From Escherichia coli (GTDB lineage Bacteria > Pseudomonadota > Gammaproteobacteria > Enterobacterales > Enterobacteriaceae), in the NCBI RefSeq assembly GCF_003334785.1, contig NZ_QOWV01000015.1: 64,000 nucleotides of DNA. The stretch is one strand, 5' to 3'. The position numbers were made by a program, and so were the translations under genes. This document shows, piece after piece, positions 1-64,000 of the stretch. The notes beneath the pieces were generated by a model, which had not been told where the DNA came from, ran no database searches, and was given only the letters and a program-made list of their open reading frames with translations. Each line of letters opens with the position of its first letter. Positions within the stretch are counted from its first letter, which is position 1.

Positions 1-338
1 GCCATCAAATCAACACGAATATTAGACATCAGACTCACGACCACCAGGCCCAGCGACAGGGCACTGTGCGCCATAATCCCTAATAACGTGTCGATCGCCA
101 GCTGTGGACGCTTCTCCAGCCATACCAGACCGCCCGCCAGCAGCAGCGTAACGGCAATCACCGCATAGAATGGATTCACGTCCAGCAACAAACCAAACGC
201 GACGCCAAGTAATGAGGCATGAGCCAGCGTATCACCGAAATAAGACATACGACGCCAGACTACAAACGAACCCAGCGGACCCGCGGCACAGGCGAGCATG
301 ATCCCGGCTAACCAACCGGGAAATAATAATTCAATCAT
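1..338 (-). CDS. znuB: Zinc ABC transporter permease ZnuB (N-terminal part; gene runs off the window start)
   Basis: Minus-strand translation from ATG at 338..336 gives [25 protein letters not shown]..., matching ZnuB; ATGA overlap with the znuC stop; open to position 1. Confidence 0.9.
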
Positions 339-1090
339 GAGCGATCATTTCCCCGACGCAAAACAATTCGTCCCTGTAAATCGTGACGATGGTTATGATG
401 ATGGCGATAGATACCCAGTTGTTCAGCACCACGAGGACCAAACATTGAAATAAACTCCGGATGCAGGGAAACAACTTCCGGTGTGCCGGAACAACAAATG
501 TGGTGATTCAGGCACAGCACTTCATCGGTTTTTGCCATCACCAGATGCAGATCGTGAGAAACCATTAAAACGCCACAATCCAGTTCACGACGCAGTTGGT
601 CAATAAGGTCATATAACGCCACCTGGCCATTTACATCCACGCCTTGAGTGGGTTCATCCAGCACTAATAATTGCGGGCGATTTAACAATGCTCGCGCTAA
701 TAGTACACGCTGCGTTTCGCCACCAGAGAGCTTTTGCATCGGTGCGTTAATCAGGTGCCCGGCCTGGACACGTTTCAGTGCAGGCAAAATATCTTCTTTA
801 TGTGTACCAGGGCGTAAGCGTAAAAAACGGTTTACGGTCAGTGGCAACGTGGTGTCGAGATACAGCTTCTGCGGTACATAGCCGATGCGCAGTTTTCCGT
901 TGCGCTTGATAACCCCTTCATCGGGTGTTACCAGCCCGAGCACTATCCGTACCAGTGTCGACTTACCTGCGCCATTTGGCCCAAGTAAAGTCAAAATTTT
1001 TCCAGGTTTAAGTTCCAGCGACACATCAGAGAGGACGCGGCGTTGGCCAAAAGAAACCGAGACATTTTCCAGGGAAACCAGACTTGTCAT
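335..1090 (-). CDS. znuC: Zinc ABC transporter ATP-binding protein ZnuC
   Basis: 251-aa ORF with Walker [10 protein letters not shown] and ABC signature LSGGETQR; divergent from znuA. Confidence 0.93.
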
Positions 1091-1112
1091 GTTAATTTTA
1101 GTCTTGCAGTAG

Positions 1113-1137
1113 TCATGAAATGTTATAATATCACACT
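1113..1137. promoter_or_regulatory. Zur box in the znuC/znuA divergent promoter region
   Basis: AT-rich palindrome TGAAATGTTATAATATCACA centred in the 78-bp znuC-znuA spacer; resembles the Zur operator. Confidence 0.6.
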
Positions 1138-1168
1138 TCTCATATTCATTACGATGATTGGTCGCATT

Positions 1169-2101
1169 ATGTTACATAAAAAAACGCTTCTTTTCGCAGC
1201 ATTATCCGCCGCTCTCTGGGGAGGTGCAACACAGGCCGCAGATGCCGCCGTTGTCGCTTCGCTTAAACCCGTTGGGTTCATCGCTTCTGCCATTGCTGAT
1301 GGTGTAACAGAAACGGAGGTTTTACTGCCTGACGGCGCTTCTGAACATGATTATTCACTGCGTCCATCGGATGTAAAACGCTTACAGAACGCGGACTTAG
1401 TCGTTTGGGTTGGCCCGGAGATGGAAGCGTTTATGCAAAAACCGGTAAGCAAATTACCAGAAGCGAAGCAGGTAACGATTGCGCAGCTTGAAGATGTGAA
1501 ACCGCTACTGATGAAAAGTATTCACGGCGATGATGATGATCACGACCACGCGGAAAAAAGTGACGAAGATCACCATCACGGCGATTTCAACATGCATCTT
1601 TGGCTTTCCCCAGAGATAGCGCGGGCTACAGCGGTTGCAATCCATGGAAAATTAGTGGAACTTATGCCGCAAAGTCGAGCCAAACTTGACGCCAACCTGA
1701 AGGATTTTGAGGCACAATTAGCCTCAACCGAAACGCAGGTTGGTAACGAGCTCGCGCCGCTCAAGGGGAAAGGTTATTTCGTTTTTCACGATGCTTACGG
1801 CTATTTCGAAAAACAGTTTGGACTGACACCGCTTGGTCATTTTACCGTTAACCCTGAGATTCAACCTGGCGCGCAGCGTTTACATGAAATAAGAACACAG
1901 TTGGTTGAGCAAAAAGCAACCTGCGTTTTTGCTGAGCCACAGTTCAGGCCAGCGGTCGTTGAGAGCGTCGCACGAGGGACATCCGTTCGTATGGGAACGT
2001 TGGATCCCCTGGGGACGAATATCAAACTGGGTAAAACAAGCTATTCAGAATTCCTGAGTCAATTAGCCAACCAGTATGCGAGCTGCCTGAAAGGAGATTA
2101 A
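1169..2101 (+). CDS. znuA: Periplasmic zinc-binding protein ZnuA
   Basis: Start trimmed from the ORF track (1043) to [14 protein letters not shown] signal peptide (310 aa); His/Asp-rich loop [19 protein letters not shown]. Confidence 0.92.
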
Positions 2102-2116
2102 TGAGGAAGTGATTAC

Positions 2117-3439
2117 GTGCAACAGATAGCCCGCTCTGTCGCCCTGGCGTTTAATAATTTACCGCGACCACACCGCGTTATGTTGGGGTCGCTCACCGTT
2201 CTTACTCTGGCCGTCGCTGTCTGGCGGCCTTATGTTTATCACCGTGATGCCACGCCAATTGTCAAAACCATTGAGCTGGAACAGAACGAAATTCGTTCGC
2301 TCTTACCTGAAGCCAGTGAGCCGATTGATCAAGCTGCACAAGAAGATGAAGCCATTCCCCAGGACGAACTGGATGACAAAATCGCCGGTGAAGCGGGCGT
2401 GCATGAATATGTTGTTTCCACTGGCGATACGCTAAGCAGCATTCTCAATCAGTATGGTATTGATATGGGTGATATCACCCAACTGGCTGCGGCCGACAAA
2501 GAATTGCGTAACCTGAAAATCGGTCAACAACTCTCCTGGACATTAACCGCGGACGGCGAACTGCAGCGCCTCACCTGGGAAGTGTCTCGTCGTGAAACCC
2601 GAACCTATGACCGTACTGCCGCTAACGGTTTTAAAATGACCAGCGAAATGCAGCAAGGAGAGTGGGTTAACAATCTGCTGAAAGGTACCGTCGGGGGAAG
2701 CTTTGTTGCCAGCGCCAGAAACGCCGGTTTAACCAGCGCCGAAGTGAGCGCAGTGATTAAAGCCATGCAGTGGCAAATGGATTTCCGCAAACTGAAAAAA
2801 GGCGATGAATTTGCGGTGTTAATGTCTCGAGAAATGCTTGATGGTAAACGTGAGCAAAGCCAGCTGCTGGGCGTACGTTTGCGTTCAGAAGGTAAAGATT
2901 ATTACGCTATCCGCGCTGAAGATGGCAAATTCTACGATCGTAACGGTACTGGTCTGGCGAAAGGATTCTTGCGATTCCCGACGGCGAAACAGTTCCGTAT
3001 CTCGTCTAACTTTAACCCGCGTCGTACTAATCCGGTGACCGGTCGCGTTGCACCACACAGAGGTGTTGATTTCGCCATGCCGCAGGGTACGCCAGTGCTT
3101 TCAGTGGGTGACGGTGAAGTGGTGGTTGCCAAACGCAGTGGCGCAGCAGGTTATTATGTGGCTATTCGTCATGGTCGCAGCTACACCACGCGTTATATGC
3201 ACTTGCGCAAGATTCTGGTGAAACCGGGACAGAAGGTGAAACGTGGCGACCGTATCGCGCTTTCCGGTAATACCGGACGTTCAACCGGGCCGCATCTGCA
3301 CTATGAAGTATGGATAAACCAGCAGGCCGTAAACCCGCTGACGGCAAAACTGCCGCGTACCGAAGGGCTGACCGGCTCCGATCGTCGCGAATTCCTGGCG
3401 CAGGCCAAAGAGATTGTGCCGCAGCTACGGTTTGATTAA
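2117..3439 (+). CDS. mepM: Murein DD-endopeptidase MepM (YebA), LysM + M23 peptidase
   Basis: 440-aa ORF, GTG start; LysM-like [13 protein letters not shown]; M23 motifs HRGVDF and GPHLHYEV. Confidence 0.9.
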
Positions 3440-3454
3440 TTAACATCCATTCGC

Positions 3455-3487
3455 AGCCGGTACGCAGTCAGTACCGGCTTTTTTTAT
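3455..3487 (+). terminator. Rho-independent terminator after mepM
   Basis: Stem AGCCGGTAC / GTACCGGCT followed by a T-run. Confidence 0.6.
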
Positions 3488-3558
3488 TTGGTGCGGGGCA
3501 AGTTGCGCCGCTACACTATCACCAGATTGATTTTTGCCTTATCCGAAACTGGAAAAGC

Positions 3559-4530
3559 ATGGAAACGAAAAAAAATAATAGCGAATACATTCCTGAGTTT
3601 GATAAATCCTTTCGCCACCCGCGCTACTGGGGAGCATGGCTGGGCGTAGCAGCGATGGCGGGTATCGCTTTAACGCCGCCAAAGTTCCGTGATCCCATTC
3701 TGGCACGGCTGGGACGTTTTGCCGGACGACTGGGAAAAAGCTCACGCCGTCGTGCGTTAATCAATCTGTCGCTCTGCTTTCCAGAACGTAGTGAAGCTGA
3801 ACGCGAAGCGATTGTTGATGAGATGTTTGCCACCGCGCCGCAAGCGATGGCAATGATGGCTGAGTTGGCAATACGCGGGCCGGAGAAAATTCAGCCGCGC
3901 GTTGACTGGCAAGGGCTGGAGATCATCGAAGAGATGCGGCGTAATAACGAGAAAGTTATCTTTCTGGTGCCGCACGGTTGGGCCGTCGATATTCCTGCCA
4001 TGCTGATGGCCTCGCAAGGGCAGAAAATGGCAGCGATGTTCCATAATCAGGGCAACCCGGTTTTTGATTATGTCTGGAACACGGTGCGTCGTCGCTTTGG
4101 CGGTCGTCTGCATGCGAGAAATGACGGTATTAAACCATTCATCCAGTCGGTACGTCAGGGGTACTGGGGATATTATTTACCCGATCAGGATCATGGCCCA
4201 GAGCACAGCGAATTTGTGGATTTCTTTGCCACCTATAAAGCGACGTTGCCCGCGATTGGTCGTTTGATGAAAGTGTGCCGTGCGCGCGTTGTACCGCTGT
4301 TTCCGATTTATGATGGCAAGACGCATCGTCTGACGATTCAGGTGCGCCCACCGATGGATGATCTGTTAGAGGCGGATGATCATACGATTGCGCGGCGGAT
4401 GAATGAAGAAGTCGAGATTTTTGTTGGTCCGCGACCAGAACAATACACCTGGATACTAAAATTGCTGAAAACTCGCAAACCGGGCGAAATCCAGCCGTAT
4501 AAGCGCAAAGATCTTTATCCCATCAAATAA
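3559..4530 (+). CDS. lpxM: Lipid A myristoyltransferase LpxM (MsbB)
   Basis: 323-aa [32 protein letters not shown]..., lipid A late acyltransferase family (LVPHGW). Confidence 0.92.
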
Positions 4531-4621
4531 AAAAGCCTCTCGCGAGGAGAGGCCTTCGCCTGATGATAAGTTCAAGTTTGCTTCAGAATATTCGAAATCT
4601 GTTGAACTATCATTGAACTGT

Positions 4622-4655
4622 AGGCCGGATGTGGCGTTTTCGCCGCATCCGGCAA
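4622..4655. repeat. REP (repetitive extragenic palindrome) between convergent lpxM and pykA
   Basis: GCCGGATGTGGCGTTTTCGCCGCATCCGGC palindromic unit typical of E. coli REP. Confidence 0.6.
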
Positions 4656-4660
4656 CGTAC

Positions 4661-6103
4661 TTACTCTACCGTTAAAATACGCGTGGTATTAGTAGAACCC
4701 ACGGTACTCATCACGTCGCCCTGGGTGACAATCACCAGGTCACCAGACATCAAGTAACCTTTATCGCGCAGCAGATTAACCGCTTCGCTGGCAGCTGCTA
4801 CGCCGTCATTAGCGCTATCAAAGTGCACCGGCGTAACGCCACGATAGAGAGCAGTCAGGTTCAGCGTACGTTCATGGCGCGACATGGCGAAAATTGGCAG
4901 ACCAGAGCTGATACGGGAGGTCATCAGCGCGGTACGACCCGATTCGGTCATGGTGATGATCGCCGTAACGCCTTTCAGGTGGTTAGCTGCGTACATTGCT
5001 GACATGGCAATAGCTTCTTCCACATTGTCGAACTGAACGTCCAGACGGTGTTTAGAAACGTTGATGCTCGGGATTTTTTCCGCACCCAGGCAAACGCGCG
5101 CCATGGCTGCAACGGTTTCTGACGGATACTGCCCAGCGGCAGTTTCTGCAGACAGCATCACAGCGTCAGTACCATCCAGAACGGCGTTTGCTACGTCCAT
5201 GACTTCTGCACGCGTCGGCATCGGGTTAGTAATCATTGACTCCATCATCTGGGTCGCCGTGATTACCGCTCGGTTTAGCTGACGCGCACGACGGATCAAC
5301 GCTTTCTGAATGCCGACCAGTTCCGGGTCGCCAATTTCCACACCGAGGTCGCCACGTGCAACCATTACCACGTCAGAGGCGAGGATGATGTCATCCATTG
5401 CATCCTGGCTGCAAACGGCTTCCGCACGTTCAACCTTGGCAACAATTTTCGCATCACATCCTGCATCGCGTGCCAGGCGACGGGCATAGTTCAGATCTTC
5501 GCCACAGCGTGGGAAGGAGACAGCCAGGTAATCTACGCCAATCAACGCCGCAGTCTTAATGTCTGCTTTGTCTTTTTCGGTCAGCGCTTCAGCCGACAAA
5601 CCGCCGCCAAGTTTGTTGATACCTTTATTGTTGGAGAGGGGACCACCGACGGTGACTTCGGTGAACACTTTCATGCCCTGAACTTCCAGTACTTTTAACT
5701 GGACGCGACCATCGTCCAGCAGCAGGATGTCACCAGGCACGACGTCAGCAGGCAGGCCTTTGTAGTCGATACCGACTTTTTCTTTGTCGCCTTCACCTTT
5801 ACCCAGGTTGGCGTCGAGCAGGAATTTATCCCCAATATTGAGGAAAACTTTGCCTTCTTTAAAGGTGGATACACGGATTTTGGGCCCCTGGAGGTCACCC
5901 AGAATAGCCACATGACGCCCCAGTTTTGCGGCAATCTCACGAACTTTATCCGCGCGCATTTTGTGATCTTCAGGCGAGCCGTGAGAAAAGTTCATACGTA
6001 CAACGTTGGCACCCGCCGCGATAACTTTTTCAAGATTATTATCGCGATCTGTTGCTGGGCCTAACGTGGTAACGATTTTTGTTCTGCGAAGCCTTCTGGA
6101 CAT
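4661..6103 (-). CDS. pykA: Pyruvate kinase II PykA
   Basis: Start trimmed to [19 protein letters not shown] (480 aa); pyruvate kinase family throughout. Confidence 0.93.
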
Positions 6104-6230
6104 GTAATACTCCGTTGACTGAAACAACCAGGTGTTGCTTGAACATGAAATCCGAATGAAATAACGCCGCGATGGCGATAAATTAATCTCATTCGGATGT
6201 CGTATAAGATTAGGACAGTGACAGTCGTTT

Positions 6231-7100
6231 TTAGCGATCGTCACTTAAATTAAGTAACTGCTTATCAAAACGCGATTCCTTCAGCGCTTCCTTGACCCGC
6301 TTCAAGTTATCTCTGAATTTTGCACCGCGTCGCAAAGTAAATCCTGTCGCCAGCACATCTATCACGGTCAGCTGTGCAAGTCGAGAAACCATGGGCATAT
6401 AAATGTCAGTATCTTCCGGTACGTCGAGGGTAATTGCCAGCGTTGCTTCCCGGGCGAGCGGGGTACCCGCAGAGGTGAGGGCAATCACCATTGCGTCGTT
6501 TTCGCGAGCCAGCTGCGCCAGCTCGACCAGATTTTTTGTTCTTCCAGTGTGAGAAATCAGCACCACCACGTCTCCGTCGCTACAATTCATACAACTCATG
6601 CGTTGCAGCACAATATCATCGGAGTACACCACCGGAACATTAAAACGAAAGAACTTATTCATCGCATCGTGGGCAACGGCGGCTGAAGAGCCTAATCCGA
6701 AAAAGGCGATTTTTTTTGCCTGAGTGAGCAAGTCGACGGCGCGGTTGATGGCAGATTTATCCAGTGAATGACGGACATGATCGAGCGTTGCCATTGCGGA
6801 CTCAAATATTTTCCCTGTGTATGATTCAACGCTGTCATCTTCATTGACGTTGCGATTAACATAGGGAGTGCCATTCGCCAGACTCTGTGCCAGATGAAGT
6901 TTAAAATCAGGAAAACCGCGCGTGTCCATGCTGCGACAGAAACGATTCACCGTCGGTTCGCTAACATTGGCTTCCAGTGCCATAGCAGCAATACTCGAAT
7001 GGATCGCGTTATCGGGCGAAGCCAGAATGACCTCGGCAACTTTGCGCTCTGATTTGCTCAAATGTTCCAGCTGAGACTGGATTTTTTCCAGCATATTCAT
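6231..7100 (-). CDS. hexR: RpiR/SIS-family transcriptional regulator HexR (YebK)
   Basis: 289-aa ORF, N-terminal HTH then SIS domain; divergent from zwf. Confidence 0.9.
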
Positions 7101-7437
7101 GATGTAAAGAGACTCACGGGTAATGACGATTTCCGCACTGAAAGAAATCGAAATGCAGTTTTGTCAGATATTACGCCTGTGTGCCGTGTTAATGACAAAA
7201 GCAGATAAAAAAGTTGTTATTTTTTTTCATAACATGATCAGTGTCAGATTTTTACCGAATGGAAAACGATGATTTTTTTATCAGTTTTGCCGCACTTTGC
7301 GCGCTTTTCCCGTAATCGCACGGGTGGATAAGCGTTTACAGTTTTCGCAAGCTCGTAAAAGCAGTACAGTGCACCGTAAGAAAATTACAAGTATACCCTG
7401 GCTTAAGTACCGGGTTAGTTAACTTAAGGAGAATGAC

Positions 7438-8913
7438 ATGGCGGTAACGCAAACAGCCCAGGCCTGTGACCTGGTCATTTTCGGCGCGAAAGGCGACCTT
7501 GCGCGTCGTAAATTGCTGCCTTCCCTGTATCAACTGGAAAAAGCCGGTCAGCTCAACCCGGACACCCGGATTATCGGCGTAGGGCGTGCTGACTGGGATA
7601 AAGCGGCGTATACCAAAGTTGTCCGCGAGGCGCTCGAAACTTTCATGAAAGAAACCATTGATGAAGGTTTATGGGACACCCTGAGTGCACGTCTGGATTT
7701 TTGTAATCTCGATGTCAATGACACTGCTGCATTCAACCGTCTCGGCGCGATGCTGGATCAAAAAAATCGTATCACCATTAACTACTTTGCCATGCCGCCC
7801 AGTACTTTTGGCGCAATTTGCAAAGGGCTTGGCGAGGCAAAACTGAATGCTAAACCGGCACGCGTAGTCATGGAGAAACCGCTGGGGACGTCGCTGGCGA
7901 CCTCGCAGGAAATCAATGATCAGGTTGGCGAATACTTCGAGGAGTGCCAGGTTTACCGTATCGACCACTATCTTGGTAAAGAAACGGTGCTGAACCTGTT
8001 GGCGCTGCGTTTTGCTAACTCCCTGTTTGTGAATAACTGGGACAATCGCACCATTGATCATGTTGAGATTACCGTGGCAGAAGAAGTGGGGATCGAAGGG
8101 CGCTGGGGCTATTTTGATAAAGCCGGTCAGATGCGCGATATGATCCAAAACCACCTGCTGCAAATTCTCTGCATGATTGCGATGTCTCCGCCATCTGACC
8201 TGAGCGCAGACAGCATCCGCGATGAAAAAGTGAAAGTACTGAAGTCCCTGCGCCGCATCGACCGCTCCAACGTACGCGAAAAAACCGTACGTGGGCAATA
8301 TACTGCGGGCTTCGCCCAGGGCAAAAAAGTGCCGGGATATCTGGAAGAAGAGGGCGCGAACAAGAGCAGCAATACAGAAACCTTCGTGGCGATCCGCGTC
8401 GACATTGATAACTGGCGCTGGGCCGGTGTGCCATTCTACCTGCGTACTGGTAAACGTCTGCCGACCAAATGTTCTGAAGTCGTGGTCTATTTCAAAACAC
8501 CTGAACTGAATCTGTTTAAAGAGTCGTGGCAGGATCTGCCGCAGAATAAACTGACTATCCGTCTGCAACCTGATGAAGGCGTGGATATCCAGGTACTGAA
8601 TAAAGTTCCTGGCCTTGACCACAAACATAACCTGCAAATCACCAAGCTGGATCTGAGCTATTCAGAAACCTTTAATCAGACGCATCTGGCGGATGCCTAT
8701 GAACGTCTGCTGCTGGAAACCATGCGTGGTATTCAGGCACTGTTTGTACGTCGTGATGAAGTGGAAGAAGCCTGGAAATGGGTAGACTCCATTACTGAGG
8801 CGTGGGCGATGGACAATGATGCGCCGAAACCGTATCAGGCCGGAACCTGGGGACCCGTTGCCTCGGTGGCGATGATTACCCGTGATGGTCGTTCCTGGAA
8901 TGAGTTTGAGTAA
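7438..8913 (+). CDS. zwf: Glucose-6-phosphate 1-dehydrogenase Zwf
   Basis: 491-aa ORF; G6PD active-site motif RIDHYLGKE; Rossmann [11 protein letters not shown]. Confidence 0.95.
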
Positions 8914-8936
8914 TATCTGCGCTTATCCTTTATGGT

Positions 8937-8954
8937 TATTTTACCGGTAACATG
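8937..8954. promoter_or_regulatory. GntR-like operator palindrome (TTACCGGTAACAT) upstream of edd
   Basis: Near-perfect dyad TTTTACCGGTAACATG resembling the GntR operator consensus; lies between the zwf stop and the hairpin. Confidence 0.4.
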
Positions 8955-8992
8955 ATCTTGCGCAGATTGTAGAACAATTTTTACACTTTCAG

Positions 8993-9026
8993 GCCTCGTG
9001 CGGATTCACCCACGAGGCTTTTTTTA
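8993..9026 (+). terminator. Hairpin + T-run (zwf terminator or edd leader structure)
   Basis: GCCTCGTG...CACGAGGC stem followed by TTTTTTT. Confidence 0.55.
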
Positions 9027-9147
9027 TTACACTGACTGAAACGTTTTTGCCCTATGAGCTCCGGTTACAGGCGTTTCACTCATAAATCCTCTGAATGAAA
9101 CGCGTTGTGAATCATCCTGCTCTGACAACTCAATTTCAGGAGCCTTT

Positions 9148-10959
9148 ATGAATCCACAATTGTTACGCGTAACAAATCGAATCATTGAACGTTCTCGCGA
9201 GACTCGCTCTGCTTATCTCGGCCGGATAGAACAAGCGAAAACGTCGACCGTTCATCGTTCGCAGTTGGCATGCGGTAACCTGGCACACGGTTTCGCTGCC
9301 TGCCAGCCAGAAGACAAAGCCTCTTTGAAAAGCATGTTGCGTAACAATATCGCCATCATCACCTCCTATAACGACATGCTCTCCGCGCACCAGCCTTATG
9401 AACACTATCCAGAAATCATTCGTAAAGCCCTGCATGAAGCGAATGCGGTTGGTCAGGTTGCGGGTGGTGTTCCGGCGATGTGTGATGGTGTCACCCAGGG
9501 GCAGGATGGAATGGAATTGTCGCTGTTAAGCCGAGAAGTGATTGCGATGTCTGCGGCGGTGGGGCTGTCCCATAACATGTTTGATGGTGCTCTGTTCCTC
9601 GGTGTATGCGACAAGATTGTCCCAGGTCTGACGATGGCAGCCCTGTCGTTTGGTCATTTGCCTGCGGTGTTTGTGCCGTCTGGACCGATGGCAAGCGGTT
9701 TGCCAAATAAAGAAAAAGTGCGTATTCGCCAGCTTTATGCCGAAGGTAAAGTGGACCGCATGGCCTTACTGGAGTCAGAGGCCGCGTCTTACCATGCGCC
9801 GGGAACATGTACTTTCTACGGTACTGCCAACACCAACCAGATGGTGGTGGAGTTTATGGGGATGCAGTTGCCAGGCTCTTCTTTTGTTCATCCGGATTCT
9901 CCGCTGCGCGATGCTTTGACCGCTGCCGCTGCGCGTCAGGTTACACGCATGACCGGTAATGGTAATGAATGGATGCCGATCGGTAAGATGATCGATGAGA
10001 AAGTGGTGGTGAACGGTATCGTTGCACTGCTGGCGACCGGTGGTTCCACTAACCACACCATGCACCTGGTGGCGATGGCGCGCGCGGCCGGTATTCAGAT
10101 TAACTGGGATGACTTCTCTGACCTTTCTGATGTTGTACCGCTGATGGCACGTCTCTACCCGAACGGTCCGGCCGATATTAACCACTTCCAGGCGGCAGGT
10201 GGCGTACCGGTTCTGGTGCGTGAACTGCTCAAAGCAGGCCTGCTGCATGAAGATGTCAATACGGTGGCAGGCTTTGGTCTGTCTCGTTATACCCTTGAAC
10301 CATGGCTGAATAATGGTGAACTGGACTGGCGGGAAGGGGCGGAAAAATCACTCGACAGCAATGTGATCGCTTCCTTCGAACAACCTTTCTCTCATCATGG
10401 TGGGACAAAAGTGTTAAGCGGTAACCTGGGCCGTGCGGTTATGAAAACCTCTGCCGTGCCGGTTGAGAACCAGGTGATTGAAGCGCCAGCGGTTGTTTTT
10501 GAAAGCCAGCATGACGTTATGCCGGCCTTTGAAGCGGGTTTGCTGGACCGCGATTGTGTCGTTGTTGTCCGTCATCAGGGGCCAAAAGCGAACGGAATGC
10601 CAGAATTACATAAACTCATGCCGCCACTTGGTGTATTATTGGACCGGTGTTTCAAAATTGCGTTAGTTACCGATGGACGACTCTCCGGCGCTTCAGGTAA
10701 AGTGCCGTCAGCTATCCACGTAACACCAGAAGCCTACGATGGCGGGCTGCTGGCAAAAGTGCGCGACGGGGACATCATTCGTGTGAATGGACAGACAGGC
10801 GAACTGACGCTGCTGGTAGACGAAGCGGAACTGGCTGCTCGCGAACCGCACATTCCTGACCTGAGCGCGTCACGCGTGGGGACAGGACGTGAATTATTCA
10901 GCGCCTTGCGTGAAAAACTGTCCGGTGCCGAACAGGGCGCAACCTGTATCACTTTTTAA
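9148..10959 (+). CDS. edd: Phosphogluconate dehydratase Edd
   Basis: 603-aa ORF, IlvD/Edd dehydratase family (CDKIVPG motif). Confidence 0.95.
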
Positions 10960-10995
10960 GACGACAAATTTGTAATCAGGCGAGAGAAAACTCTG

Positions 10996-11637
10996 ATGAA
11001 AAACTGGAAAACAAGTGCAGAATCAATCCTGACCACCGGCCCGGTTGTACCGGTTATCGTGGTAAAAAAACTGGAACACGCAGTGCCGATGGCAAAAGCG
11101 TTGGTTGCTGGTGGGGTGCGCGTTCTGGAAGTGACTCTGCGTACCGAGTGTGCAGTTGATGCTATCCGTGCTATCGCCAAAGAAGTGCCTGAAGCGATTG
11201 TGGGTGCCGGTACGGTGCTGAATCCACAGCAGCTGGCAGAAGTCACTGAAGTGGGTGCACAGTTCGCAATTAGCCCGGGTCTGACCGAGCCGCTGCTGAA
11301 AGCTGCTACCGAAGGGACTATTCCTCTGATTCCGGGGATCAGCACTGTTTCCGAACTGATGCTGGGTATGGACTACGGTTTGAAAGAGTTCAAATTCTTC
11401 CCGGCTGAAGCTAACGGCGGCGTGAAAGCCCTGCAGGCGATCGCGGGTCCGTTCTCCCAGGTCCGTTTCTGCCCGACGGGTGGTATTTCTCCGGCTAACT
11501 ACCGTGACTACCTGGCGCTGAAAAGCGTGCTGTGCATCGGTGGTTCCTGGCTGGTTCCGGCAGATGCGCTGGAAGCGGGCGATTACGACCGCATTACTAA
11601 GCTGGCGCGTGAAGCTGTAGAAGGCGCTAAGCTGTAA
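10996..11637 (+). CDS. eda: KDPG / KHG aldolase Eda
   Basis: 213-aa [26 protein letters not shown]...; immediately downstream of edd. Confidence 0.95.
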
Positions 11638-11645
11638 AAGTCAAA

Positions 11646-11673
11646 ATGCCCGATCGAGGATCGGGCATTTTTG
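11646..11673. terminator. Hairpin terminator between convergent eda and purT
   Basis: ATGCCCGATC GAG GATCGGGCAT followed by a T-run. Confidence 0.6.
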
Positions 11674-11692
11674 TAGCGTTTTTTTGCCGGGT

Positions 11693-12871
11693 TTAACCCT
11701 GTACTTTTACCTGTCCGGCGGCGTGCTTCGCGCGCTCAATGGCGTCAACAACACTCTCAGCGGTCGCCAGCGCAACACCCAGACGACGGTTGCCATCAAT
11801 TTCCGGCTTACCAAATAAACGAATCTGCAAATCTGCGCCTACGGCATTCTGCACATTATCAAACGTGACATTCTGACTGGTCAGTTGTGGCAGAATAACG
11901 GCAGAAGCTGCAGGACCATACTGACGGATCCCGCCAACCGGAAGTCCGAGGAAGGCACGTACATGCAGGGCAAACTCTGAGAGATCTTGAGAAATTAACG
12001 TCACCATCCCGGTATCATGTGGACGAGGGGAGACCTCACTGAAAATCACCTCATCACCACAGACAAACAGCTCGACACCAAACAGACCATAACCGCCCAG
12101 TGCCAGCACCACTTTACGGGCAATCTCCTGCGCACGTTCAAGGGCAAGCGGGCTCATTTGCTGTGGTTGCCAGGATTCACGGTAGTCGCCATCTTCCTGG
12201 CGATGACCTACCGGTGCACAGAAATGGACGCCATCCACCGCGCTGACGGTTAGCAAGGTAATTTCGAAGTCAAACTTAACGACGCCTTCAACAATTACGC
12301 GGCCCGCTCCGGCGCGACCGCCTTGCTGAGCGTACTTCCATGCCTGAGCAAGTTGCTCTGCAGAACGAATAAACGTCTGCCCCTTGCCGGAAGAGCTCAT
12401 CACCGGTTTTACAATGCAGGGATAGCCAATGTCAGCAACCGCCTCGCGGAAAAGGCTTTCGCTATCGGCAAAACGATAAGTGGAAGTGGGCAGCTGCAGC
12501 TCTTCTGCCGCCAGGCGACGGATACCCTCGCGATTCATCGTTAATTTCGTTGCGCGAGCGCAGGGGACAACATTCAGTCCTTCCTCTTCAAGTTGGATCA
12601 GCATATCGGTGGCAATAGCTTCGATCTCCGGCACGATATAATGTGGTTTTTCCAGTTCAACCACACGGCGTAATGCATCACCATCAAGCATATTAATGAT
12701 ATGGGAGCGATGCGCGACATGCATGGCTGGTGCGTCGGCATAGCGATCGACAGCAATCACCTCTACGCCGAGACGCTGACACTCGATTGCCACTTCTTTA
12801 CCCAGTTCACCGGAGCCTAATAACATCACGCGAGTTGCTGCCGGACGCAGCGCAGTGCCTAATAACGTCAT
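11693..12871 (-). CDS. purT: Formate-dependent GAR transformylase PurT
   Basis: 392-aa [30 protein letters not shown]..., ATP-grasp fold. Confidence 0.93.
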
Positions 12872-12908
12872 AACGAATATCCCCTGATTAATTCCGCGCG
12901 CAGTATAA

Positions 12909-12926
12909 ACGAAAACGTTTGCGCGT
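12909..12926. promoter_or_regulatory. PurR box upstream of purT
   Basis: CGAAAACGTTTGCGCG matches the PurR operator core (ACGCAAACGTTTTC) about 40 bp upstream of the purT start. Confidence 0.6.
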
Positions 12927-12967
12927 GTCTTTATTGCTGATGTTGATTTCTCAACCGAAAAGAAATA

Positions 12968-12987
12968 TACTGTATAAAATCACAGTT
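12968..12987. promoter_or_regulatory. LexA (SOS) box upstream of yebG
   Basis: TACTGTATAAAATCACAGTT fits CTGT-N8-ACAG; about 20 bp upstream of the yebG start. Confidence 0.7.
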
Positions 12988-13004
12988 ATTATGAGAGGCT
13001 GCAA

Positions 13005-13295
13005 ATGGCGGTTGAAGTTAAATACGTAGTCATTCGTGAGGGCGAAGAGAAAATGTCGTTTACCAGCAAAAAGGAAGCCGATGCTTATGATAAAATGCTT
13101 GATACGGCGGATCTGCTTGACACCTGGCTGACAAATTCTCCAGTGCAAATGGAAGACGAGCAACGTGAAGCCCTTTCGCTATGGCTGGCAGAACAAAAAG
13201 ATGTGCTGAGCACCATTCTGAAAACCGGCAAATTACCGTCCCCACAGGTCGTCGGTGCTGAATCCGAAGAGGAAGATGCCTCACACGCGGCCTGA
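13005..13295 (+). CDS. yebG: DNA damage-inducible protein YebG
   Basis: 96-aa ORF MAVEVKYVVIREGEEKMSFTSKKEADAYDKML...; LexA box upstream. Confidence 0.88.
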   Translation: MAVEVKYVVIREGEEKMSFTSKKEADAYDKMLDTADLLDTWLTNSPVQMEDEQREALSLWLAEQKDVLSTILKTGKLPSPQVVGAESEEEDASHAA

Positions 13296-13313
13296 AGCAA
13301 CTTGCGCTCCTGA

Positions 13314-13718
<405 letters not shown>

Positions 13719-13745
13719 TGGCTTCTGATAATTCGATTGACCGTT

Positions 13746-13829
13746 GGCGGATGCGGCGCGAGTGCCTTGTCCGCCCCAGAACGCACCACAATCGTAGGCC
13801 TGAGAAGACGCAACAGCGTCGCATCGGGC
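13746..13829. repeat. BIME: two REP units in inverted orientation (yebF-yebE spacer)
   Basis: GGCGGATGCGGCGCGAGTGCCTTGTCCGCC and GTAGGCCTGAGAAGACGCAACAGCGTCGCATCGGGC resemble REP units. Confidence 0.55.
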
Positions 13830-14044
13830 AATCAGCATCAAACAATGCCACTCAAAACGACAAACTACTTTCACCTAAAATACCCTTATCACCTGATATA
13901 CAGTAAATACCTTACCTGGCGCGAATTTCTTTGAATAACGGCCTACCGCCCCGCTTATTTGCGCATCTTTTGTCTCGATATACATTTTCTGACATCCTCA
14001 TCCGCTATGCTACAGGCACTAAAAATGGTTATTGAGGAGCAAAT

Positions 14045-14704
14045 ATGGCTAACTGGTTAAATCAACTGCAATCCCTGCTTGGGCAAAGCAGTTCTTCTAC
14101 CTCCTCGTCTGCGGATCAGGGATTGGGCAAACTGTTAGTACCAGGCGCATTAGGCGGACTGGCTGGGCTGCTGGTCGCAAATAAATCAGCACGTAAACTT
14201 CTTACGAAATATGGCACCAACGCGTTACTGGTTGGCGGCGGAGCGGTAGCGGGTACGGTGCTGTGGAATAAATACAAAGATAAAATTCGCGCGGCGCATC
14301 AGGACGAACCGCAGTTTGGCGCGCAAAGTACGCCGCTGGATGAGCGTACAGAACGTTTGATCCTTGCGCTGGTCTTTGCCGCTAAAAGTGATGGTCATAT
14401 TGATGCCAAAGAACGTGCGGCAATCGACCAGCAATTGCGTGAAGCCGGCGTGGAAGAGCAGGGGCGTGTACTCATTGAGCAGGCAATCGAACAACCGCTG
14501 GATCCACAACGCCTGGCTACCGGGGTCCGCAATGAAGAAGAGGCGCTGGAAATCTATTTCCTGAGTTGCGCGGCTATTGATATTGACCATTTTATGGAAC
14601 GCAGTTACCTGAATGCACTGGGTGACGCGCTGAAAATCCCCCAGGATGTTCGTGACGGCATTGAACGCGATCTCGAACAGCAAAAACGCACTTTGGCGGA
14701 ATAA
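14045..14704 (+). CDS. yebE: Inner membrane protein YebE (DUF533)
   Basis: 219-aa ORF; Ser-rich N-terminus, glycine-rich hydrophobic segment. Confidence 0.85.
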
Positions 14705-14885
14705 TTCCGCTCTCTGGATAGCCTGAAGTTGACTATTTCGGGCTATCCAGAACCGCACAGCCATTTGAACAGGTTGATTTTCTCTGTCTGCATAACATTC
14801 GATATCCGCGCCATTACCTGTCATCATCTAAGCAATGACGACCCTGTTTCGCTTGCATCCCCGGTGAGTTTTGCCACCCTTATAA

Positions 14886-17632
<2,747 letters not shown>

Positions 17633-17655
17633 GGCATGCTCCAGGCCGAAAAAGC

Positions 17656-18312
17656 CTAGCGTAATGGAATGATATCGCCTTGCCAACCCTGTGATGAACG
17701 CTGACCGACTAACAATAATGAACCATGATCGGCGCGAACGATGAGACGACCATATTCATCCCATAGTGCACTGTTACCACGGGCATTTGCCATCAGCACA
17801 GCAATCGAGTACTGATGTGAAAAAAATTGTAAGCGACGGGCCGACGCCAGCAGGTCGGGTTCTCCCAGACATTGCCCTGTCGTAAACAGTGAACAGGTCG
17901 GGTCCATATCCATACCTTGCGGTTGTTCATCTACCACCGTGATGGTTCTGGAACGACGGCCCAGACATGCACCATGACTCTGATGGTAGATCCCCGGCGT
18001 TTTTCGCCACGGTGCGAACACCGCAATTCCACGAATAAAGCGATCGTTATATTCAACGGGAAGGCCGGCAATGATGGTCATTCGCCAGGTCGTTGCGGCA
18101 TAACAAAGCGGGTCTAACAGTGAGAGATCGGGTGGGGCAGGAAGGGCACGTCGCGAATAATCACACCCCAGTAAAGAAAGCGATGGAAAAACTAACAGCT
18201 GACATTGTTGCCTGGCGGCGGCCCTCACAAACTCCAGATGATGAGCTACCTGTTCGGTGAGTGAGGTTTTACGAGGCTCATATTGCGCTGCTGCAACTTT
18301 CCAGAACGACAT
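17656..18312 (-). CDS. yobB: C-N hydrolase (nitrilase-superfamily) protein YobB
   Basis: 218-aa ORF immediately upstream of exoX on the same strand (23-nt gap). Confidence 0.85.
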   Translation of the reverse strand: MSFWKVAAAQYEPRKTSLTEQVAHHLEFVRAAARQQCQLLVFPSLSLLGCDYSRRALPAPPDLSLLDPLCYAATTWRMTIIAGLPVEYNDRFIRGIAVFAPWRKTPGIYHQSHGACLGRRSRTITVVDEQPQGMDMDPTCSLFTTGQCLGEPDLLASARRLQFFSHQYSIAVLMANARGNSALWDEYGRLIVRADHGSLLLVGQRSSQGWQGDIIPLR

Positions 18313-18413
18313 AATGACTTCCTTTTCAAAATGACTGCAAATTATGGGTGCGGTTTAGAAAATACTCATAATTTAGCAGGCGTTATGTAAGAAAGTGTAA
18401 CTCTGTATAAGTT

Positions 18414-18644
18414 TTATTTAAGTTTGGGCTCGTAAGGTAAACGTGACAGATTGACCGAAGCCAAACGGTGGGCAATAAGCCGCTCGCGAAACCAGCTGCG
18501 CAAATGTTCAGGCTGTTCACGTTCAACCGCTTCAGCGATCACCGGCATATTGTAGCGTTCTTTAAATGCCACCCCGGCCGCCGCCAAATCGACATTCACT
18601 TTATCCATTTCTGTTTGATCCAGTTTAGCCAGATTCTTCAGCAT
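18414..18644 (-). CDS. holE: DNA polymerase III theta subunit HolE
   Basis: Start trimmed to [31 protein letters not shown] (76 aa). Confidence 0.88.
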
Positions 18645-18782
18645 TCTTAATCTCCTCATCATTCGCGGGCAAAAGTTACTAAGAGTGAGCCTGGATGGCA
18701 AGCCGGAATTGATGATCCTCGACTCAGACATTAGACAAGGTTATGCTCTGTAAAAAAGTTATTACAAAAAGGAATAGATAAT

Positions 18783-19157
18783 ATGGCTTCAACTGCACGC
18801 TCCCTTCGCTACGCGCTGGCAATCCTGACCACTTCGTTGGTGACACCTTCCGTCTGGGCACATGCGCATTTAATGCATCAGTATCCTGCGGCAAACGCGC
18901 AAGTGACAGCATCTCCGCAGGCAATCACTTTAAACTTCTCGGAAGGCGTTGAAACAGGATTCAGTGGTGCAAAAATCACGGGGCCAAAAAACGAAAATAT
19001 TAAAACATTACCGGCGAAGCGAAATGAGCAGGACCAAAAGCAACTGATTGTTCCACTGGCCGATTCGCTGAAACCCGGAACCTACACCGTTGACTGGCAT
19101 GTTGTTTCGGTGGACGGGCATAAAACGAAAGGACACTACACCTTTAGCGTGAAATAA
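18783..19157 (+). CDS. yobA: CopC-family periplasmic copper-binding protein YobA
   Basis: 124-aa ORF with signal peptide and CopC-like His/Met residues. Confidence 0.85.
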   Translation: MASTARSLRYALAILTTSLVTPSVWAHAHLMHQYPAANAQVTASPQAITLNFSEGVETGFSGAKITGPKNENIKTLPAKRNEQDQKQLIVPLADSLKPGTYTVDWHVVSVDGHKTKGHYTFSVK

Positions 19158-19160
19158 ACC

Positions 19161-20033
19161 ATGCTGGCGTTTACCTGGATCGCGCTGCGATTTATCCATT
19201 TCACCTCGCTGATGCTGGTTTTTGGCTTCGCAATGTACGGTGCCTGGCTGGCCCCCTTAACGATTCGTCGTTTGCTGGCGAAGCGTTTTCTGCGTTTACA
19301 ACAGCACGCTGCCGTCTGGAGTTTGATCAGTGCCACTGCAATGCTCGCCGTTCAGGGCGGGTTGATGGGAACGGGATGGAAAGATGTATTTTCGCCAAAC
19401 ATTTGGCAGGCTGTTTTGCAAACGCAGTTTGGTGGCGTCTGGTTATGGCAAATTGTTCTCGCCCTCGTAACGTTGATCGTCGCCCTTATGCAACCGCGGA
19501 ATATGCCACGTTTGCTGTTTATGCTCACTACCGCGCAATTTATTCTGCTGGCGGGAGTGGGGCATGCGACGCTGAATGAAGGGGTAACGGCGAAAATCCA
19601 TCAGACTAATCACGCGATTCACCTGATTTGTGCGGCGGCGTGGTTTGGGGGATTACTGCCGGTGCTCTGGTGTATGCAACTCATCAAAGGCCGTTGGCGA
19701 CACCAGGCTATTCAGGCGCTGATGCGTTTTTCCTGGTGCGGGCATTTTGCGGTGATCGGCGTACTGGCAAGCGGCGTGCTTAATGCATTGTTGATTACCG
19801 GATTTCCCCCCACGATTACGACTTACTGGGGCCAACTCTTATTGCTCAAAGCCATCCTGGTGATGATTATGGTGGTCATTGCGCTGGCTAATCGTTATGT
19901 TCTTGTACCGCGCATGAGGCAGGATGAAGATCGTGCGGCTCCCTGGTTTGTGTGGATGACTAAACTCGAATGGGCGATAGGTGCGGTAGTGCTGGTGATC
20001 ATCAGCCTGCTTGCGACTCTCGAACCTTTTTGA
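19161..20033 (+). CDS. yebZ: CopD-family inner membrane protein YebZ
   Basis: 290-aa polytopic membrane ORF 3 nt after yobA. Confidence 0.85.
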   Translation: MLAFTWIALRFIHFTSLMLVFGFAMYGAWLAPLTIRRLLAKRFLRLQQHAAVWSLISATAMLAVQGGLMGTGWKDVFSPNIWQAVLQTQFGGVWLWQIVLALVTLIVALMQPRNMPRLLFMLTTAQFILLAGVGHATLNEGVTAKIHQTNHAIHLICAAAWFGGLLPVLWCMQLIKGRWRHQAIQALMRFSWCGHFAVIGVLASGVLNALLITGFPPTITTYWGQLLLLKAILVMIMVVIALANRYVLVPRMRQDEDRAAPWFVWMTKLEWAIGAVVLVIISLLATLEPF

Positions 20034-20045
20034 TGGATTACGAAA

Positions 20046-20387
20046 ATGATGAAAAAAAGTATTCTGGCGTTTCTGTTACTCACCAGTTCTGCAGCGGCGC
20101 TGGCTGCACCGCAGGTGATTACCGTCAGCCGTTTTGAAGTGGGTAAAGACAAATGGGCGTTTAATCGCGAAGAGGTGATGCTGACTTGCAGACCGGGTAA
20201 TGCTTTGTATGTCATTAACCCAAGTACCCTCGTGCAGTATCCTTTAAACGATATCGCACAGAAGGAAGTTGCCAGTGGGAAGACTAAAGCCCAACCCATT
20301 TCGGTGATTCAGATTGATGATCCCAACAATCCCGGCGAAAAAATGAGTCTGGCACCGTTTATAGAACGAGCTGAAAAACTCTGTTAA
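20046..20387 (+). CDS. yebY: Secreted protein YebY (DUF2511)
   Basis: 113-aa ORF with signal peptide, third gene of yobA-yebZ-yebY. Confidence 0.85.
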
Positions 20388-20416
20388 TTACCTAAAATAG
20401 CCTTTTGATTTCCAAT

Positions 20417-20458
20417 AAAAAAACCGCCTCAGTTCTTTCACCAGAACGGGCGGTTTTT
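20417..20458. terminator. Bidirectional rho-independent terminator (yebY / RyeA side)
   Basis: A-run, ACCGCC...GGCGGT stem with inner GTTCT/AGAAC pairing, then T-run. Confidence 0.6.
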
Positions 20459-20715
20459 AACATTTAAGCTGATGACCACCGCGCTTTTTATTGACCATTT
20501 TGCACGCAAACTGGAAAACCTGGCGTCGTCATCTATTCTTAAAGGGCAAGGCAACTAAGCCTGCATTAATGCCAACTTTTAGCGCACGGCTCTCTCCCAA
20601 GAGCCATTTCCCTGGACCGAATACAGGAATCGTGTTCGGTCTCTTTTTATCTGTTAAAAGCCAGAAGCATTTCCTTCGCTGACTTTATAGTCAACCATAA
20701 CACACACTCTACTGT
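20420..20715 (-). ncRNA. ryeA: RyeA (SraC) antisense RNA overlapping sdsR (ends approximate)
   Basis: RyeA is known to be transcribed opposite SdsR; ends inferred, not read from the sequence. Confidence 0.35.
20546..20648 (+). ncRNA. sdsR: SdsR (RyeB) small RNA
   Basis: GCAAGGCAACTAAGCCTGCATTAATGCC...GACCGAATACAGGAATCGTGTTCGGTCTCTTTTT matches recalled SdsR including its terminator; sits in the yebY-pphA spacer. Confidence 0.75.
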
Positions 20716-20782
20716 CTGAGTCCAGCATTTTTTAACATTCTTGTTAAGATTATGTGATCTTTAGCGCGGGAGGAAAATATTG

Positions 20783-21439
20783 ATGAAACAGCCTGCGCCC
20801 GTTTATCAGAGAATTGCGGGTCATCAATGGCGACATATCTGGCTTTCTGGCGATATACACGGTTGTCTTGAGCAGTTGCGCCGCAAATTATGGCATTGTC
20901 GTTTTGATCCGTGGCGAGATTTACTTATCTCAGTGGGAGACGTTATCGATCGTGGGCCGCAAAGTTTACGTTGTCTGCAGTTACTGGAACAACATTGGGT
21001 TCGTGCGGTAAGAGGCAATCATGAACAGATGGCGATGGATGCGCTGGCATCCCAGCAGATGTCTTTATGGTTGATGAATGGCGGCGACTGGTTTATTGCG
21101 CTGGCAGATAATCAACAGAAACAAGCGAAAACGGCGCTGGGGAAATGTCAGCATTTGCCCTTTATTCTTGAAGTACACAGTCGCACCGGCAAGCATGTTA
21201 TTGCTCATGCCGATTATCCAGATGATGTTTATGAATGGCAAAAGGACGTCGATTTGCATCAGGTCTTGTGGAGCCGCTCGCGATTAAGTGAACGCCAAAA
21301 AGTGCAGGGAATTACAGGTGCTGATCATTTCTGGTTTGGTCATACACCGTTGCGACATCGCGTGGATATTGGCAACCTGCATTATATTGATACCGGTGCT
21401 GTCTTTGGGGGCGAACTGACTCTTGTGCAATTGCAATAA
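20783..21439 (+). CDS. pphA: Serine/threonine protein phosphatase 1 PphA (PrpA)
   Basis: 218 aa from MKQPAPVYQRIAG; metallophosphatase motifs GDIHG, GDVIDRG, GNHE. Confidence 0.9.
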   Translation: MKQPAPVYQRIAGHQWRHIWLSGDIHGCLEQLRRKLWHCRFDPWRDLLISVGDVIDRGPQSLRCLQLLEQHWVRAVRGNHEQMAMDALASQQMSLWLMNGGDWFIALADNQQKQAKTALGKCQHLPFILEVHSRTGKHVIAHADYPDDVYEWQKDVDLHQVLWSRSRLSERQKVQGITGADHFWFGHTPLRHRVDIGNLHYIDTGAVFGGELTLVQLQ

Positions 21440-21631
21440 TTAAAAATCACCGTACTCCTGTGCAGGTCGCCAGAAACCATCTATAAAATCCTCAATCGGA
21501 AAACAACCGCCATGGCGGATCCGTTGATCGCTCATAGAATGAAGACACTGCTGTTCCGTGTTGTAGACATCCACAACAATATCTTCACAACCGCCATCCA
21601 GGTAGCAAACAAAAAGTACCAGCGCGAACAT
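21440..21631 (-). CDS. yebW: Small protein YebW
   Basis: 63-aa frame MFALVLFVCYLDGGCEDIVVDVYNTEQQCL... inside the 91-aa track ORF. Confidence 0.6.
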   Translation of the reverse strand: MFALVLFVCYLDGGCEDIVVDVYNTEQQCLHSMSDQRIRHGGCFPIEDFIDGFWRPAQEYGDF

Positions 21632-21735
21632 TTCATCCCCGAAGTGTGGTGCCGTACCGTTAAGTTTAGGAGAGATTTTACAACGGGGGAATAACCAGGA
21701 CAAATAACCCGCCATGCCGACGGGTTCTTTTTGGA

Positions 21736-21972
21736 TCAGGCAAGACGCATAATCCAGGCATCAGATTGTTGATCGTAACGGGTACGGTAAAGGACAGAGT
21801 GTTCGCCATTTAGCAGGGCAGGGATACTGGTTTCAGCATCCCAGGCATCCAGTTGCATACATAAATCGGGGTCAGATTTACAAGGAATGGTTAACGTTCG
21901 ATCACCCGGCGATTCACCGTGTAATTCGCCGTCGTCGATTTCAAAAGCGCCTATGCGCACACTGGTTTTCAT
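21736..21972 (-). CDS. yebV: Small protein YebV
   Basis: 78 aa from MKTSVRIGAFEIDDGELHGESPGDRTLTIP. Confidence 0.75.
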   Translation of the reverse strand: MKTSVRIGAFEIDDGELHGESPGDRTLTIPCKSDPDLCMQLDAWDAETSIPALLNGEHSVLYRTRYDQQSDAWIMRLA

Positions 21973-22089
21973 CTTCGTGCTCTCCATTTAGCTGCCGATT
22001 GTGGTACGACCAGTCCGATCGCACCATTTTTCAGCCTAGTTGAGGCCGCCGAATGTGCCAGTCAAAAAGTGCGCTTTTTTTGTGCGCTG

Positions 22090-23529
22090 TCAGGCGTTAC
22101 CGGTAAAAAGTTTCCCATCGCGCACCAGTTCACGCGGATAGCTGTTTTTCAATCGCGAACCAATCCGTTTGGCTAAACCAATCGGTTGATGCTGGAAAGT
22201 AACCAATACATCATCCGCCACTGGCGCGGCTTGCGGGTAAACATCGCGCCCGCGATACCACTCCTCCGCTTCCTGCGGTGTCAGCTCGAATGCATTCATA
22301 TTATCGGGTGAGGCAAGAGCAATAACCGCTTCATGCTGCCAGCGATAACCTTTGTTGTGCGTCTCGGCAAGTTTAATCCCCAACCGAGAAAATCGGACTT
22401 TACCGATCAGGGCTTCAATGCCCACCGGGAACAACCACAGTTCTTTGTCACGCTGCCAGAGGCGCAGGTTTTCATCCCAGTTTAAGCCAACACCTGCAGC
22501 CGCCTGCCGAATTTGTCCAGCTTCGCGATCTTTCACCGGGCTGAACGGAAAATTGCCCACTTTGTATGTTGGGGTGGGTAAGGCGGGAATGGCCTGAGTT
22601 TTACGCAGACGAGCAACGAAGAAGCCTTCGCAGTCGTAAATTTGTGGGAAAACATGCAAAAAGCCTTCTTCGGTCAGCGCTTTGTTTGCAGCAGGGAAGA
22701 GCTCGCCAAGTGGTAAAAACTCTACTGCGTCAGGGTAAGTCTCTTTCAGCCACATGCAAACGGCTTCGTTTTCTTCCCTGTTTAAGGTACAGGTCGAGTA
22801 AACCAGCGTACCACCAGGACGTAATGCATGAAAGGCGCTGTCGATAAGCTCCCGTTGTGTAGCTGCGATTTCCTGATTGCTTTCTGGTGACCAGTTTTTT
22901 AGCGCATCGGGATCTTTACGCACCACGCCTTCGCCAGAGCAGGGAGCGTCCAGCAAAATGGCATCGAACATTTCTGGCACTGCCACACCAAACACGCGGC
23001 CATCAAAATGTGTGAGCGCAACATTACTGATGCCACAGCGGCTGATATTGGCATGTAACACTTTTACCCGACTGGCGGAAAACTCATTGGCAAGGATTGC
23101 CCCTTCGTTATTCATCCGTGCGGCAATTTGCGTCGTTTTGGAGCCTGGCGCAGCAGCGACATCCATCACCCGCTGTGGTGCATTACCGTCAGCAAACAAG
23201 GCGGCGACGGGCAACATTGAACTGGCTTCCTGAATATAAAACAGGCCGCTTAAATGCTCGGCGGTACTACCCAATGGCAATGCATCTTCATTGTCGCGTT
23301 CAATCCAGAAACCTTCTTCACACCACGGAATTGGCGTAAGCGTCCAGCCATAAGGAGCGGTTAATTGCAGGAAATCAGCAACGGAGATTTTCAGCGTATT
23401 AACGCGAATGCTGCGGCGCAACGGGCGCTGACAGGCGGCAAGAAAATCATCAAAAGAGAGCGTCGAAGGCATCGCTTCGCGCATTTGCGTCAGAAAGGCG
23501 TCCGGGAAATAAACGGTGTGTTGGGCCAC
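22090..23529 (-). CDS. rsmF: 16S rRNA m5C1407 methyltransferase RsmF (YebU)
   Basis: NOL1/NOP2/Sun SAM methyltransferase; start set at GTG (479 aa), ATG two codons upstream is the alternative. Confidence 0.88.
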
Positions 23530-23608
23530 GAGCATATACCACTGGCAAAAAAACAGGCGCGCAGTTTAGCATAAACGCTCCGGCGCAGGCACGCCGGAGC
23601 AGTGGGCA

Positions 23609-26242
23609 TTATTTGGGAAGCGCAGTACCCCATTCACGCCACTCTTTCGGTTCACTTTCCTGCAACAGGAAGTGCTTGCCTTCCTGGGCTTTCGGTGCCA
23701 GTGGCGTCCCCGGAGGCGTGGCGAAGGCGATGCCGCCACGGATAAACTGGTTAAAGGTGCCGGTTTTCACTACGCCGCCCGTCAGACCAAAGTCCAGACT
23801 GTAACCCGATGCCAACCAGAAGACGGAATTGTTACGCACCAGGTGTTGATAGCGTTTACTGATGCGCATCGCAATCATCACGCGATCTGACAATGTCCCC
23901 AGCGTCATTCCTGTAACCGTACCGACTTCCAGACCACGGAACAGCACAGGCGTACCGATGCCTAACGAACCGGCTTCCGGCGCTTCAACAATAATGCTTA
24001 AGCCATCCAGGTAACGCGAATCAGTAATGGTGGCCTCTTGTAATTCAAAGTCGCGGCGAGGATTGCCCCGGCCTGGTTCGACGTTGATATACGGCTGGAG
24101 GATAGTATCAAGATGCTCAACGCCAGCTGCCGAAATTTGCGGTGTGACCAGTGAGAAGCGCGTACCACCGCGAGCAAAGGTCTGGACATATTCCGGATAG
24201 AGCACCGCCTTTGCCTGTACTTCATTGCGCGCGGTAATCAGATCCAGCGTCTGGATTTGCCCGATATCAATACCGAGATAGCGAATTGGCATCCCGACCG
24301 CCAGTTTTCCGGCATCGAAAGCGTGAAGCGTAATCTGCCCGCCAACCGCACGGGCCGCTGTTTCGGAAGCATACAGAATTCGTTTGTCGCCTTTACGCTG
24401 ACTGGCGCTGGCACCGCTGAGGTTATCGAAGCTAATGGCTCCCTTTAATGCTCTGGAGAGCGGGGATGCCTGTACGGTCAGGCCACTACCATTCAGCTGA
24501 ACTTTCGCCCCGCCTTCTGCCCAGAACACGCTATTGCTGGTCAGAAGGTTGCGATACTCCGGCTTAATATGCAGATCGATATCAAACGCGTTAGCTCGCG
24601 GACGGACGGTAATAACTTCACCAACTTCAAATTTACGGTAGAGCACTACCGATCCTGCCTGCACATCCGGCAGCGTCTCTGCACTCAAACTCACGGTTGT
24701 GGTGGGTAAATCGCTAAGGCTGTTCTCCAGCGCTTTTTCCAGATTGGCATACAGTGGATAGCTGGCTTTCATCTCGCCTTTATCGCCCGGCAGAATACGT
24801 ATCCCGCCGTTAATCCATTCTGAGGCGCTGGCACCGAGAAACTCAACGCCATCCAGCCCCACCTTCACGTCGACACGGCTGTTGACGACAAATTTGCTAT
24901 CGCCTTTTACCAGTTCTCGATGCTGAGGCTCGATGGCGACGGTAAAGGTGACGCCTTTGCTGGTGAGTTTACGATCGATAACCAGGCCTACCTGCACGCC
25001 GTGAAGAATGAGCGGCTGACCCGCATCAATACCGTAACTTTCCGGTGCGGTCAGGGTCAGCGTCAGAACATCAGGTTCATGCAGCAGTGCTTTTTCGCCT
25101 GGCACAACAACGAACTCTTTGCGTGGCTCGCCATCGCCGGGTACCAACTCGAAGGTTTTGCCAGTCAGCAGGGCGCTGAGATTGGCATCGCTAAGGGATA
25201 ATTTCGGGTTGCGTAATTCGATGCGGGTATTTTCCCGTAACAGCGTAACGACGCTGGGATCAACGGTCATTTCTCCGGTGACTTTACCACCAGGATTTAA
25301 ATCCAGTTTAGTCAGCTGTCCGACTTCCAGCCCCTGATACATTAACGGCGTCGAGTCGGCGGTTAATCCTGCCCCACTCGGCAGTTCCAGTTTTATTATT
25401 ACGCCACGCTGGCTGTGGGCCAGATCTTCATACAGACCAAAGGTATCTTCCGCCTCGGCAGGTTTCGACTCTTCTGGTGAATCGAAGGCAATCGCACCGT
25501 TAACCAGTGCCGCCAGACTTTCCAGTTTCACCTTCGCGCCACTGATACTGACGTTGGCATCAACGCCGGAAACGTTCCAGAAACGGCTACCTTTTTTCAC
25601 CAGGTCGGTAAAACGCCGCTCGATCAGGACATCAATCACCACGCCTTGCTTGTTGGGATTGATGGCATAGTCGTAGACTTTTCCCACCGGGATCTTGCGG
25701 AAATAGACCAATGAACCGCTGTTCAGCGAACCGAGATCGGGGGCTTGCAGGTGGATCATCAGATCGCCATTGTCCAGCCGATATTTCGGTTGGGTATCGA
25801 GTGCGACAAAGTGATCCTGCTCTTTACCTTTACCCGGCATCATGCCGATATAGTTACCACCGACGAGGGCGTCCAGCCCGGAGACACCTGCCAACGATGC
25901 TTTTGGCGTCACCAGCCAGAACTGAGTCTCTTCGCGCAGCGCATCTTTCATATCGGACTTGATGCTGACCTTGACTTCAATCTTACGAAGATCGTCGCTG
26001 AGGCTGATATCCTGCACTGTTCCGACTTCAACGCCCTGATAACGAACAGGCGTACGGCCCGGAACAATACCATCCGCCGACATAAAGTCGATGGTGACGG
26101 TATTACCCCGGTCCTGATAACTGTCCCAAATCAGCCAACCGGCAATCATTAGCGCGATGAAAGGCAGCAGCCAGAAAGGTGAGATACGGCGTTTATTTTT
26201 AATCTGCGCTTCAGTCGTCGAAGCGGGCGTTTCCTGACTCAT
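23609..26242 (-). CDS. letB: Lipophilic envelope-spanning tunnel protein LetB (YebT), multi-MCE-domain
   Basis: 877 aa from [27 protein letters not shown]...; N-terminal TM helix then repeated MCE-like modules. Confidence 0.9.
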
Positions 26243-27494
26243 GTGCATCCCAAAGTAAGCGGCTGTCCAGCCATTCCACAGCAAGAATAGTCAAAATTAC
26301 CGCTGCGCCGAAATAAAACGCAGCCGGTCCCATAGTAAAAGCGAGGATCTGATCGCGATTAATCAGCGACATGGTTAAAGATATGACAAACAGGTCGAGC
26401 ATCGACCAGCGACCAATCCAGGTCACCATCCGCAGTAACAGAATGCGTGTGCGTAAACCTTGCTGGCATTTAAAATGAATGCTCAACAGTAAAGTGAACA
26501 TGACGATCACTTTAGTAAACGGTACCAGAATACTGGCGATAAACACGATTCCCGCAACCGCAATGTTGCTACTTGCCAGCGACATAATTCCGGAAAGAAT
26601 TGTATCTTCCTGCCGTCCTCCGTTCAGATAAATGATAGAAATAGGCAACAGGTTGGCAGGTAACAACAAAACGATTGACGCTAACAGCGCCGCCCAGCAT
26701 TTTTGCAAACTATGACGGCGACGCACGCGTAGCGGGATATGGCAACGCGGGCAGCGACCACGCTGATCAGGATAGCCGGTAAAATGGCACCCAAGACAGA
26801 CACGGAGTTTCTCGTCCCTACGCGTAGCGGGGCGCTGCGGATAAAATCGCTCCCACAGCTCCTCGACATTAAGATGTGACAACGTCACCGTCGTTAAAAT
26901 CACCAACGCCACAAAAGAGAACAAGCCCACACCCGCCTGGATATGGGCATAATCCTGTACCTTTATAGAAGCAACGCCAATGCCGACCAGGTAGATATCC
27001 AGCATTACCCACTCTTTAAGTCGCTCAAGCATCAGCAGTACCGGGCGTAGATTCATTCCCAGTCGGTTACCAAACCATAAATAAACTATGGAGGTCACCA
27101 GAATGAGGGGGGCACCGATAACGCAGAAAAAGACCATCGACCCCGTTATCGCATCGCCCTGTTTGGTCATTTGCCAGATGCCTTGCATAACGTTGGCGTC
27201 AATACGAATGCCTAACAGCCAGATATGCAACAGCGGTTCGCCCCAGGCAAACGGCATCAGCAACAGCATGGTGAAAGCCATTGCCGCCAGGCGCGTTAGC
27301 GACCAGTCGCGCCCGTCGCGAATTTTTGCCTGACAGCGCGGACAATAGGCACTCTGATGAGAATTTATCTCGGGCAGGCTAAACAGCATGTCACATTGCG
27401 GGCAACGTTGGTAATCACCACGCGGCAGTTCCTCGCCGATTGACCTCACTGTTATCTTTTTTGTCGGCGTAATTTGTGGTGTGTTAAGAGCCAT
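26211..27494 (-). CDS. letA: PqiA-family inner membrane protein LetA (YebS)
   Basis: 427-aa ORF with Cys-pair zinc-ribbon-like motifs (CPQCDMLF...CPRCQ; CLGCHF...CPRCH); 3' end overlaps the letB start by 32 nt. Confidence 0.9.
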
Positions 27495-27623
27495 GACGTG
27501 CCAAATGTAATAAGAATTAACATTAATATTAACCCATGATTGGAATGATCTTGAGCATTAACGCATTTAATGCTTATTTTAATAGGCTGGCAGTTCCAGG
27601 TAAGACAACCAAGTGATTATATA

Positions 27624-38492: not shown

Positions 38493-38951
38493 TTATTGAG
38501 TTGAAACGAGAAGCTTATAAATTTTTTCCAGATCGTCGATATTTCGAACGCGGATTAACAGCCGACGCTGTTCTAATTGCATCACCAACACGCCATCTTC
38601 CGACAAGTTCATCGCTTTGATTCGGCTATATTCAATCCAGACATTGGCGAAGAAAAAACCTTTTTGTTTAAAGATGATCTTCGGAACGCGGATCCAGAAT
38701 ATATAAAAACCCATCAGAGCCAGTGCGCTTAATAACCATGTCGTTATTAACGCACCATGATTCGTGACGTTGTTATAGATAAGAATGACAATCAATCCGA
38801 CGAAGATAACGCTATCGATGCGACCACGCCGGAGCAAAGGAATTGCCAGCAGGGTGGGGCCATTACGGCGGGGCATGATGAACTGATCGTAGATCGCGAA
38901 GGCCAGGAGTGCGGCGATGAAAAGAATCAGTACCAGGTCCGTGATTGTCAT
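38493..38951 (-). CDS. yobD: Inner membrane protein YobD (UPF0266)
   Basis: 152-aa ORF with three predicted TM segments. Confidence 0.85.
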
Positions 38952-39005
38952 TAATCCTCCAGATAAAAAAACGGGGCCAAAAGGCCCCGGTAGTGTACAA
39001 CAGTC

Positions 39006-39857
39006 TTACAGTCCCAGCAGGCCGCAAGCGTAACCAGCGATACCGATGACGAAGAAGCCAACGATGATCCACAGCGGGTTAACTTTTTTGCGCAGTAGCC
39101 ACATACAAGCAAAGGTCAGCAGCAGTGGTACCAGGCCTGGCATTAACTGGTCCAGAATAGTCTGGACAGTAGTAACGTGTTCTTTGCCCGTCTGGTCAGT
39201 AATGCGAGAGACAACCAGCGGGATGTTGACATGTGTCCACTTGTTAACCAATGCCCCCATGACAAACAGGCCGAGGATAGACGCCCCTTCCGTCAGTTTT
39301 TGCAGGAAGCCACCACCCATATCTTTAACGATATCGATACCTTTGGAGTAACCATACGCTACGCCGTAGTAACGGGTTGCCAGACGCACCAGGTTAAACA
39401 GGATGAAGAACAGCAGCGGACCTAACAGGCTGCCGCTCATCGCGATACCGGCACCCAGTGCTGCAAATACCGGACGTACGGTTCCCCAGAAGATCGGGTC
39501 GCCTACACCAGCCAGTGGCCCCATCAAACCGACTTTGATACCGTTGATAGCACCGTCGTCGATCTCTGCGCCATTAGCACGCTGTTCTTCCAGCGCCAGG
39601 GTTACGCCGAGAATCGGCGCAGCCACGAACGGCTGGGTGTTAAAGAACTCCAGGTGACGGCGAATAGCTTGTTTACGAGCTTCGTTGTTCTCAGGGTAGA
39701 GGCGACGAATTGCCGGTACCATAGAGAAGCAGAAACCCAGTGCCTGCATACGTTCGAAGTTCCATGAACCCTGGAAGAGGTTAGAACGCAGGAAGACGCC
39801 ACGAATATCACTTTGAGTGAGTTTTTTCTCGGTGGTAGTTTGAGTTGTATCAACCAT
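39006..39857 (-). CDS. manZ: Mannose PTS EIID component ManZ
   Basis: Start set at ATG with SD AGGTGA (283 aa, MVDTTQTTTEKKLTQ...); track ORF begins 3 codons earlier at GTG. Confidence 0.9.
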   Translation of the reverse strand: MVDTTQTTTEKKLTQSDIRGVFLRSNLFQGSWNFERMQALGFCFSMVPAIRRLYPENNEARKQAIRRHLEFFNTQPFVAAPILGVTLALEEQRANGAEIDDGAINGIKVGLMGPLAGVGDPIFWGTVRPVFAALGAGIAMSGSLLGPLLFFILFNLVRLATRYYGVAYGYSKGIDIVKDMGGGFLQKLTEGASILGLFVMGALVNKWTHVNIPLVVSRITDQTGKEHVTTVQTILDQLMPGLVPLLLTFACMWLLRKKVNPLWIIVGFFVIGIAGYACGLLGL

Positions 39858-39869
39858 TTCGCTCACCTG

Positions 39870-40670
39870 TTAGTCCAGTTCGTTATCGAGATCGTTGTTA
39901 CCAGCTGCCTGAGCAGGCGCACCGGCTACGCGGTTGTATTTCGGGCTAAGTTGGATGTAGAGCACTGCCATAACAGTACCAATCACACCCAGAGCAACCA
40001 GGTTAAAGTTGGTGAATGCTGCGGTTACGAAGCCGAGGTAGAAGAACGGCATCAGGTAGCCAGCACGCATCATGTTGATAACCATCGCATAACCAACCAC
40101 CACGATCATGCCACCGGCGATATTCAGACCATTGGTCACCACTTCCGGAATCGCATTCAGCATGTTCTGTACTTCGCTGGTACCAACAGACAGCGCAACG
40201 ATGACGGCCGGAATAGCCACACGCATTGCTTGCAGGAACAGAGAAGAAACGTGGATCCAGGAAATCGCTGTCAGGTTGCCGTTATCAGCAGCCTTATCCG
40301 CAGCGTGCTGGAAAGCAACGGTAATAGTACGAACGATGATGGTCAGTACCTGGCCCGCAGCGGCCAGAGGGATTGCCAGTGCGATACCTGCACCAATGCT
40401 CTGATGACCTGCGATAACCAGAATGGTAGAAATGATAGAAGCCAGAGCGGCGTCAGGCGCAACTGCAGCACCGATGTTCATCCAGCCCAGCGCGATCATT
40501 TCCAGCGTACCACCGATAATAATACCGGTTTTCATATCCCCAAGAACGATACCCACCAGGGTACACGCGATTAGCGGACGGTGAAACTGAAATTCATCGA
40601 GGATTGATCCCATACCTGCGATACAGGCTACGATAAATACCAGCACAATTTGAAGAGTGGTAATCTCCAT
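39870..40670 (-). CDS. manY: Mannose PTS EIIC component ManY
   Basis: 266-aa polytopic membrane ORF MEITTLQIVLVFIVACIAGMGSILDEFQ... Confidence 0.92.
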   Translation of the reverse strand: MEITTLQIVLVFIVACIAGMGSILDEFQFHRPLIACTLVGIVLGDMKTGIIIGGTLEMIALGWMNIGAAVAPDAALASIISTILVIAGHQSIGAGIALAIPLAAAGQVLTIIVRTITVAFQHAADKAADNGNLTAISWIHVSSLFLQAMRVAIPAVIVALSVGTSEVQNMLNAIPEVVTNGLNIAGGMIVVVGYAMVINMMRAGYLMPFFYLGFVTAAFTNFNLVALGVIGTVMAVLYIQLSPKYNRVAGAPAQAAGNNDLDNELD

Positions 40671-40732
40671 TGTACTTCTCCTGTTTACGTAAGACTTAAG
40701 TGTGAAAACTGAGTGATAATCAACACAATACG

Positions 40733-41704
40733 TTACTTATCGATTTTGCTGATCAGATCCATCATTTTCAGTTTCGGATCGGTGGAAACCTTACGGACTT
40801 CCAGCTCAATACCGCGCGCATTCAGTTTCTTGAACGCCTCGATATCTTTTTCATCAACCGAAACCGCGTTATTCACCTGGGTTTTACCCTGACGGAATGC
40901 CATACCACCGACGTTAACAGAGGTGATTTTCACGCCGCCTTCAACGAGACGCTCTACATCTGTTGGGTTGGTAAATAACAGCATTACGCGTTCGCCAGCA
41001 TATTTCGGGTTGTTGTAGACGCGAATCATTTTGGCAACATCAACTACGTGTGCTGTTACGCCCGGAGGTGCAACCTGGGTGAGCAGTGTCTTACGAACGG
41101 TATCCGCAGCCACTTCATCACTAACAACAATAATACGGGAGACATTGGTTTCTTTGGTCCAGCGGGTGGCGACCTGACCGTGAATCAGACGGTCGTCGAT
41201 ACGCGCAAGGCCAATAACCATGTAGTCGTTTGGCCCCATTGGTTTTGCCGGAGTTGGAGCCGCTTTTGGTGCTGCGGCAGCGGGTGCTGGCGCGGCTTTT
41301 TCAACCGGTTTGGCTTTCAGTGCTTTCACGCCTTCACGGCCTGTTTCTACTGCCAGTGCCACCAGTTCATCAAAGCTTGGGTCATCATCACGGGCCATTA
41401 ACGTTTCCACGAGCATTGGAATGTTAACGCCTGCAATGACTTCATAATGCTCTTTGTCGACGACAATGCGGCTGGCAGCATTGAACGGGCTGCCTCCCCA
41501 TGTATCAACGAGAAACAGCACGCCTTTAGTGGTGTCGAGTTTTGCCAACTGAGCGTTGTACTTTTCAATCAGCGTTTCGGCATTTTCACCTGGAACGAAA
41601 TCGATCCAGCCGACGTTTTCCTGCTCGCCTAACAGCATTTCTGCCGTTTTAAGCAACTGCTCTGCAGCCCAACCATGTGTGCCTATAACAATAGCAATGG
41701 TCAC
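40733..41704 (-). CDS. manX: Mannose PTS EIIAB component ManX
   Basis: 323-aa ORF MTIAIVIGTHGWAAEQLL...; Ala/Pro-rich linker between IIA and IIB. Confidence 0.93.
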   Translation of the reverse strand: MTIAIVIGTHGWAAEQLLKTAEMLLGEQENVGWIDFVPGENAETLIEKYNAQLAKLDTTKGVLFLVDTWGGSPFNAASRIVVDKEHYEVIAGVNIPMLVETLMARDDDPSFDELVALAVETGREGVKALKAKPVEKAAPAPAAAAPKAAPTPAKPMGPNDYMVIGLARIDDRLIHGQVATRWTKETNVSRIIVVSDEVAADTVRKTLLTQVAPPGVTAHVVDVAKMIRVYNNPKYAGERVMLLFTNPTDVERLVEGGVKITSVNVGGMAFRQGKTQVNNAVSVDEKDIEAFKKLNARGIELEVRKVSTDPKLKMMDLISKIDK

Positions 41705-42166
41705 TTGCTACCTCCTTTATTATCGTTAACACCTCAACGTGCCAGATGTATTTTTGAATCGTCGTCCACAATCGAATCGATTCAGATAAGGGCTACAACC
41801 AAAAACCCCTGCGTTTCGCGATTTATTTTAGATATCGAAAAAATTATTTTATGTGATGAAGATCCGTAATTTAACTTTCGATTAGCAGAAATTTCGAAAG
41901 GTAAAATATCCTTGTCACATTCGTTTGCAAAGGAAGGTAAATCTTTGCCAAATCAGAGGCGTCTCTGATATGTTTAACTCCCGTTTAACAACCATGGAGT
42001 ATAGGGCAGTAGCCCGCAGTATGGATCGTCACCGACGTCATTTCAGCATCAGGCCTTTTAACGCCTGCCTTTCTGGCACTCTATGCCGCACCTTTCGTTT
42101 GCATTTTGTCGTTACGCCTGCATTATTTCTGGCGTCGAATAGCTATTCCTTAAGCAGGAGCTTGTC

Positions 42167-43723
42167 ATGGAATTCTTAATGGACCCCTCAATTTGGGCGG
42201 GGCTACTCACGCTTGTTGTTCTCGAAATTGTGCTGGGTATCGATAACCTGGTCTTCATCGCCATTCTTGCTGACAAACTGCCGCCAAAACAACGCGATAA
42301 AGCGCGTTTGCTGGGGTTATCACTGGCGCTGATTATGCGTCTGGGGCTGCTGTCGCTGATTTCATGGATGGTCACGCTGACCAAACCGCTATTTACCGTC
42401 ATGGATTTCTCCTTCTCCGGACGCGACCTGATTATGTTGTTCGGGGGGATATTCTTGCTGTTCAAAGCAACAACCGAACTGCATGAACGGCTGGAAAACC
42501 GCGATCATGATTCCGGCCACGGTAAAGGCTACGCCAGTTTCTGGGTGGTCGTCACACAGATTGTCATCCTTGACGCCGTCTTCTCGTTGGATGCGGTAAT
42601 TACTGCAGTAGGGATGGTTAACCATCTGCCGGTGATGATGGCGGCGGTAGTGATTGCGATGGCGGTTATGTTGCTGGCATCCAAACCGCTGACGCGATTC
42701 GTTAACCAGCACCCCACGGTGGTGGTGCTCTGTCTGAGCTTCCTGTTAATGATTGGTCTGAGTCTGGTGGCAGAAGGTTTCGGTTTCCACATTCCGAAAG
42801 GTTACCTGTATGCCGCGATTGGCTTCTCGATCATCATCGAAGTGTTTAACCAGATTGCGCGTCGCAACTTTATTCGCCACCAGTCGACTTTGCCGCTGCG
42901 AGCGCGTACTGCCGATGCCATCCTGCGTTTGATGGGCGGGAAACGTCAGGCCAATGTTCAGCACGATGCCGATAACCCGATGCCGATGCCGATCCCGGAA
43001 GGTGCATTTGCCGAAGAAGAACGTTACATGATTAACGGCGTACTGACGCTGGCGTCGCGTTCTCTGCGCGGGATCATGACGCCGCGCGGTGAAATAAGCT
43101 GGGTTGACGCTAATCTCGGGGTCGATGAAATCCGCGAGCAACTGCTCTCTTCACCGCACAGTCTGTTCCCGGTATGTCGCGGTGAACTGGATGAAATCAT
43201 CGGTATTGTACGTGCTAAAGAACTGCTGGTGGCGCTGGAAGAGGGCGTTGATGTGGCGGCGATTGCTTCGGCGTCTCCGGCGATTATCGTCCCGGAAACC
43301 CTCGATCCGATCAACCTGTTGGGCGTGCTGCGTCGTGCTCGCGGGAGCTTTGTTATCGTGACCAACGAGTTTGGTGTGGTACAAGGTCTGGTCACGCCGC
43401 TGGATGTGCTGGAAGCCATTGCGGGTGAATTCCCGGACGCTGACGAAACGCCGGAAATCATTACTGATGGTGACGGCTGGCTGGTAAAAGGCGGTACAGA
43501 TTTGCATGCCTTGCAGCAGGCGCTTGATGTTGAGCACCTTGCCGATGACGATGATATCGCGACGGTCGCGGGCCTCGTGATCTCGGCAAATGGTCACATT
43601 CCCCGTGTGGGCGATGTGATTGATGTAGGGCCACTGCATATCACCATCATTGAAGCCAATGATTATCGTGTTGATCTGGTTCGCATTGTTAAAGAGCAAC
43701 CGGCGCACGATGAAGATGAGTAA
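42167..43723 (+). CDS. yoaE: TerC-family membrane protein with CBS and CorC_HlyC domains, YoaE
   Basis: 518-aa ORF; N-terminal TerC-like TM region, C-terminal CBS pair and CorC/HlyC transporter-associated domain. Confidence 0.88.
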
Positions 43724-43726
43724 GCG

Positions 43727-45325
43727 TTAACGTAACGGCATAATGGGCGTGATATGTCCATTATGCCGGGCGGGCGGCGGTTGGCTGCCCGCCAGCCATT
43801 TGGGAAAATCACGTAGCGGCATCGGCTGTGCGTACAAATACCCTTGCAAAATATGCACGCCATGACGGCGCAAATACTTCGCCTGTTCTTGCGTTTCCAC
43901 GCCCTCCGCCACCAGTTCAATATTCAGTCTTTGCCCCAGCGCGATGATGATATCGGTCACCGTCGAGTTAACCGCGTCAGAACCTATAGCTGCGGTAAAT
44001 GACTTATCAATTTTCAGCACGTCAGGACGTAATGTTTCAAGCCAGGAAAACGAGCTGTTGCCGGTGCCGAAGTCATCAATCGCCAGTTTGACGTTTTTAC
44101 GATGCAGCTCGCGGGCAATCCGATAATCAACATCCAGTAAGGCATCGCGTTCGGTGATTTCGAGGATCAGTTGCTGAATCGGGTGAGCGCTAAACCAGTA
44201 CTGATTGAGATCTTTTATCAGCACACCACGGCGAAAATGGCTGGGTGCGACGTTAATGCCAACATGAAACTGACTACTCATCGGGAAAACATGGCGCTGA
44301 CGAATGGTTTCTGCCATCACATAGCGGGTCAGTGGCACAATTAAATGATGTTCTTCCGCGATAGGAATAAACACATCCGGTGAAATCCAGCCCTGACGCG
44401 GATTGTTCCAGCGCAGCAAAATCTCTACACCAATACATTGCTGGCTGCGCGCATTAAGCAAAGGCTGACAGAACAATTCGAACTCATGTTGCGCCAGGCC
44501 CAGATTGATTTCGCGGGAAAAGCTCATTCGGTAAGCGGTCGCCAGCCAGGCGATGTAGCCCACCAGTAAACTTAGCAGCACCGCCAGCGGTAATTGTGTT
44601 GGAAGATAGTGCCATGCCAGCGCCGTAGCCCCCGGACCATTAACGTTAATGGTAAAAGGAAAGCGTTGCGAAGAAACCTGATAGTTTTCATTGTCTTCAG
44701 GTTGCGGAAGGGAATCTACCAGCCCATTACCATAGAGCAAATGCCGTTTGTCCACCGTCAGGCTGGCGCTACTGATTTGCGGCAGTTGTGGCTCAAGCAG
44801 CATTGCCGTCAGTAAGTCGATGTTAATCATCTCCATGACCCCAGCATTGCTACTGCCCGCTGCAGGCGTCCATTGAATCAAAACCGGACTGCCTTTAATC
44901 AGGGCACGGTCGATCGTCAGGCGTAAAAGTGGTTGCGGTGCAGGAAGTTCAGCCAGAATGTCCACGACGGGCACATTGCGATAACCAAAAATGCTGGAGC
45001 AATAAAGTGTGCCGTCTTGCACCAGGCCAATGGATCGCACAGTTTGGAGTTTTGCCGCCTGTTTACGTAATGGCAAATGGGCGACAGAGCAGGGCAGACC
45101 AATCAGCGGAAGCAAGACTTCGCTACCTGCCTGTAGGGGAAGCAGTACTTTATCTAATTCCTCTACAGCGTGATTGGCGAATTGTACTACCCGTTGTTGA
45201 TTTAAGTTACGCTGTGAAATAAATCGCACGCTCAGGGTCGAAGCGAGCGTAACGAGTGCGCAAATCGTACAAACAATCATTCGATTACGACGATAGGTTT
45301 TAATGATCCGTTGTGCTTTTTGCAT
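43727..45325 (-). CDS. pdeD: c-di-GMP phosphodiesterase PdeD (YoaD), EAL domain
   Basis: Start trimmed to MQKAQRIIKTYRRNRMIVCT (532 aa); C-terminal EAL domain (LAIDDFGTGNSSFSWL). Confidence 0.88.
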   Translation of the reverse strand: MQKAQRIIKTYRRNRMIVCTICALVTLASTLSVRFISQRNLNQQRVVQFANHAVEELDKVLLPLQAGSEVLLPLIGLPCSVAHLPLRKQAAKLQTVRSIGLVQDGTLYCSSIFGYRNVPVVDILAELPAPQPLLRLTIDRALIKGSPVLIQWTPAAGSSNAGVMEMINIDLLTAMLLEPQLPQISSASLTVDKRHLLYGNGLVDSLPQPEDNENYQVSSQRFPFTINVNGPGATALAWHYLPTQLPLAVLLSLLVGYIAWLATAYRMSFSREINLGLAQHEFELFCQPLLNARSQQCIGVEILLRWNNPRQGWISPDVFIPIAEEHHLIVPLTRYVMAETIRQRHVFPMSSQFHVGINVAPSHFRRGVLIKDLNQYWFSAHPIQQLILEITERDALLDVDYRIARELHRKNVKLAIDDFGTGNSSFSWLETLRPDVLKIDKSFTAAIGSDAVNSTVTDIIIALGQRLNIELVAEGVETQEQAKYLRRHGVHILQGYLYAQPMPLRDFPKWLAGSQPPPARHNGHITPIMPLR

Positions 45326-45455
45326 GCGGGCCACCCTGTAAGCGTATGGCGACAAACGCCTGACGCAACAGTGGAAGTGTAGTGGGGAATATTACAGCAG
45401 ACGAGAAAGCGGGTATAAATTCGCCCATCCGTTGCAGATGGGCGAGTAAGAAGTA

Positions 45456-46820
45456 TTAGTCACACTGGACTTTGATTGCCAGACCACCGCGTGAGGTTTC
45501 GCGGTATTTGGCGTTCATGTCCTTACCGGTTTCGTACATCGTTTCGATGACCTTATCCAGCGAGACGCGCGGTGCACTGGTGCGGCGCAGAGCCATCCGC
45601 GCGGCGTTAATCGCCTTCACAGAGGCAATGGCATTACGCTCAATGCACGGCACCTGAACCTGCCCTGCAACCGGGTCGCAGGTTAAACCAAGGTTGTGTT
45701 CCATGCCAATTTCCGCCGCCACGCAAACCTGTTCCGGGCTACCGCCCAGCAGTTCTGCAAGACCCGCAGCAGCCATTGAACAGGCAACACCCACTTCGCC
45801 CTGGCAACCAACTTCCGCACCGGAAATAGAGGCGTTCATTTTATACAATGCACCAATCGCGCCCGCTGCCATAAAGTAACGGGTATAGATGTCCGGGCTG
45901 ACCGATTCAATAAAGTGGTCATAGTAAGCCAGCACTGCCGGAACGATACCGCAGGCACCGTTGGTTGGCGCAGTTACCACACGACCACCGGCGGCGTTTT
46001 CTTCGTTAACTGCCAGCGCAAACATGTTTACCCAGTCAATGACATTCATCGGATCGTTAGACAGTTTATCGCTGGAAACCAGCATCCGGCGCAGGGCAGA
46101 CGCACGACGTGGCACGCGCAGCGGGCCTGGCAGTACACCTTCGGTGTTCATCCCGCGATCGATACATGCCTGCATGGTTTGCCAGACATGCGCGAAATAC
46201 TCGTCGATCTCTTTCTTGCTGTGCAGCGCCAGTTCGTTCTGCATAGCGAGACCAGACAGCGAATAGCCGGTTTCATTACAGTACGCGAGCAGTTCGGTGG
46301 CAGATTTGAACGGATACGGCACGCTTACTTCGTTGGCAGCATCCTGACCAAAGTGTTCTTCATCGACGATAAAACCGCCGCCGATGGAATAATAAGTTTT
46401 GCTGTAGACGACTTCATCGCCGTTATAGGCGTGGATTTGCATACCGTTTTCATGCAGCGGCAGGTTGCCGTTATGAAAACGCATCCCGTTGTCGCGCGGG
46501 AAATCCACTTCATGCCGTCCCTGTGCCAGCAGCAGACGTTCGCGCTCTTCTACGTCGCGAATAAAACCGGGAATACTGTCGATATCCACGGTGGCAGGTT
46601 CGTTACCTGCAAGACCCATAATAATGGCGATATCGGTGTGGTGGCCTTTACCCGTCAGCGACAGTGAACCATAAACGTCCACGGCAACGCGAGTAACGCT
46701 ATCCAGTAAGCCTTTTTCGACCAGATCATCGACGAACTGTTTACCTGCCTTCATAGGCCCTACGGTATGGGAAGATGAGGGACCAATCCCCACCTTAAAC
46801 ATGTCGAATAGACTAATCAC
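45456..46820 (-). CDS. sdaA: L-serine dehydratase 1 SdaA
   Basis: 454-aa [29 protein letters not shown]..., Fe-S L-serine dehydratase family. Confidence 0.93.
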
Positions 46821-47003
46821 GATAATACTCCTGACAAGGTGACTGGACTTCCAGTAACGAACTAATAACAGCGCATAGTGTAAGAGGGAACGCGGCGACT
46901 GGCTTAACTATTCACATGAATTAAACTAATCAAAAACCGCGATTTAACTAATATTGCGATGATTGTCTCAAGTAGTGTTTTGTAGATGTAAAGATAAGTA
47001 TAG

Positions 47004-47582
47004 TCAGGGTTTCACACCAATTTGCAGCGCCAGCTCACGAATTATGCCTGCGGTCATTCCCCATACAAAATACTGTTCGTACCAGGACAGCCATACCCGA
47101 TGTGAATCACCACGGCGGTAGATATCTAAAGGGTGATAACGACCCAGATGTAATGCCTGGGCGAGCGGCATTTCAAACACCGCCGAGACTTCATCTTCAC
47201 TGGCGCGATACGGCAGATCGGGCGGGATAATGCCGACCACTGGGGTTACCTGGTAGCCAGTGACGCTATCGACGGGCGGCAGCACGCCGATAACTTCAAC
47301 GGCGGAAGGCGGTATAGCGACCTCTTCTTCAGCTTCGCGCAGCGCGGCGGCGATAGCTGATGCGTCCGTGTCATCGACTGCACCTCCAGGGAATGCCACT
47401 TGTCCAGCGTGTTTACGCAGATGAATCGAACGCTGAGTCAGCAACAATCCCGGTTGCGGTCGACGGACGATGGGGATTAACACAGCAGCCTGACGATGAT
47501 TTAGGGTTTCCCGGTTAATTTGCGGGCGCAAAAGTTGAAAGCGCGATAAAAAATCATCAAGCGTCAGGCTACGGTATTCCAC
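47004..47582 (-). CDS. nudL: Nudix CoA pyrophosphatase NudL (YeaB)
   Basis: 192-aa ORF with Nudix box [25 protein letters not shown]; 3 nt downstream of pabB. Confidence 0.88.
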
Positions 47583-47585
47583 GTC

Positions 47586-48947
47586 TTACTTCTCCAGTTG
47601 CTTCAGGATACGATTAACTTTATCAAAAGTTTCCTGATATTCCGCTTCTTCCTGGCTATCGGCGACAATTCCACCGCCCGCAGAGCAGAAAATTTGTCCG
47701 TTAATGGCAGTCAGCGTGCGGATAGTAATACTGGTATCCATGTTGCCGCAAAAGCTCAAATAGCCAATGCTGCCGCACCAGGCATTGCGTCGCTGCGGTT
47801 CCAGTTCGTCGATAATTTCCATAGCCCGTACTTTCGGAGCCCCGGTTATTGAGCCACCAGGAAAAGCTGCGCGCAGCAGATCGCTGGCGTGTAACTGTTC
47901 TGGTAGTTGCGCCGTTATGGTGCTGACCAGATGATGCACGGCAGGGAAGGGTTCCACCACGAACAGCTCTGGTACTTTTACCGAACCTGCTACGGCAACA
48001 CGACCGATATCATTACGCATTAAATCGACAATCATCAGATTTTCGGCACGATCTTTCGCTGAGTTCGCCAGTTTTACTGCTTGTTTGCTATCTTCCTGAG
48101 GATCGGGCAGGCGTGGTAGCGTGCCTTTAATCGGGCGGGTCTGGATTTCACTATTATCACAAAGAATAAACCGCTCTGGCGAAAGGCTTAAAATTGCACC
48201 CTGTTCAAGACGTAAAAAAGCGCTAAATGGCGCGCGGTTGGCCTGATTAAGCTGAAGGAATGCCTGCCATTCATCGCCAGAATAGGTCGCATGAAAACGT
48301 TGGGCGAGATTCACCTGATAGCAATCACCGCTGTGCAGATATTCCTGTACCTGGCGAAATTTTTCGCCGTACTGCTCGCGGGTCATATTGGATTGCCAGT
48401 CGGAAGTGAGCGTGAAATCTTCCTGCGGCGAGAATTGCTGGCTTTCCAGCCAGGCCCGACGGGCATTGACATCATTATGACTCAGCAAAGAAACTGTATG
48501 ACGCTGGTGGTCGACAATGAGCGCCCAATCGTAGATACCCACTGCCATATCCGGCAGAACGATATCTTGTTCCGCAATTTCTGGCAGTGACTCAAAACGG
48601 CGGCCCAGATCGTAGCCAAACAACCCCAGTGCGCCGCCCTGAAATGGCAAATCTTCGTTATGCGTTGGGCGAATGTCTGCGCGATCCAGCACCTGCTGGA
48701 GCACCTGTAGCGGGTCATCAGTGGTCGTTGTGCGTTTTTCGCTTTCACTAACAACGGTTTCTTTACCGAAAGTGGTTAAAGTGCAAATCGGCTCGGCGAC
48801 CACAATATCAAAGCGGCTATACGGATGATCGGCATAGCCGGAGTGTAAAAGCATCGCCCACGGCAGGTGGCTTAAGCGGGAGAAATAAAATTCAGCGGCG
48901 TCCTGACGCCAGGGTAAAGTAATCACAGCGGGAGATAACGTCTTCAT
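47586..48947 (-). CDS. pabB: Aminodeoxychorismate synthase component 1 PabB
   Basis: 453-aa ORF, chorismate-binding enzyme family. Confidence 0.92.
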   Translation of the reverse strand: MKTLSPAVITLPWRQDAAEFYFSRLSHLPWAMLLHSGYADHPYSRFDIVVAEPICTLTTFGKETVVSESEKRTTTTDDPLQVLQQVLDRADIRPTHNEDLPFQGGALGLFGYDLGRRFESLPEIAEQDIVLPDMAVGIYDWALIVDHQRHTVSLLSHNDVNARRAWLESQQFSPQEDFTLTSDWQSNMTREQYGEKFRQVQEYLHSGDCYQVNLAQRFHATYSGDEWQAFLQLNQANRAPFSAFLRLEQGAILSLSPERFILCDNSEIQTRPIKGTLPRLPDPQEDSKQAVKLANSAKDRAENLMIVDLMRNDIGRVAVAGSVKVPELFVVEPFPAVHHLVSTITAQLPEQLHASDLLRAAFPGGSITGAPKVRAMEIIDELEPQRRNAWCGSIGYLSFCGNMDTSITIRTLTAINGQIFCSAGGGIVADSQEEAEYQETFDKVNRILKQLEK

Positions 48948-49020
48948 CAGTCCTGACTCTACTGGCTATGTGCCGGGTAGCATGAAATAATTAGCGCCAA
49001 CAATTTAGCAGGAGTTAACA

Positions 49021-49200
49021 ATGTTTGCAGGTTTACCTTCACTCACCCATGAACAGCAGCAAAAAGCTGTCGAGCGGATCCAGGAACTGATGGCACAAGG
49101 GATGAGCAGCGGCCAGGCAATCGCGCTGGTGGCAGAAGAGCTGCGTGCCAACCACTCCGGCGAGCGAATCGTGGCGCGTTTTGAGGATGAAGACGAGTAA
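49021..49200 (+). CDS. yoaH: Small protein YoaH (UPF0181)
   Basis: Not in the ORF track (59 aa); translates [59 protein letters not shown]. Confidence 0.8.
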
Positions 49201-49319
49201 CACACTAATCCGTATCGATTTCGTTATAGAAGCCGATGATCATTTGATTGTGAGAAAAAGGACGCTTTTTATATGTGATTAAAAGCGTCCTGACCCATTT
49301 ATGCTGATATAAATTTAAC

Positions 49320-49619
49320 TCAGACCAGTGCTTTTAGTTCTTCCTGCATATATGTTGAAAAGTATTCAGGATTTTTAATCACAGAACGTTCACCTGTCTC
49401 CATTTTTTTTGCCCATCCAACCATTTTTTCCGTGAACCCAGGGTTCCAGCCTTCCTGGTCAGCTCGCGCCGTAATATCAGCGGCACTCGCGGGTACTCCC
49501 AGTTCTTTTAAATATTTAAAGATTCCCTTCGCCGTGCTTTCATTCATCGAACTTGGTGTTGGCGCTGATACATCCATGGCACCAATGAAATCCAGGGCTT
49601 TATCTATTACAGCAGGCAT
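49320..49619 (-). CDS. yoaC: DUF1889 protein YoaC
   Basis: Start trimmed to MPAVIDKALDFIGAMDVSAPT (99 aa). Confidence 0.75.
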   Translation of the reverse strand: MPAVIDKALDFIGAMDVSAPTPSSMNESTAKGIFKYLKELGVPASAADITARADQEGWNPGFTEKMVGWAKKMETGERSVIKNPEYFSTYMQEELKALV

Positions 49620-50040
49620 ATTCTTATCCTTAAAATTAACCATGTTATCGATAAGGCTATATATGACCTTAATTTGCATCTAATATCAAAGGGATTATAA
49701 CGATATGGCACGAGTTAACCTGTTGACATTCAGGTGTTTTAAAGGTAGCAGCTCATGGTGTGTTATCCAGTAAGATGGAGAAATTTAACGGTCAGTCCGC
49801 ACGCTATAACCAGATTGTTCAGCTAAGAAAGAAAACCAGAGTTGCTAATCAAAGGGCGAACACAACGGCATGTTTATGTTTATTTATATAGTTAGTTTTA
49901 TAGATAAAATTGAAATTATAAATATAAATAATGAATTAGCAGAAGCATCAACAGTAATATCTTATTCTCTGGTCGATTTATGTAAAACCGACCAGTATTA
50001 TCGATAAATTATCGTCTGACTTATTTTGCTTCGATAAAGC

Positions 50041-50385
50041 TTACACCGCAGCCACAATCTTAATTTCAACTTTATACTTCGGGTTCATCAAACCCGCTTG
50101 TACCGTGCAGCGCACCGGCGCATGACCCGCGACAACCCAGGCATCCCACGCTTTATTCATCGCCGCGAAGTCGTTTTTATCGGCCAGGAAAATGGTGGCA
50201 TCCAGAATGCTCGATTTATTGCTGCCCTGTTTTTCCAGCACGGCGTCAATCTGTGCCAGCGTGTTGGCGGTTTGCTCAAAGGCATCGGCGTCGAGGTTTT
50301 CCGGTACACCAGTGTAGTAGAGCGTGTTGTTGTGGATTACTACATCAGACCAGCGGGCTTCAGCATCGATACGAACGATAGTCAT
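50041..50385 (-). CDS. yoaB: RidA/YjgF-family protein YoaB
   Basis: Start trimmed to MTIVRIDAEARWSDVVIHNNTLYYTG (114 aa). Confidence 0.8.
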   Translation of the reverse strand: MTIVRIDAEARWSDVVIHNNTLYYTGVPENLDADAFEQTANTLAQIDAVLEKQGSNKSSILDATIFLADKNDFAAMNKAWDAWVVAGHAPVRCTVQAGLMNPKYKVEIKIVAAV

Positions 50386-50516
50386 CATTTTGTCCTCATT
50401 ATACTTCCATTTTCGTGCTGCAAAGACTGCCACAATGTGAGGTCGCCGTCACCACTTCAACTGGCGAAAGCGCCCTCATCCTGACATAATCCCTGTTCAA
50501 ATCAACAGGGGGTAGT

Positions 50517-52427
50517 GTGACGGACGATTTTGCACCAGACGGTCAGCTGGCGAAAGCGATACCAGGCTTTAAGCCGCGAGAACCACAGCGACAGATGGCG
50601 GTAGCCGTCACCCAGGCGATAGAAAAAGGCCAGCCGCTGGTGGTGGAAGCAGGAACCGGTACGGGCAAAACCTACGCTTACCTGGCTCCTGCGCTGCGGG
50701 CGAAAAAGAAAGTCATTATCTCGACCGGCTCAAAAGCGTTGCAGGATCAGCTCTACAGCCGCGATTTGCCAACAGTCTCAAAGGCATTGAAATATACGGG
50801 CAACGTGGCGCTGCTGAAAGGGCGCTCAAACTACCTCTGCCTCGAACGTCTCGAACAGCAGGCGCTGGCGGGGGGCGATCTGCCGGTACAAATCTTAAGC
50901 GATGTGATCCTGCTGCGCTCCTGGTCTAATCAAACAGTCGATGGTGATATCAGCACCTGCGTCAGCGTGGCGGAAGATTCACAGGCGTGGCCGCTGGTCA
51001 CCAGCACCAACGACAACTGTCTTGGCAGCGACTGCCCGATGTATAAAGATTGCTTTGTGGTCAAAGCACGTAAAAAAGCGATGGACGCCGATGTGGTGGT
51101 GGTAAACCATCATCTCTTTCTGGCGGATATGGTGGTTAAAGAGAGTGGATTTGGCGAACTGATCCCGGAAGCGGACGTCATGATCTTCGACGAAGCCCAC
51201 CAGCTACCGGACATTGCCAGCCAGTATTTTGGTCAGTCACTCTCCAGTCGACAACTGCTCGACCTGGCAAAAGACATCACCATCGCCTACCGCACCGAAT
51301 TAAAAGACACCCAGCAGTTACAAAAGTGCGCTGATCGTCTTGCCCAGAGTGCGCAGGATTTTCGTCTGCAACTCGGTGAGCCAGGTTATCGCGGTAACCT
51401 GCGTGAGCTGTTAGCTAATCCGCAAATTCAGCGGGCATTTTTACTGCTCGATGACACCCTGGAACTTTGTTATGACGTGGCGAAACTGTCACTGGGGCGT
51501 TCCGCCTTGCTGGATGCGGCATTTGAGCGCGCCACGTTGTATCGCACACGGCTGAAGCGGCTAAAAGAGATCAATCAGCCGGGCTACAGCTACTGGTACG
51601 AATGCACTTCGCGCCATTTTACTCTGGCTCTCACGCCGCTCAGCGTGGCGGATAAATTCAAAGAGTTAATGGCGCAAAAACCCGGTAGCTGGATCTTCAC
51701 CTCAGCAACGCTGTCGGTGAACGACGATCTGCATCATTTCACCTCGCGGCTTGGCATCGAACAGGCCGAGTCGTTGCTGTTGCCCAGCCCATTTGATTAC
51801 AGCCGCCAGGCGTTACTCTGTGTGCCGCGCAATCTGCCGCAAACCAACCAGCCAGGTTCTGCTCGCCAGTTAGCGGCAATGCTGCGACCGATCATCGAAG
51901 CTAACAACGGTCGTTGTTTTATGCTTTGTACCTCGCACGCCATGATGCGCGATCTGGCCGAGCAGTTCCGCGCTACCATGACGCTTCCTGTATTGTTGCA
52001 GGGGGAAACCAGCAAAGGGCAACTGTTGCAGCAATTTGTCAGCGCCGGTAATGCGCTTCTTGTGGCAACCAGCAGTTTCTGGGAAGGGGTGGACGTGCGT
52101 GGCGATACATTGTCATTGGTAATTATCGACAAATTGCCGTTTACCTCGCCGGATGATCCACTGTTAAAAGCGCGCATGGAAGATTGTCGTTTGCGCGGTG
52201 GCGACCCGTTCGATGAAGTGCAACTACCAGATGCCGTCATTACTCTCAAACAGGGGGTAGGGCGACTGATTCGCGACGCCGACGATCGTGGCGTGCTGGT
52301 GATTTGTGACAATCGGCTGGTGATGCGTCCTTACGGCGCGACGTTTCTCGCCAGTCTGCCGCCCGCGCCACGCACCCGTGACATTGCCCGTGCGGTTCGT
52401 TTCCTTGCGATACCATCCTCCAGGTAA
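50517..52427 (+). CDS. yoaA: DinG-family Fe-S ATP-dependent DNA helicase YoaA
   Basis: 636-aa ORF, GTG start; Walker A GTGKT, DEAH box FDEAHQL, Cys cluster in helicase domain 1. Confidence 0.9.
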   Translation: MTDDFAPDGQLAKAIPGFKPREPQRQMAVAVTQAIEKGQPLVVEAGTGTGKTYAYLAPALRAKKKVIISTGSKALQDQLYSRDLPTVSKALKYTGNVALLKGRSNYLCLERLEQQALAGGDLPVQILSDVILLRSWSNQTVDGDISTCVSVAEDSQAWPLVTSTNDNCLGSDCPMYKDCFVVKARKKAMDADVVVVNHHLFLADMVVKESGFGELIPEADVMIFDEAHQLPDIASQYFGQSLSSRQLLDLAKDITIAYRTELKDTQQLQKCADRLAQSAQDFRLQLGEPGYRGNLRELLANPQIQRAFLLLDDTLELCYDVAKLSLGRSALLDAAFERATLYRTRLKRLKEINQPGYSYWYECTSRHFTLALTPLSVADKFKELMAQKPGSWIFTSATLSVNDDLHHFTSRLGIEQAESLLLPSPFDYSRQALLCVPRNLPQTNQPGSARQLAAMLRPIIEANNGRCFMLCTSHAMMRDLAEQFRATMTLPVLLQGETSKGQLLQQFVSAGNALLVATSSFWEGVDVRGDTLSLVIIDKLPFTSPDDPLLKARMEDCRLRGGDPFDEVQLPDAVITLKQGVGRLIRDADDRGVLVICDNRLVMRPYGATFLASLPPAPRTRDIARAVRFLAIPSSR

Positions 52428-52484
52428 TTTGTTACGGAGTATGGTATGATGCGCGCCTTTTTATTGATCTAAGCACGAAGACCC

Positions 52485-53180
52485 ATGCGAATTCTGGCTA
52501 TCGATACCGCGACAGAGGCCTGCTCTGTCGCCCTGTGGAACGACGGTACTGTCAACGCTCATTTTGAGCTTTGCCCTCGTGAACATACTCAACGAATCTT
52601 ACCGATGGTGCAGGATATCCTGACCACCAGCGGAACTTCCCTGACTGATATTAACGCTCTGGCTTACGGGCGCGGCCCCGGTAGCTTTACTGGCGTGCGC
52701 ATTGGTATTGGCATCGCGCAAGGGCTGGCGCTTGGCGCGGAATTACCGATGATTGGCGTCTCCACGCTAATGACGATGGCGCAAGGGGCGTGGCGCAAAA
52801 ACGGCGCAACCCGCGTGCTGGCAGCCATTGACGCGCGAATGGGCGAAGTTTACTGGGCCGAATATCAGCGTGATGAAAACGGTATCTGGCACGGTGAAGA
52901 AACCGAAGCCGTACTCAAACCCGAAATCGTCCATGAACGAATGCAACAGCTTTCCGGCGAATGGGTGACGGTAGGGACGGGCTGGCAAGCTTGGCCGGAT
53001 CTCGGTAAAGAGAGCGGGCTGGTTTTGCGCGATGGCGAAGTGTTACTGCCTGCTGCTGAAGATATGCTGCCGATTGCGTGTCAGATGTTTGCTGAGGGTA
53101 AAACGGTGGCGGTGGAACATGCCGAACCGGTTTATTTACGTAACAACGTCGCATGGAAGAAACTTCCGGGCAAAGAATGA
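52485..53180 (+). CDS. tsaB: tRNA t6A biosynthesis protein TsaB (YeaZ)
   Basis: 231-aa [24 protein letters not shown]..., inactive Kae1/TsaD-like fold. Confidence 0.9.
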
Positions 53181-53219
53181 ATCTTAAGAGTATGCCCTGA
53201 GAAAAAAAGGAGTCGCACC

Positions 53220-53801
53220 ATGGCGGTTCAAAAGAATGTTATCAAAGGCATACTGGCAGGTACGTTTGCGCTAATGCTGAGCGGTTGTGTCACTGTGCCG
53301 GACGCCATTAAAGGCAGCAGTCCCACGCCGCAACAAGATTTAGTTCGGGTGATGAGTGCGCCGCAGCTGTACGTTGGTCAGGAGGCACGCTTTGGTGGCA
53401 AAGTGGTTGCGGTACAAAACCAGCAAGGGAAAACTCGCCTGGAAATTGCTACCGTACCGCTGGACAGCGGAGCCAGACCGACGCTGGGAGAACTTTCTCG
53501 CGGTCGCATTTATGCCGATGTGAACGGTTTTCTGGACCCGGTGGATTTCCGTGGACAACTGGTTACGGTAGTCGGGCCAATCACTGGTGCGGTTGACGGC
53601 AAAATCGGCAATACGCCCTATAAATTTATGGTGATGCAAGTAACGGGTTACAAACGTTGGCATTTAACCCAGCAGGTGATTATGCCGCCTCAGCCGATTG
53701 ATCCATGGTTTTATGGCGGTCGTGGCTGGCCCTATGGCTACGGCGGATGGGGCTGGTATAATCCCGGCCCCGCGAGAGTACAAACAGTTGTAACTGAATA
53801 A
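53220..53801 (+). CDS. yeaY: Slp-family outer membrane lipoprotein YeaY
   Basis: 193-aa ORF with lipoprotein signal (LSGC lipobox). Confidence 0.85.
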
Positions 53802-53916
53802 TTGCTTGTTTTTAAAGAAAAAGAAACAGCGGCTGGTCCGCTGTTTCTGCATTCTTACGGTAAAGATAAAAATAAATAGTGACGCGCTTCGCAACCTTTT
53901 CGTTGGGTAATTATCA

Positions 53917-53933
53917 AGCTGGTATGATGAGTT
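53917..53933. promoter_or_regulatory. FadR operator upstream of fadD
   Basis: AGCTGGTATGATGAGTT fits the FadR consensus at 14 of 17 positions; about 75 bp upstream of the fadD start. Confidence 0.55.
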
Positions 53934-54005
53934 AATATTATGTTAACGGCATGTATATCATTTGGGGTTGCGATGACGACGAACACGCATTTTAGAGGTG
54001 AAGAA

Positions 54006-55691
54006 TTGAAGAAGGTTTGGCTTAACCGTTATCCCGCGGACGTTCCGACGGAGATCAACCCTGACCGTTATCAATCTCTGGTAGATATGTTTGAGCAGTC
54101 GGTCGCGCGCTACGCCGATCAACCTGCGTTTGTGAATATGGGGGAGGTAATGACCTTCCGCAAGCTGGAAGAACGCAGTCGCGCGTTTGCCGCTTATTTG
54201 CAACAAGGGTTGGGGCTGAAGAAAGGCGATCGCGTTGCGTTGATGATGCCTAATTTATTGCAATATCCGGTGGCGCTGTTTGGCATTTTGCGTGCCGGGA
54301 TGATCGTCGTAAACGTTAACCCGTTGTATACCCCGCGTGAGCTTGAGCATCAGCTTAACGATAGCGGCGCATCGGCGATTGTTATCGTGTCTAACTTTGC
54401 TCACACACTGGAAAAAGTGGTTGATAAAACCGCCGTTCAGCACGTAATTCTGACCCGTATGGGCGATCAGCTATCTACGGCAAAAGGCACGGTAGTCAAT
54501 TTCGTTGTTAAATACATCAAGCGTTTGGTGCCGAAATACCATCTGCCAGATGCCATTTCATTTCGTAGCGCACTGCATAACGGCTACCGGATGCAGTACG
54601 TCAAACCCGAACTGGTGCCGGAAGATTTAGCTTTTCTGCAATACACCGGCGGCACCACTGGTGTGGCGAAAGGCGCGATGCTGACTCACCGCAATATGCT
54701 GGCGAACCTGGAACAGGTTAACGCGACCTATGGTCCGCTGTTGCATCCGGGCAAAGAGCTGGTGGTGACGGCGCTGCCGCTGTATCACATTTTTGCCCTG
54801 ACCATTAACTGCCTGCTGTTTATCGAACTGGGTGGGCAGAACCTGCTTATCACTAACCCGCGCGATATTCCAGGGTTGGTAAAAGAGTTAGCGAAATATC
54901 CGTTTACCGCTATCACGGGCGTTAACACCTTGTTCAATGCGTTGCTGAACAATAAAGAGTTCCAGCAGCTGGATTTCTCCAGTCTGCATCTTTCCGCAGG
55001 CGGTGGGATGCCAGTGCAGCAAGTGGTGGCAGAGCGTTGGGTGAAACTGACCGGACAGTATCTGCTGGAAGGCTATGGCCTTACCGAGTGTGCGCCGCTG
55101 GTCAGCGTTAACCCATATGATATTGATTATCATAGTGGTAGCATCGGTTTGCCGGTGCCGTCGACGGAAGCCAAACTGGTGGATGATGATGATAATGAAG
55201 TACCACCAGGTCAACCGGGTGAGCTTTGTGTCAAAGGACCGCAGGTGATGCTGGGTTACTGGCAGCGTCCCGATGCTACCGATGAAATCATCAAAAATGG
55301 CTGGTTACACACCGGCGACATCGCGGTAATGGATGAAGAAGGATTCCTGCGCATTGTCGATCGTAAAAAAGACATGATTCTGGTTTCCGGTTTTAACGTC
55401 TATCCCAACGAGATTGAAGATGTCGTCATGCAGCATCCTGGCGTACAGGAAGTCGCGGCTGTTGGCGTACCTTCCGGCTCCAGTGGTGAAGCGGTGAAAA
55501 TCTTCGTAGTGAAAAAAGATCCATCGCTTACCGAAGAGTCACTGGTGACTTTTTGCCGCCGTCAGCTCACGGGATACAAAGTACCGAAGCTGGTGGAGTT
55601 TCGTGATGAGTTACCGAAATCTAACGTCGGAAAAATTTTGCGACGAGAATTACGTGACGAAGCGCGCGGCAAAGTGGACAATAAAGCCTGA
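54006..55691 (+). CDS. fadD: Long-chain-fatty-acid--CoA ligase FadD
   Basis: 561 aa from TTG start ([14 protein letters not shown]); AMP-binding signature [12 protein letters not shown]. Confidence 0.92.
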
Positions 55692-55710
55692 GCGTTAAGT
55701 CAGTCGTCAG

Positions 55711-55737
55711 ACGCCGGTTAATCCGGCGTTTTTTTTG
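55711..55737 (+). terminator. Rho-independent terminator after fadD
   Basis: ACGCCGG TTAA TCCGGCGT followed by TTTTTTTT. Confidence 0.7.
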
Positions 55738-55760
55738 ACGCCCACTAAAGAGAAAACAAT

Positions 55761-56888
55761 TTGAATTACCAAATGATTACCACGGACGATGCGCTGGCTT
55801 CTTTGTGTGAAGCCGTCCGTGCCTTTCCGGCGATAGCCCTGGATACTGAATTTGTTCGTACGCGCACTTATTACCCGCAGCTGGGGTTGATTCAACTTTT
55901 CGATGGCGAGCATCTGGCGCTAATCGATCCACTCGGGATCACCGACTGGTCACCGCTGAAAGCGATCCTGCGCGATCCGTCCATCACAAAATTTCTCCAT
56001 GCAGGCAGTGAAGATCTGGAAGTGTTCCTCAATGTCTTTGGCGAATTACCACAACCCTTGATTGACACGCAAATCCTTGCTGCCTTCTGCGGACGCCCGA
56101 TGTCATGGGGTTTCGCTTCCATGGTGGAAGAGTATTCCGGCGTTACGCTGGACAAGAGTGAATCGCGCACCGACTGGCTGGCCAGACCGCTGACCGAACG
56201 TCAGTGTGAATACGCAGCGGCGGATGTCTGGTATCTGTTACCGATCACCGCCAAGCTTATGGTAGAAACGGAGGCCTCCGGCTGGCTACCTGCGGCGCTG
56301 GATGAATGCCGCCTGATGCAAATGCGTCGTCAGGAAGTCGTTGCGCCGGAAGATGCCTGGCGTGATATCACCAATGCCTGGCAATTACGCACACGCCAAC
56401 TGGCCTGTCTGCAACTGTTAGCCGACTGGCGACTGCGCAAGGCGCGAGAGCGCGATCTGGCGGTGAACTTTGTCGTGCGTGAAGAGCATTTGTGGTCGGT
56501 AGCGCGTTATATGCCGGGAAGTTTAGGCGAACTGGACAGCCTGGGTTTATCCGGTAGCGAAATCCGCTTTCACGGTAAAACGCTGCTAGCGCTGGTGGAA
56601 AAAGCGCAGACATTGCCGGAAGATGCCTTACCGCAGCCGATGCTTAACCTGATGGACATGCCGGGTTATCGTAAAGCGTTTAAAGCGATTAAGTCGCTGA
56701 TTACTGACGTGAGCGAAACGCATAAGATCAGCGCCGAATTGCTGGCATCGCGTCGGCAAATCAACCAACTGCTGAACTGGCACTGGAAACTGAAACCGCA
56801 GAACAATTTGCCGGAGCTGATTTCCGGCTGGCGTGGTGAGCTGATGGCGGAAGCATTACACAATTTATTGCAGGAATATCCGCAGTAA
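55761..56888 (+). CDS. rnd: Ribonuclease D
   Basis: 375-aa ORF from TTG start; DEDDy exonuclease motifs (ALDTEF) and HRDC domains. Confidence 0.9.
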   Translation: MNYQMITTDDALASLCEAVRAFPAIALDTEFVRTRTYYPQLGLIQLFDGEHLALIDPLGITDWSPLKAILRDPSITKFLHAGSEDLEVFLNVFGELPQPLIDTQILAAFCGRPMSWGFASMVEEYSGVTLDKSESRTDWLARPLTERQCEYAAADVWYLLPITAKLMVETEASGWLPAALDECRLMQMRRQEVVAPEDAWRDITNAWQLRTRQLACLQLLADWRLRKARERDLAVNFVVREEHLWSVARYMPGSLGELDSLGLSGSEIRFHGKTLLALVEKAQTLPEDALPQPMLNLMDMPGYRKAFKAIKSLITDVSETHKISAELLASRRQINQLLNWHWKLKPQNNLPELISGWRGELMAEALHNLLQEYPQ

Positions 56889-56941
56889 AATCTTCCGAAG
56901 CCGGACTGGGCGCGCTCAGCGCCACATCCGGCTTCGGCAAA

Positions 56942-57907
56942 CTACAAATCCAACACCAGGCGTTTACCCTTCGCACGCGAACAACAGATCAACATACTTT
57001 GCTGGCTGGCACGCTCTTCATCGCTAAAATATTGATCCCGATGGTCAGCTTCACCTTCCAGTATTGCTGTTTCGCAGGTTCCGCATACCCCTTCACGACA
57101 TAAACATTCCACTTTCGCGGCTTTATTATTTTCAATAACCTGCAAAATAGTCATCTCTTCCGGCACCACAAACTCTTTTCCGGAACGGGCAAGCACCAGG
57201 GTAAATGCATCGCCGGTTTTGTCTTCGATAGCAAATTGCTCAAAGTGCAGCGTATCGGCGGCGATGTCCAGACGCGCAGCTTCACTTCTTACCGCTTCAA
57301 TTAGCGCCTCGGGGCCACAGGTATAAACGTGTGTGCCAGGTTCGATATCCGCCAATAATCGCGCTAATTCCAGTCGTGTTCCGGTTGATGAATGATGCAA
57401 ATGGACTTTCTCAGCCTGCGGATGCTGGACTAGCTCATCACGAAATGCGCAACTTTCTGGATTTCGCGAGCAGTAATGTAGCTGCCAGTCGACGTCGCTG
57501 TGTTGCAGCTCTGCCATGTGCGACAGGAAAGGGGTGATACCAATACCGCCCGCGATAAACAGATGCTTTCTGGCTGAGGGAATTAGCGCAAACAGGTTAT
57601 TAGGCGTTGAAATCGTTAACCGATCGCCCACTTTTACCTGCTGATGCAAAAAGCGGGAACCGCCGCGCGAGTTTTCCTCCAGCCGAACGGCAATCTGATA
57701 ACAAGAGGTGTCATGCGGCGAACTCAGTAGTGAATACGCATTGCTGTACTGGTTATCACCATCGCTCATCTGCACAATGACGTGACTTCCTCCGGTAAAC
57801 GCAGGTAATGGTTTGCCATCGGTTGCCACCAGCGTGAAGCGTTTCACCTGTTCGGTAAGGGGTTCAACCTGGCTCACCTGTACTTCAAACATTTGATAGT
57901 CTGACAT
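56942..57907 (-). CDS. yeaX: Oxygenase reductase subunit YeaX (FNR-like + 2Fe-2S ferredoxin)
   Basis: 321-aa ORF; C-terminal plant-type ferredoxin Cys motif CREGVCGTCE. Confidence 0.88.
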   Translation of the reverse strand: MSDYQMFEVQVSQVEPLTEQVKRFTLVATDGKPLPAFTGGSHVIVQMSDGDNQYSNAYSLLSSPHDTSCYQIAVRLEENSRGGSRFLHQQVKVGDRLTISTPNNLFALIPSARKHLFIAGGIGITPFLSHMAELQHSDVDWQLHYCSRNPESCAFRDELVQHPQAEKVHLHHSSTGTRLELARLLADIEPGTHVYTCGPEALIEAVRSEAARLDIAADTLHFEQFAIEDKTGDAFTLVLARSGKEFVVPEEMTILQVIENNKAAKVECLCREGVCGTCETAILEGEADHRDQYFSDEERASQQSMLICCSRAKGKRLVLDL

Positions 57908-57962
57908 TGCTGTACTCCATCAAAAATCAGCCCAGCGGCGGAAAATACCGCCGCCGATGTCA

Positions 57963-59087
57963 TTAGTCCTTAAACACCTGCGCCAGCAGATTATGGAAAT
58001 GGGCGATACCATGTTCGGAAATGCCACTACCGCTACTGTCGGCCATGATGCGCCCCTGACCACGATAGCCACGCGATTTCAGCCCTTTCTGTACGCTTTC
58101 AACCAGACGTAAATCTTCCGGACGGAACACATCGCGATACCACTCAATCAGCGATTTTTGCTCGTCGGTTAACTCTTCATTGGTGAAGTAAATATCGTAG
58201 TTTTGCAGGGTAGTTTCAGAATCCACCGGGAATTCATAAATGACCGTCATCATCCCTTTGATCGGGGTGACGTTCAGCATCGTGCACGGCCACAGCCAGA
58301 AACCGTGGAATGCCGCATCCGTACCCTCTTCAAATTTAAACGACTGTTCGGACGGTTTGGCGAAACCGTATTGCAGCGTCCAGTTACCGTGCATGGTGTG
58401 CCAGTAACGATCAACCTGTACGGAGTCGGAGAAACCTGGATGCGCCGGACCACAGTGATAGCACTCGAGATAGTTATCGACAATGTTCTTCCAGTTGGCA
58501 GGCGTGCGGGTGGTAAAGCGGGCCGCCAGTTTCAGATCGTGGACTTCCGGGCAGGCTTCCAGCACTTTCGCGCCCAGGCCGGGTAATTGATCTTCTACGC
58601 TGGTGGCGTTGGGGTCCATGTTGATGAAGACGAATCCGGCATATTCTTCCAGACGCACCGGAACCAGTTGCGCTTTGTCGCTATCGAAATTGGCGACGTT
58701 TTCGCAGTTACGTGCATGGGCCAGGTTGCCATCGAGTTTGAATGCCCATGCGTGATACGGGCAGGTAATCACATTTTTTGCTTTTCCTTCACCGCTCAAC
58801 AACTGATGACCACGGTGCGGACACACGTTATAGAACGCGCGCAAAACCTTATCACGACCGCGTACCAGCACGATGCTTTCGCCAATGATCTCACGCGTCA
58901 CATAATCATTGGCATTCGCCAGTTCGCTGCTGTGAGCGACGCAAATCCAGATTTTGGCGAAGACGTTCTCTTTTTCGTGTTCAAACGCGTTCTGATCGGT
59001 ATAAAAACGGGCAGGAATGGTCCACGCCTCTTGCGGGTTAGCGCAAAAATTTTCGGGTAGTACAAAGTCAGGGCTCAGATTGCTCAT
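57963..59087 (-). CDS. yeaW: Rieske non-heme iron oxygenase subunit YeaW (carnitine monooxygenase-like)
   Basis: Start trimmed to MSNLSPDFVLPENF (374 aa); Rieske motif CPHRGH...CPYHAW. Confidence 0.88.
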   Translation of the reverse strand: MSNLSPDFVLPENFCANPQEAWTIPARFYTDQNAFEHEKENVFAKIWICVAHSSELANANDYVTREIIGESIVLVRGRDKVLRAFYNVCPHRGHQLLSGEGKAKNVITCPYHAWAFKLDGNLAHARNCENVANFDSDKAQLVPVRLEEYAGFVFINMDPNATSVEDQLPGLGAKVLEACPEVHDLKLAARFTTRTPANWKNIVDNYLECYHCGPAHPGFSDSVQVDRYWHTMHGNWTLQYGFAKPSEQSFKFEEGTDAAFHGFWLWPCTMLNVTPIKGMMTVIYEFPVDSETTLQNYDIYFTNEELTDEQKSLIEWYRDVFRPEDLRLVESVQKGLKSRGYRGQGRIMADSSGSGISEHGIAHFHNLLAQVFKD

Positions 59088-59118
59088 AGGGATACCTTTA
59101 TCGTTAGGATGATGGCGC

Positions 59119-60564
59119 TCAGTTGTCGCCTTTGAATACGGTTCCCGCAGGGAGCACTGGCGTTTTTTCCAGGGCTTCAACCGGTGTCTGCGGGAGATAA
59201 TGTTCAACTTGATGAGCCGGAATGTCGGCGTAATCCTGTTTCAGCCAGCGAATAAACCCGCCGACTTTCACCAGTAAAATGACGAGGAAGGGAAGGGCTG
59301 TGAGCACGACGGTGGTTTTCATCGTTTCCAGCGAAGCACCGGTAAACAAGATGGAAAGCGGGATCAGAGTGATCACCACGCACCAGAAAAGACGCAGCCC
59401 ACGGTCAGGATCGTCACCTTCCTGGAGATTACGCGTACTGGTCGCCGCCATGGTGTAGGCCACTGCATCCATATGCGAGGCAAGGAAAATAATCATCACG
59501 CCCAGGTATGCGGCGAGGAACAATTTACCGGCTGGCAACGACATCAGAACTTGCTGTACAGCTGTTTCGCCGCCCAGTGTTTCCAGCACCTGTGGGACGT
59601 TGATTACGCCATTGATAAACTGATGAATGGCATAGCTTTCCATTACGCCAAAGAAGAACCAGCAACCGACGGTGCTGCCGAGGATCAGTCCCCAGATAAC
59701 TTCTTTAATCTTACGACCGCGGGAAACGCGGGTGACAAACATTGCTACGCCAGGGGTGTATGAGATCCACCACAGCCAGTAGAAAACGGTCCAGTTGCGG
59801 GTAAATGAACCATCGCCAAGCGGATCGGTGAATAAGCTCATTTGCAGGAAGTTTTGCGTGGTCAGGCCGATGGCATTGATGATGCTGTTGGTAATAAATT
59901 CGGTTGGGCCGACAATCAGCACCAGTAATGGCAGCAGGAACGCGCCCCAGCCAACCATTTTGCTCAGACGTTGCAAACCGTTGTTGATACCAATCCACGA
60001 GCTTAGGCAAAAAATGCCGCCGGAAAGCAGGATCACAAATGCCTGCACGGTGAAGTTATCGGGTAAACCGGTCAGCGCGGAAAGCCCACGGGTAAAGGTT
60101 GCTGCGGTAACAACAAGGGAAATGGTCAGTGCGCCGACAGTGGCGATCAGGAACATCAAATCGACCAGTTTTCCCCATGGGCCTTGCGGGCGAACGCCGG
60201 TAATAGCAGCAATAATGCCGGAAAGGCTCAGACCTTTGTTTTTCCGCACATGAAAGTGATAAGCCATGATTAATGAGGCCAGCGTATAAGTTGCCCAGGC
60301 GCTGATGCCCCAGTGGAAGAAAGAGTAGGGAACGCTAAATTCGAGTGCCTGTTGTGAACGCGGTGCGATATTTAATCCAGGTGTTTGATAATAATAGGCC
60401 CATTCAGCAACCCCCCAATAAAGCGTAGAAGAACCTAAACCGGCACAAATAAACATAAACAGCCAGGAGAGCGTGCTGTATTCCGGTTTTCCTTCGCCAA
60501 GACGAATATTGCCGTATTTACTGGTGGCTAAATAAATCACCAGTCCCATTGCCAGCAAAACCAA
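59119..60564 (-). CDS. yeaV: BCCT-family transporter YeaV
   Basis: 481-aa polytopic membrane ORF immediately upstream of yeaW. Confidence 0.85.
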
Positions 60565-60705
60565 TACCTGTACGGCGGAACCTAACGTACGCGTAACAAA
60601 ATTTGCATGTTACATAAATTAAACAATTAAGAATACGGAAAGCCATAAAACACGAAACGGAAACAATAAAAGGTGAAATGACGCAGGTTATTTACTGCAA
60701 AGAAC

Positions 60706-60735
60706 GAATAAAAAAACCGCGTCAGTGACGCGGTT
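60706..60735 (-). terminator. Rho-independent terminator after dmlA
   Basis: On the minus strand GAACCGCGTCACTGACGCGGTTTTTTT. Confidence 0.6.
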
Positions 60736-60754
60736 CAAATAAACTGGTTTGACC

Positions 60755-61840
60755 TTAACGCAAAATAATTTTGCAAATCGCGTCGGCAACCTGTGGCGTG
60801 GTGGCATTGCCTTTCATATCAGGTGTTTTCGGCCCGTGAGCAATCACTTCTTCAATTGCTGCCAGAATACCGTTATGCGCTTGCTGGAAACGCTCATCGC
60901 CATTGCCGAGAAAATCGAGCATCATTGCCCCGGCCCAAATCGTGGCGATAGGGTTAGCAATATTTTTCCCGTAGATATCCGGCGCGGAACCGTGGACAGG
61001 CTCGAAGAGCGACGGGAAAGTGCGTTCCGGATTCAGGTTGGCGGATGGGGCAATGCCAATGGTGCCGGTGCAGGCCGGGCCAAGATCGGAAAGGATATCG
61101 CCAAACAAATTGGACGCCACCACCACATCGAATCGTTCCGGCTGCATCACAAAACGCGCGCAGAGAATATCAATATGCTGCTTGTCCCAGCGGATCTCCG
61201 GGTAATTCTCGGCCATTGCTTCCACTCGCTCATCCCAGTACGGCATGCTGATGGCTAAACCGTTCGATTTAGTGGCAGAAGTTAGTGTCTTACGTGGACG
61301 GCTTTGCGCAAGTTCGAAGGCATAACGCAAAATGCGATCGACACCACGGCGGGTAAATACCGATTCCTGAATGACGACTTCATGCTCTGTACCTTCATTC
61401 ACTCTACCGCCGAGCGAGGAATATTCGCCTTCGGTGTTTTCCCTGACCACGTAAAAATCGATGTCGCCAGGCTGTTTTCCCGCCAGCGGGCAGGGAACGC
61501 CAGGAAAGAGACGAACCGGGCGCAGGTTGACGTACTGGTCGAATTCACGACGAAATTTCAGCAGCGAACCCCACAACGAAATATGGTCCGGAACGGTATC
61601 CGGCCAGCCGACGGCACCAAAATAGATGGCGTCGAAACGGCTAAGTTGCTCATGCCAGTCGTCCGGCATCATTTTACCGTGATGGCTGTAATACTCGCAG
61701 CTCGCCCACTCCATTTGCTCAAAACTCAAGGCGAAGCCCCAGCGCTCAGCGGCAGCCTGTAACACGCGAATCCCTTCAGGAAGGACTTCTTTGCCAATCC
61801 CGTCTCCCGGGATCGCAGCAATACGCATCGTTTTCATCAT
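60755..61840 (-). CDS. dmlA: D-malate dehydrogenase (decarboxylating) DmlA (YeaU)
   Basis: 361-aa ORF, isocitrate/isopropylmalate dehydrogenase family. Confidence 0.9.
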   Translation of the reverse strand: MMKTMRIAAIPGDGIGKEVLPEGIRVLQAAAERWGFALSFEQMEWASCEYYSHHGKMMPDDWHEQLSRFDAIYFGAVGWPDTVPDHISLWGSLLKFRREFDQYVNLRPVRLFPGVPCPLAGKQPGDIDFYVVRENTEGEYSSLGGRVNEGTEHEVVIQESVFTRRGVDRILRYAFELAQSRPRKTLTSATKSNGLAISMPYWDERVEAMAENYPEIRWDKQHIDILCARFVMQPERFDVVVASNLFGDILSDLGPACTGTIGIAPSANLNPERTFPSLFEPVHGSAPDIYGKNIANPIATIWAGAMMLDFLGNGDERFQQAHNGILAAIEEVIAHGPKTPDMKGNATTPQVADAICKIILR

Positions 61841-61942
61841 TGGGTTCTCACTTCCTGACCATCAAAATTGACAACATCACCATCCTATAATTGACTGAAA
61901 AGGAATTAATCCCCGTAACTGGTGAAACATAAAACACGAATC

Positions 61943-64000: not shown

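Follow-up and report, generated by a model that had tools for sequence, protein, structure and literature searches.

The operators of the gluconate regulon of Escherichia coli are textbook material, and the repression by GntR of the gluconate-inducible promoter P1 of edd-eda was reportedly described by Murray and Conway in 2005. The control region of gntT is said, in the account given by Peekhaus and Conway in 1998, to contain two GntR operators together with a CRP site, and DNA looping between the operators was reportedly proposed. The same repressor and the same 16-bp motif are encountered there as at edd, the K-12 gntT operators reading ATGTTACCCGTATCAT and ACGTTACCCATAACAA. In front of gntK (gntRKU) the operators ATGTTACCGATAACAG and CAGTTACCCGTAACAT, which again have the motif of edd, are placed in tandem, 13 bp apart, whereas the edd operators of the Enterobacteriaceae are not in tandem but split by 222 bp.

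Loss of gntR has been found to raise the expression of edd 11.2-fold and that of eda 5.1-fold in vivo (PMC9648032), and edd is also repressed by Cra (PMC8085971). Control of edd P1 by GntR is, as such, already known and represents ordinary regulation, and both edd operators and their positions have likely been described previously. The additions made by this study are modest: the conserved nesting of the -35 hexamer of edd in the loop of a terminator, selection on synonymous positions in the operator within edd, a phased operator spacing, which is suggestive, and a natural experiment in a single lineage, Escherichia sp. ESNIH1 (locus L027).

Materials and Methods

The window, i.e., the whole stretch of DNA that was analysed, comprises 64,000 nucleotides of E. 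coli and contains the zwf-edd-eda locus, with all three genes on the + strand, hexR upstream in divergent orientation and purT downstream (Table 1). K-12 coordinates are obtained by subtracting the window coordinate from 1943752. The spacer between the zwf stop (8913) and the edd start (9148) measures 234 bp. A 451-bp query spanning it found a match in all 5,426 complete E. coli genomes, some of the matches being at 100% identity, and the comparison of the spacer with K-12 MG1655 shows a single mismatch, at 9079.

For comparison, 80 edd loci from other species were collected. In 61 of these zwf lies directly upstream of edd, and 60 of the 61, all from Enterobacteriaceae, have a spacer of 218-380 bp. 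The outgroup consists of 20 edd loci from Serratia, Yersinia, Rahnella, Proteus, Xenorhabdus, and Erwinia. Alignments comprised 58 spacers and 51 distinct hairpin regions. The three Buttiauxella loci (L040, L043, and L044) carry a structured insert of ~145 nt between the zwf stop and the upstream operator (first ~169 nt of the spacer), which folds at -51 to -57 kcal/mol, contains CACCCCAGTCACTTACTT...TAAGCTCCTGGGGATT, and leaves the distance from this operator to edd unaltered; presumably, it resembles an ERIC/IRU repeat.

GntR sites were scored with a symmetric position weight matrix (PWM) trained on only four K-12 operators, i.e., the two overlapping ones before gntK and the two at gntT. The sigma-70 scan used a textbook-style hexamer matrix with frequencies that were supplied by us.

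Table 1. Features of the zwf-edd-eda region, in window coordinates. Operators, terminator, promoter hexamers, and the Cra-like site are predictions.
Feature	Coordinates	Strand	Description	Basis and remarks
zwf	7438..8913	+	Glucose-6-phosphate dehydrogenase, CDS	ORF list; NCBIfam TIGR00871, 682.8 bits; RefSeq annotation under match
Predicted GntR operator O1	8938..8953	.	ATTTTACCGGTAACAT	19.7 bits (PWM); centre 8945.5, ~-94.5 from predicted P1 start
O1 right flank	8954..8965	.	GATCT (invariant), N4, CA(G)	Alignments; weakly CRP-like, centre 8958.5, ~-82 from P1
Predicted intrinsic terminator of zwf	8991..9025	+	GC-rich stem-loop 8991-9018 plus T7 9019-9025	Folding, covariation
Predicted edd P1 -35	9005..9010	+	TTCACC; terminator loop plus two closing C	Invariance, PWM scan, PMC3946193
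Predicted edd P1 -10	9028..9033	+	TACACT; 17 bp after -35	ATTACACT invariant or nearly so
Cra (FruR)-like site	9036..9049	.	CTGAAACGTTTTTG	Alignment; overlaps predicted P1 start
edd ribosome-binding site and start codon	9138..9150	+	AGGAG 9138-9142; start codon 9148-9150	Sequence, ORF list, alignment
edd	9148..10959	+	Phosphogluconate dehydratase, regulated gene	NCBIfam TIGR01196, 1128.9 bits
Predicted GntR operator O2	9160..9175	.	TTGTTACGCGTAACAA, perfect palindrome; edd codons 5-9	18.8 bits; centre 9167.5, ~+127.5 from predicted P1 start
eda	10996-11637	+	3' of edd	eda NCBIfam models

Predicted GntR Operators Upstream of and Within edd

The 13-mer TTACCGGTAACAT at 8941-8953, which is unique in the window, forms the core of the 16-bp near-palindrome ATTTTACCGGTAACAT (8938-8953; O1), which begins 24 nt past the zwf stop codon. 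Its score of 19.7 bits falls within the range of the training sites themselves (17.8-21.3 bits), and by exact enumeration a site of this grade is expected by chance 0.003 times per 64 kb. Only two matches above 15 bits occur in the 64-kb window, O1 and a second site (O2; 18.8 bits), and both match gntT/gntK operators of the ATGTTACC-GGTAACAT type. O1 was retained in all 60 related loci with zwf directly upstream of edd and is identical in most of them. Judged from these scores and alignments, ATTTTACCGGTAACAT is a predicted operator of the LacI-family gluconate repressor GntR. A sequence-only reading of this DNA had pointed to a GntR-like dyad between the zwf stop and a hairpin followed by a T-run. 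This dyad is the top-scoring predicted GntR operator, is conserved in the 60 loci, and the order of zwf stop, dyad, and hairpin with T-run holds, with the earlier coordinates being right to 1-2 bases.

The PWM revealed no second site 13 bp from O1, as present at gntK, no match in the right flank of O1 (8954-8965), and no site reaching 2.3 bits between O1 and O2. Two GntR half-site lookalikes that are found only in E. coli (9062-9072 and 9095-9111) scored below 2 bits, are not conserved, and were rejected. The GATCT flanking O1 contains a Dam GATC site, and neither it nor the conserved CA(G) beyond it is accounted for by the GntR motif. Elsewhere in the window, a GntR-like sequence (ATGTTAGCGAAAACAT; 62682-62697; 14.7 bits) lies within an ORF (61922-62866) and is probably due to chance. 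The supplement of a RegPrecise-based study (PMC4052901) contained no site lists.

The second site, O2, did not figure in the sequence-only reading and changes how O1 should be read. The probability of encountering a site of its grade within +/-300 bp of O1 is 7e-5, and it occurs at position +12 of edd in 60 out of 60 related loci. The edd codons 5-9 that it covers encode Leu-Leu-Arg-Val-Thr and are spelled (T/A/G)TG TTA CG(C/G) GTA ACA throughout the 60 species. At the third positions TTA and GTA are invariant and ACA is frozen save for two ACG exceptions; the operator forces the use of the rare leucine codon TTA. Where codon 5 changes its amino acid, from Leu to Met, the change is toward the operator consensus, ATG. 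Synonymous sites of the neighboring codons 2-4 and 10-14 vary freely in the same 60 species, and in the 20 outgroup loci Arg-Val-Thr is spelled by many codons while residue 6 is not Leu. Judging from this codon usage, O2 is under selection as DNA at its synonymous positions.

The Probable zwf Terminator and the Predicted edd Promoter

The hairpin downstream of O1, the base of which lies 77 nt past the zwf stop, pairs 8991/8993-9003 with 9009-9018/9020, with a 1-nt bulge (C9001) and the loop AUUCA, and is followed by seven T residues (9019-9025) and an A at 9026. Its folding energy is -18.9 kcal/mol (z = -6.3) and none of 200 shuffled sequences was as stable. A simple consensus scan of 8700-9400 flagged neither a terminator nor a promoter, a result that is uninformative given the bulge and the 8/12 hexamer match of the promoter discussed below; the bulge, which leaves just two pairs beside the loop, likely explains why the hairpin was missed. 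Across the 51 distinct sequences there is little or no variation in the loop GGATTCACC, the T-run, and ATTACACT, while the stem varies. Six of its 10 pairs show compensatory change, with GCCTCGTG/CACGAGGC, GCCCCGAC/GCGGGGC, and GCTCCG/CGGAGC as examples. Cells with a double change number 37 vs. 7.2 in shuffles (0/500 shuffles as high), and 90% of the cells are paired vs. 43-66% in controls with slid partners. On this covariation, it is the structure of the stem, rather than its sequence, that is under selection.

A natural experiment is provided by Escherichia sp. ESNIH1, which possesses an extra canonical terminator (GCGGCCCTGCGGGGCCGTTTTTTT; -17.0 kcal/mol, T7) between zwf and O1, at nt 18-43 of the spacer. 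Here the usual stem has degenerated and folds at -3.6 kcal/mol only, with GGATTCACC, the T-run, ATTACACT, and the promoter hexamers intact. In this single lineage, the pattern is the one expected if the stem serves zwf termination and the rest serves a promoter. The hairpin and the T-run are the probable intrinsic terminator of zwf, with termination presumably taking place at the T-run. Among published data on RNA 3' ends, the searched data of Adams 2021 contained no zwf or edd entry and no coordinate match, and TERMITe 2025 gave no match for the zwf terminator region.

The predicted edd promoter P1 has the hexamers TTCACC and TACACT with a spacing of 17 bp (8 out of 12 consensus positions). 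Scoring 10.5 +/- 0.5 bits, it outranks every other sigma-70 candidate in the spacer in 52 of the 61 species. P1 would be built into the zwf terminator, the loop acting as the -35 hexamer, the 3' arm and the T-tract as the 17-bp spacer, and the -10 hexamer following directly. Its predicted start would fall at 9039-9041, downstream of the hairpin. The same hexamers were listed in a genomic SELEX study, in which RpoD holoenzyme bound the zwf-edd spacer in vitro (PMC3946193). Primers designed to “replace eddp1” remove 8956-9147 and leave O1 and O2 in place (PMC4172795), and this deletion fits a database promoter located inside that interval. Since the best conserved promoter has its -35 hexamer in the hairpin loop and its start near 9040, the hairpin is best regarded as the terminator of zwf, and because the terminator of zwf and the promoter of edd are nested in this way, O1 is situated within the zwf 3' UTR. 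Of the two alternatives of the sequence-only reading, it is, therefore, the first one (the hairpin terminates zwf, so that the 3' untranslated region of zwf contains the operator) that finds support, both from the covariation of the stem and from the placement of the promoter.

The second alternative assigned the hairpin to an attenuator in the edd leader. It requires a promoter of which the right half of O1, TAACAT (8948-8953), is the -10 hexamer and which starts near 8960, so that the hairpin would be a premature terminator that is read through upon induction. There is precedent for such a promoter, because an operator right half (TATCAT, TAACAT, or TAACAA) acts as the -10 hexamer in gntT, gntK, and the outgroup edd genes of Proteus and Xenorhabdus and is, in fact, the norm in the family; furthermore, some genera have a weakly conserved T(T/A)A(T/G)CC 19 bp upstream of TAACAT, and in ESNIH1 the TAACAT promoter reaches 7.6 bits. 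However, its average score is only 3.2 +/- 1.8 bits compared to 10.5 for the downstream promoter, it is the lower of the two in 61 out of 61 species, and there is no family-wide conservation of its -35 region. The RNAalifold consensus of 8954-9026 (56 sequences) contains the terminator hairpin alone, with no alternative (antiterminator) pairing conserved in the stretch from O1 to the hairpin, and Rfam yielded no significant leader match at a permissive threshold (the best, a trpB motif with E = 0.66, is at chance level). The decay of the stem in ESNIH1, where zwf has its own terminator, also argues against an attenuator, which should not depend on zwf termination. Moreover, an attenuator leaves the invariant loop and the invariant ATTACACT past the T-run unexplained, and would place the Cra-like site at +77 instead of at the start, whereas this site fits a start at ~9040. 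With the sole conserved promoter starting past the hairpin, at ~9040, no alternative fold, and the evidence from ESNIH1, the attenuator is not supported and we consider it unlikely. On the comparative evidence, the edd start probably lies downstream of 9026, an outcome that the earlier reading had itself named as part of its refutation and that tells against the attenuator branch.

The Cra-like site is conserved in most species as CTGAA(A/G)CG(A/T)TTTTG, reading CTGAAGCGATTTTG in most relatives. The assignment of 9036-9049 to Cra, made by comparison with the Cra consensus and in view of the reported repression of edd by Cra, is tentative. With respect to mapped starts, no match for an edd start was present in the searched data of Ettwiller 2016, and genome-wide start maps obtained in the absence of gluconate contain no start within the zwf-edd spacer. 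Three low-count starts assigned to edd (Kim 2012) are all located inside the 3' part of zwf, at ~8553, ~8742, and ~8797; transcripts from these starts would cross O1 and then meet the terminator.

The position of O1 inside the zwf transcription unit, before its terminator, raises the question whether it serves zwf instead of edd. LacI-family repressors can act as roadblocks, and GntR bound 24 nt past the zwf stop might halt zwf polymerases short of the terminator and thereby influence the 3' end of zwf or the stability of its mRNA, or it might prevent read-through into edd-eda. However, O1 is located between 12 and 170 nt from the zwf stop (Buttiauxella insert included) while its distance to the -10 hexamer stays at 87-89 bp, a strong terminator is already present downstream of O1, and edd is indicated as the target both by the presence of O2 within it and by its derepression in gntR mutants. 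We consider a role of O1 in zwf expression highly improbable.

Operator Spacing and a Proposed Mechanism of Repression

The centres of O1 and O2 are 222 bp apart and bracket P1 at ~-94.5 and ~+127.5. Because neither operator overlaps the polymerase footprint, simple occlusion is ruled out as the mode of repression. The distance from the centre of O1 to the end of the -10 hexamer is 87-89 bp in 61 out of 61 species, even though the sequence at 8966-8990 drifts. The distance between O1 and O2 is 222 bp in 22 species. It amounts to 218-223 bp in 48 species; 12 species have 209-214 bp and a single one has 232 bp, and distances of 215-217 or 224-231 bp do not occur. L047 and L048, which are close relatives, are distinguished by a clean indel of 10 bp. 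Steps of about one helical turn are the signature of sites that have to face the same way and, therefore, favor a loop formed by GntR. This is suggestive and not proof, as the spacing classes are +/-2-3 bp wide (5-6 bp) and occur among related species, with a Rayleigh R of ~0.5 on the unique distances.

We propose that GntR dimers bound to O1 and O2 would interact in the absence of gluconate and form a loop of 222 bp, or ~21 helical turns. With the terminator, P1, the Cra-like site, and the start of edd inside it, this loop would keep RNA polymerase from productive initiation, and O2 may double as a roadblock. Gluconate would release GntR, upon which P1 would fire. We know of no GntR tetramers, so that a loop would depend on contacts between dimers or on a helper protein. 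Three conserved T-tracts occur at 8978-8982, 9019-9025, and 9044-9048; with spacings of ~43 and 23 bp they are roughly in phase with the helix and could bend the looped segment.

Repression may also be envisaged without a loop, with O1 blocking an upstream activator or an alpha-CTD contact, e.g., CRP at the weak site centred at 8958.5, and O2 being a plain roadblock to elongation. The invariance of the O1 right flank (GATCT...CAG) extends past the palindrome, and this stretch overlaps a match to the CRP core at 10 of 16 positions (compared by hand with the consensus). The constant distance of 87-89 bp between O1 and P1, despite the drift in between, would also suit this explanation, and in outgroup edd promoters clear TGA-N6-TCACAGAT sites are found nearer to the -10 hexamer by about one helical turn. 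Furthermore, gntT is CRP-dependent. However, the right half of the putative site is unlike that of a real CRP site, since its first base varies and its fourth, a C in the consensus, is a conserved G. We came across no report that edd is controlled by CRP, and the ~10-bp steps in the O1-O2 spacing are not explained if there is no loop. We regard repression without a loop as rather doubtful. Taken as a whole, the model with the hairpin as zwf terminator, P1 nested in it, O1 and O2 bracketing this promoter, and repression through a GntR loop seems to us probable. The sequences show the identity of the parts and their conservation, the covariation of the stem, the selection on synonymous positions of O2, and the fixed or phased spacing; GntR occupancy, looping, the P1 start, and termination are what we infer from them.

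The arrangement may also allow a mechanical coupling between zwf and edd, because polymerases transcribing zwf would cross GntR at O1 and then terminate atop the -35 hexamer and spacer of P1. Heavy zwf transcription, for example upon induction by SoxS/MarA or during fast growth, could evict GntR, open the loop, and in this way derepress edd-eda independently of gluconate, so that Entner-Doudoroff capacity would follow the supply of 6-phosphogluconate. Conversely, GntR at O1 could form a roadblock for zwf polymerases and affect where the zwf mRNA ends. The conserved nesting merely permits such a coupling, and we give it only a small chance of being real.

In the outgroup the layout is a different one. 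Five loci from Serratia, Xenorhabdus, Erwinia, and Proteus (L068, L073, L075, L076, and L077), in which zwf does not precede edd, have single or tandem operators (14-15 bp apart) on the promoter, 80-200 bp upstream of edd. In these loci the operator right half is the -10 hexamer, a CRP-like TGA-N6-TCACAGAT occurs at ~-71, and the coding sequence contains no operator. The split layout that brackets the promoter seems to have been derived within the family that has edd downstream of zwf.

Comparison with Known Systems

The zwf-edd region shows a tight packing of a terminator, a promoter, and two distant operators, and provides a clean natural system for studying looping by LacI-family repressors from positions off the core promoter. 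It also has a bearing on engineering, in that swaps of the edd promoter that keep 8938-8953 and 9160-9175, as in PMC4172795, retain both GntR operators.

Like edd, gntT has two operators that are more than 100 bp apart, the distal one being located at ~+120 in gntT and at ~+127 in edd. However, the proximal operator of gntT overlaps the -10 hexamer, whereas both edd operators are off the core promoter, and the operators of gntT are spaced by 141 bp (13.4 turns, a non-integral number) instead of 222 bp. The tandem layout of gntK is shared by the outgroup edd promoters of Proteus and Serratia.

Overlap of a terminator with the promoter of the next gene is seen in other compact spacers, where, as here, a GC-rich hairpin with a U-tract ends the upstream gene and the downstream promoter shares its DNA. 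The zwf-edd region differs in that the overlap is exact and conserved, with the loop corresponding to the predicted -35 hexamer and the T-tract to the spacer, and in that the operator of the downstream gene precedes the terminator.

The best analogy for the proposed repression of edd is, in our view, the gal repressosome. In both cases a dimeric LacI-family repressor has two operators that flank a promoter which they leave uncovered, one of them intragenic, and a loop encloses, or at edd would enclose, the promoter. At gal, GalR binds OE (-60.5) and OI (+53.5), which are looped with the aid of HU, and the loop measures ~113 bp vs. 222 bp at edd. The repressor and the motif are, however, different ones, and at edd it is the operator spacing only that points to such a loop.

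Follow-up and report, generated by a model that had tools for sequence, protein, structure and literature searches.

The purT/yebG spacer of Escherichia coli carries a PurR and a LexA operator on two back-to-back promoters that are very probably independent

The window analyzed here, that is, the whole 64-kb stretch of DNA under study, corresponds to the Escherichia coli chromosome and carries the gene order edd-eda-purT<>yebG-yebF. The segment 12400..13400 was matched by 5426 of 5426 complete E. coli genomes, whose annotation at this place names purT, yebG, and yebF. On a wider scale, the map runs from znuB to zwf-edd-eda and purT (minus strand), followed by yebG-yebF-yebE-ptrB on the plus strand. 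The purT coding sequence (11693..12871, minus strand) specifies a formate-dependent GAR transformylase of 392 amino acids and yebG (13005..13295, plus strand) a DNA damage-inducible protein of 96 amino acids, both assigned from their open reading frames and from annotation, in E. coli genomes for purT, while yebF is annotated downstream of yebG at 13362..13718 (plus strand). The ATG start codons of purT and yebG fall at 12871 (minus strand) and 13005 (plus strand), respectively, thus delimiting an intergenic spacer of 133 bp at 12872..13004. Reading of the sequence further points to a putative ribosome-binding site for purT, AGGGGA (12880..12885, minus strand), placed 8 nt ahead of the ATG, and to one for yebG, GAGAGG (12993..12998, plus strand), placed 6 nt ahead of the ATG, where GAGGCTGCA is conserved. 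Elsewhere in the window, Rfam matches at the gathering threshold were found at three places. At 20508-20652, SraC/RyeA on the minus strand and SdsR/RyeB on the plus strand overlap as an antisense pair, while 36141-36601 matches the 5′ region of a cspA-type thermoregulator and 55650-55735 matches sroD. Judging from its map position, we take the thermoregulator region to belong, probably, to the yobF-cspC transcript.

A consensus scan of 12700..13200 returned exactly two sigma-70-like promoters, both located within the spacer. The purT promoter, on the minus strand, is composed of a -35 hexamer AAGACA (12926..12931) and a -10 hexamer TATACT (12902..12907) with 18 bp between them, which places the predicted start near 12895. 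The yebG promoter, on the plus strand, combines a -35 hexamer TTGATT (12943..12948), whose TTGA is kept in most genera, with a -10 hexamer TATACT (12966..12971) after 17 bp. Both hexamer pairs are also printed for the yebG/purT spacer in a study of RpoD-holoenzyme binding by genomic SELEX (Shimada et al. 2014). The two -35 hexamers are separated by a linker of 11 bp (12932..12942, no strand assigned), and the predicted starts of the two genes are divergent and about 83 bp apart. Operator positions relative to +1 were derived from the consensus hexamers, with starts taken ~7 bp past the -10 hexamers, and hence refer to predicted starts. A candidate alternative -10 for yebG, TAAAAT (12975..12980), lies exactly 9 bp downstream of TATACT, inside the LexA box described below. 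A published dissection of both promoters by Sort-Seq (Belliveau et al. 2018, PNAS 115:E4796, PMC6003448) shifted the yebG RNAP site downstream by 9 bp relative to an older computational annotation. TATACT and TAAAAT both overlap the LexA box, and for this reason conservation does not tell them apart; in either register, the operator overlaps the yebG -10. The region in which a -35 matching the downstream TAAAAT would lie (about 12951-12957) is not conserved, and TTGA at 12943-12946 is.

The PurR operator (PUR box) of purT, ACGAAAACGTTTGCGC, occupies 12909..12924 (no strand assigned) and fills the space between the purT -35 and -10 hexamers, the 16-bp box sitting exactly within the 18 bp available. 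Its consensus match, matrix score, conservation, and published binding all point to the same assignment. The box is an imperfect palindrome with a central CG that shows two mismatches to ACGCAAACGTTTGCGT, and no other sequence in the window matched ACGCAAACGTTTGCGT with three mismatches or fewer; by chance, 0.07 matches with at most two mismatches are expected per window. For a quantitative score, the 27 ChIP-chip motifs in Table 1 of Cho et al. (2011, NAR 39:6456, PMC3159470) other than that of purT were combined into a PurR matrix. With this leave-one-out matrix, the purT box reached 22.9 bits (training range 12.0-23.7, median 20.2) and outscored 25 of the 27 ChIP-defined sites, near the top of the known range. 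The best unrelated match in the window with that matrix stood at 14.7 bits. The score obtained with a uniform-background matrix was 23.0 bits (p = 5.8e-9 per position), for which 0.0007 matches are expected in 64 kb on both strands. Counted from the predicted starts, the center of the box falls near -21 for purT and near -61 for yebG; the box lies inside the predicted purT promoter spacer, a position from which a bound repressor would block initiation. The first-pass annotation had called a PurR-like box at 12909..12926; the operator itself is genuine, and only its extent has to be corrected, being two bases too long for a 16-bp box that ends at 12924. Two other PurR-like matches, at 32780..32795 (14.7 bits) and 22754..22769 (14.0 bits), fall inside coding sequences, those of yebQ and rsmF according to the annotation of a near-identical strain. 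Both outscore the weakest ChIP site (12 bits), stay close to the low end of what known sites reach, and are probably due to chance.

The LexA (SOS) box of yebG, TACTGTATAAAATCACAGTT, lies at 12968..12987 (no strand assigned), exactly where it had been placed in the first reading of the sequence, and overlaps the yebG -10 and start site. It belongs to the 20-bp palindrome type TACTGT-(AT)4-ACAGTA with CTG-N10-CAG cores, and its assignment is supported by pattern, matrix, conservation, and published listing. A search of the whole window with the idealized 20-mer palindrome, allowing up to three mismatches, gave no match. Such a search misses the yebG box because five mismatches lie in the AT-rich center of the box, and the idealized 20-mer was replaced by a pattern of the cores only together with a weight matrix. 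The pattern TACTGTAT-N6-ACAGT matched the window at 12968..12987 and nowhere else, with 0.04 matches expected by chance. The LexA matrix was derived from the 17 other boxes in Table 4 of Thomassen et al. (2010), leaving out the yebG box, which is itself listed by these authors. With this leave-one-out matrix, the yebG box scored 22.8 bits (training range 16.7-29.8, median 22.4) and the best unrelated match in the window 12.6 bits. With a uniform-background matrix, the box reached 22.7 bits (p = 1.5e-8 per position), for which both strands of the 64 kb together would yield 0.002 matches by chance. Counted from the predicted starts, its center is at about +1 for yebG and near -82 for purT, and the box covers part of the -10 TATACT and contains the alternative -10 TAAAAT. 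A candidate CRP site within the LexA box (TGTAT-AAAA-TCACA) was rejected, as its half-sites are 4 bp apart, not 6. A LexA-like match, AACTGGTTAAATCAACTGCA, was also seen at 14051..14070, right where the coding sequence of yebE begins; with 12.6 bits, it stays below the weakest known box (16.7) and is probably a chance match. yebE itself is described as only partially LexA controlled (Thomassen 2010).

Matrix scoring was the test that the first-pass annotation had named as able to overturn its reading. Both boxes were found above threshold and were the top matches of the window by 8-10 bits, with a chance expectation of about 0.001-0.002 in the window for each box score. The two operators lie 43 bp apart edge to edge and 61 bp from center to center, in agreement with the earlier estimate of about 40 bp. 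We conclude that both boxes are genuine operators, and the initial proposal that purine-repressor and SOS control act on back-to-back promoters is borne out by the matrix scores, by conservation in 79 species, and by published experiments.

Conservation was assessed in a sample of one genome per species with YebG, which yielded 80 loci from Escherichia, Citrobacter, Salmonella, Kosakonia, Klebsiella, Raoultella, Erwinia, Pantoea, Serratia, Yersinia, and other genera. PurT was encoded upstream of yebG, on the opposite strand, at 79 of the 80 loci. All 79 species carried a PurR box adjoining purT (20.5-25.2 bits) as well as a LexA box adjoining yebG (16.1-29.8 bits). The two genes were directly adjacent in 59 species, belonging to the Enterobacteriaceae and Erwiniaceae, and the spacer measured 128-141 bp in 58 of these. 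Alignment of the 58 spacers with that of the window (59 sequences) showed a clear partition between footprints and intervening DNA. On the purT side, mean identity amounted to 0.98 for the -10, 0.97 for the PurR box, and 0.85 for the -35, and on the yebG side to 0.97 for the -10 and 0.89 for the LexA box; low values were obtained for the linker between the -35 hexamers (0.51), the length of which varies among species, and for the yebG promoter spacer (0.48). Within the same 59 spacers, the CTG and CAG cores of the LexA box were invariant, and 14 of the 16 positions of the PurR box were either invariant or conserved in at least 90% of the sequences. The center-to-center distance between the operators was 59-63 bp in 54 of the 59 adjacent-gene species, and the distances found were 59, 60, 61, 62, 63, 69, 71, 73, and 188 bp.

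Natural rearrangements separate the two operators in several lineages. In the Yersiniaceae (Serratia, Yersinia, Edaphovirga, and Chimaeribacter), a gene for a DEAD-box RNA helicase of 460 amino acids is located between purT and yebG, such that the two genes are 1.7-2 kb and the boxes about 1.6-2.0 kb apart, each box still adjoining its own gene. The helicase gene is on the yebG strand, for example at positions 1030-2412 of our locus L065 from Serratia quinivorans, and likewise at loci L053-L081; from inspection by eye of its resemblance to dbpA, we presume it to be dbpA-like. The LexA box in this family sits in the short spacer between the helicase gene and yebG, in most loci at 24-27 bp from the start codon of yebG. 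A second case is provided by Klebsiella spallanzanii, in which an insertion of 126 bp occupies precisely the linker that separates the -35 hexamers, both boxes being kept at a distance of 188 bp. This insertion (roughly 126 bp, positions 2307-2433 of our locus L048) is absent from K. grimontii and K. oxytoca, and its length and the motif GTACGCTCCCGGGGATGCGC resemble those of an ERIC-type intergenic repeat, which it may be. The two operators thus behave as separable modules in evolution.

The operators and their back-to-back layout at purT/yebG are already known from experimental work. PurR ChIP-chip gave a peak and a motif at purT, stronger with adenine, and purT is directly repressed by PurR, being derepressed in a purR deletion and responsive to adenine status (Cho 2011, PMC3159470). 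The same study located the motif between the -10 and -35 elements at 14 of 32 PurR-regulated promoters. Both promoters of this spacer were subsequently dissected by Sort-Seq in three mutagenized windows of 60 bp, and the authors, who plotted for each promoter only the 60-bp region with apparent regulation, described "directional regulatory features" (Belliveau 2018). For purT, they reported a "simple repression architecture" with a repressor site between -35 and -10 that was present with adenine and gone in a purR deletion, and DNA-affinity mass spectrometry showed PurR enriched on purT DNA only with hypoxanthine (Belliveau 2018, PMC6003448). For yebG, the LexA and RNAP sites were confirmed, along with induction by mitomycin C (Belliveau 2018, PMC6003448); an SOS box at this gene had been reported by Lomba 1997, as cited in Belliveau 2018. 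Expression data are in line with these assignments. yebG is UV-induced, and RT-qPCR in lexA mutants placed yebF under full LexA control together with yebG (Thomassen 2010). A published AZT transcriptome study gave 4.4-fold induction of yebG and 9.7-fold lexA dependence and listed a heterology index of 6.3 for its SOS box, and in AZT transcriptome data purine genes tend downward and purT is listed as SspA-dependent. Moreover, a transcriptome meta-analysis placed purT among down-regulated purine hubs and yebG among up-regulated DNA-repair genes. In these transcriptome data, purT goes with the pur regulon and yebG with the SOS regulon.

Considered as a whole, the purT/yebG spacer very probably consists of two independent simple-repression promoters placed back to back. 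Each operator lies on the gene-proximal side of its own -35, and an 11-bp unconserved linker is all that stands between the two -35 hexamers. When purines are plentiful, a PurR dimer bound to hypoxanthine or guanine would occupy the -35/-10 spacer of purT and exclude RNA polymerase. At yebG, a LexA dimer lying over the -10 and start would block initiation until RecA-stimulated self-cleavage of LexA in the SOS response, after which yebG-yebF would be transcribed. The present analysis supplies the box sequences, their scores and conservation, and the predicted positions, and published work establishes binding and regulation; steric exclusion as the mechanism and the exact start sites are what we infer. 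The layout of the spacer, the natural rearrangements, and the published descriptions of both promoters argue for this independence, and the close packing follows from the short intergenic region; it does not constitute a shared control device.

The first-pass annotation had gone one step further in suggesting that binding of one regulator could affect the other promoter, a claim that we find unsupported, as geometry, Sort-Seq, natural rearrangements, and transcriptomes all argue against it. Some influence between the promoters could nevertheless be exerted without any contact of a regulator, either via the negative supercoils generated by divergent transcription or via polymerase competition for upstream DNA. 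Such indirect coupling would slightly shift purT upon SOS induction of yebG, and yebG upon purine starvation. Coupling by supercoiling is established for closely spaced divergent promoters, e.g., ilvY/ilvC, and the predicted purT and yebG starts are divergent and only about 83 bp apart. RNA polymerase holoenzyme, furthermore, binds the spacer strongly in vitro (Shimada SELEX). However, plasmid-borne Sort-Seq reporters, which read a single direction, reproduced the expected regulation of each promoter (Belliveau 2018), and adjacency is dispensable in the Yersiniaceae. We therefore regard indirect coupling as unlikely, and two independently repressed promoters remain the preferred reading.

Direct cross-talk, in which PurR at 12909..12924 would modulate yebG or LexA at 12968..12987 would modulate purT, appears less probable still. 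The bound regulator might act by touching its neighbor sterically, by bending the DNA, or by disturbing the contacts that RNA polymerase makes upstream, and the dimensions of the spacer lend the idea some appeal, with 43 bp from edge to edge of the operators, 11 bp between the -35 hexamers, and a center spacing of 59-63 bp in 54 of the 59 adjacent-gene species. From general promoter geometry, the alpha-CTD of RNA polymerase can be estimated to reach about -40 to -60. At this spacer, that reach would overlap the -35 of the other promoter and, on the yebG side, would also touch the edge of the PurR box. Against this, PurR sits near -61 of yebG and LexA near -82 of purT, outside the -35 to +1 cores, so that with the predicted starts each operator is found beyond the -35 of the other promoter, and neither has the position of a shared or cross-acting operator. 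Sort-Seq of both promoters gave only direction-specific features, with simple repression for purT. The spacing is not phase-locked either: helical phasing of the operators was considered as a sign of coupling and rejected in view of distances of 59-63, 69, 71, 73, and 188 bp. The near-constant spacing of ~60 bp arises largely because fixed promoter elements fill it, these elements occupying most of the constant length. Adjacency of the operators is not maintained, as they have been pulled apart in the Yersiniaceae, where both persist on either side of a helicase gene, and in Klebsiella spallanzanii. Finally, the publications consulted give no hint that either gene answers to the regulator of the other: the main text of Cho 2011 on the PurR regulon does not mention yebG, and replication stress tends to lower the expression of purine genes, not to raise it.

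A weaker version of the same idea starts from the ~60-bp spacing, nearly constant in the Enterobacteriaceae and Erwiniaceae, which puts a DNA-bending PurR dimer near -61 of yebG and might reflect a real but modest coupling in either direction. Purine status, acting by PurR occupancy or by purT firing and local supercoiling, could then tune the basal or the induced level of yebG-yebF, or SOS could tune purT. If true, such coupling would tie the DNA-damage response to the supply of nucleotides at one locus; we consider it very doubtful. As for the notion that one or both boxes are functionless chance matches, which could appeal to their first having been matched by eye and to the five mismatches of the LexA box to the idealized 20-mer, it has a negligible probability and is already refuted by the matrix (p of 6e-9 and 1.5e-8 per position), by core columns that are invariant in 59 spacers from two families, and by published ChIP, Sort-Seq, affinity purification, and expression data.

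PurR and LexA may not be the only inputs at this spacer. H-NS has been flagged at the purT/yebG spacer (Shimada et al. 2014), and genomic SELEX with RpoS holoenzyme gave its highest peak genome-wide, 390-fold, at the purT 5′ end, together with a 63-fold peak in the spacer itself (Shimada et al. 2017). Converted from K-12 coordinates (U00096.2, 1928972 and 1928846), these two peaks map to about 12804 and about 12930 of the window. In the 5′ part of the purT coding sequence, our consensus scan detected nothing resembling a promoter. The H-NS and RpoS SELEX signals suggest inputs beyond PurR and LexA, and the term "simple" may understate the regulation.

The significance of these observations beyond confirmation is small. 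The locus, a clean, published, textbook-style case in which two simple-repression promoters share a short spacer, has served as a benchmark for massively parallel promoter dissection. Its separable operator modules argue against inferring functional cross-talk from the simple fact that operators lie close together where bacterial intergenic regions are compact.

The K-12 purT/yebG region characterized in earlier work (Belliveau 2018, Cho 2011) is the same locus, and the spacer of the window differs from it at 1 of 133 bases. In both, the PurR site of purT lies between -35 and -10, and the yebG sites for LexA and RNAP are shared as well. The single difference concerns 12924, the outermost base of the PurR box, which is C in the window strain and T in K-12 MG1655. 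Both alleles are widespread, C being present in 1523 and T in 3756 of the 5426 complete E. coli genomes, and T is the commoner base across species (61 of 79). The C costs about 2 bits (23.0 versus 25.1 with the uniform-background matrix), and yields a 16-mer that Cho 2011 (PMC3159470) list as the operator of purHD. Compared with the simple-repression promoters of the pur regulon, the window likewise presents a 16-bp imperfect palindrome with a central CG within the promoter spacer, and no notable difference was apparent. The divergent pair uvrA/ssb resembles purT/yebG in having an SOS box in a short shared spacer. At uvrA/ssb, a single LexA operator serves both directions. In contrast, each promoter of purT/yebG has an operator of its own, distinct from the other and restricted to that promoter, with no sign of LexA control of purT.

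Follow-up and report, generated by a model that had tools for sequence, protein, structure and literature searches.

The sdsR/ryeA locus of Escherichia coli: a phage attachment site in the SdsR terminator and an antisense promoter that appears to be an integrase relic

Introduction

Which RNAs does the spacer between yebY and pphA of Escherichia coli encode, and why is one of them conserved across a whole order while its antisense partner is patchy and variable? SdsR (also known as RyeB) has been reported as an abundant Hfq-bound RNA of ~100 nt. Acting in trans and with the help of Hfq, on which it depends, it represses tolC and yhcB in E. coli and ompD in Salmonella; mutS has also been reported as a target in E. 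coli, and it behaved unlike a primary SdsR target in RNA-seq. In K-12, SdsR is made by the sigma-S RNA polymerase in stationary phase, and RyeA (also known as SraC) is made by the sigma-70 polymerase during growth (PMC6610125). The pair is already known, both genes are textbook E. coli, and their presence is ordinary in itself. The copy of the locus described here lies in a window of 64,000 nucleotides, that is, the whole stretch of DNA analysed (contig NZ_QOWV01000015.1 of the E. coli assembly GCF_003334785.1), and all positions are those of the window.

Identity of the locus

The yebY–pphA spacer carries, with a probability of about 0.93, the known E. coli sdsR/ryeA locus in intact form. The features of the locus are:

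20046..20387, plus strand: yebY coding sequence (open reading frame and RefSeq annotation)
20415..20686, minus strand: predicted RyeA (SraC) antisense RNA, ~270 nt (K-12 annotation b4432 transferred; published ends)
20417..20458, both strands: bidirectional Rho-independent terminator, ending yebY on the plus strand and RyeA on the minus strand
20512..20539, plus strand: sdsR promoter of the sigma-S type (read from the sequence; conserved; features as in PMC3333887)
20546..20648, plus strand: SdsR (RyeB) small RNA, ~102 nt (RF00111; identity with K-12; published ends)
20614..20648, plus strand: SdsR terminator, a leaky hairpin with a U-run (scan, folding and comparison across species)
20694..20733, minus strand: ryeA promoter, sigma-70 (published mutagenesis and geometry)
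20727: rare SNP in the ryeA promoter region, with A here and G in K-12, located between the A-tract and the -35-like hexamer
20783..21439, plus strand: pphA coding sequence, a NinI-like Ser/Thr phosphatase (open reading frame and RefSeq annotation; phrog_246)

A 1-kb query around the locus is 100% identical to several complete genomes, and none of the 5,426 complete E. coli genomes lacks the locus. The spacer measures 395 bp (20388..20782), slightly more than the 390 bp given by the first-pass annotation. It aligns to that of K-12 MG1655 without gaps, and only three of the 395 positions differ (20466, 20481 and 20727), none of them in SdsR. The SNPs at 20466 and 20481 fall in the RyeA 3' tail. 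At 20727, the A of the window is found in 176 of 5,426 genomes (3%) and the K-12 allele in at least 5,209. The K-12 annotation places ryeA (sraC, b4432; 272 nt) and sdsR (ryeB, b4433; 104 nt) on opposite strands of the same spacer, and their coordinates carry over to 20686 to 20415 on the minus strand and 20545..20648 on the plus strand, respectively. The two Rfam families concerned, RF00111 and RF00101, belong to clan CL00105. Thus the window holds the same locus as K-12, with an identical SdsR, and the promoters, starts and terminators mapped experimentally in K-12 are all present and unchanged. RefSeq/PGAP genomes that are identical to the window over the spacer (e.g. NZ_CP026399.1) have neither sdsR nor ryeA annotated, and only the K-12 reference annotates both. 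The value of an explicit annotation lies in this omission of both genes from PGAP-annotated genomes.

SdsR and its signals

An Rfam search at the gathering threshold (38 bits for RF00111) finds SdsR_RyeB at 20549..20648 on the plus strand with 114.4 bits and E=1.8e-21, covering model positions 1-100 of 100. The sequence is identical to K-12 sdsR and begins at 20546, downstream of the yebY stop codon at 20387 on the same strand. Relative to the K-12 annotation, the experimentally determined start of SdsR is shifted downstream by 1 nt (Choi et al. 2019, PMC6610125) and maps exactly to 20546, so that the extent 20546..20648 proposed by the first-pass annotation agrees with both the end-to-end model match and the published start. 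The published 3' ends at +100 to +102 correspond to 20645..20647 (PMC6610125). The terminator that had been ascribed to SdsR is likewise found by scanning and folding, as an 11-bp stem at 20614..20642 followed by T5. This terminator is leaky, and read-through yields pphA mRNA (PMC6610125).

The sdsR promoter consists of a -35 hexamer TGGAAA at 20512..20517, a 16-bp spacer, a C at -13 (20533) and a -10 hexamer TATTCT at 20534..20539, followed by an A/T-rich discriminator with TAA at 20540..20542. These sigma-S features agree with the description of the sdsR promoter in PMC3333887, and sdsR is transcribed in vitro by the sigma-S holoenzyme alone (PMC6610125). Since the sequence is identical to that of K-12, SdsR of this strain would be expected to accumulate in stationary phase in an RpoS-dependent manner and to bind Hfq.

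A hexamer pair resembling a sigma-70 promoter, CTGAAA-16-TAAAAT at 20371..20398, overlaps the stop codon of yebY and precedes the sdsR start by ~150-175 bp. A heat-shock promoter of pphA reported earlier lies roughly at this place and was found to be inactive (PMC6610125).

RyeA and the limits of its covariance model

Three RyeA starts have been mapped in K-12, the most downstream of which corresponds to 20686 and the others to 20687 and 20688 (PMC6610125). The RyeA 5' sequence AAAGTCAGCGAAGGAAATGC is that of the published RACE primer. The published mapping of K-12 ends relies on primer extension, RACE and in-vitro transcription, and the RyeA 3' ends at +261 to +270 correspond to 20426..20417 (PMC6610125). 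Because these 3' ends fall in the minus-strand U-run of the yebY hairpin, the terminator at 20417..20458 is the RyeA terminator. It contains a perfect 10-nt inverted repeat, AAAAACCGCC/GGCGGTTTTT, flanked by an A-run at one end and a T-run at the opposite end, and it folds strongly on both strands (-19.8 kcal/mol, z=-6.4, on the plus strand and -20.6 kcal/mol, z=-4.6, on the minus strand), with a U-run 3' of the stem on each strand and U7 on the minus strand. The bidirectional terminator described by the first-pass annotation is therefore real, but it had been taken for a separate element, whereas it is RyeA's own.

The ryeA promoter has a -10 hexamer TATGGT at 20699..20694, a TG extension at 20702..20701, a -35-like hexamer TGGACT at 20724..20719 (19 nt upstream) and an A-tract at 20733..20728. 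A published oligonucleotide that swaps TATGGT for CTCGAG abolishes RyeA in K-12 (PMC6610125). The first-pass annotation had bounded the locus at 20417-20720; the contents of this interval are present as described, but its right edge cuts the ryeA promoter, which reaches ~20733. [quoted passage not shown] SdsR lies wholly inside RyeA at 20415..20686, and RyeA covers the sdsR promoter as well. From its promoter and terminator signals, a ~270-nt RyeA that spans sdsR and ends at the yebY hairpin is predicted for this strain.

The covariance-model check that had been suggested gives matches for both families, of which only one is informative. RF00101 (SraC_RyeA) matches 20652..20508 on the minus strand with 175.1 bits, over its full length and above threshold. 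However, this 145-nt model is the reverse complement of SdsR plus the SdsR promoter only, and it scores 124-169 bits in Yersinia, Serratia, Hafnia and Dickeya, in whose loci a scan for a ryeA-type promoter or an antisense terminator found neither. Because the model mirrors SdsR and matches genera that lack these scanned-for elements, the RF00101 match is no evidence for RyeA and cannot test for it, and the evidence for RyeA therefore rests on its promoter and terminator. The Rfam RyeA model should be used with this caution, as it cannot separate a real antisense RNA from the mirror image of SdsR.

Conservation across species and within E. coli

A comparative scan with the SdsR core, using one genome per species, yielded 120 Enterobacterales loci. 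Identity to the window is 0.66-1.0 over SdsR and its promoter (20510..20648) and falls to 0.26-0.5 immediately outside (110 sequences), and the key positions of the sdsR promoter are conserved at 0.9 or more in the same 110 sequences. In the 105 unique sequences compared from other species, base pairing of the SdsR terminator stem is retained without exception, and three of its pairs show compensatory changes. Of 106 species loci, 103 have a yebY homologue upstream in the same orientation, but pphA was found downstream in just 9 of 91 species. A hairpin with an A-run and a T-run, of the type of the yebY/RyeA terminator, is present in 51 of 115 loci, mostly of Enterobacteriaceae. The hexamers and spacing of the ryeA-type promoter are found in 25 of 115 other species, another, phage-borne block in 28, and neither of them in 62. 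Among 11 E. coli-type sequences, the spacer has 15 polymorphic sites, none of which falls in SdsR.

Several natural variants and records deserve mention. In one variant among the E. coli-type sequences, the A-run at 20417 is 1 nt shorter, which reduces the U-run of the RyeA terminator from 7 to 6. In another, a C to T change at 20695 converts the ryeA -10 hexamer from TATGGT to TATGAT, which is nearer to the consensus. Among the complete E. coli genomes, one copy of yebY-sdsR-pphA is assigned to a plasmid record. A perfect enterobacterial SdsR core also occurs in contigs labelled Martelella alba (an alphaproteobacterium) and "MAG: Flavobacterium psychrophilum", which is likely to reflect contamination or mislabelling.

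The SdsR terminator as a phage attachment site

The SdsR terminator is a live phage attB in E. coli. The site in the window is unoccupied:

20618..20649, no strand: phage attB, unoccupied (attL and attR of the prophage of strain CDE6306 compared with the window)

The locus is split into two parts in about 237 of the 5,426 complete E. coli genomes. Apart from one split caused by IS1, the loci that were sampled are interrupted directly behind the SdsR terminator, and integrase, excisionase, ralR and recET genes come next. Strain CDE6306 carries a complete lambdoid prophage of 40.6 kb at this point. Its attL and attR share 20618..20649 with the window except for three marker positions (20622, 20634 and 20643), and the crossover therefore lies within 20623..20633, which is the loop of the SdsR terminator. 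The attL junction is found in 228 of the 5,426 complete genomes (4.2%), including O26 and O103 EHEC strains, and the window holds a single copy of the att sequence. The reconstructed attP is contiguous in the phage record PP818812.1 (46212..46381), with 97.1% identity over 170 nt. This record was deposited as "Actinobacillus phage vB_Apl-pPE4", a host label that looks doubtful.

Because the crossover at the terminator loop brings in a phage-supplied 3' end, SdsR of the lysogens carries G89A and C98U, and the U-run of its terminator grows from 5 to 7. A more stable terminator in lysogens was considered and rejected, since the hairpin energy is unchanged at -15.3 kcal/mol and only the U-run differs. 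The native ryeA promoter and pphA are displaced from sdsR by 40 kb. In the ~4% of complete E. coli genomes that have a prophage in the SdsR terminator, integration thus rewires the SdsR 3' end, the antisense RNA and the sigma-S control of pphA.

IS1 insertion was also considered as the cause of the ~237 split loci and was rejected, as it accounts for one genome only and the rest are prophages. In that genome, strain FDAARGOS_944, a 768-bp IS1 lies inside SdsR with a 16-bp duplication of 20556..20571 (SdsR nt +11..+26), making it a natural sdsR/ryeA knockout.

The use of the site extends beyond one phage and one species. A lambda-family integrase lies within 600 nt of sdsR in 18 of the 82 species loci with enough sequence, at 70-140 nt from the sdsR 3' end. 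A tyrosine integrase family unrelated to this one (C-terminus ...MRYAHFAPDHLEDA...; phrog_1 and phrog_11531) adjoins sdsR in Buttiauxella, Rahnella and Serratia, and hence more than one integrase lineage targets sdsR. Prophages at the sdsR locus are on record for Cronobacter and Citrobacter. In PMC5495878, ryeA is named only as a differentially expressed gene and not as an insertion site.

The attB role is known in Salmonella and is quantified here for E. coli. According to Balbontin et al. 2008, as cited in PMC7380047 and PMC3333887, the attachment site of the Salmonella phage PhiW104 is the last 23 bp of ryeB. In the Salmonella ryeA/ryeB hot spot as those citing papers present it, attB is formed by the final ~23 bp of ryeB, and the 5' part of ryeA is replaced upon integration; at the E. 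coli site, the homology spans 20618..20649, the phage supplies a new SdsR 3' end, and the window is unoccupied. Phage integration at the 3' ends of tRNA and tmRNA genes likewise involves a crossover in a hairpin loop, and a phage-carried replacement 3' end regenerates the gene. Unlike those targets, the target in sdsR is the terminator of an Hfq-dependent regulatory RNA, and the replacement changes it by G89A, C98U and the longer U-run.

The downstream block of the 28 of 115 species is identical to the phage DNA at attL of the E. coli lysogens. In the lysogens and in these 28 loci, a strong promoter-like element, TTGTnA-N17-TGnTATAA, lies between the int stop codon and attL and points into sdsR. 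The "modified ryeA" that has been reported after lysogenisation probably originates from this element. Repeated CGAAAT(T)ACTCGAA motifs, which resemble integrase arm sites, are also present in this stretch between int and attL.

Origin of the ryeA promoter and of pphA

The ryeA promoter of E. coli seems to have been recruited from the decayed 3' end, ~22 codons long, of a lambda-family integrase gene:

20692..20757, minus strand: putative relic of a lambda-family integrase 3' end (~22 codons), holding the ryeA promoter (profile match)

The antisense block common to the 25 of 115 species downstream of sdsR, composed of an A-tract, CTGGAC, N19 and TGTTATGGT, is the ryeA promoter. In Leclercia, Silvania, Huaxiibacter and Escherichia sp. 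ESNIH1, this block is the end of an intact open reading frame of 362-373 aa (362 aa in the first three) that terminates in ...LLGHKNLTMTKKYLDARGAEYVMV*. The encoded protein is a homologue of lambda Int (E=1e-70 against PDB 1z1b), and in the alignment its His and Tyr residues correspond to lambda H333 and the catalytic Y342. Other species have truncated copies, of 120, 76 and 66 aa. An earlier reading of the block as a promoter conserved for itself was revised, as intact integrase open reading frames end exactly there.

When the four intact integrase 3' ends are combined into a profile, the best match in the whole window falls at 20757..20692 on the minus strand, with E=0.0042, a value to be read with the fact that three of the four sequences were first picked by a motif derived from the window. 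A broad profile of 12 integrase sequences places its top match at the same position, where it is not significant (E=4.9). A 3'-end profile built from all antisense open reading frames, which mixed unrelated genes, gave no match in the window. Compared with the integrase ends, the putative relic in the window has a 1-nt deletion in the Tyr codon. On this view, the Leu-Asp codons that follow the catalytic tyrosine would have given rise to the -35-like hexamer, and the Tyr-Val-Met-Val codons to the extended -10 element. The searchable literature was examined for a statement that the ryeA promoter derives from an integrase relic, and none was found.

PphA matches phrog_246, a NinI-like family of the lambdoid phage type, with E=3.5e-88, and the rarity of pphA downstream of sdsR (9 of 91 species) is what one would expect of a prophage remnant and not of a core gene. 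The order of sdsR, an int relic pointing leftward and a ninI-like gene pointing rightward matches a lambda prophage with an internal deletion, and pphA may be the surviving ninI gene of the same decayed prophage. Judged by these sequence comparisons, a lambdoid prophage appears to have left behind everything to the right of the SdsR terminator, namely the ryeA promoter, its leader and pphA. A second att copy that would mark the right edge of the old island was sought in the window; none was found, and the alignments were no better than those of shuffled sequences.

The antisense partner of SdsR is thus probably, although by no means certainly, not ancestral but a contribution of the phage DNA that happens to lie to the right of attB. 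In present-day lysogens, the different phage-borne promoter between int and attL would take over the antisense role. If this is true, it explains why RyeA/SraC is patchy and variable, a poor conservation that has long been noted, whereas SdsR is conserved across the order, and RyeA would be an example of a regulatory RNA whose promoter was born from decayed coding sequence.

Regulation known from K-12

In K-12, SdsR and RyeA form a duplex of ~100 bp that is destroyed by RNase III, so that each RNA promotes the degradation of the other, and the sdsR promoter is subject to interference by convergent transcription of ryeA (PMC6610125). The ryeA-ryeB pair forms the most abundant RNase III double-stranded RNA cluster in stationary phase (PMC7373196). 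Because most pphA mRNA comes from read-through of the leaky SdsR terminator (PMC6610125), ryeA transcription lowers pphA too. Since the DNA is identical to that of K-12 apart from the three SNPs, the same behaviour is predicted for this strain: RyeA would read through all of sdsR, stop at the yebY terminator, and restrain SdsR both by duplex decay and by interference.

SdsR-RyeA is itself one of the two founding examples of the type VIII systems, in which both toxin and antitoxin are RNAs (TADB 3.0: SdsR-RyeA and CreT-CreA). The two RNAs lie on opposite strands with complete overlap, as is also the case here. In K-12, SdsR has been reported to inhibit growth and RyeA to neutralise this effect. 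However, the toxicity was demonstrated by over-expression, through yhcB repression, and the over-expression experiments behind the toxin-antitoxin label come from one group. In addition, SdsR belongs to the ordinary core small RNAs that depend on Hfq.

Alternative readings of the spacer

The reading of RyeA as a regulator of SdsR has one competitor that is possible, if doubtful. Only SdsR may be under selection, and RyeA may be a lineage-specific by-product of a promoter in phage-derived DNA beside att, which titrates some SdsR and has no selected function. Such a by-product would agree with the end of conservation at the SdsR boundaries, with the reading of the ryeA promoter as an integrase relic, and with the distribution of antisense promoters, which are of the ryeA type in 25 of 115 species, of the phage-borne type in 28 and of neither type in 62. 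It is also consistent with the modest effect of deleting the sraC promoter, which raised SdsR only ~1.5-fold in one study (PMC3333887), and with the 4.2% of E. coli strains that live with the native ryeA promoter 40 kb from sdsR. However, mutation of the ryeA promoter in K-12 causes SdsR to appear earlier and pphA to rise (PMC6610125). The promoter hexamers and their spacing persist in relics that lack the integrase open reading frame, while the spacer between them has diverged, and the locus is fixed in 5,426 of 5,426 genomes.

The remaining alternatives concern what else the spacer might produce. It is improbable that the rare A at 20727 creates an additional -10-like hexamer, AAAAAT (20732..20727, minus strand), and thereby a RyeA isoform ~34 nt longer. 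The hexamer exists only with the A allele and lies 33 bp upstream of the mapped ryeA -10, and in Shigella and Salmonella a -10 ~35 bp upstream and a SraC ~35 nt longer have been reported (PMC3333887). However, the hexamer has neither a -35 element nor a TG extension in register, the 36-nt difference in other genera is a leader indel rather than a second promoter, and position 20727 varies freely among species. The A-tract is better read as Lys-Lys codons of the integrase relic or as an UP-like element, and a second RyeA start from the A allele is accordingly unlikely. That the SdsR sequence is chiefly the transcribed leader or attenuator of pphA, and not a free-standing small RNA, would suit the transcription of pphA from the sdsR promoter by terminator read-through (PMC6610125). 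The comparative data effectively refute this very improbable reading: pphA follows in so few species, whereas conservation of SdsR with its promoter and terminator extends throughout the order, the lysogens keep pphA 40 kb from sdsR, and SdsR has been reported to accumulate as a free RNA of its own size bound to Hfq. It is scarcely credible that the spacer encodes a small protein. Two small open reading frames do exist, one of 63 aa at 20491..20682 on the plus strand and one of 38 aa at 20554..20438 on the minus strand. However, the former begins upstream of the mapped SdsR start, its internal ATG at 20569 has no ribosome-binding site and its 3' part is unconserved, and the latter begins with TTG and lies in the least conserved part of the spacer, with an identity of 0.27-0.5.

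Other RNA families in the window

The Rfam search also reports two matches elsewhere in the window. The cspA thermoregulator RF01766 matches 36141..36601 on the plus strand with 135 bits, presumably at a cold-shock gene of the cspA family, whose 5' UTR and coding start it would cover. The small RNA sroD (RF00370) matches 55650..55735 on the plus strand with 115 bits over its full length.

Follow-up and report, generated by a model that had tools for sequence, protein, structure and literature searches.

The region described here holds a well-studied chromosomal operon of Escherichia coli, letA-letB (yebS-yebT), which is involved in lipid movement across the cell envelope; no result speaks against this identity. 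The region is part of the window (the whole stretch of 64,000 nucleotides that was analysed); its DNA shows 100% identity to E. coli chromosomes, and it was found in 5425 of 5426 complete genomes and is labelled yebS/yebT with the same coordinates. The RefSeq annotation of a 100%-identical E. coli chromosome also gives the same letA and letB coordinates and the same overlap between the two genes. The neighbours of the locus are rsmF, msrC, proQ and prc. The genes and their domains are as follows.

26211..27494, minus strand: letA/yebS coding sequence, 427 amino acids, stop included; inner-membrane PqiA/YebS-family transporter subunit (ORF, RefSeq, PF04403 twice, TIGR00155, PDB 9n8w_A)
27300..27425, minus strand: LetA N-terminal zinc ribbon, residues 24-65 (CPQC and CPRC motifs; limits and Zn binding from PMC13017536)
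26844..27299, minus strand: LetA transmembrane domain N, PqiA domain 1, residues 66-217 (PF04403, E = 1.4e-38)
26712..26840, minus strand: LetA C-terminal zinc ribbon, residues 219-261, with Cys233, 236, 248 and 251 (CLGC and CPRC motifs; limits from PMC13017536)
26241..26708, minus strand: LetA transmembrane domain C, PqiA domain 2, residues 263-418 (PF04403, E = 8.4e-43)
23609..26242, minus strand: letB/yebT coding sequence, 877 amino acids, stop included; seven-MCE tunnel protein (ORF, RefSeq, seven PF02470, PDB 9n8w_B and 6v0c)
26126..26179, minus strand: LetB N-terminal membrane anchor, about residues 22-39 (18 residues; read from the sequence, helix limits approximate)
25832..26110, minus strand: LetB MCE domain 1, residues 45-137 (PF02470, E = 4.7e-19)
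25583..25756, minus strand: LetB MCE domain 2, residues 163-220 (PF02470, E = 6.9e-08)
25184..25405, minus strand: LetB MCE domain 3, residues 280-353 (PF02470, E = 9.2e-10)
24878..25063, minus strand: LetB MCE domain 4, residues 394-455 (PF02470, E = 6.3e-06)
24476..24703, minus strand: LetB MCE domain 5, residues 514-589 (PF02470, E = 1.5e-04)
24071..24337, minus strand: LetB MCE domain 6, residues 636-724 (PF02470, E = 2.3e-12)
23819..24004, minus strand: LetB MCE domain 7, residues 747-808 (PF02470, E = 9.7e-11)

LetA and LetB and their known relatives

Gene letA starts with an ATG and ends with a TGA stop at 26213..26211. Its product contains two tandem PF04403 modules, each preceded by a tetracysteine CXXC-Xn-CXXC with n inside the 11-18 range of the family, and scores 705.2 bits with the curated model TIGR00155 (cut-off 260.35), as is expected of a member of this family. 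It matches PDB 9n8w_A with E = 5e-290 and 3 substitutions, and differs from K-12 LetA at 3 of 427 residues (S18/A, V137/A and V257/L), none of these strain-level substitutions affecting a cysteine or a position that is invariant. The C-terminal module carries the sequence GRWSMLDLF (residues 361-369), in which G361, W363, S364, M365 and D367 are invariant. The GRWSM-psi-D-psi-F motif of the LetA family is described in PMC13017536 and, used as a pattern, it retrieved 593 related loci. A multi-MCE gene is placed directly 3' of the PqiA/YebS gene, on the same strand, both here (letB) and in 75 of 80 related loci.

Gene letB starts with the ATG at 26242 and its stop ends at 23609. The giant multi-MCE protein announced in the preliminary description was recovered by the domain search, which found seven PF02470 (MlaD/MCE) domains, all with E <= 1.5e-4; together with the single N-terminal anchor, which is preceded by a basic KNKRR stretch, this is the type IV arrangement of six to eight tandem MCE domains. 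LetB matches 9n8w_B (1949 bits) and 6v0c_A over its full length, and is also present alone in solved structures, 6v0c among them. With the equivalog pair NF011683 / NF008070, LetA reached 215.5 against a PqiA cut-off of 562 and LetB 470.5 against a PqiB cut-off of 525; since both stay below, the pair is the YebS/YebT paralogue and not PqiA/PqiB.

The LetAB complex has been solved by cryo-EM (PDB 9N8W/9N8X; Santarossa et al., Nature 2026; PMC13017536) and consists of six LetB and one LetA (PMC13017536). Cryo-EM and crosslinking of this same protein revealed LetB as a hexameric tunnel of stacked rings that binds phospholipids (PMC13017536). Published structures and genetics show that LetA is built of two tandem modules, in each of which a cytoplasmic zinc ribbon of four cysteines precedes a tetraspanin-like transmembrane domain, and that LetB is anchored by one N-terminal helix followed by its seven MCE domains. 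Six stacked copies of LetB form a tunnel that crosses the periplasm over about 225 A, and the single LetA at its inner-membrane end presumably loads phospholipids into it or drives them through.

The K-12 LetA-LetB (YebS-YebT) pair of PDB 9N8W/9N8X is the same locus, with the same overlap, eight cysteines, seven MCE domains and neighbours, and differs by strain-level allelic substitutions only. A paralogous architecture is found in the paraquat-inducible MCE system PqiA-PqiB-PqiC of E. coli, in which a multi-MCE gene also follows the PqiA gene and whose function partly overlaps that of LetAB. In PqiA, too, each of the two PqiA modules carries a CxxC-Xn-CxxC ribbon (C13/16/33/36 and C224/227/238/241). 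However, PqiB has three MCE domains and a coiled-coil needle and requires the lipoprotein PqiC, whereas LetB has seven MCE domains. Moreover, E. coli pqiA and pqiB do not overlap but are separated by a 4-nt spacer with a strong canonical GAGGAG Shine-Dalgarno sequence, in contrast to the 32-nt overlap of letA and letB. The single-MCE ABC transporter MlaFEDB resembles LetB in using a hexameric MCE ring for phospholipid trafficking between membranes, and the MlaD Pfam family matches every LetB repeat. Nevertheless, Mla is driven by the ABC ATPase/permease MlaFE and the soluble shuttle MlaC, whereas LetAB lacks an ATPase, its place being taken by the tetraspanin-like LetA (PMC13017536).

LetAB is one of the Gram-negative routes for phospholipids between inner membrane and outer membrane, and LetA is the founder of a structurally distinct transporter family whose importance is recognised in the literature. 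The pair had been regarded from the start as a known lipid-transport module without novelty, and rightly so, as PMC13017536 describes it, the 32-bp overlap included. Both the 32-nt overlap and the zinc-binding cysteines of LetA are real and already known; since they are already published, the locus is an ordinary one and the window contributes just one more E. coli letAB allele. It is the conservation of these two features, rather than single-sequence statistics, that shows them not to be due to chance.

The cysteines of LetA

Four CxxC motifs were located in LetA (C31/C34, C51/C54, C233/C236 and C248/C251), forming two pairs, just as had been noticed beforehand. Each pair reads CxxC-Xn-CxxC, with n = 16 in the first and 11 in the second; the codons of Cys31, 34, 51 and 54 lie at 27333..27404 on the minus strand. 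Three further cysteines (C124, C266 and C343) stand alone. Among 110 homologues with 22-48% identity the eight ribbon cysteines are 96-99% conserved, those of the C-terminal ribbon 98-99%, and all eight are invariant in A1, while the three lone cysteines are conserved in just 1-11% of the 110. The zinc ribbons that the preliminary description had suggested, and that a lack of conservation of the Cys pairs in such distant homologues would have put in question, have been established by cryo-EM, ICP-MS and Cys mutants (PMC13017536). In the cryo-EM structure both ribbons, ZnR-N and ZnR-C, are seen with the CXXC-Xn-CXXC arrangement (PMC13017536).

The role of the zinc sites is structural, stabilising the folding of LetA. 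CxxC pairs in other proteins can bind iron or form disulfides, and the tetracysteines could in principle be redox-active or iron-binding sensor sites instead, a reading that would gain from the remark in PMC13017536 that metal preference may vary with conditions. We consider this highly improbable. K-12 LetA, which is 99.3% identical to the LetA of the window, contained about 2 Zn per protein by ICP-MS, and zinc alone was enriched among the 80 elements measured (PMC13017536). The eight cysteines are intolerant of mutation, their mutants having less LetA protein, and they are the only mutation-sensitive residues of the ribbons (PMC13017536). In addition, LetA kept its function when the ribbons of PqiA (41% and 28% identity) were swapped into it (PMC13017536). 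All of these results speak against a sensor and fit a structural zinc site.

The letA-letB junction

The two features of the junction are given below.

26211..26242, minus strand: out-of-frame overlap of 32 nt, covering LetA residues 418-427 with the stop and LetB residues 1-10 with two bases of codon 11 (sequence, RefSeq)
26247..26251, minus strand: weak Shine-Dalgarno-like GGGAU, 4 nt ahead of the letB ATG, formed by the codons of LetA W415-D416 (anti-SD duplex)

The sequence of the overlap, with the letA stop codon counted in, is ATGAGTCAGGAAACGCCCGCTTCGACGACTGA. As 32 = 3x10+2, the two genes are read in different frames. The ORFs, the sequence and the RefSeq coordinates thus agree with the 32-nt overlap in another frame that was first described, and a native overlap of 32 bp is also stated in PMC13017536. 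The overlap is exactly 32 nt in 31 of 53 LetB-type loci, all of them Enterobacterales and spread over several families (represented by Escherichia, Yersinia, Serratia, Hafnia and Erwinia), and an overlap of some length is present in 47 of the 53 (89%). Other lengths are 8, 14, 17, 20, 23, 26, 29, 35, 41 and 50 nt. At some loci a spacer of 2-37 nt separates the two genes, and in Pectobacterium a 2-nt spacer takes the place of the overlap. In distant loci the starts were called automatically with a preference for ATG, and the Aeromonas loci were probably mis-called, where a start at GTG or TTG, behind a strong Shine-Dalgarno sequence, gives an 8-nt overlap. With the same caution, the approximate distribution for PqiA-PqiB-type loci consists mostly of overlaps of 4 or 8 nt, which are typical of coupled genes.

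The GGGAU element, whose best anti-SD duplex is of -4.0 kcal/mol, may be the ribosome-binding site of letB. The context TGGGA....ATG is invariant across the 31-sequence junction alignment; W415 of LetA is invariant and D416 is at least 90% conserved.

These values assume that letB starts at 26242. The frame is open upstream as far as a TTG at 26284, which gives the longest mechanical ORF (891 amino acids), and another ATG is placed at 26248, two codons upstream; if letB began at one of these codons or further downstream the true overlap would be 74 nt, 38 nt or none. There is very little chance that this is so. Of 30 aligned Enterobacterales loci, 13 have ACG, ACT or ATA in place of the ATG at 26248, while the ATG at 26242 is invariant, and the TTG has no usable Shine-Dalgarno sequence and adds a peptide that is not conserved. 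Neither of these two starts being conserved, both were rejected. The next ATG downstream falls inside the membrane anchor, past an N-terminal stretch of 11 LetB residues that is conserved in all Enterobacterales loci compared. Moreover, both RefSeq and the 877-residue chain seen by cryo-EM begin at 26242.

Is letB translationally coupled to letA?

We infer a partial translational coupling of letA and letB. The comparative data fit coupling because overlap is the rule in LetB-type loci, the same-strand overlap of stop and start being kept in the relatives. Through the overlap, the start codon of letB lies among the codons of LetA's disordered C-terminal tail, and the only Shine-Dalgarno-like element available to letB is the weak GGGAU of the conserved Trp415-Asp416 codons. 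Ribosomes that finish letA may then hold the letB start site open and supply it with subunits, which would couple the two genes in part, and extra independent initiation at letB would supply the roughly six-fold excess of LetB. The ratio of 1 LetA to 6 LetB cannot result from a 1:1 termination-reinitiation. This ratio and the fact that LetA's deep mutational scan took a refactored plasmid with non-overlapping letA and letB as its wild-type reference (PMC13017536) show that coupling is neither the sole nor an obligatory route to LetB. Taken as a whole, the explanation of the locus as letA-letB, with structural zinc in LetA and a partial coupling complemented by independent letB initiation, is in our judgement almost certainly the best one.

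The weak Shine-Dalgarno-like element, the 2-nt spacer of Pectobacterium and the 4-nt spacer of pqiA-pqiB are observations that point away from coupling. A text search of the literature found no paper joining yebS, yebT and translational coupling.

It is quite possible, though it is not the reading that we favour, that the overlap has no regulatory role and is only a by-product of where the stop falls in a dispensable LetA tail, letB being initiated essentially independently from its own weak ribosome-binding site. The variable length of the overlap, its replacement by a spacer in some loci and its loss in Pectobacterium would be expected in that case, and residues 419-427 of LetA have no cryo-EM density (PMC13017536). 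The functional screen that relied on the refactored construct agrees with it as well, and the 6:1 ratio requires independent initiation anyway. Furthermore, folding of 121 nt gave no evidence for an RNA structure masking the letB start (-31.5 kcal/mol, z = -0.52 against shuffles), so that there is no obvious need for ribosomes coming from upstream to unmask it. On the other hand, a mere by-product does not easily account for a length of exactly 32 nt kept over several Enterobacterales families, for the overlap in 89% of LetB-type loci, or for the short overlaps, like those of coupled genes, in most PqiA-PqiB-type loci. The conservation of third-codon positions, 0.90 and 0.83 in the overlap against 0.73 and 0.60 in the flanks, does not discriminate between coupling and a by-product, because dual coding alone predicts higher silent-site conservation.

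A further reading would see in the conserved 32-nt overlap and the ribosome-binding site within the Trp-Asp codons a functional device and more than the neutral result of a floppy tail. Such a device might tie LetB initiation to ribosomes ending LetA, with assembly in cis and the LetB anchors inserted beside fresh LetA, or tune the 1:6 ratio; we regard it as unlikely. Whether the long conserved overlap plays any part in expression or assembly is a modest, specialist question.

Two further features flank the operon.

27495..27623, no strand assigned: AT-rich intergenic region separating the divergent letA and msrC, where the letAB promoter is presumed to lie (sequence and annotation)
23576..23601, minus strand: terminator-like GC-rich hairpin of 11 pairs (consensus scan; putative function)

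A consensus scan found no consensus sigma-70 match in 27495..27623. The same kind of scan is uninformative on an internal letB promoter inside letA: over 4.6 kb it gave 2 promoter-like sites where 3.6 were expected, none of them close to the junction. The hairpin lies between letB and rsmF, directly after the letB stop, and is followed by a weak T tail (TTTATGCTAA).

Identity and gene structure of the letA-letB pair

Several E. coli chromosomes match the 4.3-kb region carrying letA (yebS) and letB (yebT) at 100% identity, and the region is present as a single copy in 5425 of the 5426 complete E. coli genomes. The following features were located in the window:

27494 (ATG) to 26213..26211 (TGA), minus strand: letA ORF, 427 aa, from the ORF listing
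26284 (TTG) to 23609 (stop), minus strand: open letB frame, from the ORF listing
26211..26242, minus strand: letA/letB overlap, ATGAGTCAGGAAACGCCCGCTTCGACGACTGA, 32 nt including the letA stop codon
23601..23576: GC-rich hairpin after the letB stop and before rsmF, from a consensus scan

Two PqiA domains were found in LetA with Pfam (E = 1e-38 and 8e-43), and the domain search of LetB returned the MCE repeats that had been expected of it, seven MlaD/MCE domains with E-values from 5e-19 to 1.5e-4. LetA scores 705 bits against the NCBIfam PqiA/YebS subfamily model (cut-off 260). An identity as PqiA/PqiB was rejected, since both equivalog scores lie under their cut-offs (215 bits against 562 for the PqiA model and 470 against 525 for the PqiB model); the pair is therefore the YebS/YebT paralogue. 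LetA differs by three substitutions (S18/A, V137/A and V257/L) from its chain in the LetAB cryo-EM structures, PDB 9n8w/9n8x, to which LetB also has a full-length match, besides earlier structures such as 6v0c and 6kz3. The letAB system is textbook knowledge and its structures are solved; the preliminary description had already called the pair a known lipid-transport module without novelty, and the two features singled out there, the 32-nt overlap and the cysteine ribbons, are already in print (Santarossa et al., 'LetA defines a structurally distinct transporter family', Nature 2026, PMC13017536). According to that paper LetB is a seven-ring hexameric tunnel spanning the periplasm, with LetA docked where the tunnel meets the inner membrane, and both proteins are required for resistance to cholate and lauryl-sulfobetaine when pqiAB is absent.

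Read from ATG 26242, letB encodes an 877-aa protein (junction sequence and script). This ATG and the TGGGA ahead of it are invariant in a 31-sequence junction alignment. Another candidate, ATG 26248, was discarded because its codon is replaced in 13 loci of that alignment, which settles the start codon. The overlap, read by the two genes in different frames, is thus exactly the 32 nt first described, the coordinates first given for the pair (23609-27494) are correct to the base, and the RefSeq coordinates (yebT 23609..26242, yebS 26211..27494) give the identical value.

Zinc ribbons of LetA

In each of the two modules that make up LetA, a cytoplasmic zinc ribbon precedes a tetraspanin-like transmembrane domain; the ribbons, ZnR-N (residues 24-65) and ZnR-C (residues 219-261), both contain a CXXC-Xn-CXXC tetracysteine motif (PMC13017536). 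The CxxC pairs proposed from the sequence to form such ribbons lie precisely there (CPQC 31-34, CPRC 51-54, CLGC 233-236 and CPRC 248-251), and zinc binding is published: about two Zn per LetA were measured by ICP-MS, zinc being the only one of 80 elements enriched, and the LetA fold is stabilised by it (PMC13017536). Mutations at the eight cysteines are not tolerated, loss of these residues leading to less LetA, while C124, C266 and C343 are dispensable (PMC13017536). These last three are the only isolated cysteines of LetA, and no cysteine was found by script in the whole LetB protein sequence.

HMMER, run over the full set of 1.84 billion cluster representatives, found 2949 relatives, and the 110 near-full-length ones (22-48% identity to LetA) were aligned. 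Conservation of the cysteine pairs in homologues was borne out, each of the eight ribbon cysteines being present in 96-99% of the 110, with values of 11%, 10% and 1% for C124, C266 and C343, respectively. Ribbon cysteines are missing only from gene calls truncated at the N-terminus and from two proteins without the second ribbon, an architecture also reported for some homologues (PMC13017536). In a separate 26-sequence alignment the eight are invariant. E. coli PqiA has equivalent CxxC motifs, and LetA remains functional when given the PqiA ribbons (PMC13017536).

The overlap and possible translational coupling

A one-genome-per-species scan provided 80 loci encoding LetA relatives, and in each of them the stop codon of the LetA-like gene was mapped together with the possible start codons of the MCE gene that follows. 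Where this MCE gene is LetB-sized (at least 750 aa, 53 loci) the genes overlap in 47 loci, by exactly 32 nt in 31.

Junctions between LetA-like genes and the downstream MCE gene

Escherichia, Citrobacter, Enterobacter, Kluyvera, Cedecea, Pantoea, Erwinia, Yersinia, Rahnella, Serratia, Hafnia, Rosenbergiella (Enterobacterales): 32-nt overlap
Acerihabitans: 29-nt overlap
Mixta (locus L019): 29-nt overlap, downstream ORF of only 543 aa
Edwardsiella: 41-nt overlap
Brenneria: 50-nt overlap
Providencia: 26-nt overlap
Pasteurellaceae: 17-35-nt overlap
Vibrio: 8-nt overlap
Pectobacterium: 2-nt spacer without overlap
PqiB-sized loci: junction mostly 4 or 8 nt

The short Mixta ORF could be truncated, belong to a pseudogene or stem from a fault in the assembly, and the 777-aa MCE protein of Providencia vermicola (L058) probably has six MCE domains. 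Four further loci (L036, L045, L047, L059) lack a long ORF where expected after the LetA-like gene, which a frameshift, a misassembly or another order of the genes could explain; in L036 a stop found about 2.6 kb beyond the match suggests a frame problem.

In the 31-sequence alignment, third codon positions within the overlap show a conservation of 0.90 (letA frame) and 0.83 (letB frame), against 0.73 and 0.60 in the adjoining segments with a single coding frame, an excess expected from dual coding. The overlap encodes LetA residues 418-427, of which 419-427 have no cryo-EM density (PMC13017536), and the first ten residues of LetB, preceding its basic stretch and membrane anchor, so that the shared sequence falls in the least constrained part of either protein. 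Just 3' of the letB ATG, a CAGGAAA (window 26227-26237, minus strand; equivalents in loci L002-L056) is invariant in 31 Enterobacterales sequences and the four bases after it (window: ACGCC) are nearly so; it includes an SD-like AGGA, and its conservation probably reflects the dual-coding constraint (LetA G-N, LetB Q-E-T).

The overlap would allow some translational coupling of letB to letA. The only SD-like element of letB is a weak GGGAU (-4.0 kcal/mol, 4-nt spacing) made up by the invariant LetA codons Trp415-Asp416, which, with the overlap being the norm in the family, is consistent with such coupling. E. coli K-12 pqiA-pqiB (locus L082, 5225-5275) differs, having a 4-nt spacer instead of the 32-nt overlap and a strong canonical Shine-Dalgarno, GAGGAG, within the 3' end of pqiA; pqiB and pqiC overlap by ATGA. 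The coupling reading is nevertheless limited by several observations that favour an overlap without functional role. Folding revealed no significant RNA structure at the letB start. The complex contains one LetA and six LetB (PMC13017536), which demands letB initiation beyond the supply of ribosomes arriving from letA. In the published deep mutational scan, the plasmid serving as wild-type reference had letA and letB refactored to non-overlapping ORFs (PMC13017536), and the overlap is absent in some lineages. Pectobacterium (L028, L034; near 5233-5254) is a natural "refactored" variant, its letA homologue stopping earlier so that the letB ATG follows the spacer. A functionless overlap is a serious rival, quite possible without being probable; partial coupling together with independent letB initiation appears the most likely arrangement.

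Surroundings

RefSeq places pphA, yebW, yebV and rsmF beyond letB, and msrC, proQ and prc beyond letA. The AT-rich 129 bp separating letA from the divergent msrC presumably hold a promoter; a simple scan of this region gave no match to the promoter consensus. At 20508-20652, beside pphA, two Rfam models match at gathering level, those of the antisense sRNAs SraC/RyeA (minus, 175 bits) and SdsR/RyeB (plus, 114 bits), which form a pair. Further Rfam matches, unrelated to letAB, are the cspA thermoregulator (36141-36601, plus, 135 bits) and the sRNA sroD (55650-55735, plus, 115 bits). With TTG 28888 as its first codon, the longest prc ORF would share sequence with the 3' end of proQ, whose stop is at 28916; the RefSeq start of prc is at 28936, beyond proQ.
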